Positions 1 to 45,591 of a DNA stretch of 45,591 bases are shown here, in pieces; position 1 is the stretch's first letter; each line of letters starts with the position of its first letter. The DNA comes from Armatimonadota bacterium (GTDB lineage: Bacteria; Armatimonadota; Fimbriimonadia; Fimbriimonadales; Fimbriimonadaceae). Made by a program: the position numbers and the translations under genes. Location: positions 186,001-231,591 of the forward strand of contig JANNQV010000015.1 in the NCBI GenBank assembly GCA_031400935.1, read 5' to 3'. The notes below the pieces were generated by a model. It ran no database searches. It worked only from the letters and a program-made list of their open reading frames with translations, and had not been told where the DNA came from.

Positions 1-21
1 ATCATCGCTACAATACAAATT

Positions 22-174
22 GTGAGCAGAGCAGAGCAGAGCAGAGCAGAGCAGAGCAGAGCAGAGCAGAGCAGAGCAGAGCAGAGCAGAGCAGAGCGCA
101 ACGCGGATCAAATACGGCTTGCCAACTTTTGTGACCGAATACTGTTACTGAGAAGCGCAGGTGATTTGCGGTGA
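22..174 (+). CDS. Putative short ORF containing SRAEQ repeats (or the 3' end of a gene truncated by the window edge)
   Basis: The frame is open from position 1 to TGA at 172-174. GTG at 22 lies 7 nt after TACAAT (9-14). The stop overlaps the GTG start of the next gene (GTGA at 171-174). Confidence 0.35.
   Translation: MSRAEQSRAEQSRAEQSRAEQSRAERNADQIRLANFCDRILLLRSAGDLR
24..97. repeat. Pentanucleotide microsatellite (GCAGA)14 with partial flanking units
   Basis: Perfect GCAGA units from 26 to 95, read directly from the sequence. Confidence 0.97.
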
Positions 175-632
175 TTGCGAAACTTGCTCTATTCATGTTG
201 CTTTGCACATTCGTTGCAATCTTGAATTTTCCGGCGCTACTAAAGTGGCACGATGAGTTGGGAATTTTATCTGAATGGAGCCCGTCCGGTTCCTTTTCAG
301 CTCCTTCAATTGATGAGCAGGGAAAGACAATTGGTAGTGGCACCTATCAACTTTTGGTTATGCCCGATTGCGACTCCTGTTCTATTAAGTCAATAGATTA
401 TCAGAACATTTTCAAATCTAGTTCAAAGACAAACTGGCTGTTGGTGTTTCAAACTAAGTATGCTCATATCCCTTTGAAATGGAAGACTGTCCGTCGAAAT
501 ATCTTTGTGTTGACTGATCAGAAGACTACAATTCCAAAAGAATGGCTCATTAAAGCACCAGTCTTTGCACGAGCGTCAATCGCTCTATTGACTAGAGACA
601 CGATCGCAGTTACTGTGGGCAACGTGAAATGA
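171..632 (+). CDS. Hypothetical exported/membrane-anchored protein with CxxC motif (thioredoxin-like?)
   Basis: Hydrophobic N-terminus, LLVMPDCDSCS motif, and ATGA overlap with the downstream gene. Confidence 0.65.
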   Translation: MIAKLALFMLLCTFVAILNFPALLKWHDELGILSEWSPSGSFSAPSIDEQGKTIGSGTYQLLVMPDCDSCSIKSIDYQNIFKSSSKTNWLLVFQTKYAHIPLKWKTVRRNIFVLTDQKTTIPKEWLIKAPVFARASIALLTRDTIAVTVGNVK

Positions 633-1207
633 AACAAAGAGCGGTGACCTTAATCGAAGTCCTCATCGTGGTTGCAATAATTGCAATTATTGCGGCATTG
701 TTGTTCCCTGTCCTCAGTCGTTCAAAAGAAGCATCCAAGGTGACGGTGTCCATTTCGAGGCTCAAGCAATTGCATTTGATGACCAAGCTGTATCAGGCGG
801 ACTACGATGGTGATGGCAGGTACGGACTCCCACAAGACATGGGACTTCCGCTGCGCGGGCCCGAGCCGGGAACTGCCGTAATGTCCAGCTTCAAGGCATA
901 CGGATTCATAACAGAACTGATACTAAGCCCTTGTGGTTGCCACCCGCACAATATGTGTGGTGAAGAGCAACATATGCGATTGGTATGGAGCGAAACATGG
1001 TGGGTAGAGGAATCGCAAACATATCGAGAAATGATTCCGCTGTATTCGGATTTCAACTGCAATTCTTGGGATATCCATCTCTCGAATGATTTGATTTCTA
1101 AGCGAGGAATCACCGTGCTCTTAAGTGGTACAGCGCGTACCAGACAGTCAATTGGTAATCCGTTTAAACCCGAATTCTTTGTAAGACGAGACGAAATCTC
1201 AAATTAA
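629..1207 (+). CDS. Prepilin-type N-terminal cleavage/methylation domain protein (pseudopilin-like)
   Basis: MKQRA|VTLIEVLIVVAIIAIIAALLFPVLSRSKE class III signal, followed by an S-x-LKQL...Y..DYD motif typical of this family. Confidence 0.88.
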   Translation: MKQRAVTLIEVLIVVAIIAIIAALLFPVLSRSKEASKVTVSISRLKQLHLMTKLYQADYDGDGRYGLPQDMGLPLRGPEPGTAVMSSFKAYGFITELILSPCGCHPHNMCGEEQHMRLVWSETWWVEESQTYREMIPLYSDFNCNSWDIHLSNDLISKRGITVLLSGTARTRQSIGNPFKPEFFVRRDEISN

Positions 1208-1227
1208 ATGATACAGGAGTTAACAAA

Positions 1228-1509
1228 ATGAAACGCTTAATTATTTCATGTGGCCTCGTGCTCTTTGCATCGGCTTCTTATGCCATTTGGTGCCTAACGT
1301 GCAATCCCCCGACGTGCGCTAGTGGTTGGAAAGCCCAATTGGAGACAACTCCGTCGCGATGCGGTGCTGAAGATGACGTGCCCAATTCAGCGTGGTGTAG
1401 GGAATGGTGGAAGACACTTTGGTCATGCAAGAATGGGACACAAGGCTATCAGACAAGTACTGAAGATCATCACTATTTGGATTGTACTAACCAAGATCAT
1501 TGTAACTGA
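1228..1509 (+). CDS. Small secreted cysteine-rich protein
   Basis: AGGAG SD upstream; Sec signal ending ASYA; the ~74-aa mature part has 8 Cys and several Trp. Confidence 0.75.
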   Translation: MKRLIISCGLVLFASASYAIWCLTCNPPTCASGWKAQLETTPSRCGAEDDVPNSAWCREWWKTLWSCKNGTQGYQTSTEDHHYLDCTNQDHCN

Positions 1510-1552
1510 ACCTTTAGGTACCAATTACCCTAACGTGGCAAGTCAAGAATCT

Positions 1553-2188
1553 ATGAAGCGGCCGCCGATCGTCGTGTATTTGTCGGCAGGGCTGGCTGTC
1601 TTTGCTATAGTCGCCATTATTGCGTTGATTAGAAAAAGGGAGACTTTAGAATCAGTTTGTGAGAAAACCACTCATGCAATCATAACTGCGGACGGCAGAA
1701 CATATCTTGAATATATGAGCAAACTTGAATCTGAAGCCTATGGCCTTAACGCGGAGCAATGGTCAAAGGCAATCGAACACCTTTGTGGAAAACAGTTCAC
1801 ATCATGGGTGAATGTGTCAACGCCAATACTCGAATACAGTGAGCCAACGGAGACCCTTAATTATCGGCAAGTTTTCATTAGACCTTCCGGGGAATCTGTC
1901 GAGTTAAGTATTATGGTTGGTAGAAGCGATACCGTACCAAAGCATTACCTCAATCTAGGATCATTAATTGCGACCATTTCTAAGATGAAATACCCGCAGA
2001 AGCCTGGAACTGACAAGCGTCTTTCTGACTATTATTCAGTCCGTGATTTATTGGAGAGCGAAGCTGAAGAACTAAGAATTCTTGGACTGCACGGACTATT
2101 CGATTCGCAAACTCAGAGAATAATGACTTGGGATGAGTTCAAGTTGGTAATTGATACGCGAATCAAGAGAAGAGAAAGTACGAGATGA
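1553..2188 (+). CDS. Hypothetical protein with N-terminal membrane anchor
   Basis: ATG at 1553 (MKRPPIVVYLSAGLAVFAIVAIIAL...) is followed by a TM helix. The longer 1322 start overlaps the previous gene. Confidence 0.7.
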   Translation: MKRPPIVVYLSAGLAVFAIVAIIALIRKRETLESVCEKTTHAIITADGRTYLEYMSKLESEAYGLNAEQWSKAIEHLCGKQFTSWVNVSTPILEYSEPTETLNYRQVFIRPSGESVELSIMVGRSDTVPKHYLNLGSLIATISKMKYPQKPGTDKRLSDYYSVRDLLESEAEELRILGLHGLFDSQTQRIMTWDEFKLVIDTRIKRRESTR

Positions 2189-2322
2189 CTATTAGTAGAT
2201 AAATTGCTCTGTTTAGTAGCCAACTGATCATCTAGCCGGCTGTAATGGGAGCTTCTTTCCAAATCAGTTCAGTGGGGATTTATTATGATTTTGGTACGAG
2301 CCAACCCAAGTACAATACTCAT

Positions 2323-3528
2323 ATGCCCTTCGCATCCATCCCTGAAGCTTTAGAAGAACTGAAGAACGCAAAAATGATCATCGTCGTGGATGATCCTGAC
2401 CGGGAAAATGAAGGCGACCTGATCCTCGCAGGCGAATGCTGCACCCCTGAAGCTGTCAATTTCATGATTCGTGAAGGACGCGGCGTTCCCTTCATCCCGA
2501 CAACCCCTGAAAGGCTCACTGAGCTTGGAATCCCGATGATGACCAAGCAAAACACTGCCCGCCTGGGGACAGCCATGGCAGAAACCGTGGACGCCCTTCA
2601 TGGAACAACGACCGGAGTTTCGGCTCATGATCGTTCGCGCACCGTTGAGGTTTTTTGCGACCCGAATGCAAAGCCTAAGGACCTTGCACGACCGGGTCAT
2701 GTGATTCCCTTACGTGCAGACAAGGGAGGTGTATTGAAGCGCGCCGGCCATACCGAGGCTTCGGTTGATCTGGTCCAGCTTGCCGGGTTCAAAATGCCCG
2801 TAGCTGTCGGTGTTGAAATCGTTGATGAAGACGGTTCGATGATGCGGCTAGATGGCCTGACAAAGTTCGCCAAAAAGTGGAATCTCAAAATGATCACGAT
2901 TGCCGACTTGATCGCTTATCGCCGCAAGCATGAGAACTTGATCCAGTTGAGTGCTGGGCCGATTGATTTTCCTACAAAGTTTGGACACTTCAAATTATTT
3001 GTGTATGAAACGACAGTTGAACCGCATCCATATTTGGCAATTGTAAAGGGCGATGTTTGTTCTGAGGAACCCGTTTTGGTGCGAGTTCATTCTAGCTGCC
3101 TGACAGGCGATCTTTTGCAGTCGCTTCGATGCGATTGCGGCGATCAGCTTTCGATGGCTCTTCAAAGAATCGAGGCTGAAGGACGGGGCGTAGTGATCTA
3201 TATCGCTCAAGAAGGACGCGGGATCGGGCTTGTTAATAAGCTAAAAGCGTACGAACTACAAGACACCGGGTTGGATACGGTTGAAGCTAACGAGGCCCTT
3301 GGTTTCAAAGCTGATTATCGAGATTACGGGCTTGGGGCGCAAGTTTTGGCGGATTTGGGAATCCAGAAAATTCGACTCCTGACTAATAATCCTGCAAAGC
3401 GGGCGGGGCTTCAGGGTTACGGGCTTGAGATTGTGGAGAGAGTTTCGTTAATCGCCGGGCCAGAAGAAGAGCGGGCGGGCTATTTAGAGACGAAAAAGAA
3501 GAAAATGGGGCATTTTTTGGAAGGTTAG
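2323..3528 (+). CDS. ribBA: Bifunctional 3,4-dihydroxy-2-butanone-4-phosphate synthase / GTP cyclohydrolase II
   Basis: DRENEGD, TTGVSAHDR and RAGHTEA (RibB); RVHSSCLTGD..SLRCDCG and QEGRGIGL (RibA). Start re-assigned to MPFASIPEA. Confidence 0.97.
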   Translation: MPFASIPEALEELKNAKMIIVVDDPDRENEGDLILAGECCTPEAVNFMIREGRGVPFIPTTPERLTELGIPMMTKQNTARLGTAMAETVDALHGTTTGVSAHDRSRTVEVFCDPNAKPKDLARPGHVIPLRADKGGVLKRAGHTEASVDLVQLAGFKMPVAVGVEIVDEDGSMMRLDGLTKFAKKWNLKMITIADLIAYRRKHENLIQLSAGPIDFPTKFGHFKLFVYETTVEPHPYLAIVKGDVCSEEPVLVRVHSSCLTGDLLQSLRCDCGDQLSMALQRIEAEGRGVVIYIAQEGRGIGLVNKLKAYELQDTGLDTVEANEALGFKADYRDYGLGAQVLADLGIQKIRLLTNNPAKRAGLQGYGLEIVERVSLIAGPEEERAGYLETKKKKMGHFLEG

Positions 3529-3576
3529 CGTCGCCACTCGGTATACTCCCCATTGAGATAAGGCGACAGGCCAAGG

Positions 3577-3615
3577 GCCGGCGGATCCTCGAAAAGGGAT
3601 CGCCGGTATTTTTTT
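3577..3615 (+). terminator. Intrinsic terminator-like hairpin between ribBA and purA (possible attenuator)
   Basis: GCCGGCG-GATCC...GGAT-CGCCGGT stem followed by ATTTTTTT. Confidence 0.7.
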
Positions 3616-3617
3616 GA

Positions 3618-4931
<1,314 letters not shown>

Positions 4932-4983
4932 CGTACTTTCAGCGGCTAACCGGCATGAGCGGGTTGCCCGGAGGTAAGTTAAG

Positions 4984-6282
4984 TTGTCCATGTCATCCAT
5001 TATGAAATTATCCCACTGGAGTTCCTGCGTTGGCTTTGTTGCATTGGCTGTGCCTGCATGGTCGCAGGCGGAAACATTGAGCCTAAATGAAGCTATTAGC
5101 ATGGCTCGCAAGAACAATGGAACGATCCGTTCTGCGATGCTAGATCATGAAGCATCAAAAAGCCGGGTTGCTTCTTCATTTTCATCGTTTCTGCCTTCTG
5201 TTACGCCTAGCTATCGCTACGATAGCTCACGGTCTTCAACGACATCCGGCGTGACCAATCTAAACGATGGCTATCCGACCGTTTCGGCGAGTTGGCAATT
5301 AATTGATTCTGGGCAAAGAGAATTGTCGTTTCGAGTCAGCAAACGGTCCGCCGCCCAAGCTGGATCAAACGCCTTGCAAACGATTCGGCAAATCCTGTTT
5401 TCCGTTCACGAACAGTATTTGAACACTCTCAGGGCGCAAGAACTTGTTCGGGTCAGCGAAGCTTCGGTAGAGCGAGCCGAAGAAATTCTAAAAGCTACCG
5501 AAGCGCAGATAGCCGCAAAGCAAGTTGCCGAAAAGGACAGATTACAGGCGCAGGCAGATCGGCTCAATGCAAAAGTAGATTTCCTTGGAGCAAAAAACCA
5601 GCTTTCTGGTGCAACCGCATCGCTGAAAGCCAGCATCGGCTGGGAGGCGCTTCGCCCACTTCCCGCGCTGGACAGAATGATGGATGCTGCTTTGATGGAA
5701 CCGCTTGGCGAGCTCGCAGATTTGATCAAATCTGGAATTGCGTCCAGGGAAGACTTACGATCTAGAAGGTTTGGAATCGAGGCGCAAAGGCTGAGCGTCA
5801 GTCGCGCACAAAGGGATGCAGGAATTTCGTTCTCGCTCGATGCAAATTACACCAGAAATTGGAGCGACACGGAACTTGACAGCAGAAGCATTACGTTTCT
5901 AACTTCAATACCCCTGTTCGATGGAAACGCAAGGCGCGAAGCGGTTCGGCAAGAAGAATTTGGACTTCGTTCTGACATAAGTACATACGACCAGGCTGTC
6001 CGCGTGGCCTCGGCTGAAATCGAATCTGCATACCTCGAATTGGCACAGAATCGAGAGCGAATCGAAGCTGCGACCGCCGCGCTCGAAGCCGCTCGTTTGA
6101 ACTACAAAGCCGCAAGCGAAGCTCAAAAACTAGGCGCAGATGGCACAAGTGTGATTACTGTTCTAACTGCGAAGATTTCCCTGGTTACAGCGGAATCAAA
6201 TTATGTGGACGCGCTGTACGATGTAAAGATTTCGGAGGTTCAGCTGAAGCTGGTAACGGGCCAGCCTATTCCGGGCGAATAA
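4984..6282 (+). CDS. TolC family outer membrane efflux protein
   Basis: Signal peptide, LSLNEAI N-terminus, FLPSVT and IPLFDG motifs, helical OEP repeats; GGAGG upstream. Confidence 0.9.
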   Translation: MSMSSIMKLSHWSSCVGFVALAVPAWSQAETLSLNEAISMARKNNGTIRSAMLDHEASKSRVASSFSSFLPSVTPSYRYDSSRSSTTSGVTNLNDGYPTVSASWQLIDSGQRELSFRVSKRSAAQAGSNALQTIRQILFSVHEQYLNTLRAQELVRVSEASVERAEEILKATEAQIAAKQVAEKDRLQAQADRLNAKVDFLGAKNQLSGATASLKASIGWEALRPLPALDRMMDAALMEPLGELADLIKSGIASREDLRSRRFGIEAQRLSVSRAQRDAGISFSLDANYTRNWSDTELDSRSITFLTSIPLFDGNARREAVRQEEFGLRSDISTYDQAVRVASAEIESAYLELAQNRERIEAATAALEAARLNYKAASEAQKLGADGTSVITVLTAKISLVTAESNYVDALYDVKISEVQLKLVTGQPIPGE

Positions 6283-6288
6283 ATATCT

Positions 6289-8088
6289 ATGAAAGCATCT
6301 TGGATTTTTGGTGGCATTGGGGTCGTCGTCGTTGGCGGCCTATTTATGTACTTTCGTGGCGGCGCAGCCGAAGCCGACGACATCGAATACCGCTATTCCA
6401 AGATTCAAAAAGGGGAGCTAATGCGCTCGACAACGGCTTCGGGAGTCCTTGTTGCTCAGACTTCTATTGATGTTCGGTCGAAGGCGGGTGGGACAATCGT
6501 TCAGCTCGCCGTAGATGCTGGCTCAATCGTGAAAAAAGGCGATCTCATCGCAATTATTGACCCAAGGGATACCAGAGCCCTGTACGATCAAGCCCTTTCT
6601 GATGTGAAAACTGCCAATGCCAGAATTGACCAATCGAAAGCCAATTACACGATGCAAGTAGCAAATAGCTCTAGTTCAGTTCGAGATGCTGAAATTGCGT
6701 TGGAGCAAGCCAAAATTCGGCTCGAAAAGGCAAGAATTTCTGATATTCGAGCACCGATTTCGAGCAATGCTCAAATTGACATGGCGCTGGCCCAATGGGA
6801 AACAGCAAAAGAAGAGCTGGATCGGTTTTTGAAAATTACAGATCCTCAAAGGACACGTGACGCCGAGGGGGCGCTCTACCAAACGAGAGCTTCGAACGAG
6901 GCCGCGATGCTCGAATTGGAGCGCCAAAGAGATTTGTTGTCAAAAGGCTATGTGTCGCAATCGTCCGTTGACCGAGCCACGGCTGCATTTGCGGCAGCCA
7001 GTGCTGCGTACGAAACCGCAAAACTGCGGAGAGAGAATCTTGACCAAGACCTCGCGGCTGAAGAACGAACTCTAAGACTCTCCGTCAATCGTGCCGCTGC
7101 AGCACTGGACGATGCGAAAGCACAAGGGAGCCTGGTAGAAACCTCCAAACGAGATTTGCGTGAAGCGCAAGCAGCCGTAAAGGCGGCGGAGGTCAATCTG
7201 CAGCGGGCAAAGGACGCGAGGCTCACAAACAATGTGAGGGCAGGAGAGCTTTCTGCTTCGCAGTCGGGTGCGGTTCGAAGCAGAGTTGCACTCGACAACG
7301 CAAAAGTTCAACTTGAATCCACAACCGTTTTGGCACCTCGCGATGGCGTAGTAACGCTCAAATATGCCGAAGAAGGCACCGTTATCCCCCCAGGAGTCAG
7401 CCAATTTTCTGCTGGCTCGAACATCGTTCAGCTAAGCGATGTCACCCGCCTTTTTGTGGATTGCGCGGTAGATGAGGCGGACATTTCAAATGTGAAGGAA
7501 GGCCAAAAAACACGAGTCGTAACAGAAGCTTTCCCAGGCGTCCAGATTGACGGAGTTGTGAGGCGCGTTAATCCTTCTGCCACAACTGCAAACAGCATTA
7601 CTGCAATTACCGTTCGAGTCGAATTGCTTCCGAAGCCAGATCAAAAAGTGCGATTAGTGCCTGGTATGAACGCGACTTGCGAATTCATTACTCTAAGCAA
7701 GCCAAACACAATTCTGGTTCCTTCGCAAGCAGTAAAGAGCGATGAATCGGGCTCATACGTAATGGTGAAATCCGCCGACCCTAAGAAACCTGAAAAGCGA
7801 AAGGTCGAATTGGGCGAATCGGGCAACGATGGAGTGGAACTCATTTCCGGGTTGAAAGAAGGCGAAGAAGTCGTAGTTGCGGAAATCAACTTGAAACAGC
7901 TTCGCGAAACGCAGCAGAGAATGGTTGAAGCACAGCAAGGCGGTGGCTTGGCAGGCGGTAGGCCGAATATGGGCGGTTCCCGCGCAACGGGTGCCACTGG
8001 CGGTGGCGGCGGATCACGTCCTGGCGGTGCAGGCGGAGGCATGGGCGGCGGCGGATCGCGACCTGGCGGCGCAGGAGGAGGAAGGTAG
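6289..8088 (+). CDS. Efflux periplasmic adaptor subunit (MacA/HlyD-like) with long coiled-coil and Gly-rich tail
   Basis: V..GSIVKKGDLIA lipoyl-like motif, APRDGVV, VDEADI, PGMNA and GLKEGEEVV. Confidence 0.92.
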   Translation: MKASWIFGGIGVVVVGGLFMYFRGGAAEADDIEYRYSKIQKGELMRSTTASGVLVAQTSIDVRSKAGGTIVQLAVDAGSIVKKGDLIAIIDPRDTRALYDQALSDVKTANARIDQSKANYTMQVANSSSSVRDAEIALEQAKIRLEKARISDIRAPISSNAQIDMALAQWETAKEELDRFLKITDPQRTRDAEGALYQTRASNEAAMLELERQRDLLSKGYVSQSSVDRATAAFAAASAAYETAKLRRENLDQDLAAEERTLRLSVNRAAAALDDAKAQGSLVETSKRDLREAQAAVKAAEVNLQRAKDARLTNNVRAGELSASQSGAVRSRVALDNAKVQLESTTVLAPRDGVVTLKYAEEGTVIPPGVSQFSAGSNIVQLSDVTRLFVDCAVDEADISNVKEGQKTRVVTEAFPGVQIDGVVRRVNPSATTANSITAITVRVELLPKPDQKVRLVPGMNATCEFITLSKPNTILVPSQAVKSDESGSYVMVKSADPKKPEKRKVELGESGNDGVELISGLKEGEEVVVAEINLKQLRETQQRMVEAQQGGGLAGGRPNMGGSRATGATGGGGGSRPGGAGGGMGGGGSRPGGAGGGR

Positions 8089-8090
8089 CC

Positions 8091-9302
8091 ATGACACTCG
8101 GCGACAGTTTCAGCAGCGCCTTAGGTGCGATCATAGCCAACAAGCTTCGTTCAGCTCTAACCATGCTTGGCGTTGTAATCGGTGTGGGCTCGGTTATAGC
8201 CATGATCGGCATCGGCGAAGGCACAAAAAAGAAATCCATCGAGAGCCTCGAAATGATGGGCTCGAACATGATCACCGTTATGCCAGATTGGCGGCGCGGC
8301 GGCCAGAACATGGGTTCAAACACAGGCGCATCCTTAAAGAGAGAGGACCTCGAAGATTTAAAGAAGAATGTTCAAGCAATTTCTTTGATCAGCGGCGCCG
8401 TTCGAGGAAACAAGCCCGTTCAATTCAGTGGCAAGAGCGCCCAAACTACCATCATGGGCGTCGAGCCACAGATGGCAATCATTCGAAATGCAACGAAAAT
8501 GCAATCGGGAACTTGGTTCACAGATGAAGATAACGCGATGCAAAAACAGGTGGCTGTTTTGGGCTACCAGGTTTACGACACGCTCTTTGCGGGAAACACG
8601 GCAGTAGGCGCAACGATTCGAATTGCGGGCCAAAACTACGATGTAGTCGGAGTGATTGATTATAAGGGCGGTTCCGGAATGATGAACCCCGACGATCAGA
8701 TTTATATTCCGCTCGAAACCGCTCAAAAACGCCTCCTCGGTAAAACGAACCTAGATCAAATTTCGGTTCAAGTCATGGACTCGACCATTTTACTGATCAC
8801 GCAACAGCAGATCGAAGATACGCTTGCGGTAAAGCGCAAAAACGCTTCTGGCGATTCCATGTTCCGCGTTTTCAACCAAGGCGAAATGCTCCAGCAAGTC
8901 GAAGACCAAACTCGGCTGCTCAGCTTGCTTTTGGCAGGGATTGCGTCCGTTTCGCTTTTAGTTGGCGGAATCGGAATCATGAACATCATGCTTGTCAGCG
9001 TCACGGAACGAACTCGCGAAATCGGGCTTCGAAAGGCGATTGGCGCGAAAAGAGAGAGCATTTTGACCCAATTTTTGCTCGAAAGTGTAGCGATGTGCCT
9101 ATCTGGTGGCGTATTAGGCATCGTGTTAGGGTCGTTAGGTGTTCAAATAGTGGCGCGAGTAATGAAAGTGCCACCTGCTGTAAGCATTCAATCCATCATT
9201 TTAGCGTTTGGATTTTCCGCTTTGGTAGGAATCTTTTTTGGACTTTATCCGGCAATGCGCGCCAGCCGACTTGACCCTATTGAGGCATTGAGACACGAAT
9301 GA
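8091..9302 (+). CDS. MacB/FtsX-like ABC transporter permease
   Basis: [44 protein letters not shown] and [17 protein letters not shown]. Confidence 0.95.
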
Positions 9303-10045
9303 AGCCAATTATTGAAGCCAAAACTCTTAGCAAAGACTATGTGATGGGCGACCTCGTCGTTCATGCCCTCCGAACCGTTGACGTTACGATCTATGAAGGC
9401 GAATTTGTCGCGATCATGGGTCCTTCAGGAAGTGGAAAATCCACTTTCATGAACTCGATTGGCTGCCTAGATAGGCCGACTAGAGGCGAATACTGGCTTA
9501 GCGGACAAGACGTTGCCGGATTGAGTGAAGACGAACTGGCTTCCATTCGAAACAAGTACATCGGCTTTGTTTTTCAAACCTTTAACTTGTTGCCGCGAAC
9601 ATCCGCACTCAAAAATGTCGAATTGCCCCTAATTTATGCCGGAGATCGAAATCGTGCAGAAAAGGCGATGGCCGCACTAAAGATGGTTGGTTTGGAGCAA
9701 AGAGCGCACCACCGTCCCAACGAGCTATCCGGCGGGCAGCAACAGCGTGTGGCGATTGCCCGAGCGATTGTGAACAACCCAGTTTTGATTCTTGGCGATG
9801 AGCCTACTGGAAACCTAGATTCGCGAACCGCGGAAGAAATCATGGCTCTGTTCCAAGACTTAAACCGAATGGGCAAGACGGTTGTGATCGTTACCCACGA
9901 AATGGACATCGCGAACCACTGTAAGCGAATTATCAAGTTCAAAGATGGCAGGGTGGTTAGTGACGAACTAATCGAAAACCCAATTGATGCACGGGAAATG
10001 CTTGAGAAAATGCCCGATCCAGACGCGGTAACAGTTGCTTCATGA
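9299..10045 (+). CDS. ABC transporter ATP-binding protein (MacB/LolD-like)
   Basis: Walker [10 protein letters not shown], signature LSGGQQQR, and DEPTGNLD. Confidence 0.96.
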
Positions 10046-10051
10046 TTTGAA

Positions 10052-10134
10052 GGAGCGCGGAGCTTCGCTTTCGCACTACTTTAATCTAGGTGAGCCTCGG
10101 CTCCGCATTTTGGTCCCCGGACGTCCACGTCCGG
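10052..10134. repeat. Cluster of REP-like short palindromes
   Basis: GGAGCGCGGAGCTTCGCTTTCGC (10052-10074), GAGCCTCGGCTC (10092-10103) and CCGGACGT-CC-ACGTCCGG (10117-10134) lie between convergent genes. Confidence 0.55.
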
Positions 10135-10194
10135 CAGAGCAAACATGGCAACTACCATAGAGGTTTGCAATGATTATGTTATCAAAAGCGTATC

Positions 10195-11421
10195 TCACAA
10201 GCTCGTTTCAAGCAGAAGATCAGGAGCCGTCGCCGATTCGTTTGTCTCGCCGCCATCGTCCCGAAAATCGCTGCCCAAGCTATACAACTTATATGATGTC
10301 GCCGTCGGGAAATAGGCGAAATCTTTGCCAGTGAAAGGATCTATTCGCACAATTGTTGGATAGCCGGAAAGAGTCTCCGGAATAGTTTGGCCCCGCGCCC
10401 TCAAAGCGATCAATTGAGTCTCAATGGCAAGCATTCGCGTTCTTGCGATCGTTCGATCTCGAACGGCAAACAGGTATTTTGGAACTTGAAAAAAGTGTTT
10501 CGACCAGCGTCTCCATGGTCGGTCCTTGTCAAACTTTGGAGCTTCTTTGGTTGACCTTTGGCGCGCATTGAGCTTCGATGATGCAATAGCCGAAGCGGTT
10601 ATTGCGTCGGCCTCTGCTGCCAATGAATCGAAGAACTCAGTTCGCTCCATAGAATTTGGCTTTAACGCTTTGAGGAACTTGATGGCAGGAATAATTTCAT
10701 TTCTCAGCTCCGTTTCGTACACTTTCCAATTGCCTTTCCGGTAATCGTCTTGAAGAGTTTGAACGGCAAGGCGCATCGAAGTTCGCTCGTTTTCAAGAGT
10801 TTGGGATGGCACAGGTATTCGCTTCAGAACAGATTCCAAACCGGCAGAAAGTGTGCCCAACTGTTTCGGGCTGAGGCGCGAAACAGTTGGAAGAATTGCG
10901 TTCCTTGCTTCGTCAATGATTCCAAATCCAAGAGTGGCATCGGAGCAATCTCCGCCGGTCAAGTCTGCGCCAAATCGAGAAGCGGTCAGCGTAAAACGAA
11001 CCATTGCATCGAAGTCCTCTTGCCGTTTTGCATCTTCGATTCGCCAAACCATTGCCTGTCCCAACAGCCGCCATCCGGAACGGTATTTCTTCGATTCGAA
11101 AGGTGCCGTGGGCTCATATTCGAATCGAAATTCTTTGCCCGCTAAATTATCTAATAGTTGTAGCGGCTGTTGGCAAAGAACAATGACCGCCTCTTTTTTG
11201 CCGGGCGTAAAATTCGTACGGGTCAGATATTTCTTAGCATTCAATTCAGCCGCGTTGGCGGCTTTCTCAAATGTTGAAAAGCTGGACACAGAGTCGGAAA
11301 TTGTAGGTCCAGTTGCCTGCATAAAATTTGGATAAGGTAAATCTGGAGCGGTGCCGCATCCAGCCAACATCCATAAGGCTACAATCGCGACGACACCACA
11401 GCCATCCTTGGCTTGGTTCAT
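10195..11421 (-). CDS. Hypothetical lipoprotein
   Basis: Lipobox LAG|C after a hydrophobic stretch; C-terminal DPFTG..F.Y....YKLYSLGSD..DDGG motif reminiscent of GspG-like C-termini; start at MNQAK after TGcTACCAT-N6. Confidence 0.75.
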   Translation of the reverse strand: MNQAKDGCGVVAIVALWMLAGCGTAPDLPYPNFMQATGPTISDSVSSFSTFEKAANAAELNAKKYLTRTNFTPGKKEAVIVLCQQPLQLLDNLAGKEFRFEYEPTAPFESKKYRSGWRLLGQAMVWRIEDAKRQEDFDAMVRFTLTASRFGADLTGGDCSDATLGFGIIDEARNAILPTVSRLSPKQLGTLSAGLESVLKRIPVPSQTLENERTSMRLAVQTLQDDYRKGNWKVYETELRNEIIPAIKFLKALKPNSMERTEFFDSLAAEADAITASAIASSKLNARQRSTKEAPKFDKDRPWRRWSKHFFQVPKYLFAVRDRTIARTRMLAIETQLIALRARGQTIPETLSGYPTIVRIDPFTGKDFAYFPTATSYKLYSLGSDFRDDGGETNESATAPDLLLETSL

Positions 11422-11496
11422 AGGTTTATGGTAGCACGGATTCGTTTGACGCACTATTTTGGGACGATTCGAACCAATGAAACGTGGCAATCAAGA

Positions 11497-12585
11497 CTAT
11501 CGCCGTTCGGTAGCTTGGGGATAGCTGCCAAGCCAGATTAACTCTAGTGCATGCGACTTGAGAGATTCCATCGCCCGATCAACATTTGGATCTGTTCGAT
11601 GGCCTTCAAGATCGCAATAAAAGAGATATTCAAATGTGGTTCTGGGAACAGGACGCGATTCGATCATAGAGAGGTTAACGGCTTCTGAATCAAGGATTCC
11701 CAATGCACGATAGAGTTCGCCTGGCTTGTTTCGCAAGTTAAAAACAATGCTTGTTTTGTCTCGGCCTGTCTTGATCGGTTCATTGAATCCAATGACAAGA
11801 AACCTCGTTTCATTCTTTGCGTTATCGGCAATAGCTTCTGCAAGAATTCCTAAGCCGTTAGACTCAGCGGCAAGGCGGTTGGCGATGGCTGCTCCGTGTT
11901 CGTCTTTCGCCGCTCGTCGTGCGGCTTCGGAAGTCGGCATGATCTCGACAACTTCAGCTTTTGGCAAGTTCTCGCGAAGCCATCGGCGGCATTGGGCAAA
12001 AGGCTGCGGCCCCGCATATACTCGTTCGATTTCACTCAACGACTTCGCATTTGAAACGAGCAAATGCTGGACCATCACATAGTTTTCTGCGCAAATCTTT
12101 ACATTGGTTAACGGGAACATGTCGAGGGTTTCTGGTACGACACCTGCAATAGAATTCTCAATTGGCGCGACGCCGTAATCTGCAATTCGATTTTCAACAG
12201 CTTGAAAGACGCTTGCAATGGAGTCTAGTGGGTGAAATTCGGAGCTTGATCCAAAAGTTTGTGTCGCAGCAAGATGCGAGTAACTGCCTTCCGGTCCCCA
12301 ATAAGCGATATGAAGCGGCTGTTCCGCGGCTCGGGAAGCTGAGATAATCTCGCGAAAAATCCCGACGAGCTGTTTTGTTTGCAGAGGACCCTCATTTCGC
12401 TCGGCAAGGCTTTCATAAATTTGCCGTTCGCGTTCCGGAGCAAAGAAAGGCGCATCGCCCTTTTGCTTGATTTTTCCGACTTCAATAGCCAGTTGTATCC
12501 GGCGATTGAGCAGCTCAATGACTTGAGCATCAACATCGTCAATAGCGATTCGAATTTTGGAAAGCTGGGCTTGAATTTCGTTCAT
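11497..12585 (-). CDS. pheA: Chorismate mutase / prephenate dehydratase
   Basis: R..ID.VD CM domain, GPEGSYS, PIENS, NETRF and IESRP ACT domain. Confidence 0.96.
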   Translation of the reverse strand: MNEIQAQLSKIRIAIDDVDAQVIELLNRRIQLAIEVGKIKQKGDAPFFAPERERQIYESLAERNEGPLQTKQLVGIFREIISASRAAEQPLHIAYWGPEGSYSHLAATQTFGSSSEFHPLDSIASVFQAVENRIADYGVAPIENSIAGVVPETLDMFPLTNVKICAENYVMVQHLLVSNAKSLSEIERVYAGPQPFAQCRRWLRENLPKAEVVEIMPTSEAARRAAKDEHGAAIANRLAAESNGLGILAEAIADNAKNETRFLVIGFNEPIKTGRDKTSIVFNLRNKPGELYRALGILDSEAVNLSMIESRPVPRTTFEYLFYCDLEGHRTDPNVDRAMESLKSHALELIWLGSYPQATERR

Positions 12586-12590
12586 GGTTT

Positions 12591-12679
12591 GGAAAAAGGA
12601 TTACGGAAAAAGGAAAAAGGACAAAAACTAGAGCTAATTCATTTTCAAGGCTTTATCCATTATCCCTTATCCTTTTTCC
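12591..12679. repeat. Inverted pair of heptamer tandem arrays (GGAAAAA-type / TTTATCC-type)
   Basis: GGAAAAA GGATTAC GGAAAAA GGAAAAA GGACAAA at 12591-12625, and TTTATCC ATTATCC CTTATCC TTTTTCC at 12652-12679. Confidence 0.75.
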
Positions 12680-12758
12680 GTCAAAGTGCCCGACATACGT
12701 CCTGATTGCAAACCTAAACCATTACTTCAAGCTACAATAAGCTAGACCGAGCCAAAAA

Positions 12759-13631
12759 TTGGAAGAAGCGCTTCGTTCGTTCCAGGTATTCCGAACGTTT
12801 TCACCTGATAGTGTGAGAGCGGTGTTCGATATTCTTTGCGTTTCTTATGTCATCTTTCGCCTGCTTGCACTCATTCGAGGACCTCGGGCCTGGCGAATTC
12901 TCGGTGGGATCGTTGTTTTTGTCATCCTCCTTCTTGCCAGTGCAGCGATGGGAATTCGCACGCTTCATTGGCTTATGGACAAGGCGACCATTTTGGGTCC
13001 CGTCGCGTTAGTCATTTTGCTGCTTCCCGAACTCAGGCAAGCCTTGGAAGGATTTGGAAAACTGGGCTTTTGGCCGCAACAATCGCCAATGACTGAGCAT
13101 GGGATTGAAGCGAGAGCATTAGAAGAAATCGTTGCCGCCGCAACCGAAATGGCATCGTCGAGAACGGGTGCCCTGCTGGTAGTTGAGCGCGGCACAACAA
13201 TGGACGAAACGATTGGAAACGGAGTGCCCATTGACGCAGCTATTTCAGGACCGTTGCTAACTTCTATTTTTTACGGGGCAAATCCACTGCATGACGGTGC
13301 AGTTATCATCCGGGGAGAGCGTGTCATGGCAGCGGCTTGCCGTCTGCCGCTTAGCGAAAACCCCAGGCTCGCACCATTTTTGCACATGAGGCACAGGGCG
13401 GCAATTGGAATTTCCGAAAATCATGATTGCTTGGTAATTGTCGTTAGCGAAGAGCGCGGCACGATTGGATTTGTCAGCGATGGCAGCTTAAAGCCTGTTT
13501 CTCCTCAAGAATTGCGCGAAGAACTGAATCGCGAACTTCGCGGAATGGAGCAACGTACGCGACGAACGATTCGACGCTTGAAGCCGAATCGCGAAGTTAA
13601 GGAGGATGAGCTTGAATCTCGCGTCTCTTAA
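12759..13631 (+). CDS. cdaA: Diadenylate cyclase CdaA (DisA_N domain with 3 TM helices)
   Basis: PELRQALE, GALLV, PLHDGAV and RHRAAIGISE motifs. Confidence 0.93.
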   Translation: MEEALRSFQVFRTFSPDSVRAVFDILCVSYVIFRLLALIRGPRAWRILGGIVVFVILLLASAAMGIRTLHWLMDKATILGPVALVILLLPELRQALEGFGKLGFWPQQSPMTEHGIEARALEEIVAAATEMASSRTGALLVVERGTTMDETIGNGVPIDAAISGPLLTSIFYGANPLHDGAVIIRGERVMAAACRLPLSENPRLAPFLHMRHRAAIGISENHDCLVIVVSEERGTIGFVSDGSLKPVSPQELREELNRELRGMEQRTRRTIRRLKPNREVKEDELESRVS

Positions 13632-14604
13632 AGCTGATCTGCCGCTTAAGTTTGTTGCGCTGGGGTTAGGGACCTTCTTGTGGGTGTACGTGCAATCGTT
13701 GGAATCTGCGAAATCTACTAAAACTTTTCAAATTCCTCTCATCATTGAACGGAACAATCCGGAATTGGCATTTGTTTCGGCTTCCGATGGAGACGGCCGA
13801 TCAAAGCGAACAATTTCTGTTACGATGAAAGGATTTGCTGAAGAGCTTGCAGACCTTGACAATGCAAAAATTCAGAAGTCTCTTTTCACTTGGGTTGACC
13901 TCTCTGAAGGGCAAGCAGGCGAGGTTTCATATCCCGTAAAGTTTCGAGTCGCGCCCGAATTTGCCCGTTTCGAATGGGAGTGGGATCGTCGAGTGATAAT
14001 CGAAACGGAAGCTGTTTTACGGCTCGAACGCTCTGTAACTGTTTTGACGACTGGATCACCTCAAGTCGGCGCTGATTACAACAATGCAGCCGTCACTCCT
14101 TCTACGGTCGAAATCGTCGGTCCGGAATCGCAAGTTCAAAAAGTTCATACCGTTCGCGTATTGCTTGACTTACAGCGTGCTCAAAGCGGTGTCGAGCAAG
14201 ACGTTCCGGTAGAGATATTAGACAAACTAGATAAGCCGATTCAGGGAGTCACTGCCAATCCAGCAAGTGTTGTTGTCAAACCCGTGCTGTCGCCTGCGGC
14301 GCCATGGCGCGAAGTGTTTGTCGCGCCAAAGTTCGTTGGTGTACCGAAACAAGGATTTCGTGTCGTCTCGTATAACATTGACCCCTATATCGTCGAGATT
14401 CAGGGCGATCCGAAAATTCTACGAACGAACGTCACAGCCTCCACAACGCCCGTGGACCTTGAAGGACAATCCTCAACGATGCAGCGAGAGGTTAGGCTTA
14501 TTCTTCCCAAAGGATTGAAGCTGAGAAAGCCAACTCGATTTATTGTTAGAGTGCTGATTGAAGCCGAACCACCTATTGTAACGAAGCCTTCCGGTGCTCC
14601 ATGA
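13606..14604 (+). CDS. cdaR: CdaR / YbbR-like domain protein
   Basis: N-terminal TM, repeated P..V.I.G YbbR-type units, directly downstream of cdaA. Confidence 0.85.
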   Translation: MSLNLASLKADLPLKFVALGLGTFLWVYVQSLESAKSTKTFQIPLIIERNNPELAFVSASDGDGRSKRTISVTMKGFAEELADLDNAKIQKSLFTWVDLSEGQAGEVSYPVKFRVAPEFARFEWEWDRRVIIETEAVLRLERSVTVLTTGSPQVGADYNNAAVTPSTVEIVGPESQVQKVHTVRVLLDLQRAQSGVEQDVPVEILDKLDKPIQGVTANPASVVVKPVLSPAAPWREVFVAPKFVGVPKQGFRVVSYNIDPYIVEIQGDPKILRTNVTASTTPVDLEGQSSTMQREVRLILPKGLKLRKPTRFIVRVLIEAEPPIVTKPSGAP

Positions 14605-15374
14605 TCGAAATCCGTCCGGTAGCCAATCAGGAATCTGATATTTTCCTGAAGTTGCTTTGCGAGTCGTTTTCCCTAGATATTGAACGAGCCAAATCAATTT
14701 TCTATAGCGAGCCTTACTTTGACCTAAAGAGAAAATGGGCTTTGTTTGAATCAGGACAAATGATCTCAATTCTCACGACCGTCCCGCTTGAATTTGGGTT
14801 CGGCAATGCTTTTGGAATTGCCGGCGTAGCGACAGCCGAAAAGTCCAGAAATCTCGGATATGCACAGAAACTGATTCAAGCGGTCATTGAAGATGGACAT
14901 CGGCGAGGCGAACCTACGGCGTACCTATTTGCAAGCAATCTGCAGGTCTATTCGAAGCTTGGCTTTGAAGTTTTGGATTCAGTTATTCAAGCTCCAATTG
15001 AGACCGAAATCGCTACATTTCCCGGGACAATACTTTCGTTTGATGAAGTCAGACAGAATTACGAATCTTGGATGATTCAAGCTCCCAATAGGCTACGCCG
15101 GGATGATCGGCGGTGGAGATACTGGCAATGGAACTTGAGGATTTGCACGCAATCCGGAAGCGGATACATTTGCCGAGAAGGGCCATCAATTCGTGAGGTT
15201 ATCGAACCAGAAAAGAGAGCCAAGTGGATTTCCCATGAACCTTCGATTTGGACAGGCCTTGAATCTGTTGCCAAAACGTTAGAGGTGCCGATTGGGCCCG
15301 GCGAAATTCAGACCCATTTGATGGGACACAAAAGCCCGGCAGTGCCTTTTCTCTTCTTAACAGATCAATTCTGA
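14601..15374 (+). CDS. GNAT family N-acetyltransferase (Eis-like N-terminal region)
   Basis: IAGVATAEKSRNLGYA acetyl-CoA motif A and YSKLGF. Confidence 0.85.
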   Translation: MIEIRPVANQESDIFLKLLCESFSLDIERAKSIFYSEPYFDLKRKWALFESGQMISILTTVPLEFGFGNAFGIAGVATAEKSRNLGYAQKLIQAVIEDGHRRGEPTAYLFASNLQVYSKLGFEVLDSVIQAPIETEIATFPGTILSFDEVRQNYESWMIQAPNRLRRDDRRWRYWQWNLRICTQSGSGYICREGPSIREVIEPEKRAKWISHEPSIWTGLESVAKTLEVPIGPGEIQTHLMGHKSPAVPFLFLTDQF

Positions 15375-15384
15375 CCTCCTAAGT

Positions 15385-15414
15385 AGTAAAAGGTGCCCGG
15401 TCTTTCGACCGGGC
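15385..15414 (-). terminator. Intrinsic terminator between convergent genes
   Basis: GCCCGGTC-GAAA-GACCGGGC on the minus strand followed by ACCTTTT. Confidence 0.7.
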
Positions 15415-15445
15415 TATTAGGAGAGAGACACCAGGGAAATGGTGC

Positions 15446-15832
15446 TTATTGTCGGGGTTGAAGTGTTCCCGAAAGCGCAATACCGTTCGCGTTTCCGATT
15501 GAAGCTGGAGTTCCGGTACCTGCGTTCCAACGTCGAGCGCCTCTGTTGCGGGCTGTCCATTCAAAGGCACCGAAACCGTCAGTTGTGGCTTCTCCCACTT
15601 GATTTCCAGCCAATGTCAATAGATAGGTTGTATTTGGGGCGAGGTCTTCGCCTTCGAATTCAAGCTCTTCTTGAATTTGTCGGCCAGTACGGTTGGCAAA
15701 TTTGTATTTTGCCTTCCCGCTTGCGGCACCGTTGCTCATTCGGGCTTCCCAAATGAAAACCCCAGTTTGTGCGACGAGGACGGCAGCAATTCCTACTGCA
15801 ATAACAGATGCGATAGCTTTTCGATTCAACAT
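15446..15832 (-). CDS. Small secreted hypothetical protein (beta-rich)
   Basis: Strong AAAGGAG SD; signal peptide MLNRKAIASVIAVGIAAVLVA; GKAKY...LEFEGEDL...VGEATTDGFG. Confidence 0.8.
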   Translation of the reverse strand: MLNRKAIASVIAVGIAAVLVAQTGVFIWEARMSNGAASGKAKYKFANRTGRQIQEELEFEGEDLAPNTTYLLTLAGNQVGEATTDGFGAFEWTARNRGARRWNAGTGTPASIGNANGIALSGTLQPRQ

Positions 15833-15880
15833 AATTGTATGCTCCTTTCAGTGAACCCTAGTAGATTCACATGCTCTAAC

Positions 15881-15907
15881 GAGTGAACGAAAATCCGCTG
15901 TGATACA
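15881..15907 (-). promoter_or_regulatory. Candidate ECF sigma promoter TGTATCA-N17-CTC (copy 1)
   Basis: Minus strand reads TGTATCA cagcggattttcgttca CTC, about 50 nt upstream of the 15832 start. Confidence 0.5.
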
Positions 15908-15918
15908 CTCTTTTGCAT

Positions 15919-16527
15919 ATGCTCGCCTCAAACGACTTAGAATCGCTTGTAAGAAAGTGCATTGCTGGCGACGGTAGGGCATGGAGCGAGCTTGTGGAGC
16001 AGTTCCAAAACTTGGTGTATTCGGTTTCTCGAAGAATGCGGCTTACAGAAGAAGATGCTGGAGATGTCTTTCAGACAACTTTCTTGGCTTTGTTTCGAAA
16101 TTTGGATCGTATTGAATCAGTTGCGACTCTTCCAAAGTGGCTTACAGTGACTGCAACTCGAGAATCCTATAGGCTCATGAATTCGAGATATGCAAAAACC
16201 ACGACGAACCAAGGTGATACTGATTTGGATGCTGTATTGGCAGATGAGGATCATTGTGTTGAGGAGCAAATTGAATTGGCTGCAACTGGCGAGGCCTTGC
16301 GCCAAGGCTTGGAAAGACTAAAAGAAAAGTGCCGCGAATTGCTGACGATGCTCTATATTGAGGAGGATGTTTCATACCAAGAAGTTTCAGATCGGTTGTC
16401 GCTCCCAATGGGTTCGATAGGCCCAACCCGTGCCAGATGCTTGGACAAATTGCGTTCGATCCTTGCAAAAGATTCTTTTTTCTCTGAAATGTATCAGGAC
16501 AAAAGTAACGCTGCTCTTCCAGTTTGA
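15919..16527 (+). CDS. ECF-type RNA polymerase sigma-70 factor
   Basis: AWSELVEQF, DAGDVFQTTFLAL and KWL (region 2); SYQEVSDRLSLPMGSIGPTRARCLDKLR (region 4). Confidence 0.93.
   Translation: MLASNDLESLVRKCIAGDGRAWSELVEQFQNLVYSVSRRMRLTEEDAGDVFQTTFLALFRNLDRIESVATLPKWLTVTATRESYRLMNSRYAKTTTNQGDTDLDAVLADEDHCVEEQIELAATGEALRQGLERLKEKCRELLTMLYIEEDVSYQEVSDRLSLPMGSIGPTRARCLDKLRSILAKDSFFSEMYQDKSNAALPV
16490..16516 (+). promoter_or_regulatory. Candidate ECF sigma promoter TGTATCA-N17-CTC (copy 2), inside the 3' end of the sigma gene
   Basis: TGTATCA ggacaaaagtaacgctg CTC, ending 14 nt before the ATG at 16531. Confidence 0.5.
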
Positions 16528-16530
16528 ATC

Positions 16531-17073
16531 ATGAAAATGCGCGTTAATGACAGGTTGATTGAACTCGTGGATGTTGCCACTGGGTTACGATCTGCATCTG
16601 AGCTAGGTGAAATTTCACCCGGAGAGATGCGAAGGCTTTCTGAACTTCGCGTAGTTTTTCAGGCATTTTCAATTCAAACCGAATCCGCGCCAGTTTCAGC
16701 TATTGAATCGGTAAAGGCGTTCCTTCCAATCAAACCGATTCAAATTTTCAAAGCAAGGTTGGGACAAACCTCATTGGCGACGGTCGGAGCGCGATTTGAA
16801 ACTGCCGATCAATTCCAAGCCACTTATGAAACCGATCAGCATGAAATTAGGATGAGCTTTGAGCGCACTACGATGGGTTGGAACGTGATGGGAAAATTAC
16901 CAGAAGGAATCTGGGAGATTCGAGCGAAAGATATTCTTGTAGTGTCCGATGCCGCGGGCAGATTTGAACTCCAAATAGACGACATCTCAAACGCAGAATG
17001 GCGAATGAGAACTGTTTCCGCAGAGATAGTGTTACCCTCGCTGAGGAAGGCGGTGTCGGGTGACACTGCCTGA
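16531..17073 (+). CDS. Soluble hypothetical protein, putative anti-sigma factor
   Basis: Immediately downstream of the ECF sigma; no TM segment; helical N-terminus, VGAR linker and beta-rich C-terminus with SDAAGRF. Confidence 0.7.
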   Translation: MKMRVNDRLIELVDVATGLRSASELGEISPGEMRRLSELRVVFQAFSIQTESAPVSAIESVKAFLPIKPIQIFKARLGQTSLATVGARFETADQFQATYETDQHEIRMSFERTTMGWNVMGKLPEGIWEIRAKDILVVSDAAGRFELQIDDISNAEWRMRTVSAEIVLPSLRKAVSGDTA

Positions 17074-19681
17074 GCTAGTCACATTTATTGAATCCGCTCC
17101 GGACGAAGAAGCTCGAAAACTAGTGCGCCAAAATTGCGCGGAAGTTGGCTTTACGAGTGAATATTATTGCGAAATTGTTTCACGCTTAGGTTCTGACCCG
17201 CATTCAGCCAAAAAACTGGCAAGCTTTTGGGAGGACCTTGGCGATGGAGACGACAAGCAATACGATTCCCAAAGGGTTCGCGCCCTCTTTGAAAGGACAA
17301 TGGGCCAATGGTTGAGGTCGGCAGAGGCGACAATCACGGCCTCCAAAGCTGCCCCTGACGACCTCCATCGGTGGCAGTGCATGATTGGCGCAATTGACGC
17401 TTTTGGGCGAGCAGGAGCAGTGGATCGGGCCAATTCTCTCGCAAAGCAAGCCTCGCGAAAATTGAAAGAACTTGGAGACATGGAATCAGCCGGACGTGCA
17501 TGCATCAATGCAGGTAACGCCCTTAACTGGCACGATGAATTCGCCAAAGCTCGAAAGTGGTTTTTGAAGGCAGACAGCTACTTAGCTGGGTCGGGGAACG
17601 AATTCGCCAAGGCTTCCATAAAGCTTGGTCTTTCGACGTGTTACTTATTTACTTCGACGACGAAGGAAGCATCTGATACAGCACAATCCGCAGCGAGAGA
17701 ATTTTCAATCCTGGGTCATCACTCTTACGCCGCTCTGGCAAAGGTCAATGAAGTTCATTGCTTCTTGCGCATGGGACGAGCGGATGAGGCCAGGGCACTC
17801 TTGCTGGAAATACGGGAAGAACCACTTTCTGAATTCGATCGAGTCCGCGTTGAGGAGTTTTTAGGAGATGCCTACCTTAGATTGAACCTATTCGAAGAGG
17901 CACTAGACGCATTTGGAACGGCACTGAGCAGTCCGGCGATGGCATCCTTGCCAATGAACAGGGGCAATTGCGAACTGGGAATCGGAGAGGCTTATGCATC
18001 AATGGGGCAAACTGATCTTGCGATTCAGCACTTCCAAAATGCCAAGAAACTTTACTTGGGGTTTGGAAACGAAATTTGGGCGGCTTGTGCCGAACTTCGA
18101 GTTTTGCAGGCCAAATCATATTCATCGGCGAGCAAAGCACTTCAATTGGCAAAGTACTTTGCAACGCAAAAAATCCGATTGTTAGAGGTCGAAGCACTCT
18201 TGCTTGCTTCAAAGGCGCGAGGCCATATTGGAATTGAAGCGCTAAAGAAAGCAAGGTCTCTTATCGAATACTGGGGATTTGAGCACGTCCGATGGCAGGC
18301 TGATCACATCGTTGCTCTACATACTGTGGGGGCACTGCAATTAAGGGCGTATCGCCGTATGTGCAAATCAATTTTGCGCGCTCGAGAATTTGTGTCTTCA
18401 AGAAGCGGATTGATGGCTTTCTACCGTGACAAGGATGCAGCGATCTCCGAATATCTCGATCTCCTGTTATCTTCTGGATCAAAAGTCAAAGTTGAAGAAG
18501 CAATCCGATTTATTGGCGAGACACGTTCGCAGGCGTTGTTGGATGAAGTTCGCGCACGTTCAGCCCACCTAGACCCAAAAGTTAGCGAGAGAATTGGCCA
18601 ACTTCGACTTTCCATTGCGGACTCGCTGAATGACGACTTACCCGGAGGACCGGCTAGACGAACATTTTTGGGTGACGCTCCTGCGATTTCGTTGCGGAGA
18701 GCTTGGATGGAGCTGGATTCAGAGCTGATTCGTTCAAATGAGCCAGTTAAGTTGAATTCTAGTGCTGCGTTGGTCTTTGCAAGAGGCAAGAATTCGTTCT
18801 ATGCGATCAGAGATGGCGCTTCGACCCAGCTTCCTATTCCAGCCGATGCACTCGCAAAGATGATTCGATGGTTGCGTTTTGAGATGCTCGAGCCCATGAT
18901 TGCCAAAACAGCAACCCACGACTCAGTCGAGGCCATCGTCGCACAGCTAAAAGCCGTTCTCTGGGATCCATTTGTAGTTTCACGCAGGATTGAAAGAATT
19001 TGCCCCGATGATTTCTTGTGGCAAGCTCCGTGGCAACTCTTTGCTGCAATGGATTCAATGGAATCTGAAATACCCATAAGCCCGTGGATGTCTCCTCTTA
19101 ATACCGAAACTGGTAATTTTGCTAAGAAAGTTGGAATTTGGTACTTTCCGAATCCCGAATTGCCTCTTATGAAGCGTGAGGCAGAAGAATTTTTGAGCCG
19201 ATACCCGGATGCGGAGGTATTTGCGACGATAGACGAGGCACGAAATTGTTTGGAAACAGGGGATTTTGATTTGTTGCACATAGCAGGACACGCTTCGCTC
19301 CATCGCACAAATCCAATGTTTAGCGCACTTTGCGGAGCCGAGGGAAAGATTTTTGCGAAAGAAATCGCAACGTCAAAATTGAAGGCTAAAACAGTCGTAC
19401 TTTCTGCTTGCGATACCGGTGCAACTTCGGGCAAAAGCAGAACGGAGATTGACGGGATGACTCGAGCATTTTTTGCGAGAGGAACTGAAAAAGTGATCGC
19501 AACGCAATGGCCGTTACACGACGAATCTGGGGCCATTTTCATGAGTGTTATGTACAATGAATTGGGTGCAGGCAGTCCAATTGAAAAAGCTATCGCTAGT
19601 GCGAGGTGGCAAACAAATTTAGAATTTGCCCACCCATATTATTGGGGTGCGCCCATTCTCTATGGAGGATTCTCATCTTGA
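17060..19681 (+). CDS. TPR-CHAT (caspase-like, clan CD) protease
   Basis: TPR-like helical repeats; LLHIAGHA (catalytic His), VVLSACDTG (catalytic Cys), IATQWPLHD and HPYYWGAP. Confidence 0.93.
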   Translation: MTLPELVTFIESAPDEEARKLVRQNCAEVGFTSEYYCEIVSRLGSDPHSAKKLASFWEDLGDGDDKQYDSQRVRALFERTMGQWLRSAEATITASKAAPDDLHRWQCMIGAIDAFGRAGAVDRANSLAKQASRKLKELGDMESAGRACINAGNALNWHDEFAKARKWFLKADSYLAGSGNEFAKASIKLGLSTCYLFTSTTKEASDTAQSAAREFSILGHHSYAALAKVNEVHCFLRMGRADEARALLLEIREEPLSEFDRVRVEEFLGDAYLRLNLFEEALDAFGTALSSPAMASLPMNRGNCELGIGEAYASMGQTDLAIQHFQNAKKLYLGFGNEIWAACAELRVLQAKSYSSASKALQLAKYFATQKIRLLEVEALLLASKARGHIGIEALKKARSLIEYWGFEHVRWQADHIVALHTVGALQLRAYRRMCKSILRAREFVSSRSGLMAFYRDKDAAISEYLDLLLSSGSKVKVEEAIRFIGETRSQALLDEVRARSAHLDPKVSERIGQLRLSIADSLNDDLPGGPARRTFLGDAPAISLRRAWMELDSELIRSNEPVKLNSSAALVFARGKNSFYAIRDGASTQLPIPADALAKMIRWLRFEMLEPMIAKTATHDSVEAIVAQLKAVLWDPFVVSRRIERICPDDFLWQAPWQLFAAMDSMESEIPISPWMSPLNTETGNFAKKVGIWYFPNPELPLMKREAEEFLSRYPDAEVFATIDEARNCLETGDFDLLHIAGHASLHRTNPMFSALCGAEGKIFAKEIATSKLKAKTVVLSACDTGATSGKSRTEIDGMTRAFFARGTEKVIATQWPLHDESGAIFMSVMYNELGAGSPIEKAIASARWQTNLEFAHPYYWGAPILYGGFSS

Positions 19682-20907
19682 AATCAAGACAAGTCAAACA
19701 ATCGCTAGCCATTTTGGCAGCGTTGTTCTTAACTTCTAGCAGCTTTGCTTCAAGCACCATCGTTGCCAAACTTAATCCTGGATTTGATCCGCACATTGTT
19801 GCTGCGACCCTTGGAATAACTTACTTGGATTCATCACAAGGGGGGCGTTACACGCTGTTCGGGACAAGCTCTGAATCGCAATCAGAGCTGGTTGAAGCCC
19901 AACTGATTTCCACGCCAAATCCGATGGCTGCTTGGGCTGAAGACGATGACGAATTGACTGTCACCGAGTCCACAAACGGCAAAGGTGGAGGTGTGCCACA
20001 ACTCCGACGTTCGACGATTCAAACTCAATTCTCCCAAGGAAGTGCTCATGCCGAAAATACAGCAATGCTTCAACAGATTCGTTGGAATTACGAGTCGCTA
20101 AGCAACGATCGAGGCATTCGAGTCGCCATTTTAGATACGGGACTCTCGCCTCTGCAACCTGCGATTTGGAATCGAGTTGTTGCATCGGCAACAATGAATC
20201 CTCGCGAAACGAATGCGTGGGACAATCGTTTGTCGCCAGGTACGAATAATTCACACTTGTACCAAGATATTGCTGGACATGGAACGATGATAGCTGGCCT
20301 GATATATATGCTGGCCCCAGATTCAGAACTGATTATCGTACGTATCTGCGACAACTACGGAAGATCGGATACGTGGCGAGTCATAAAGGGAATCGGATTT
20401 GCATTAGAGCATGGCGCTGTGTTGGCAAATCTCAGTTTTGGCTCAATTTCGCAAGCCCACGCTCTTAAGGAAGTCATTGAGGATGCTGAAGCTGAAGGAC
20501 TGCTTTGCATTGCTCCCCTCGGAAACAACGGCAGTCAGATGGCGCTTTATCCGGCCAAAGAAGATCAAACGTTGGCTGTAAGCGGCGTTGATCATATCGA
20601 TTTGAAAGCCAGTTTTTCGAACTGGCACTTTGAAGCGGATATGTCCGCGCCTTCAACAGGGATCCGAAGCGCATGGTGGAACGGTCAAATGGCTGTTTGG
20701 AGTGGGACTTCGTTCGCTGTCCCGATCGTAACGGGTTGTCTTGCTGAAGCTTTGAAAAACCGAGGTCCAGTAGTTCCCGAAGATATTATTGACGCTGTCA
20801 ACCAAATGGGCGACAACGTTGATCCATTGAATCCGAATTATACAGGCAATCTTGGGCGTCGAGTTAACATGATAAAGATGCGCGCTGCGATCAAAGCCTT
20901 GCCGTAG
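19678..20907 (+). CDS. Secreted S8 (subtilisin-like) serine peptidase
   Basis: TTG start overlaps the CHAT stop with GGAGG upstream; signal peptide; triad [15 protein letters not shown] and SGTSFAVP. Confidence 0.93.
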
Positions 20908-20965
20908 CCTGCTCACATCTAGCAACCTGAAATGGCCTAGTTCGGGTACATTTCAACCTGACCCA

Positions 20966-22096
20966 ATGACTGCAATGAGAATTTTTACTTCTGAAAGTGT
21001 TAGCGAAGGCCATCCTGACAAGCTCGCCGACCAAATCTCTGACGCCCTTCTCGACGATTGTTTGCGACAAGACCCCAATGCCCGTGTGGCAATTGAAACG
21101 CTGCTAACGCGCGGTTTAGCTGTCGTCGCAGGTGAAGTTACCGTAGATGGCTACATGGACGTTGCCGAAATTGTTCGAAAGACCATCGTGAACGTAGGCT
21201 ATACGCATACCGATTTTGGATTTGACGGAGCGACCTGCGGAGTCATGGTCGCCATTCAAGAGCAGTCGCCCGATATTTACGCAGGCGTTGTGACAGGCGG
21301 AGCAGGTGACCAGGGAATGATGTTTGGCATGGCGACTAATGAAACGCCAGAGATGATGCCGCTTACCATTGCTCTAGCCCATGCCTTGACTCGAAAACAT
21401 GCTGAAGTTCGTGCAAAGAATCGCAGCCTTGGAATCTTGCCCGACGCAAAGAGCCAAGTTTCAGTGTGGTATGAAAACGGAGTGCCAAAGAAGATTGACG
21501 CGGTCGTTTTTTCAACCCAACATGCCGTCCATTTAAATCATGCTGCGGTGGTGGACATCGTTCACGATTACATTATTGATCCAGTGCTTAAGGAATATTC
21601 GAGATACGTTGATGGCGAGATCAAGTTTTTTATAAATCCAACTGGAATTTTTACGATTGGCGGTCCTCAGGCAGATACGGGTCTTACTGGACGAAAAATC
21701 ATTGTTGACACCTACGGCGGAATGTGCCCGCATGGCGGCGGCGCTTTTTCAGGCAAAGACCCTACAAAAGTTGACCGTTCAGCAGCCTACATGGCTCGTC
21801 ACGTTGCGAAATGCGTCGTAACAGCTGGCCTAGCAGACAAAGCACAGGTGGCATTGGCGTATGCAATTGGAGTTGCACAGCCAGTCTCGGTCAACGTGGA
21901 TACTTTCGGTACGGAGAAAATTGATCCCGACGAAATCGCTAAACGAGTCGCAGATTCATTTGACTTGTCGCCTACCGGGATTATCAAGCATTTGGATCTT
22001 CGAAGGCCGATTTATCTGCCAACCGCAAAAAACGGCCATTTTGGCAATCATGCTTTTCCATGGGAAAGTGTTGTCGAAGCTGATCGGCTGAAGTGA
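20966..22096 (+). CDS. metK: Methionine adenosyltransferase
   Basis: [19 protein letters not shown] and [16 protein letters not shown]. Confidence 0.98.
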
Positions 22097-22107
22097 TTGG
22101 GTCGAGA

Positions 22108-22245
22108 GGGTATCGGGCATTGGGTATTGGGTATTGGGTTTTGGGTTTTGGGTTGCTCGAAACAACTAGTCCGCGAATCCGTCTGTGACGCGTTCTGCGA
22201 TCCATCAAGTTAAGTCGAAACCCCCATACCACATACCCTAAACCC
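22108..22245. repeat. Inverted pair of heptamer tandem arrays (GGGTATT-type / CATACCC-type)
   Basis: About seven GGGT[AT]TT-like units at 22108-22156 and the complementary AAACCCC CATACCA CATACCC TAAACCC at 22218-22245. Confidence 0.8.
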
Positions 22246-22266
22246 AATCCTCCATAATCTCCAATA

Positions 22267-23196
22267 ATGCCCACAACGCTGACAACTTCGATTCCGGGGC
22301 TTGCTCCGCCAAAAATCGGCAAAGTTCGGGAAGTTTACGACCTCGGCGATCAGATTCTCATCGTTGCCACAGACCGTATTTCAGCATTTGACGTCGTCAT
22401 GGCGAACGGAATTCCTGACAAAGGGCGAATCCTTAATCAGATGAGCGCGTTTTGGTTTGAGAAATTTCGAGACATCTGCCCAAATCATGTGATCTCGATT
22501 GACGACGAAGAGATTTCAAAGGCCTTGGCTGCCGACAACCGCCAACCGCTAACCGCCAACCGCAAACAAGCGACCGCCGACCTCGCAGGAAGATCAACTC
22601 TTGCCAAAAAGGCAAAACCATTGCCAATTGAGTGCGTAGTTCGCGGATACCTCGCTGGTTCGCTTTTCAAAGAATATAAATCCTTTGGAGGTGGAGTACA
22701 TGGCCTGAGTTTGTCACCAGGATTGCTCGATGGAAGCCAATTGCCGGAGCCAATTTTCACACCAGCCACAAAGGCCGAGGAAGGCCATGACGAAAATCTA
22801 AGCTGGAATCAGGCTGTAAGTATCGTTGGAAAGGAAATCGCAGAAACAGCTCGTAATTGGTCGTTGGAAATCTACACTCTTGCTTCAGAATTTGCGGCGA
22901 GTAAGGGCATTTTGCTCGCCGATACCAAATTCGAATTCGGCGAAACCGATGAAGGGCTCATCTGGATTGACGAGGCACTGACACCAGATTCGTCTCGATT
23001 TTGGCCCGTTGAAACATATCAACCTGGCGCACCTCAGCCGAGCTACGACAAACAGTTTGTCCGAGATTATCTAGAATCAATGAACTGGAACAAGCAACCA
23101 CCTGGACCGACATTGCCTGATAAAGTTGTGATCGGCACTCGCGCAAAATACCTCGAAGCGTTTGAGCGATTGGTCGGTAAACCACTGGTTTTGTAG
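22267..23196 (+). CDS. purC: Phosphoribosylaminoimidazolesuccinocarboxamide synthase
   Basis: GKVREVY, TDRISAFD, PIECVVRGY, ADTKFEFG, DEALTPDSSRFW and DKQFVRD. Confidence 0.97.
   Translation: MPTTLTTSIPGLAPPKIGKVREVYDLGDQILIVATDRISAFDVVMANGIPDKGRILNQMSAFWFEKFRDICPNHVISIDDEEISKALAADNRQPLTANRKQATADLAGRSTLAKKAKPLPIECVVRGYLAGSLFKEYKSFGGGVHGLSLSPGLLDGSQLPEPIFTPATKAEEGHDENLSWNQAVSIVGKEIAETARNWSLEIYTLASEFAASKGILLADTKFEFGETDEGLIWIDEALTPDSSRFWPVETYQPGAPQPSYDKQFVRDYLESMNWNKQPPGPTLPDKVVIGTRAKYLEAFERLVGKPLVL
22537..22578 (+). repeat. Heptamer array (AACCGCN-type x6) within purC
   Basis: AACCGCC AACCGCT AACCGCC AACCGCA AACAAGC GACCGCC = 42 nt, frame-preserving. Confidence 0.8.
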
Positions 23197-24471
23197 ATGA
23201 TTTGGGTCTACAACATTCTGCTGCTCCTCCTTTCACCAATTTGGCTAGGGATCATGTGGCTAAAGAATGCCAAAAGGAAAGAAAAAATTGACTGGGCTGA
23301 ACGGTTTGGGGATTACAAAATTCCACTTAGTACTGATCGAAAGCGAATTTGGATTCATGCAGTTTCAGTTGGAGAAGTCATGGCCGCCAGGCCAATTGTC
23401 GAAAAAGTAAGAGTACTTCTCCCCGAATATGAAATCGTTTGCACCGTCGGCACTGGGTCGGGATACGCGACTGCAAAAGAGCAGTATTCGGATTGTGCAG
23501 ACTACGTTTTCTTCATCCCAATTGACCTCATGAGGATGCAATTCAATGCCCTTCAGCGCGTCTTGCCCGCCGTTGTTGTCTTTATGGAATCTGAGCATTG
23601 GCCGAATTTTATGGCAATTGCCTCGCAAATGGGAATTCGCAAAATATTGGTAAACGGAAGAGTTTCTGATCGAACTTTTCAACGGTGCAAATGGTTTGGA
23701 TGGTTCTTGCGTTTGGCTGTTTCGCAACATGATCGCTGCTTAATGCAAACCGAAACCGATGCGGAGCGAATCAAGTCAATCGGTGGGAAAAGTGTTGAGG
23801 TTTTTGGGAACTCAAAATTTGATGAAGCCTTGCCAACTGATCCAAATTTGGCTTCAAAGTGGCGTGAAATTCTCAAGATTCCATGTGACAAAAAAGTTAT
23901 TGTGATTGGCTCAACTCGTGGCGAAGAAGATGAGAGATTTGTGTTCAAAGCACTCTTGCAATCCGATCTCGAAGGAGTTGTAGTCGTTCACGCTCCACGC
24001 CATTTAGAGCGTGTTGAAGCCATTTCGGCGTCCGTTGTTGAGAATTTTGGGAACGTTGCTCTTCGCTCAAAAGGTGAAACCGGAAACTACATTCTGCTCG
24101 ATACTATGGGCGAGTTAGGAGAAGTCTATTCCGTGGCTGATGTAGTGATCGTCGGCGGAGGATTTGCAAATTTGGGCGGGCAAAACATTCTTCAGCCTTT
24201 GGCACACGGGAAGCCGGTCATTCATGGACAATTCATGCACAATTTTCGAGATATAGCTGCTGCGGCCATGGCTTCTGGTGCGACTCAGGTTGTTGAAACC
24301 CCTGAGGATTTGTCTACTTCGCTTGAACGTTTGTTAAACGACGATGCGGAAAGAAATGAGCGAGGAATGGCGGCAAAATCGTTTGTAATGGCAAACGCAG
24401 GGGCCAGCGATCGCTATGCTCAAGCAATCGTTGATGAGGTTCGAAAGTTCGAGTCCACCTTGAAAAAGTGA
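23197..24471 (+). CDS. waaA: 3-deoxy-D-manno-octulosonic acid (Kdo) transferase
   Basis: IWIHAVSVGE, ESEHWPN, NGRVSDR, GNSKFD, PRHLER, DTMGEL and GGQNILQP. Confidence 0.93.
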   Translation: MIWVYNILLLLLSPIWLGIMWLKNAKRKEKIDWAERFGDYKIPLSTDRKRIWIHAVSVGEVMAARPIVEKVRVLLPEYEIVCTVGTGSGYATAKEQYSDCADYVFFIPIDLMRMQFNALQRVLPAVVVFMESEHWPNFMAIASQMGIRKILVNGRVSDRTFQRCKWFGWFLRLAVSQHDRCLMQTETDAERIKSIGGKSVEVFGNSKFDEALPTDPNLASKWREILKIPCDKKVIVIGSTRGEEDERFVFKALLQSDLEGVVVVHAPRHLERVEAISASVVENFGNVALRSKGETGNYILLDTMGELGEVYSVADVVIVGGGFANLGGQNILQPLAHGKPVIHGQFMHNFRDIAAAAMASGATQVVETPEDLSTSLERLLNDDAERNERGMAAKSFVMANAGASDRYAQAIVDEVRKFESTLKK

Positions 24472-24498
24472 CGGCAAAGCCCCGGTACACTCCACTCA

Positions 24499-24996
24499 AT
24501 GAGCAATCCAATCGTCGGCATCATCATGGGCAGCAAAAGCGACTGGCCCACCATGAAGGAAGCTGCGGAAATGCTTGCTCAGTTTGTGGTCGAGCACGAA
24601 GTCGAGGTCATCAGCGCCCACCGAACACCCGACCGAATGGCGGACTATGCCAAGTCTTCACGGGAAAGAGGTCTCAAAGTCGTCATTGCAGGGGCTGGCG
24701 GAGCCGCACATTTGCCGGGAATGGTGGCTTCCATGACCACTTTGCCTGTAATTGGAGTTCCCATCCAGTCAAAGGCACTTTCTGGCGTAGATTCGCTTCA
24801 TTCCATCGTGCAAATGCCAACAGGAATTCCTGTTGCCACCGTAGCAATTGGTGGAGGCGCTAACGCTGGGCTTTTGGCACTGCGAATACTAGGAGCGTTT
24901 GACGCGGAAATCGCCGACAAATTGGAAGCCTATCGCTTGCAGCTTGAATCAAACGTGAAGCAGATGAATGTTGAAGTTCAGGAAGAACGGAGCTAG
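24499..24996 (+). CDS. purE: N5-carboxyaminoimidazole ribonucleotide mutase
   Basis: [24 protein letters not shown] and IVQMP.G.PVATV. Confidence 0.97.
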
Positions 24997-25073
24997 TGCC
25001 GGAGTGGGGAGTGCAGAATGCTGAGAGCGGCACCGAAATCCGATTACTGAAAACATACAAAAAACTGCCGCCT

Positions 25074-25142
25074 ACCGCTAACCACAACTTGCCAACAATC
25101 TGCAAACCACCTGCCGACTACTTGCCAACAACTTGCAGACCA
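25074..25142 (+). repeat. Tandem 11-mer array (CTTGCCAACAA-like x5) preceded by ACCGCTA-type heptamers
   Basis: CTTGCCAACAA TCTGCAAACCA CCTGCCGACTA CTTGCCAACAA CTTGCAGACCA at 25088-25142. Confidence 0.75.
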
Positions 25143-25145
25143 AAT

Positions 25146-25748
25146 TCAGTCGCTTGCCCGTTTCGCCATTCTAGTCAAAATTTCATAAGCCTGCGGGTCA
25201 AGCAAAATGTCCTTGATGTAGAACGATAGTTTGAAGTCTTCGGTCGCAGTAGCGGCATCATAACTCGAATCGTAAGCCTTGATGTCAATTGACTTGGACG
25301 CAACCGTTAATTGACCCTTGTTCCACGATTTTTTGATTTCAGCAAGGACAATTTCGGCATTTTCTCCGGCGGCAATCTGCCTTCGAACTGAAAATGCAAT
25401 GAAGAGCTTATTCATTTCCTTCAGAAAATCAATGCTTGGGACTTTGCCTTTGTCAGCGCCATCGGCAATGACCCCATCAATTCGCCCTTCGTACTTGATC
25501 AAATCATCAGCCTCAAGCCCTTCAATTTCCTTGACCTTTCTTCGACATTTTTCGATCGGCCCGAGCAAGCTGTTGATCTGCGATTTCGTCAAAGTCAACG
25601 GCAAAAGGTGGTTCAGCAAATCAAGTTGACGAGCTTTTTTTAGAATTGCATCGCTGCGTTTGGCCTTGTCCGACGTTTGGGCAAGAGTCATTGACGATAC
25701 CGTCGCTAAAACGACGAAAACACACAAAAAGCGAAATACCATTTTCAT
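25146..25748 (-). CDS. Secreted hypothetical protein
   Basis: Signal peptide ending TLA|Q; helical body; 4-nt overlap with the upstream gene. Confidence 0.75.
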   Translation of the reverse strand: MKMVFRFLCVFVVLATVSSMTLAQTSDKAKRSDAILKKARQLDLLNHLLPLTLTKSQINSLLGPIEKCRRKVKEIEGLEADDLIKYEGRIDGVIADGADKGKVPSIDFLKEMNKLFIAFSVRRQIAAGENAEIVLAEIKKSWNKGQLTVASKSIDIKAYDSSYDAATATEDFKLSFYIKDILLDPQAYEILTRMAKRASD

Positions 25749-26110
25749 TTTGAAACAACTTCCTTCCCGTCAGACGGTGCTGAATCTGTTGGAGTTACGG
25801 TTTCCAATACGATTCCGAGCAACAAATCAATTGCCAAGACTTGAAGCCCAACAAATGCGCAACCAACTAAGCACGCCAAAAGCCATGCCAAAAGTGTTAG
25901 CGAACCGTTGGAAATTCCGCCCATCGCCTGCAATCCAATAAGACTTGCAAGCAGTGCAACAGCAGAGCCAACCAAGATCAGGGTTGCCAAAGCAATTCGT
26001 TTTCCTCGAGAAAAACCTGAGAAAAAGCTCATTTTTTGGCACTTTCGAAAAACGAAATAGCCGAATCCGAGCCATACCACAAAGCAAATTCCAACCTGGA
26101 TTCCAAGCAC
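25745..26110 (-). CDS. Small membrane protein (3 TM)
   Basis: Three hydrophobic segments; GTG start at 26110 lies 6 nt after TACTAT. Confidence 0.65.
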   Translation of the reverse strand: MLGIQVGICFVVWLGFGYFVFRKCQKMSFFSGFSRGKRIALATLILVGSAVALLASLIGLQAMGGISNGSLTLLAWLLACLVGCAFVGLQVLAIDLLLGIVLETVTPTDSAPSDGKEVVSK

Positions 26111-26131
26111 GATCAAATAGTACCTGTAGGA

Positions 26132-26172
26132 GTTAGCGGTTGTTGGCAAGCGGCTGGCAAGTGGTCGGCAAG
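26132..26172 (-). repeat. Tandem 11-mer array (CTTGCC-N5 x3), inverted relative to the 25088-25142 array
   Basis: Minus strand reads CTTGCCGACCA CTTGCCAGCCG CTTGCCAACAA CCGCTAAC. Confidence 0.7.
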
Positions 26173-26234
26173 TGGCTTAACGTAAATGTGACGAAGGGGA
26201 CATAGGCGACTTAGGGGAAGATTGAACACACCAG

Positions 26235-26266
26235 CAATCCACAATCGGCAATCCAAAATCCAAAAT
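26235..26266 (+). repeat. Heptamer array (AATCCAA-type)
   Basis: CAATCCA CAATCGG CAATCCA AAATCCA AAAT upstream of the PfkB gene. Confidence 0.6.
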
Positions 26267-26296
26267 GTGCCGCTCTCCGCGGTAATCTTTGCGCTC

Positions 26297-27202
26297 ATGA
26301 TTCTTGTTTTCGGCACTCTATGCCTCGACCGAGTTCGGCGAATCGCTTCCTTGCCCCAACAAGGGGGTTACGCGGAGGTGTACGACGAAGAGGTTTTGCT
26401 TGGCGGCGAGGCCGCGAACACTTCAAACGCCTTGAATCAGTGGAACGCTAATTTTTCTCTTGTTGGGAATGTTCTAGGCGAAGGCGACTATGCCGACCTG
26501 CTTCTCAAAAAGATTGTCGAGAAGGGCCTACCTACGCACCAACTGAAATTGCGTCCGGGAGTCACCCCGCTTTGCGACATCTATGTAACCCCAGATGGCG
26601 ACCGAACTATGTTTGGAGTTGGCTTTGAATCGCTTTCAGCTACAAATGAATTGGAGGCGATTCCATATGAGGCAGATGGCTGGTTTACCGTTGACATGAA
26701 TCTTGGAGACGCCGGCAGGTCTGCTGTATGCCAGGCTCGAGCCGCTGGGATGAAGATTTATCTGATGGACTTTCTTCGGCCAGACGATCCAATTGACGAA
26801 CATACCTATTGGCAATCGAGCACGGATTGGGCAGGTGTGCGTGGCAACACCCAGAAGAATGTTGCATATGTGCAAAAACTTGTTGCCGAGCGGGGTTGCT
26901 TTGCAGTGCTCAGCGACGGCCCAAATGGATTAGTTGCTGGTTCGCCTGAGATCAAAGTAAGGCACTATCCGCCTTATCCAACGGTTTCCTACGTTGACTC
27001 GACTGGCGCAGGAGATGTTTTTCGTGGAGGAATGTTGTTTGGGCTAGATCAAGGCTGGCCAATTCAAAAATGCTTGCAATTTGCGTCAGCCGCGGGTTGT
27101 CTCAAATGTCAATTCTTGGGTGCGACCATGTTTTCGGCTTCAGTTCAAGAAATTGAAGAGCACATTGAAAACAACTCCGAAGTGAGCAAGAGGTATTTGT
27201 GA
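26297..27202 (+). CDS. PfkB family carbohydrate kinase
   Basis: MILVFGTLCLD N-terminus, GGEAAN, DGDRT and VDSTGAGDVF signature. Confidence 0.92.
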   Translation: MILVFGTLCLDRVRRIASLPQQGGYAEVYDEEVLLGGEAANTSNALNQWNANFSLVGNVLGEGDYADLLLKKIVEKGLPTHQLKLRPGVTPLCDIYVTPDGDRTMFGVGFESLSATNELEAIPYEADGWFTVDMNLGDAGRSAVCQARAAGMKIYLMDFLRPDDPIDEHTYWQSSTDWAGVRGNTQKNVAYVQKLVAERGCFAVLSDGPNGLVAGSPEIKVRHYPPYPTVSYVDSTGAGDVFRGGMLFGLDQGWPIQKCLQFASAAGCLKCQFLGATMFSASVQEIEEHIENNSEVSKRYL

Positions 27203-27636
27203 GCTTCGATCCAGCAGTCACCGAAGAACGGATTCGGGTTCGGTATGGCGAGACGGATCAGATGGGACACGCCTATTATTCCAACTACCTCCTTTGGTTT
27301 GAGCAAGCTAGGGGAGCTTGGTGCCGAGACCGAGCATTCACATACAAGAGTTGGGAAGAGCAAGGGATTTATTTGCCAGTTGTTGAAGTTCACGTGCGGT
27401 ATCGAGGAGAAGTCAAATACGACGATTGGATTCGAATTCAGGTTAGGGTTACCGAAGTGAAGAGGGCAGCGATCCAGTTTTCTTATGAAATTTTGAATGA
27501 ATCAACAGGAAAAATCACAACCGAAGGTTACACTTGGCATGTATTTATGGGAACTAAACGCACGTCAATTTCCATTCCAGAGAGTATCAAAGGATTGCTG
27601 ACTAGAAATCCAGCTGAGTTTGAAAAGTTGGACTAA
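27199..27636 (+). CDS. Acyl-CoA thioesterase (YbgC/4-HBT family)
   Basis: RVRYGETDQMGHAYYSNYLLWFEQAR motif. Confidence 0.92.
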   Translation: MSFDPAVTEERIRVRYGETDQMGHAYYSNYLLWFEQARGAWCRDRAFTYKSWEEQGIYLPVVEVHVRYRGEVKYDDWIRIQVRVTEVKRAAIQFSYEILNESTGKITTEGYTWHVFMGTKRTSISIPESIKGLLTRNPAEFEKLD

Positions 27637-27723
27637 GTCATTGAATGCAGTCGAAATGCGATGTCGAGTTTATTTGAAAGTTGTCCCTCTAGCAACCATT
27701 TTGAACCAAAAACTTTGAGCCGA

Positions 27724-27773
27724 GAACGGCGAGACGCCATTCAACACAGAAGCGGGCGGGACGCCCGCGCTCC
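27724..27773 (-). repeat. CGTC-type REP-like palindromes
   Basis: Minus strand GGAGCGCGGGCGTCCCGCCCGC (27752-27773) and GAATGGCGTCTCGCCGTTC (27724-27742). Confidence 0.65.
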
Positions 27774-27825
27774 TATAGGGGAGCATTTCCAAATCAATTT
27801 CGACGTATAGTTAAAGAATAATCTA

Positions 27826-29814
27826 ATGGAGTCTAATTGTCTTTCCCTGAAAGATGCGTTGCTGGAGCTTGATCAAATCGCTCCTGGTGCACCGCTATTA
27901 GCTTTAGGGCAGACTGTTTTGTGGGACGAGCCGATGAAAGGCGGGGCAGCGCTCGCCTTGCGAGAAATAGGCTCCAATAGAAAGCTCGTTGCAGGCGTTC
28001 ACGATACGGATTTCTTTGCCAAATTGCCATCTGGTACTCGCGAAAGGAATGCCTTCAAGGCGTTTCCACATAACGACACAACAACTCGCGGACTTTGGAG
28101 CGCGGCTGGGGAGTTTCGAGCGATTTTTGGAAGCGAAACCGTCATTTCCAAGCAAGAATTGACCCAGGCCGGAGCACGGTTAGAGAAGTTGGCGCGTGCT
28201 AGGCCAGGGGTCCTGGATGAAGCTACAGAAGCCTTCGGCTGGCGAGGAATTGTTAGCCTGGATCAAGATGCTCCCCTTGCCGGCGAAGTATCCATATTAG
28301 ATGTCTTCGATCCTCTGCAAAAGACTTTGGACTGGGCGATTGAATCCACAATTGAAGCTGTTGGCGAAAACTCCAGGCCTTCAGCAATCGAAAAGTCCAA
28401 CGAACTTTGGACGACAGTATGCAACTCGTATGCAATCGCTGAACGGGGAACACTAACTGATTTCTATTGCGATTTACTTCCTTCCATTTACAATTTTGTA
28501 GCCGGAGAAGAGGTGCCGCTTGAAGTCACTCGCACAAGCCGGTTGCTCCAATTCAACAACGAAACTTGCAACAAAGATCACTTCAAGTTGCTTGATCTGT
28601 TCTTACAGCCCGAGTCTCGCGAAAGAGCGGTTTCAGCCTACAACTCAGCAGTTGAGGGCACAGAGGTCTACCAACTTGAGCGATTTGGCACCGGAGCAAT
28701 TCCGTTTGACTTGGTGGTTCCTGGACATGGGAGGGGAACAATCCGAATCGGCAAGAGAGGATTAGTGATCGCTGGTGCGAACCCACTTTTTGCTTCGTTT
28801 AAGAAGCCGATAAATTCGGTATCCGATTTAGCAGAAATCATCGAACGTAAATTCGGTCCGAGTTGCGTGATCATTGGCAAGGCGATTACGCTCATCGGCA
28901 TGCTTGCTACAGAGTTCGTTTTTGTCTTCCACGAAGGTGCGAGCGGATATACCAAACAGTCTATGAAGTTTCATGATGGCTTGATTGGAGCCGGATTTGG
29001 CCTCAAATGGAATCCAATATTGCGAATCCGGTACTGCCCCTGGACAGCGTTGGATGCGCTAAAGACTTGGATTCATTTGCCAAAGCCGCTGCAAATGGCG
29101 TTTGGAACCGAGGACGTTTGCGCAGCTAGTTTTTCGTCTCGTTGGGAAATCGTAGCCCAGGAACAAACTGTTTTACTAGCCGAACTTAGTGAATTGAGGC
29201 GCCCAGTTGAACTGATACATTTTCTAGATCAGCATGTTGGCGGAGCTTGGAGTGCATTGGCAAAAGAATACGAAACCATTCACGAGAGAATTTCGGGCGC
29301 ACTCGCGAAATTGCAAGAGGAGCACGGCAAGCGAATGACCCTGTATGGCAAGCTTCGGCTTGCTAAGTCAAATCGAGTTGAATCGGAAATGGCGAAGGGC
29401 GACCACTTTCGAGAAACAATTTTTGAGAAAATGCCAAGCTCCTCTGATCTTGAAATGAGGCACTCACTCACCGAGAAGGTCGTGAAGTCAATCTTGGAAA
29501 TCAATTATCTAAGAATGGAAATTGAAGAAAGCGTGCGACGGCAAAGGGGCATTGCTTCGAGTAAAGAGATTGAATTGGCACATGAGCGCCGCAGATCAAT
29601 CGAGCTGGAAGCTGAGCTAAAGCGAGTTCAACTCATTCGCAATGCAATTATCAGTTCAAAGGGACTTCTTCGAGCGGGATATCGGCCTAGCGCATGGTGG
29701 TTCCCATTGCTTTCGCCAAATGGCGATTGGATAAGACGCACTTGGGAGACATCTCAATGTTATTTTGAGAGCTTAGGACAAAGTCCCAACGAATCCCTTA
29801 CAGGTACCTTTTAG
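27826..29814 (+). CDS. Hypothetical protein (662 aa) with C-terminal coiled-coil
   Basis: Long ORF with globular composition; motifs GQT..WDE, HDTDFF and FHEGASGY. Confidence 0.8.
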   Translation: MESNCLSLKDALLELDQIAPGAPLLALGQTVLWDEPMKGGAALALREIGSNRKLVAGVHDTDFFAKLPSGTRERNAFKAFPHNDTTTRGLWSAAGEFRAIFGSETVISKQELTQAGARLEKLARARPGVLDEATEAFGWRGIVSLDQDAPLAGEVSILDVFDPLQKTLDWAIESTIEAVGENSRPSAIEKSNELWTTVCNSYAIAERGTLTDFYCDLLPSIYNFVAGEEVPLEVTRTSRLLQFNNETCNKDHFKLLDLFLQPESRERAVSAYNSAVEGTEVYQLERFGTGAIPFDLVVPGHGRGTIRIGKRGLVIAGANPLFASFKKPINSVSDLAEIIERKFGPSCVIIGKAITLIGMLATEFVFVFHEGASGYTKQSMKFHDGLIGAGFGLKWNPILRIRYCPWTALDALKTWIHLPKPLQMAFGTEDVCAASFSSRWEIVAQEQTVLLAELSELRRPVELIHFLDQHVGGAWSALAKEYETIHERISGALAKLQEEHGKRMTLYGKLRLAKSNRVESEMAKGDHFRETIFEKMPSSSDLEMRHSLTEKVVKSILEINYLRMEIEESVRRQRGIASSKEIELAHERRRSIELEAELKRVQLIRNAIISSKGLLRAGYRPSAWWFPLLSPNGDWIRRTWETSQCYFESLGQSPNESLTGTF

Positions 29815-29817
29815 CCG

Positions 29818-31269
29818 ATGTCTCCCGCCCTTCGCCAACGAATTGTTGCATGGGGATTTTGTCTGCTGCCATTTTTGTGGTTTTGGATGACAGGTCTCTT
29901 TGACTTGGATGAAGGCTACTACGCCGCTGTTTCCGACCGAATGATTCGAACCGGAGATTGGATCATCCCCAAGTTCGATGGTGTCCCATGGCTTGAAAAG
30001 CCGATCCTCGTGTATTGGATTACAAATCCGATGCTATTGGCGTTTGGCGATGTATTTGGCCCGAGACTTTCTTCCATCTTTTGCAGCCTCGGGACCATCG
30101 CGTTGGTTGGCTGGTTTGTTTCAAAGCTCGTGGGTCGGGAAAGGGGCGAAATCGCCCGCTGGGTTCTGGCTGGAACCGCCTTATTTGTCGTTACTGGAAA
30201 CATGCTCATAACCGACCCAGTTATGTTGCTCACGTCAACCGCAGCCATGTTGCTATTTGTGGGTTCGTTAGTGTGGCAACCTTGGCTACGATGGGTTTCC
30301 GCTGCTTCGCTTGGATTTTCCGTTTTGGCTAAAGGGCCGTATCCGGTCGTTGTCCTTTTGGTTGTTGTTGCTTGGACGTACTTTTCTGAACCAACTTTGA
30401 GAACCACTTTGAGACAAGGCTGGACCCGATACTTTGCAATTGTCCTCTTGGTTTGTAGCCTTTGGTATGTGCCAGTTTATTTCCGCGAACCTGAGACTTT
30501 TGTAGATGAGTTTCTGATTCGACAAAACATCGGTCGGCTGATGGGAGGGGACGTTGCCCACAATGTTCCATGGTGGTCGCATCCAATCTATTACATTGCG
30601 GTCTTGGCAGTAGCAGCAGCACCTTGGCCGTTTATGCTTCGTAAAGTTTGGCCCAAAAAGGCAGAAGTTGACGACGACAATTCTTTGGTTCGAAGATGGC
30701 TTGCAAAGTGGGCCGTCGCTGTTTTTGTTTTGTTTACGATTGGCGGCACGAAACTGCCGCATTACATCCTTCCGACTCTGGTGCCCATTGCGATGTTGCT
30801 CGCAATAGGCTGGCAGGATATTGGCTTACCAAAGCTCTCAAGAATTGCAAAAGGAATGTGCGTCGTTAATTCTCTTTTCATCGTGATTCTAGTGACTTTG
30901 TATTACAAGTCAAGCGGTCAGCTCGAAGTTCATCGAATCGCAATTGCTGCTTATAAGGCTGGTTTTCCAATAGCAACTTTTCAGCTTGATAAGCGAGAAG
31001 GGGGCTCCATAGTTCAGGTGAAAATGCAGGAGACACTGCTCCCATCGCTTGCTCTATATGCTCACCAAGATGTTCCCGATTTTGAGGGATTTGCAAAGTC
31101 CTTGATCCCAAAAAACGATTTTGTCTTGATTACCAGACCTGGAAGATTGCTTCAAAAAAACCTTGATCAACTGGATAAGCTTGGAAGGAGAGCGACGAAA
31201 TGGGATGCTGTTCCGGATTCGGAAAAGTACGAGGCATATCTGATTTCCTCTAAAACCAGAAAAGAATAG
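29818..31269 (+). CDS. ArnT/GT39-GT83 family membrane glycosyltransferase
   Basis: DLDEGYY, GDWIIP, EKPILVYW, LAKGP and KLPHYILP; multiple TM helices. Confidence 0.9.
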   Translation: MSPALRQRIVAWGFCLLPFLWFWMTGLFDLDEGYYAAVSDRMIRTGDWIIPKFDGVPWLEKPILVYWITNPMLLAFGDVFGPRLSSIFCSLGTIALVGWFVSKLVGRERGEIARWVLAGTALFVVTGNMLITDPVMLLTSTAAMLLFVGSLVWQPWLRWVSAASLGFSVLAKGPYPVVVLLVVVAWTYFSEPTLRTTLRQGWTRYFAIVLLVCSLWYVPVYFREPETFVDEFLIRQNIGRLMGGDVAHNVPWWSHPIYYIAVLAVAAAPWPFMLRKVWPKKAEVDDDNSLVRRWLAKWAVAVFVLFTIGGTKLPHYILPTLVPIAMLLAIGWQDIGLPKLSRIAKGMCVVNSLFIVILVTLYYKSSGQLEVHRIAIAAYKAGFPIATFQLDKREGGSIVQVKMQETLLPSLALYAHQDVPDFEGFAKSLIPKNDFVLITRPGRLLQKNLDQLDKLGRRATKWDAVPDSEKYEAYLISSKTRKE

Positions 31270-31273
31270 GCAC

Positions 31274-31876
31274 CTAGAGTTTTCTTGCCACGACATGAAA
31301 TATGTGCCAATACTTTGCTTTGTTTAAAATGGTCTTCCCTTCACGATCCACTTCTTCCCAATACAGTATTTCGAATTCTTGAAGCAGATTTTCAAGCGAA
31401 CGCGCAGAATGGATCGTTCTTTTGCCATCGTTCCATTCATCATTTTTGCCCAAAAACTGGGCCGCTATCAGCCCTTGCGGTTTCAAGGCATTTGAAATTG
31501 AAGTCCAGGCTTTCTTGAATCGCCATTTTGGGACAAAGAACAGGCTGAATCCGGCGACAACGACATCCGAAGTGGGCAGCTCCGTTTTCGAAAAATCATC
31601 TTCGACAACCCTGACAAGAGCATTGTCTGCGAATCTATGACGGAGCCGCGCGATCGCTGCTGGGTTATTGTCAATCGCGATCACTTTGTATCCCCTCTCG
31701 GAAAGCCATTGAGACGCTGTCCCAACTCCAGCGCCTAGGTCAATGGCAGTTCCGGGCGAATTCAAAAACGGCTCCAATTGGGAAAGAATGGCATGAGGAG
31801 GCATTTGTTCCGAAGCACCAAAATAGGCATCGTCTAGCTCTGGCTCGGTTTGTCGGTTGAGAAATTGCTCAGCCAT
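31274..31876 (-). CDS. Class I SAM-dependent methyltransferase (TehB-like)
   Basis: AIDLGAGVG motif I, VIAID, LKPQG and WHIFHVVARK C-terminus. Confidence 0.88.
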   Translation of the reverse strand: MAEQFLNRQTEPELDDAYFGASEQMPPHAILSQLEPFLNSPGTAIDLGAGVGTASQWLSERGYKVIAIDNNPAAIARLRHRFADNALVRVVEDDFSKTELPTSDVVVAGFSLFFVPKWRFKKAWTSISNALKPQGLIAAQFLGKNDEWNDGKRTIHSARSLENLLQEFEILYWEEVDREGKTILNKAKYWHIFHVVARKL

Positions 31877-31891
31877 TCTTTTGAAAAGGTA

Positions 31892-32560
31892 CTACAAGCG
31901 CAGAAACTTCCGCATTGCCGCAAGTTTTTTTGAACCAATGCCCTTCACTTGCAACAATTCGTTGATTGAAGAGAACCCTCCGGTCTGATGGCGATAGTCG
32001 AGAATTTTTTGCGCTGTTGAGGGGCCAACTCCCGGAAGGCGATCAAGTTCAGACTTTGATGCTGTGTTCAGACTAATTGAACCGAGACTTGGCAGCTTGC
32101 TTGAGGGCTTAGTTTTCGGGCTCCGCGCATAAGGGCTCGAAGCAGAACTTATAGCAACATAACTCGAAGCGGGCACTTCTGGCGTTTCAGGTTTTGCTCC
32201 CTTTGCTGGAACGACTAACTGCGTTCCATCAATTAACTTGGCAGCAAGATTGAGTTCGCCCAGGTCCGCATTTGGCTTAGCGCCTCCTGCCAATTGGATT
32301 GCATCTTGCACGCGCGAGTCACTATTCAGAGTCAGAACGCCAGGATTGTTCACTTCACCAACCACATGGATCAATACTCTAGTGCTGTTTTTAACTGGCG
32401 TCGAGTTCGTAGAAGTTTCAATCGCGTTCATCGCTTGAGGAACTGGCTGCTCGATGACTATGGAAGCTGGCTGCTTTAATTGGCGTCCTCCCAAAAAGCA
32501 AAGGAACAACAATCCACCAATCCCTAAAGTCGAGTAGACAGCTCTTTCCTTTGACGACAT
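31892..32560 (-). CDS. comEA: ComEA family DNA-binding protein (SLBB + helix-hairpin-helix)
   Basis: N-terminal TM, HVVGEVNNPG...RVQDAI..AGG and ISLNTAS..EL..LPGVGP..AQKI. Confidence 0.9.
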   Translation of the reverse strand: MSSKERAVYSTLGIGGLLFLCFLGGRQLKQPASIVIEQPVPQAMNAIETSTNSTPVKNSTRVLIHVVGEVNNPGVLTLNSDSRVQDAIQLAGGAKPNADLGELNLAAKLIDGTQLVVPAKGAKPETPEVPASSYVAISSASSPYARSPKTKPSSKLPSLGSISLNTASKSELDRLPGVGPSTAQKILDYRHQTGGFSSINELLQVKGIGSKKLAAMRKFLRL

Positions 32561-32608
32561 GGTCGAAAGCACGATAGTCGTTTCTACGGTCGTCTCCAAC
32601 TATCCTGC

Positions 32609-33526
32609 TTAATCTAACCGTTCCAACAACGCATGACGCCATCCACGAGTACTTACGAAGCATCCGCCTCCCCTTATCGCGAATAAGAACCTCTCAAGAA
32701 TGAGTGCACCTCCAGGAAGCGTTTTGCCTCTTCCGGGTTCGATTCCAATAAGTGATTCGCGTTCTGCGATGTTCATCGAGTTCAGCCAACTAACTGATTT
32801 GCTGATTTCTTCGTATTCGAGCCATGAGCCGTGGACAATTTCAGGGCGCCATTTTGAATACTTTTCACGAATTGAAACAAGGTTGGTTCCAGTCGCGCCA
32901 AGGGTCACCACGGTTCCGCATTTGCCCGGCAAAAAAGAAATTCCAAGAACTTCGTCAATGTATTTGCAGGCCCTCAACTGTTCCGAAGCATGCGGAATCT
33001 CATTTTGAAAATAGTCGGACAACAATCGTAAAGTGCCTACTGGAAAGCTTCGTTTGAAATCAAGGGTCCATTCGCCACTAAGCTGCTTTGTGGCGGTAAC
33101 AAGCTCAGTGCTGTGCCCGCCTGGATCAATGATCGTAACCGGCGATGCGCTTGCAAATTCCGGGTCGTTTGCGACGGCATAAAACCCTAATTCAGCTTCG
33201 TCGTTTGCTGAAAGGACCCGAATTGGCGTGCCTTGAGCTTCCGCAAAATCTAGAATCTCTTGAACATTGGTTGCCATTCTGGCTGCCATCGTCGTAGCCG
33301 CGACGATGGCTGTAGCCTCTAGGTTTTCTGCTTCGTCCCATGCGATTCTCACCGCCTTCAAAGTGCGACTTACAGCGGTTTCGTTGAGCAATTTGGTCAT
33401 GCTCACTCCTTCGCCCAATCCGGTAACTGCAGAAGTTTCGAGAATGGGAACCCAGCGACCCTCGACATGTTCGCAAACAGTTAGCAATACGGAATTGGAA
33501 CCTACATCAATGACCGCTTTTCGCAC
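32609..33526 (-). CDS. Ppx/GppA family phosphatase
   Basis: AVIDVGSNS, R.A.N, EAEL, IDPGGHSTE and GWRHAL; GTG start 7 nt after TACACT. Confidence 0.9.
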   Translation of the reverse strand: MRKAVIDVGSNSVLLTVCEHVEGRWVPILETSAVTGLGEGVSMTKLLNETAVSRTLKAVRIAWDEAENLEATAIVAATTMAARMATNVQEILDFAEAQGTPIRVLSANDEAELGFYAVANDPEFASASPVTIIDPGGHSTELVTATKQLSGEWTLDFKRSFPVGTLRLLSDYFQNEIPHASEQLRACKYIDEVLGISFLPGKCGTVVTLGATGTNLVSIREKYSKWRPEIVHGSWLEYEEISKSVSWLNSMNIAERESLIGIEPGRGKTLPGGALILERFLFAIRGGGCFVSTRGWRHALLERLD

Positions 33527-33570
33527 AGCGCGAAGTGTACTTGAACCCAGAATCTTGCTATGATTCAGTG

Positions 33571-34980
33571 ATGAGGCTGATCGGAATTGATGTGGGGACG
33601 TCTTCCACAAAGGCGATTGCCATTGATGGCAAGGGAAGTATCCTCGCCGATGCTTCCGCCTCCTACCCGATTTATCAGCCTAAGCCCGGTTGGTTTGAGC
33701 AAAATCCTGCTGACTGGTGGTCGGCAGTTCAGCACTGCTTGGCGGAACTAGATGCGAAGTCGAGCGATGCGATCGGAATCACTGGCCAAATGCACGGCTC
33801 AGTCTTTTTGGATTCACGTGGCGAAGTCATTCGTCCAGCAATGCTTTGGAACGATTCGCGAACAGTGGCCGAATGCGATGAGATCGAAACGAAAGTTGGG
33901 TCAAAGCGATATGCGGAGATTACATTCAATCAGCCTGTTCCCGGACTCCAACTTCCCAAAATCTTGTGGTTGAGAAACCATGAGCCAGAATCCTTTGCAA
34001 AAGTTAGCAGAATTTTGCTCCCAAAGGACTATATTGCCTTTCAATTGACAGGTTCAATGGCGGCCGATCCTCACGATGCCTCTGGTACGGGTTGTTTGGA
34101 TTTGGTTTCCAAAGATTGGTCGGCTGAAATTCTGGACAAGCTAAATCTTAATCGAAAAATACTTCCTGAAATTGTTGAGTCAACGCAATCTGTAGGTTCA
34201 TGGCGCGGAGTTCCATTGTTTCTAGCAGGCGGAGATCAAGGCGCAAATGGAGTTGGGACTGGAGTCGTTGATTCTACGTCCGTCGGGCTCGCATTAGGGA
34301 GCAGCGGAGTTACATTTGGAATTTTGGATAAGCCACGATATCATGATTTAGAAACGCTCAATTGCTTCTGCAATGTGCCATGTGGCTATCATGCCATGGC
34401 GGTAACCCAAAACTGCGGAACAGCAATTGTTGCAGCTTCCGAGTTCTATTTTGACGGGATGAGCGCTAGCGATTTGAGTAACCTCGCGATGACAGCCAAT
34501 GAGGACAGCCAAATTCTGTTTGCACCATTGTTCAGTGGCGAACGATGCCCAATTCGGTGCCCAAACCCAACACATGCCCTATCCGGACACCCCGAAGGCG
34601 ACACCTCCGCTGAACTTGCACGCGCCGTTTTTGAGGGGATTACATTTTTGTTAAGCGATGGATTCAATCAATTACTTGAGATTTGTCCAAAACCTTCTCG
34701 AATTTCAATTTCAGGCGGTGGATCGGCAAGCCGATTTTGGGTGCAAATGCTTGCCGATGTCTTTCAATTGCCAATTTCGGTACTCGCCACAACCGATGGC
34801 CCTGCCTTTGGTGCCGCTTTGACGGCGGGAGTAGGGATTGGAACCTGGGATTCGTTTGGCGGAACGGCAAACGTAATTCAAGTAATTTCCACTGTCCAGC
34901 CAATTCCCAATTCGTTAATTCTTGCAAAGTATTCGCGATGGCGCAATTGGATGGATACCGCACCATTTGTTAAGAAATAA
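33571..34980 (+). CDS. xylB: Xylulokinase / FGGY carbohydrate kinase
   Basis: IGIDVGTSSTK, EQNP..WW, TGQMHG, WNDSR, PKDY, GGDQ, SGERCP and GGGS. Confidence 0.85.
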   Translation: MRLIGIDVGTSSTKAIAIDGKGSILADASASYPIYQPKPGWFEQNPADWWSAVQHCLAELDAKSSDAIGITGQMHGSVFLDSRGEVIRPAMLWNDSRTVAECDEIETKVGSKRYAEITFNQPVPGLQLPKILWLRNHEPESFAKVSRILLPKDYIAFQLTGSMAADPHDASGTGCLDLVSKDWSAEILDKLNLNRKILPEIVESTQSVGSWRGVPLFLAGGDQGANGVGTGVVDSTSVGLALGSSGVTFGILDKPRYHDLETLNCFCNVPCGYHAMAVTQNCGTAIVAASEFYFDGMSASDLSNLAMTANEDSQILFAPLFSGERCPIRCPNPTHALSGHPEGDTSAELARAVFEGITFLLSDGFNQLLEICPKPSRISISGGGSASRFWVQMLADVFQLPISVLATTDGPAFGAALTAGVGIGTWDSFGGTANVIQVISTVQPIPNSLILAKYSRWRNWMDTAPFVKK

Positions 34981-35064
34981 ACGTCTTAATTTGCCCGGCT
35001 TTTTTGCGTTCAATTGAATCGGGTATAGTTGACCGACTTACAATTTGTCACGAGTAAATTATCT

Positions 35065-36978
35065 ATGACCATCGACCAAACCCCGATGCCAACTGACGAA
35101 CAGCCAAATCAAACAGAAAGCTTAGAATCAGTAGCATCCACAACTAATGAACCAATGGCAGAAGCCATTGAAAACTCTGAACTTGTTTCCGAAATTGTAG
35201 AAATATCGGAACCTACGAAAGCCGAAACTGCACCTGCAGAAGCTGATTTGCCCGAAATCGCATCTCAAATGGAAGCTGAAGCACCTCCTGTTGAGACCCC
35301 AGAATCAGCCGAGCCAACAGTAGCCGAAACAGCTCCAATGGAAGCTCCTGATCCTGCTCCTGAACCAGAAGTTGAACAACCGACGATTGAAGCTGCCGAG
35401 ATTCAGCCAGTTGCCAGTGTTGAAAAAATTCAAGCTGAAACAGTTCAACCCGAAGTTGTCGAAGAACAAGTTGTTCCAGAGCCTGTGATCACCTTTACGG
35501 CACCTCAAGCTACACCGCCAAACGGAGACGAAGATCTATTCGCGGCAGCAATGAGACAGCTAGAAACCGGCGAAGAAGCCGGCGATTTTCGAAGGCTGAC
35601 AAAGGGCGAAAGAGTTGAAGCTACCGTCATTCAGGTTGATAAAGATCGAGTATTCGTAGATTTAGGTACGAAATCGGAAGGTATTGTTCCGCTTAACGAA
35701 TTGACTGCCGACCTTATCGAGCACGCTAACGAACACGTTCAAGTCGGCGACAAGATTCACGTTATTGTTCTTCGTCCGGAGAATCGAGAAGGCAATGCCA
35801 TCGTTTCGAAGCGAATGGCCGACTTCGATAAAGTTTGGGATCATGTTATTGCCGCATTTGAAGCTGGCGAAATGTTGAAGGCGACTGTAATCGAGCGAGT
35901 CAAGGGCGGACTAGTTGTAGACATCGGCGTTCGTGGATTTGTACCCGCGACTCATGTCGGCATGGGCAAACTTCGTAACATCGAAAAATATGTTGGGCAG
36001 CAGCTTGACCTTAAAATTATTGAATTGGATCGTGACCGAAAGAAAGTGGTTCTCTCAAATCGCGAGGCCGAAGAAATTCGCCGAAAAGACGCCAAAGAGC
36101 AACTCTTTGTGAATGTAAAGCCAGGCGACATTCTTGATGGAACCGTTCGACGACTGACGGACTACGGCGCGTTTGTTGATCTTGGCGGAGTAGACGGATT
36201 GCTTCACATCAGCGAAATGAGCTGGATGCGAATAAGTCATCCGCGCGAAGTTCTAAAAGAGGGCCAAAAAATTAAGGTCATGGTGCTTCGGATTGATGGC
36301 ACTGCTGGCAAAATCAGCCTCGGCCATCGCCAAGTGCTTCCTGATCCTTGGAATTTGATTCGGGAAACATATACTCAGAATCAGCGGATTACCGTGAAAA
36401 TCGGCAGGCTGGTTCAAAGTGGAGCTTTTGTCAAGCTACCGGAAGGCGCAGAAGCATTTTTGCCTCTCAGCGAAATATCTAATCGCCGATTGCGAAAGCC
36501 CGATGAAGCCCTTGAAGAAGGCCAAGATGTTGAAGTTCAAATCATTGACCTCCGGCCTGATGAGCGAAGAATGGTTCTATCTATTCGCGCCATTGGTGGC
36601 GGAACATCCGGTGCTGATTTTCGCGCACCTGGTACTCAAGCTTTCGATGACGATGACATGCGAAAGGGTCCGGGCGGCAAGAAAGGCAAGAAGGGCGCAA
36701 AGGGCGGAAGAGGCCGAGGCCGAGATGACGACGACATGGATGATATTTCCAGCCGTCGAGGATTCACGTCTGCCGGTGCCACGATTGGCGAGCGCTTAGG
36801 GCTGTTGAAGGGATTCAAGATTCAAGACATGGACGAGGACGACGAGGTAGAGGCCGAATCTGCCGAAGCCGTTGTTGATGCTACACAGTCCGCTCCAGAA
36901 GTCGAAGCTCCAGTTTCGACTCCAGTTGTTGAAGAAGCCGCAGACAAGGCGGAAGAAGCCACAACTCCTGAAGAATAA
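35065..36978 (+). CDS. rpsA: 30S ribosomal protein S1 (four S1 domains) with long acidic N- and C-terminal extensions
   Basis: VDLGTKSEG, VKGGLVVD..VRGFVP, TDYGAFVDLGGVDGLLHISE and GAFVKL..GAEAFL. Confidence 0.9.
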   Translation: MTIDQTPMPTDEQPNQTESLESVASTTNEPMAEAIENSELVSEIVEISEPTKAETAPAEADLPEIASQMEAEAPPVETPESAEPTVAETAPMEAPDPAPEPEVEQPTIEAAEIQPVASVEKIQAETVQPEVVEEQVVPEPVITFTAPQATPPNGDEDLFAAAMRQLETGEEAGDFRRLTKGERVEATVIQVDKDRVFVDLGTKSEGIVPLNELTADLIEHANEHVQVGDKIHVIVLRPENREGNAIVSKRMADFDKVWDHVIAAFEAGEMLKATVIERVKGGLVVDIGVRGFVPATHVGMGKLRNIEKYVGQQLDLKIIELDRDRKKVVLSNREAEEIRRKDAKEQLFVNVKPGDILDGTVRRLTDYGAFVDLGGVDGLLHISEMSWMRISHPREVLKEGQKIKVMVLRIDGTAGKISLGHRQVLPDPWNLIRETYTQNQRITVKIGRLVQSGAFVKLPEGAEAFLPLSEISNRRLRKPDEALEEGQDVEVQIIDLRPDERRMVLSIRAIGGGTSGADFRAPGTQAFDDDDMRKGPGGKKGKKGAKGGRGRGRDDDDMDDISSRRGFTSAGATIGERLGLLKGFKIQDMDEDDEVEAESAEAVVDATQSAPEVEAPVSTPVVEEAADKAEEATTPEE

Positions 36979-36996
36979 AATCAGAAGTCAAAAAGG

Positions 36997-37032
36997 AAAA
37001 GCCGCGAATCAGAGTTCTGATTCGCGGCTTTT
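36997..37032. terminator. Bidirectional intrinsic terminator
   Basis: AAAAGCCGCGAATCAGA-GT-TCTGATTCGCGGCTTTT perfect inverted repeat between convergent genes. Confidence 0.9.
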
Positions 37033-37046
37033 CTTTGTTTCGGTGG

Positions 37047-38282
37047 CTAGGCCTTAATTCCGTCCCAATTCTTGAATTTTTGACCGAGAACGGATTCAGA
37101 ATCTCCGCCCATCCAGTTGTCTAGAGTAGCGGCATACACTTCGCGGAAATCGGTTTTCCAGCGAATGTCTCCATCAACCAGGTCATTCAGGTCAGGGTTC
37201 GAGCCATGAAGGCCGCCTTGGACATTTTTGCCAATGATGAGCATTGGCCCGCCTTGTCCATGATCCGTTCCTGCGGATGCGTTTTCATAGCATCTTCGAC
37301 CAAATTCTGAAAAGACCAAAACGAGCACTTTGTCTGCCTTTCCGATCTTCTCCATTTCCTTTTGGAAAGTATTTACGGCATCGCCAAAGCCTTTCAAAAG
37401 GCGTTGGTGCGAATCTGCTTGCCGAGCGTGAGTGTCAAATCCGCCTGCGCTAAAGTAGACAACTCTTGTAGCGGGAGAAGTCGCTATCAACTGCGCAATC
37501 TGCTTAAACCCGTTCCCGAAAGCATCGGTACCATAAGTGCCTGTCGGCGAATACCCTTGAAGCTTCTTGCTCAATTCAGCCATTGCATCAAGTGCCGCTC
37601 TATTGGCATCTTGTACGATTCGTTGATTCGTACCTGCCGGAGCGTCCTTTCCCTGAATCTGGCGAAGCATCCGTTCTGAATCTGGGTCCCCAACCATGTT
37701 CTGGACGTCCACCAGGCTTGCAAAACACGGAATGCTTACTTGCTTTGCGTCAAGTGCGCGAGGCTTTTCAGTCGAGAGCCCAAGTGCTACAACCGGATTC
37801 AACGGGCCATAGGCAAGCTGCTGTTCAAAATGGCGACCGATCCAACCGCCTCGCATTGCAAGTTCGGGGCTGGCAGATTGCCAAATATCCATTGACTTAA
37901 AGTGAGATCGGTTCGGATTTGGGTATCCGACATTTTGAATAACGGCGACTTTGCCTTGATCGTATAGTTCTTTTAGACCCGTGAGGCCAGGGTGTAGCCC
38001 CATATCATTGTTGAGCTTGATGATCTGTGCTTCAGGAACGCCGAGAACCGGTCGCATCTCGTAGTACTTTTTACTGGCATACGGAATAAGCGTGTTTAAG
38101 CCGTCATTGCCACCAGAAAGCTGGCAGACAACGAGCACGGTGTCTTTGAGGGCCTTGCCGCCTTTGGCAGCCTGGAGGACGTCTGCGTGGGCTAGGGTGG
38201 AAAGCCAGCGGGGTGCTGTAAGACCAACAGCGATCATGCCGCCGGTGCGAAAAAGGTCTCGTCGTGTTAATAGGTCACTCAT
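37047..38282 (-). CDS. DUF1501 domain protein with Tat-like signal
   Basis: TRRDLF twin-Arg, LSGGNDGLN, NRSHF, GGFDTH, SEFGRR and GTDHG. Confidence 0.9.
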   Translation of the reverse strand: MSDLLTRRDLFRTGGMIAVGLTAPRWLSTLAHADVLQAAKGGKALKDTVLVVCQLSGGNDGLNTLIPYASKKYYEMRPVLGVPEAQIIKLNNDMGLHPGLTGLKELYDQGKVAVIQNVGYPNPNRSHFKSMDIWQSASPELAMRGGWIGRHFEQQLAYGPLNPVVALGLSTEKPRALDAKQVSIPCFASLVDVQNMVGDPDSERMLRQIQGKDAPAGTNQRIVQDANRAALDAMAELSKKLQGYSPTGTYGTDAFGNGFKQIAQLIATSPATRVVYFSAGGFDTHARQADSHQRLLKGFGDAVNTFQKEMEKIGKADKVLVLVFSEFGRRCYENASAGTDHGQGGPMLIIGKNVQGGLHGSNPDLNDLVDGDIRWKTDFREVYAATLDNWMGGDSESVLGQKFKNWDGIKA

Positions 38283-38364
38283 ATCTTGTGCTCCTCGAAT
38301 GTCTCTATGCTATCACAGACGAACATCCATTGCTAACGTTCAGTGACAGGTAATCTTCTAATTA

Positions 38365-38787
38365 GTGGGAATTCTTCGAACTTGGGCACCCTCTGTTGTA
38401 CTTACGATTTTGGTCGGATTTGTTTTTTTTGTGTTGAGGGGCTTTGGTCCCGAAAGTACGCTCCAAGAGTTCCATATGGCAGCCGTGAATGGCGACTTCA
38501 AGACTTTGCAGAGCTTAAGCACGGCAGATTCACCCCAAAGCGCCTTAGTTGAAATCCAAAACCAGGTTCTTGGATTTGCTCAGCGTGGCTATCGCTATGA
38601 AGTACGTTCGATTCAGCCGCAAAATGGTTATGTGATCGCAGTCGTCAATTATGTGGACCCAGCGGGGCAAGCCGTGATTCCAATGCCGTTTGTTCTTGTG
38701 AAACAGTCGGCCCGATGGGTCGTAAATCCGCTGGCATCTTTGAACTTGCTGAGTCAGGTTTCTGGGGCTGCGGGAACTAGACATTGA
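38365..38787 (+). CDS. Hypothetical membrane-anchored protein (NTF2-like C-terminus possible)
   Basis: N-terminal TM, GPE..L..F motif and LVK....W.V ending. Confidence 0.7.
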   Translation: MGILRTWAPSVVLTILVGFVFFVLRGFGPESTLQEFHMAAVNGDFKTLQSLSTADSPQSALVEIQNQVLGFAQRGYRYEVRSIQPQNGYVIAVVNYVDPAGQAVIPMPFVLVKQSARWVVNPLASLNLLSQVSGAAGTRH

Positions 38788-38845
38788 GCCTTCTTTGTTA
38801 ACTGAATTTCATGGGCGAGTCGTTTAAGGCTAAAATGGAGACTGA

Positions 38846-39283
38846 ATGAGCCGATTGTTGAGAATTCATTGGATGGTATATGTGGGTGTAATTGGTGCAT
38901 TGGCAATTGCATACTTGTTATTGTTTAGCCAGGCGGGACCCGAGATGGTGGCCACTCGATTCATGAGTGCACTGGTAGAAGGGAATACAGACAAGCTGAC
39001 TGAATTGTCATATTATCAAGGCGGATCCAAAAAGGAGCTAAAGGACAAATGGGACTTCTCGACGAAAGTCGCTGGAAAATACTATGTATTCGCTTGGAAG
39101 ATCAAATTTTCAAAACTAGCCGATGAGAAGTCAGCTGGCGTTGCAATGGAAGTGATCCGCAATGCGCAAAGCCCTTCATCGTATCCTGAAAACTTTCAAC
39201 TGCCACTCGTGAAACACGAAGGGAATTGGCTTGTGGACGTTCGCTCGATCAGCCGCGAAATGTACCCGGCATTGCCCAATTAG
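38846..39283 (+). CDS. Hypothetical membrane-anchored protein (DUF4878/NTF2-like)
   Basis: N-terminal TM, GPEMVATRFM and LVKHEGNWLVD. Confidence 0.72.
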   Translation: MSRLLRIHWMVYVGVIGALAIAYLLLFSQAGPEMVATRFMSALVEGNTDKLTELSYYQGGSKKELKDKWDFSTKVAGKYYVFAWKIKFSKLADEKSAGVAMEVIRNAQSPSSYPENFQLPLVKHEGNWLVDVRSISREMYPALPN

Positions 39284-39288
39284 GCCTA

Positions 39289-39885
39289 ATGGATACAGGC
39301 GGACGAAGAGACGATATTGGGAAATATCGAGTTGTAGAAAAGGGCGATTCGCTCATCGCGACAAAGCCGAAAAGCACTTCTTGCCTGATCGGATGTCTTG
39401 CTCTATTCGTACTTCCAATACTTTCGTACGGAATTCTATTGGGCTCTGCTCTGCTTGGCAGACTTTCGGAACAAACTGGAATGCTTGCGCTCAGCCTTCT
39501 TGTATTTAGTCTTGCCGTCGTTCTATTTGGCATATTTTTCGGTTACGGAAGAAAGCACATTTTGGAATTTCGGCGAAAAACGGACGAGGTCTTTTTTAAG
39601 GGGAAAAATATTGGCAGGATTTCGGAACTCGTAGAAATCGTAATCGAGTATCGTCAAGTTGCCTTTGGCTATGGATCGCGAAAAGTTGAGCGTGACCAAT
39701 ACCTAGTTGTTTTGGATCCCTTGAGTAGATCTCTTCCCGTCGCGTTTTTTGTTAGGGCCGCTCCAGCCGAGCAAATGGCCCGATTGATATCCAATTTTTC
39801 AGGCGTCCCATTTCGGCATAAAGTCGTGAAAGGGAAATCGGATGACGACGATTTTGATCCCGAAGAATCAGGTTTCAAGACCTAG
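39289..39885 (+). CDS. Hypothetical membrane protein (2 TM)
   Basis: ATG 5 nt after the previous stop; two hydrophobic helices followed by a soluble domain. Confidence 0.65.
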   Translation: MDTGGRRDDIGKYRVVEKGDSLIATKPKSTSCLIGCLALFVLPILSYGILLGSALLGRLSEQTGMLALSLLVFSLAVVLFGIFFGYGRKHILEFRRKTDEVFFKGKNIGRISELVEIVIEYRQVAFGYGSRKVERDQYLVVLDPLSRSLPVAFFVRAAPAEQMARLISNFSGVPFRHKVVKGKSDDDDFDPEESGFKT

Positions 39886-40472
39886 ATTGGGAACGACTCT
39901 CGAAACATCTTCTCTAGCAATTCAATTGGAAGCCCAATTACGTTTGTTCGAGAACCGACAATGGATTCGATGAACGATCCGCCGACGGCCTGAACAGCGT
40001 AGGCCCCAGCTTTGTCCATCGGCTCGCCAGTCGAAACGTATTCAGCGATTTCGGTTTCACTGACCTTTCGAAACCTGACTGTTGAAGCATCATGATTGAC
40101 AACTTCGCCCTCCGGCCAAAGTATCGCAATTCCGGTAATCACCAGGTGCGACCTACCCGAAAGCAGGTTCAACATTCTCCTCGCATCTTGAGCGTCTGCG
40201 GGCTTTGACAGTTGATCAACTGTCCCGTCCTTGTTTGGAAGTGCGACCACAGTATCTCCGCCGATAATCAGCTTTTTTGGAAATTCTTCTTGAACGTGCT
40301 TTGCCTTGACATGAGCTAGTTTTTCAGCCGTTGCAAATGGGTCAGAAACTGTTAAGGCATCTTCATCTATTCCAGCCACGCAAATCTCAAAGTCACGAAT
40401 CAACGTGCGTAGCAGTTCTTGACGCCGGGGAGAGGCACTCGCAAGAACAACCGGAAATGGCAATTCGATCAC
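39882..40472 (-). CDS. maf: Maf family nucleoside triphosphate pyrophosphatase
   Basis: VLASASPRRQELL, GGDTVV, KP, LSGRSH, DKAGAY and NVIGLP; GTG start 6 nt after TACCGT. Confidence 0.93.
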   Translation of the reverse strand: MIELPFPVVLASASPRRQELLRTLIRDFEICVAGIDEDALTVSDPFATAEKLAHVKAKHVQEEFPKKLIIGGDTVVALPNKDGTVDQLSKPADAQDARRMLNLLSGRSHLVITGIAILWPEGEVVNHDASTVRFRKVSETEIAEYVSTGEPMDKAGAYAVQAVGGSFIESIVGSRTNVIGLPIELLEKMFRESFPI

Positions 40473-40587
40473 TAGGTAACGGTACCGAAACCAGGCAAGA
40501 ACTTTCTGTAAAAAAATGGCGTTATCAAAGTTAGGCCTCAACGGCGAGACCTGAAATTTGCTCAACGATTCTGCATGGAGGTGCAAC

Positions 40588-41688
40588 ATGAACCGTTCAG
40601 GAATCAGTTTATCGACAAGGATAATGATTGCGATTGCAGTACTGCCGATTCTCCTTGGTTGTTTTAGTCTAGAGTTTTCGCCTGATGGCAGAAGGCTCCT
40701 CTTTATGTGGATTGACTCTTCCTCGCCTAGTAAAACGACCGTAGCTACGTCAAATTCCGATGGCTCAGGAATGAGAATCATTCCAAACTCGAAAGATTCG
40801 GCTTTCGGCCACTTTTCGCCGGATGGCAATCGAATTTCATATGCAACCGATAAGGGTTTGTGGCTGTTTGACTGCGAAACGGGAGTTTCGAAGATGGTCT
40901 TTAAGGGCAGTGCGGGGCAATCGGTTTGGACATCGAATACTGAGATCGCTTTCCTGGTTGAACATGGCGATGGCGAAAACAAAATTGTCAACATCAAGTG
41001 GCTCAACCTCAATCTGGGAACGATACGCCAAGAAACAACAGTTTTCAAAGACGCGGCAAGCCTAGTTCCTGATTTATCTGGGCTCGGAACGAACCTTGTT
41101 CCAATTCCGAGGACTGATGGCGTTTTGTCTTTGATTGCGGGGAGTCTCGTTTTGGCGGAATTTGGCATAGCAGAAAGTATCACGACTACTGGCGATGTCG
41201 TGGGCTTTGCTTTAGACAAGGACGGGAATCGAGTTGTCTTCGCCCGCCGAAGCAACAATGCCCAATACATTTTGCTCTCGCTATACGAATACGATCTTCA
41301 ATTAAGATCTGTGAAGAAGTTGCCGTTTCCGAATCGGGTGCCAAATGTGAATCCCGTTCCTCGCCAAGGACCGAAGGAAGTGGTGATGGTCAAGTTTTCT
41401 GTCGATTTGCAGCACATGCTTGTTTTCACATTGAGAGATCAGATATCCATAAAGACAGCAGGGATATTCGACGGACTCTATTGGGTTGACATTGCAGGCA
41501 GCCAAGGAATGAAGTTGGTGAGCGTTGATCCGTCAAATAACGGCCAGGGAGTAATGGCTGCGATTTCGCCAGACTCTAAAACAGTTGCAGCACTCTACCT
41601 AACAAAAAACTCAATCACTCTAGCAAGCTATCCCGTGGATGGCGGTCAGAAGCGCATTCTGCAACGGTCAACTACGTCGAAGAAGTAG
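40588..41688 (+). CDS. TolB/PD40-like beta-propeller protein, probable lipoprotein
   Basis: GGAGG SD; LLG|C; repeated FSPDG and SPDS units. Confidence 0.8.
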   Translation: MNRSGISLSTRIMIAIAVLPILLGCFSLEFSPDGRRLLFMWIDSSSPSKTTVATSNSDGSGMRIIPNSKDSAFGHFSPDGNRISYATDKGLWLFDCETGVSKMVFKGSAGQSVWTSNTEIAFLVEHGDGENKIVNIKWLNLNLGTIRQETTVFKDAASLVPDLSGLGTNLVPIPRTDGVLSLIAGSLVLAEFGIAESITTTGDVVGFALDKDGNRVVFARRSNNAQYILLSLYEYDLQLRSVKKLPFPNRVPNVNPVPRQGPKEVVMVKFSVDLQHMLVFTLRDQISIKTAGIFDGLYWVDIAGSQGMKLVSVDPSNNGQGVMAAISPDSKTVAALYLTKNSITLASYPVDGGQKRILQRSTTSKK

Positions 41689-41721
41689 TGTGCCTGTAAT
41701 CGTATCTAAACACTTTTAGGT

Positions 41722-41933
41722 CAGCGCAGAGGTCGCGGAACTAACTTTGCATCCTTTGCGCCTTTGCGAAAGATTCCAAGCTTGCGTTTTTTACGCGGAG
41801 GACGCGGAATTACGCAAACTCAACGTTTCGAGACTTTGCCGACGACGCGTGAGATTTCAATCAATCATGTTTCACGCCAAGACGCAAAGGACGCAAAGAC
41901 CAATCCACGCGTTTCCAATGCTATCGCGTGAGA
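41722..41933. repeat. Degenerate CGCAAAG/CTTTGCG repeat elements
   Basis: CACGCCAAGACGCAAAGGACGCAAAG, TACGCGGAGGACGCGGA, CTTTGCATCCTTTGCGCCTTTGCG and CGCGTGAGA x2. Confidence 0.55.
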
Positions 41934-42054
41934 TTCCTTGAGGGTTTGGCTCAAGTAGCGAACGAAGAAACCTGAGAACAAAGGCAACGGTTTCCCCGAA
42001 TACGATAAACTCTCCGGAGCGGTTTCCCCCCAATCTGCAACGAGGCTGATATTT

Positions 42055-43164
42055 TTGAGAGTTCCTTTTTACGATATTCGAGCGCAATACGACCAACTGA
42101 AAGAAACGATGGACAGTGCCGTCCACGAGGTGCTTTCGACCGGTGCCTATGTGATGGGCAAGTATCACAACCGGTTCGAGGCTGAGCTTTCTCAAACTCA
42201 TGGCTGCAAGCATGGAATCGCAGTGAATTCCGGAACTGATGCTCTTCGGATTTTGCTCGATGCAAACGGCATTGGGGCTGGCGATGAAGTTATCACTTCT
42301 GCGTTTACATTTGTAGCGAGCGTTGAGGTTATCCAGCAAACCGGTGCGCAATCGGTTTTTGTGGACATTGATGAAGACACATTTATGATTGATGTGAGCA
42401 AGATTGAAACTGCGATCACGGCAAAGACCAAGGCGATCATGCCGATTCATCTTTTCGGCCAGCTTTGCGAAATTCGCAAAATTCAAGAAATCTGCAAGCG
42501 CTTCAACTTAATCCTGATTGAAGATGCCGCCCAAGGCGTATACAGCCACCATGAAGGCGATTACGCTGGTGTTTTTGGGGCTGGAGCAGGTTTTAGCTTT
42601 TATGTAACCAAGAATTTAGGCGCCGCTGGCGACGGCGGCATGATCGTTACCAACGATGACAAAGTTGCCGAAACTTGCAAATCAATGCGGATTCATGGTA
42701 TGGGGCGCGAGCGATACTACTACGATCATTTGGGATACACAAGCCGACTCGCGGAAATTCAGGCCGCCGTTCTGCACACCAAATTGCAGGTGCTCGAAAA
42801 GTGGAATGAGCGGCGAACTGAACTTGCAAAAATCTACTTTGAAGTCTTACAAGGAGTCACGGGAATTCACCTTCCCAAAACCCTTCCTGGCAACAACCAT
42901 ACTTGGCATCAGTTCACGATTCGGGCTGAAAAGCGCGACGAATTGCAAACTTATTTGAAGTCAAAGGAAATTGATTCGATGATTTACTATCCGGTTCCGC
43001 TGCACTTCCATTCGCCGTACAAGCACTTGGCGAATGGGGTCGGGTCGCTTCCAGTGACTGAACGTGTTTCAAACGAATGCCTTTCGCTGCCAATCCATCA
43101 GCATTTGTCAGATGAGCAGGTGCGATGGGCGGCGGAATGCATCCTTGGGAGTGCGCGGGCTTGA
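42055..43164 (+). CDS. DegT/DnrJ/EryC1/StrS family PLP aminotransferase
   Basis: NSGTDAL, GDEVIT, EDAAQ and SFYVTKNLGAAGDGG. Confidence 0.95.
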   Translation: MRVPFYDIRAQYDQLKETMDSAVHEVLSTGAYVMGKYHNRFEAELSQTHGCKHGIAVNSGTDALRILLDANGIGAGDEVITSAFTFVASVEVIQQTGAQSVFVDIDEDTFMIDVSKIETAITAKTKAIMPIHLFGQLCEIRKIQEICKRFNLILIEDAAQGVYSHHEGDYAGVFGAGAGFSFYVTKNLGAAGDGGMIVTNDDKVAETCKSMRIHGMGRERYYYDHLGYTSRLAEIQAAVLHTKLQVLEKWNERRTELAKIYFEVLQGVTGIHLPKTLPGNNHTWHQFTIRAEKRDELQTYLKSKEIDSMIYYPVPLHFHSPYKHLANGVGSLPVTERVSNECLSLPIHQHLSDEQVRWAAECILGSARA

Positions 43165-43173
43165 CCGCGCTTT
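43145..43173 (+). repeat. REP copy 1 (GGAG-headed palindrome)
   Basis: TTGGGAGTGCGCGGGCTTGACCGCGCTTT. Confidence 0.88.
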
Positions 43174-43226
43174 AGCCTCGCTTTCAAGAATGCTTTTGAA
43201 CCTAGATTCTTACCTGATTGATCGTA

Positions 43227-43255
43227 AAAGCGCGGTCAAGCCCGCGCACTTCCAA
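43227..43255 (-). repeat. REP copy 2 (inverted; forms a REP doublet with copy 1)
   Basis: AAAGCGCGGTCAAGCCCGCGCACTTCCAA, one mismatch to the reverse complement of copy 1. Confidence 0.88.
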
Positions 43256-43258
43256 AGA

Positions 43259-43789
43259 CTAGAAGTCATCAAACACATTTACTTTTTCGGTTTTGAAGGA
43301 AAGCACCGACTCGACAAATGGACGGTCGCCTCTGTTTAAGAACCAAGCCGCTGAACAGTATCTATACGACTCTGGCTCTGTTACCAATCCATGTTTTACA
43401 GGATTGGTATGAACGTAGGCAATTCGGGCCATAAGAGATTTCTCGAAAGTTAATCTTGTATCCCAGCTCCGATACCAAATGTTTCGACCAACCTGCTGAT
43501 CCAACTTGTTCAAATCTCTGGCGGATAATGTATGCACTTTGCCCGTCAAGCGCCTTACTGCGTTTGGAATACCGGGGCTAATACCAACAAAATGGTAATG
43601 GTTTGAGAAAACTGCCCAAGCAAACGGGGTCCAATTTTCCTCTTCGATCGCCAAAAGCAAGCGATCATGAAGTAGTTCTAACCGGACGTCATCACAAAAC
43701 ATGTGCTCTTTGTGATACGTCCCGCCCGTAATAATGTAAGTACCAGGAGCTGTTACGTTCTTTGAAGGAGCATGGGGCCATGATCTCAT
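43259..43789 (-). mobile_element. REP-associated tyrosine transposase (RAYT, Y1_Tnp/IS200-like HUH)
   Basis: WPHAP, YIITGGT, HUH motif NHYHF, catalytic Tyr in AYVHTNPVKHG and YRYCSA; flanked by REPs; ATG 6 nt after TATAAT. Confidence 0.9.
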
Positions 43790-43811
43790 TCTCACATTAT
43801 AGAGAACTTGA

Positions 43812-43840
43812 AAAGCGCGGTCAAGCCCGCGCACTCCCAA
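43812..43840 (-). repeat. REP copy 3
   Basis: AAAGCGCGGTCAAGCCCGCGCACTCCCAA, exact reverse complement of copy 1. Confidence 0.88.
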
Positions 43841-43884
43841 ATAGTCATCCGTCACTTTACAATTGAGGCTAGAATTCAAATTGT

Positions 43885-44625
43885 ATGCAATTAAAGGAAA
43901 TCTGGCGAGGCACCCTTCTAAACACGTCCACTGTCCTAGTGGGCTCAACTCTCGGCCTCTTAATCGGCAGCAGTCTTTCTGCCGAACTCCAGTCCATCGT
44001 ACTCTCTGGCCTTGGACTCATCACCATCTGCATGGGGATTAAGCTATTTCTAGGCTCGAAGAACATTTTGATCGTCGCCGCCGCGCTTTTGATCGGCGGA
44101 ATCATTGGCACGCTTTTGCACTTAGAAGGCGGAATTGATGCCTTCGGAGATTGGGCGAAGCAGGCGTTTGGCGGGCAAGGGTCCGCCACGTTTACCGAAG
44201 GCGTGGTTACTGCTTCGATTCTCTTTTGCGTTGGGCCGATGACTTTGATGGGATGCCTTCAAGAGGCGATCGAGGGCAAGATCGAACTCATTGCAATCAA
44301 GTCCACATTGGACGGATTTGCCGCCTTGTTTCTTACCGTTGCGCTTGGCCCCGGCGTACTTGTATCCGCAGGCGTGGTCTTGATTGTTCAAGGCACCCTG
44401 ACCTTGCTCGGCTCACGGCTAAAGCGATTTGCGGAGAATGAGTCGCTCATGGCCGAAGCAAGCGCGGTTGGCGGACCCATTCTCTTGGCAATTGGGCTTG
44501 GGCTGTTAGAAATCAAGAAGATTCCAACTGCAAACTACCTGCCCGCACTGGCTCTGGCTCCATGTTTTGTTTGGCTCTTCCAGGTCGTGAAAAGTAACAC
44601 AAATACAAAGATTTTGAAGCCATAG
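43885..44625 (+). CDS. DUF554 family membrane protein
   Basis: GTLLNT..V..GS.LG, EG.VTAS.LFCVGPM..G and KSTLDGF. Confidence 0.9.
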   Translation: MQLKEIWRGTLLNTSTVLVGSTLGLLIGSSLSAELQSIVLSGLGLITICMGIKLFLGSKNILIVAAALLIGGIIGTLLHLEGGIDAFGDWAKQAFGGQGSATFTEGVVTASILFCVGPMTLMGCLQEAIEGKIELIAIKSTLDGFAALFLTVALGPGVLVSAGVVLIVQGTLTLLGSRLKRFAENESLMAEASAVGGPILLAIGLGLLEIKKIPTANYLPALALAPCFVWLFQVVKSNTNTKILKP

Positions 44626-44760
44626 CCGTACCTGAATACTTTTTCAGCTAGTAAATGCACTAGCTTTTCGCAAATGGGCTTGGAATATGAATCAAGTTCA
44701 TGTATCCTATTCAATAACCCCAACTGAATTTGGTTTCTAAAGGGTTGAAGGAGACTAGTT

Positions 44761-45483
44761 ATGAAATTTAGATTTTTTGCATCGGCTGGTGCGGTAGCAC
44801 TGGCAGCGGCTTCGCAGGCTGTCCTTGTTATGGACCAGCTCGGCCCCAATTTCACTTTTACCGATGCCCCACAGGTCGGTCGCGCATCCCAAGACTTCGA
44901 AGCGGCCAACAATGCGTTCGACGTTGCGATGATTGATGACTTCAATGTTTCGGCAAGCACTTTGCAGCTGAATCAAGTCCAGGTTGCAATTGGTTTATTC
45001 GGTGGCGTAACACCACTGCACTCGAACATCACAGCATATCGAGTCGAAATCTATACAAGCGTCGCAGCAGCTGCGGCAAATCTCGTAGGCAACGCCGGTA
45101 GCCAAACCGTTGCATCAGGTGGAGTCACAACTGACCTCACCGGCTATACGCTGAATGCTGCTCAGCCACGTGCACGAGTCACAATTCCAATTAACATCGT
45201 ATTGGGTGGTGCAGGCACTTATTGGATCGGCGTTATTCCCGTATTCAATTTTGGCGGCGGCGCTGGTTTCGGGCAATCAGGCGTTATTGATTCCTCATTC
45301 GCAGGTTCACCTGGGGGTCTCAATAATTTTCAGGTCAATCCAGCTGGCGGGTTCGCGATTCCTGGCGGGGCAAACCGTCTGAACAACTCTGGATATCAGA
45401 TCAATGCTGTTCCAGAGCCTGCTTCGATGGCAGCTCTTGGATTAGGCGCTCTTGCTTTGATCCGACGACGACGAAGCAAATAG
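44761..45483 (+). CDS. PEP-CTERM sorting domain protein
   Basis: Signal peptide; C-terminal VPEPASMAALGLGALALIRRRRSK; GAGGAG SD. Confidence 0.93.
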   Translation: MKFRFFASAGAVALAAASQAVLVMDQLGPNFTFTDAPQVGRASQDFEAANNAFDVAMIDDFNVSASTLQLNQVQVAIGLFGGVTPLHSNITAYRVEIYTSVAAAAANLVGNAGSQTVASGGVTTDLTGYTLNAAQPRARVTIPINIVLGGAGTYWIGVIPVFNFGGGAGFGQSGVIDSSFAGSPGGLNNFQVNPAGGFAIPGGANRLNNSGYQINAVPEPASMAALGLGALALIRRRRSK

Positions 45484-45546
45484 TCTTTTCTCAGGAAAAG
45501 GACATGATGGAAAATGGACAAGGGAGAAATCCCTTGTTCGTTTTTT

Positions 45547-45591
45547 TGTTGTGGGCTGTTGGTTGTTGGTTATTAGTTGTTGGTTGTTGGT
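45547..45591 (+). repeat. Heptamer array (TTGTTGG-type) running off the window end
   Basis: CTGTTGG TTGTTGG TTATTAG TTGTTGG TTGTTGG T. Confidence 0.7.

Follow-up and report, generated by a model that had tools for sequence, protein, structure and literature searches.

The cassette described here lies in the genome of an uncultured freshwater Armatimonadota bacterium (2.97 Mb, 95.6 % complete) and occupies positions 15446-20907 of the window, the whole stretch of 45,591 nucleotides that was analysed. The divergent gene of a small secreted protein, sec128, is followed by densely packed genes for an ECF sigma factor, a soluble protein of 180 aa (16531-17073) that we name p180, a TPR-CHAT protease and an S8 subtilase. 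The features are:

15395..15414, minus strand: terminator-like hairpin directly past the sec128 stop codon (8-pair stem with 7 G-C pairs, T-rich tail after it)
15446..15832, minus strand: sec128, small secreted protein, fold unassigned, divergent from the sigma gene; candidate regulon member
15880..15906, minus strand: ECF-type promoter motif GTATCAC-N16-CTCG, facing sec128 (genome motif scan)
15901..15909, plus strand: TGaTACACT, an extended -10-like element and candidate housekeeping-type promoter of the sigma gene
15913..16527, plus strand: ECF (group IV) sigma factor (Pfam, TIGR02937)
16491..16517, plus strand: ECF-type promoter motif GTATCAG-N16-CTCT, within the 3' end of the sigma gene (genome motif scan)
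16531..17073, plus strand: p180, predicted soluble anti-sigma (family motif, PDB profile, model)
17060..19681, plus strand: TPR-CHAT cysteine protease, predicted cytoplasmic, with His744 and Cys784 (PF12770, alignment, model)
19678..20907, plus strand: pre-pro subtilase (S8), predicted exported, with a complete Asp/His/Ser triad (PF00082)

A first-pass annotation had proposed four tightly packed genes with a divergent secreted-protein gene, and all five were found at the coordinates it gave. The junctions match as well: a 3-nt gap separates sigma from p180, p180 and CHAT overlap by 14 nt with GAGGAAGG preceding the GTG start of the latter, and CHAT and S8 share a TTGA overlap with GGAGGA located 8 nt ahead of the TTG. 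On re-reading, the HIAGHA and LSACDTG motifs of the CHAT protein, the triad of the subtilase and the lack of a hydrophobic segment in p180 were likewise recovered.

The sigma factor is recognized by Pfam (Sigma70_r2, 2.3e-9; r4, 2.8e-5) and by TIGR02937 with 84 bits, above its cut-off, while the nearest named NCBIfam models are those of SigW, below their cut-offs. Its start is likely the ATG at 15919 rather than 15913. The TGaTACACT element, which overlaps the ECF -35 element of the opposite strand, is not listed by a consensus promoter scan; TAnAAT-like hexamers lie 9-20 nt ahead of the sigma start in most loci. We infer from these elements that the sigma gene is transcribed from a housekeeping-type promoter of its own.

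The TPR-CHAT protein (873 aa; PF12770, 1.1e-28) was modeled with a pLDDT of 87 and a pTM of 0.86 as a large TPR superhelix joined to a protease with the fold of Csx29, and it belongs to the craspase/separase type. His744 and Cys784 are invariant in all 26 CHAT sequences aligned, and judged from alignment and model the protease looks active and craspase-like. Neither this protein nor p180 has a signal peptide or a hydrophobic membrane segment, and both are therefore read as cytoplasmic. The subtilase (PF00082, 5.6e-25) shows its catalytic residues in AILDTG, HGT and GTSFA, and signal peptides are predicted on all its orthologues. The 128-aa product of sec128 has an N-terminal hydrophobic, signal-like segment and no Pfam hit. 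Homologues with signal peptides, also divergent from the sigma gene, are present in nine further distinct loci; in total, sec128 occurs in only 10 of 29 loci and is absent from about two thirds.

The linkage of the cassette is far beyond chance. Across 32 Armatimonadota loci the order sigma-p180-CHAT-S8 is retained wherever the contig permits, and the conservation across genomes anticipated in the first-pass annotation was confirmed by a neighbourhood check on two sets of loci, 11 from relatives and 25 from databases, in which the order is constant. The latter were gathered with five query sequences, and five of the 25 duplicate loci of the first set. Among these loci, each defined by a CHAT orthologue, p180 is located directly upstream of CHAT in 10 of 11 and 24 of 25 cases, the loci without it being those cut by a contig end. 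S8 follows CHAT directly in 10 of 11 and 17 of 25, and in all eight loci of the larger set that miss it, the contig ends at the CHAT gene or within about 0.8 kb of it. The genes of p180 and CHAT adjoin, mostly with an overlap, in every locus examined. The flanking genes vary among the loci of relatives, and in the window the neighbours of the cassette are housekeeping genes. The distribution of p180 is patchy (31 of 301 genomes sampled across the phylum, and 10 of 31 in the family of the source genome).

The central question is the identity of p180, which has no Pfam hit and, like sec128, retrieved no named family in Atlas look-ups; the public names of ten p180 relatives are all "hypothetical protein" or missing. 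Its family consensus, C-x21-H-x3-C-x2-C, is a zinc anti-sigma motif, with the counted ligand columns occupied by C in 101, H in 112 and C in 109 of 124 sequences. A profile built from 11 orthologues had a single PDB hit, RsiW (5wuq_C, E 0.0041), the anti-sigma-W domain that was solved together with SigW; Csx30 was not among the hits up to E 10. With Pfam zf-HC2, weak matches were obtained for only two of the 11 orthologues (best E 0.058) and none for the p180 of the window. Consensus and profile hit together support the earlier proposal of a soluble anti-sigma and suggest that p180 is a cryptic member of the class-I type. The H-x3-C-x2-C motif is nevertheless absent from the p180 of the window, where V5, E27 and E32 occupy the three counted columns, and this protein thus appears to be a zinc-free derivative of a class I anti-sigma. 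Since the cassette and its catalytic dyad persist here despite the loss of the ligands, release of the sigma factor is probably independent of zinc.

The AF2 model of p180 (pLDDT 81) has helices at 5-16, 30-47 and 55-64 and a beta-sandwich at 71-170, which suggests N-terminal class-I anti-sigma helices (approximately 1-66) followed by a C-terminal beta-sandwich domain (approximately 71-170). Within the latter, a flexible Gly-Ala-Arg88 loop is nearly invariant, R88 being present in 123 of 124 sequences, and the block around it is modeled with low confidence (mean pLDDT 60). This loop is a likely candidate for the cleavage site. A fusion of p180 and CHAT was not found among longer proteins, which counts as weak evidence.

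The bipartite motif GTATCA[CG]-N16-CTC[TGC] has three matches in the 2.97 Mb genome, two of them in the cassette locus; the same strict scan on three shuffles gave 20-24 matches. The first (15880..15906) is followed by a Shine-Dalgarno sequence and the ATG of sec128 about 45 nt downstream, and an equivalent motif, facing away from sigma, is seen in 9 (strict definition) or 12 (relaxed definition) of 29 loci, the relaxed form having a genome background of 0.0155 per kb per strand. The second (16491..16517) ends 13 nt before the ATG of p180. A motif within 90 nt upstream of p180 is found in 7 (strict) or 13 (relaxed) of 29 loci, and in 10 of the 12 instances listed it ends 8-15 nt from the start of p180, the other two being at -1 and 17 nt. 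The position of the motif relative to the start codons is fixed across loci. Even in its relaxed form it is missing from about half of the 29 loci, implying that the promoter sequence drifts or that the regulon is not universal. With the motif in front of both genes, the sigma factor probably drives both sec128 and the protease module, as had been suggested before, and S8 and sec128 appear to be co-regulated. The third match in the genome (contig C47, at the end of an Obg-like gene and ahead of a nadD-like gene) was treated as likely chance, and a match downstream of S8 in the two loci L029 and L030 was dropped as it has no clear coding frame behind it.

Based on these elements, we propose a stand-alone, CRISPR-free ECF sigma switch gated by a protease, a reading that we consider somewhat more probable than even. 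The sigma gene would be read from its own housekeeping-type promoter and its product held by the N-terminal anti-sigma helices of p180, a role suggested by homology. p180 and the cytoplasmic TPR-CHAT would be co-produced because their genes overlap. A cue sensed by the TPR superhelix may then activate the CHAT protease, which would cut p180, likely at the Gly-Ala-Arg88 loop, and degradation of the p180 remnant would set the sigma factor free. Free sigma would read the GTATCA[CG]-N16-CTC[TGC] promoters, both sites being visible in the sequence: the first would lead to sec128, and the second, embedded in the last part of the sigma gene, would yield a p180-CHAT-S8 transcript almost without a leader. 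The switch would thereby feed back on itself and have export of the subtilase as an output; no signalling role for the exported subtilase follows from the cassette data. If p180 is indeed cleaved in a CHAT-dependent manner, no simpler sigma switch of the caspase-like kind would be known. Needing neither a CRISPR effector nor a membrane step, only four proteins that are soluble or secreted, it should be easy to rebuild in E. coli, where the two promoter sites offer ready reporters.

By gene content and promoter motif, the cassette matches the genomic context of group ECF54, for which Huang et al. (2015) is reportedly one of the sources. This context is catalogued by computer only, in the supplement to PMC7826278, and is mentioned in a review (PMC8999054). 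There, ECF54 combines the same four components, an ECF sigma, a small +1 protein, a subtilase and a TPR-CHAT protein, and its predicted promoter, GTATCAG (-35) and CTCC (-10), equals the cassette motif. The two differ in several respects. PMC7826278 labels the +1 protein carboxypeptidase-regulatory-like, while we read that of the cassette as a derivative of a zinc-type anti-sigma; it reports the group from Actinobacteria only (100 %), in contrast to Armatimonadota here; and in the cassette, unlike in ECF54, CHAT precedes the subtilase. No anti-sigma is known for the group according to the same source, and the proposed switch, if true, would provide a mechanism for an entire ECF group listed without a known regulator. 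A tblastn search with CHAT and sigma against a plasmid collection yielded no actinobacterial ECF54 locus, the regions retrieved from Nonomuraea, Streptomyces and Miltoncostaea being other contexts, and among the papers covered by a literature search there was no experimental study of a stand-alone cassette. The earlier expectation of similar neighbourhoods in other phyla with no characterised mechanism thus holds for the mechanism, but the neighbourhood itself was already known as the ECF54 context.

A precedent in logic is the type III-E CRISPR Craspase (PMC10028731), in which Csx29 cuts Csx30, the inhibitor of CASP-sigma. The cut falls within the C-terminal domain of Csx30, in a loop that is flexible, in parallel to the site proposed in p180. 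Protease, sigma inhibitor and ECF sigma are shared. p180, however, has no sequence likeness to Csx30 in the PDB profile search, the linked subtilase is an additional component, and Cas7-11/RAMP, part of Craspase, was not found in the cassette genome. Cas1 and RAMP genes were not found in the 95.6 % complete assembly, including the window, which bears out the claim of a CRISPR-independent locus and means that the activator cannot be a target RNA. Like the cassette, the DdvA/DdvS system of Myxococcus xanthus (PMC11506125; PDB 8rot, 8rw5) brings an ECF sigma together with a zinc anti-sigma domain of the CHCC type and a TPR-CHAT of the separase/craspase type. DdvA is nevertheless a single transmembrane protein with its zinc anti-sigma domain in the cytoplasm and its TPR-CHAT in the periplasm, whereas the cassette has two separate genes, and its regulon is a defence island, whereas that of the cassette appears to consist of a subtilase and a small secreted protein. 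If true, the switch would show how Craspase and DdvA are connected with a wider family of protease-gated switches that stand alone. The third system, SigW/RsiW of Bacillus subtilis, recalls the cassette in both halves, by the single PDB match of p180 and by the nearest sigma models, and it too relies on proteolytic release. RsiW resides in the membrane and is processed by site-1 and site-2 membrane proteases, in contrast to the soluble, CHAT-linked p180.

A different reading, which we regard as unlikely but as the most serious contender, is that the sigma factor escapes its anti-sigma in some other way, for instance through general proteolysis or with the help of a partner protein. CHAT and S8 would then be mere outputs, and CHAT would target different proteins of the cell, perhaps in the role of a stress or anti-phage effector. 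The ECF-type promoter before p180-CHAT-S8 does make both proteases members of the regulon, the patchy distribution of the cassette is typical of accessory modules, and CHAT proteases of type III CRISPR systems are effectors according to 10.1101/2023.06.23.546230. Against it stand the constant adjacency, usually overlap, of p180 and CHAT, the housekeeping nature of the neighbours and the PADLOC result for CHAT, a weak partial match to BovA (3.6e-7) and nothing else; furthermore, the loss of the zinc ligands renders a redox route unlikely in the source genome.

It is improbable that CHAT works without cutting p180, whether by detaching the anti-sigma from the sigma factor as a scaffold for partner switching or by cutting the sigma factor itself. 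According to PMC10028731, the activating RNA does not control the binding of Csx30 by Csx29, giving stable docking without cleavage a precedent, and the TPR superhelix is large; the invariance of the His-Cys dyad speaks for CHAT acting as an enzyme.

We give equally little credence to a self-contained sensing loop, as the first-pass annotation had tentatively suggested in outline, in which the sigma-induced exported subtilase would cut secreted proteins, sec128 or a different one, outside the cell, a peptide so released would re-enter and bind a Rap-like TPR part of CHAT, and the activated protease would cut the anti-sigma at the invariant Gly-Ala-Arg loop. Such a loop would make a caspase-like protease the intracellular receptor of an extracellular proteolytic signal, and the pair a prokaryotic counterpart of separase and securin rewired for transcription control. 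The signal peptides on all S8 orthologues and the apparent co-regulation of S8 and sec128 fit it; sec128, however, is missing from most loci, a linked peptide importer is found neither in the window nor in the loci of relatives, and a subtilase-made signal gains no specific support from the TPR part, which resembles Rap peptide receptors no better than it does other TPR proteins such as LGN, whose identical Z score marks the Rap match as generic.

The cassette at window positions 15446-20907 is real and strongly conserved, and it probably belongs among the protease-gated sigma switches. Its gene set corresponds to the published genomic context of group ECF54, which it matches in its sigma, subtilase and TPR-CHAT genes and in its promoter motif. 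That context comprises an ECF sigma factor, a carboxypeptidase-regulatory-like protein at position +1, a subtilase and a TPR-CHAT protein, and the group's description in the supplement of PMC7826278 reports it from Actinobacteria only and recognizes no anti-sigma factor. The presence of the cassette in Armatimonadota is new. Proteolytic control is mentioned as a proposal in a review (PMC8999054). The literature searched yielded no experimental work on the cassette in its stand-alone form; the neighborhood has been catalogued computationally.

All genes listed by the first-pass annotation are present at the locus. A gene for a small secreted protein of 128 amino acids (sec128; 15446-15832, minus strand) lies divergent from four plus-strand genes encoding the sigma factor (15913-16527), a soluble 180-residue protein (p180; 16531-17073), an 873-residue TPR-CHAT protein (17060-19681) and an S8 subtilase (19678-20907). 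The tight junctions claimed for these four (a 3-nt gap, a 14-nt overlap and a TTGA overlap) can likewise be read in the sequence. The sigma factor scores above the TIGR02937 cut-off and matches the Pfam models for sigma-70 regions 2 and 4, p180 has neither a Pfam match nor a hydrophobic segment, and the 873-residue protein combines TPR repeats with a CHAT domain (1.1e-28) carrying HIAGHA and LSACDTG. The Asp, His and Ser motifs are all found in the S8 protein, which starts with TTG at 19678, eight bases past GGAGGA, and opens with a signal-peptide-like segment. Housekeeping genes flank the cassette: upstream are cdaA (c-di-AMP synthase) and a YbbR-domain regulator gene (12759-14604), then a GNAT gene adjoining the cassette, and downstream are metK, purC and a Kdo transferase gene.

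Full-length CHAT orthologues occur in 12 of 41 related genomes, at 27-70% identity. In 11 loci around these orthologues, sigma and p180 accompany CHAT in 10 and S8 in 10, every miss being a contig end; in 25 database loci, five of which duplicate the first set, the corresponding counts are 22 for sigma, 24 for p180 and 17 for S8, with all misses again at contig ends. The genes flanking the cassette vary between loci. By title, 24 of 26 database loci with an orthologous CHAT gene are Armatimonadota, Fimbriimonadales, Fimbriimonas or Chthonomonas; the other two are a weak match from Eisenbacteria and a record titled Methanoregulaceae archaeon (L030). The L030 contig is identical to contig C21 of the relative genome G017, placed in the window's own bacterial family, and the record is probably mis-binned or mislabeled. 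At E up to 0.001, a p180 profile search matched 672 cluster representatives, of which 113 remain at E up to 1e-30; the 150 relatives listed measure 117-231 amino acids, mostly about 180, and ten checked in public records are unnamed or "hypothetical". The spread within the phylum is patchy, p180 being present in 31 of 301 genomes sampled across it and in 10 of 31 in the window's family. The window's own genome (95.6% complete) has one CHAT gene and no Cas1 or RAMP match.

Several loci depart from this layout. Downstream of CHAT, L033 (7604-10238) and L036 (7610-10251) carry two tandem S8 paralogues instead of one. The cassette of L047 (82-5373) is rearranged, with the sigma gene inverted; there, a GTATCAG-N16-CTCC motif is followed by sec128 immediately 5' of p180-CHAT-S8, and sec128 is therefore part of the protease operon. 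On a Miltoncostaea oceani plasmid (L054, 7962-9993), the gene for an actinobacterial sigma, 32% identical to that of the window, precedes genes for a short S8 peptidase and a GAF protein. This locus lacks a CHAT gene and is possibly a reduced form related to the cassette.

The CHAT protein was modeled confidently (pLDDT 87, pTM 0.86) as a long TPR superhelix followed by a caspase-like domain. All 26 of 26 orthologues keep His744 and Cys784, and neither the protein nor the orthologue consensus has a signal peptide. S8 is an ordinary subtilisin-type enzyme (top PDB match subtilisin NAT, 1.4e-23) with an N-terminal extension, and hydrophobic signal-like N-termini are found in all ten orthologues aligned.

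In p180 orthologues an N-terminal Cys precedes the motif H-x3-C-x2-C. Across 124 sequences, three ligand columns hold C in 101, H in 112 and C in 109. The sole PDB match of an 11-orthologue profile is the cytoplasmic domain of the anti-sigma-W factor RsiW (E 0.0041), in an alignment spanning the zinc motif and the following helix; Pfam zf-HC2 matches weakly, in 2 of the 11. In the AF2 model (pLDDT 81) helices at 5-64 precede a beta-sandwich at 71-170 that resembles generic Ig-like folds only. Conservation in the family peaks at Arg88 (123 of 124 sequences), which sits inside Gly-Ala-Arg in a stretch modeled with low confidence. In the window's p180 and its closest relatives the zinc ligands are lost (here V5, E27 and E32), so zinc or thiol chemistry is unlikely to be needed for sigma release in this genome. 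We read the +1 protein as a putative cryptic anti-sigma factor, zinc-free in this genome, a reading that is new.

A conserved word lies 5' of many sigma genes, and its opposite strand reads GTATCAC, 16 nt, CTC[TG]; the published ECF54 promoter has -35 GTATCAG and -10 CTCC (PMC7826278 supplement). The pattern GTATCA[CG]-N15-17-CTC[TGC] occurs three times in the complete 2.97-Mb sequence of the genome versus 20-24 times in three shuffles, and two of the three matches fall in the cassette locus.

Matches of the promoter motif in the window's own genome
15906, minus strand: directed at sec128, with a Shine-Dalgarno sequence and ATG about 45 nt further
16491, plus strand: within the final codons of sigma, ending 13 nt before the p180 ATG
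Contig C47, around 8717, plus strand: at the end of an Obg-like gene, about 15 nt before a nadD-like gene

The C47 match was treated as chance. Of 29 loci, some of them near-duplicates (L029/L030; L033/L036/L049; those from the window's own genus), 7 have the strict motif upstream of p180 and 9 have it facing away from sigma; for the relaxed motif the counts are 13 and 12. The genome background is 0.0155 per kb per strand. Upstream of p180, the distance from the end of the motif to the start codon is 8-15 nt in 10 of 12 listed instances (-1 and 17 nt in the others), a proximity that implies a nearly leaderless transcript. In the sense direction, no strict motif was found upstream of sigma genes; TAnAAT-like hexamers precede them close to the start. 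The one in the window, TGaTACACT at 15901-15909, which a simple consensus promoter scan did not list, is a candidate housekeeping-type extended -10. The two ECF54-type sites would delimit a candidate regulon, also new here.

The sequence itself shows the gene set and its conservation, the catalytic residues, the family's anti-sigma motif and both promoter-motif sites. By homology, p180 would bind sigma; gene linkage and the Craspase precedent suggest that CHAT cuts p180. In Craspase, the N-terminal domain of Csx30 holds CASP-sigma and Csx29 cleaves the C-terminal domain at a flexible loop, as described in PMC10028731. Judging from the motif, freed sigma would transcribe sec128 and p180-CHAT-S8, so that the switch would feed back on itself and the subtilase would be exported. 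Compared with this cassette, DdvA is a fused, membrane-bound, periplasmic version in the account of PMC11506125.

Elsewhere in the window, a MacAB-TolC-like efflux operon (4984-10045) encodes an outer-membrane factor, an HlyD-type adaptor, a MacB/FtsX permease and an ABC ATPase. Pfam gave nothing at E up to 0.01 for a 431-residue ORF at 10195-11490 (minus strand), and nothing at E up to 1e-5 for two large neighboring ORFs of 662 and 483 amino acids at 27826-31269.
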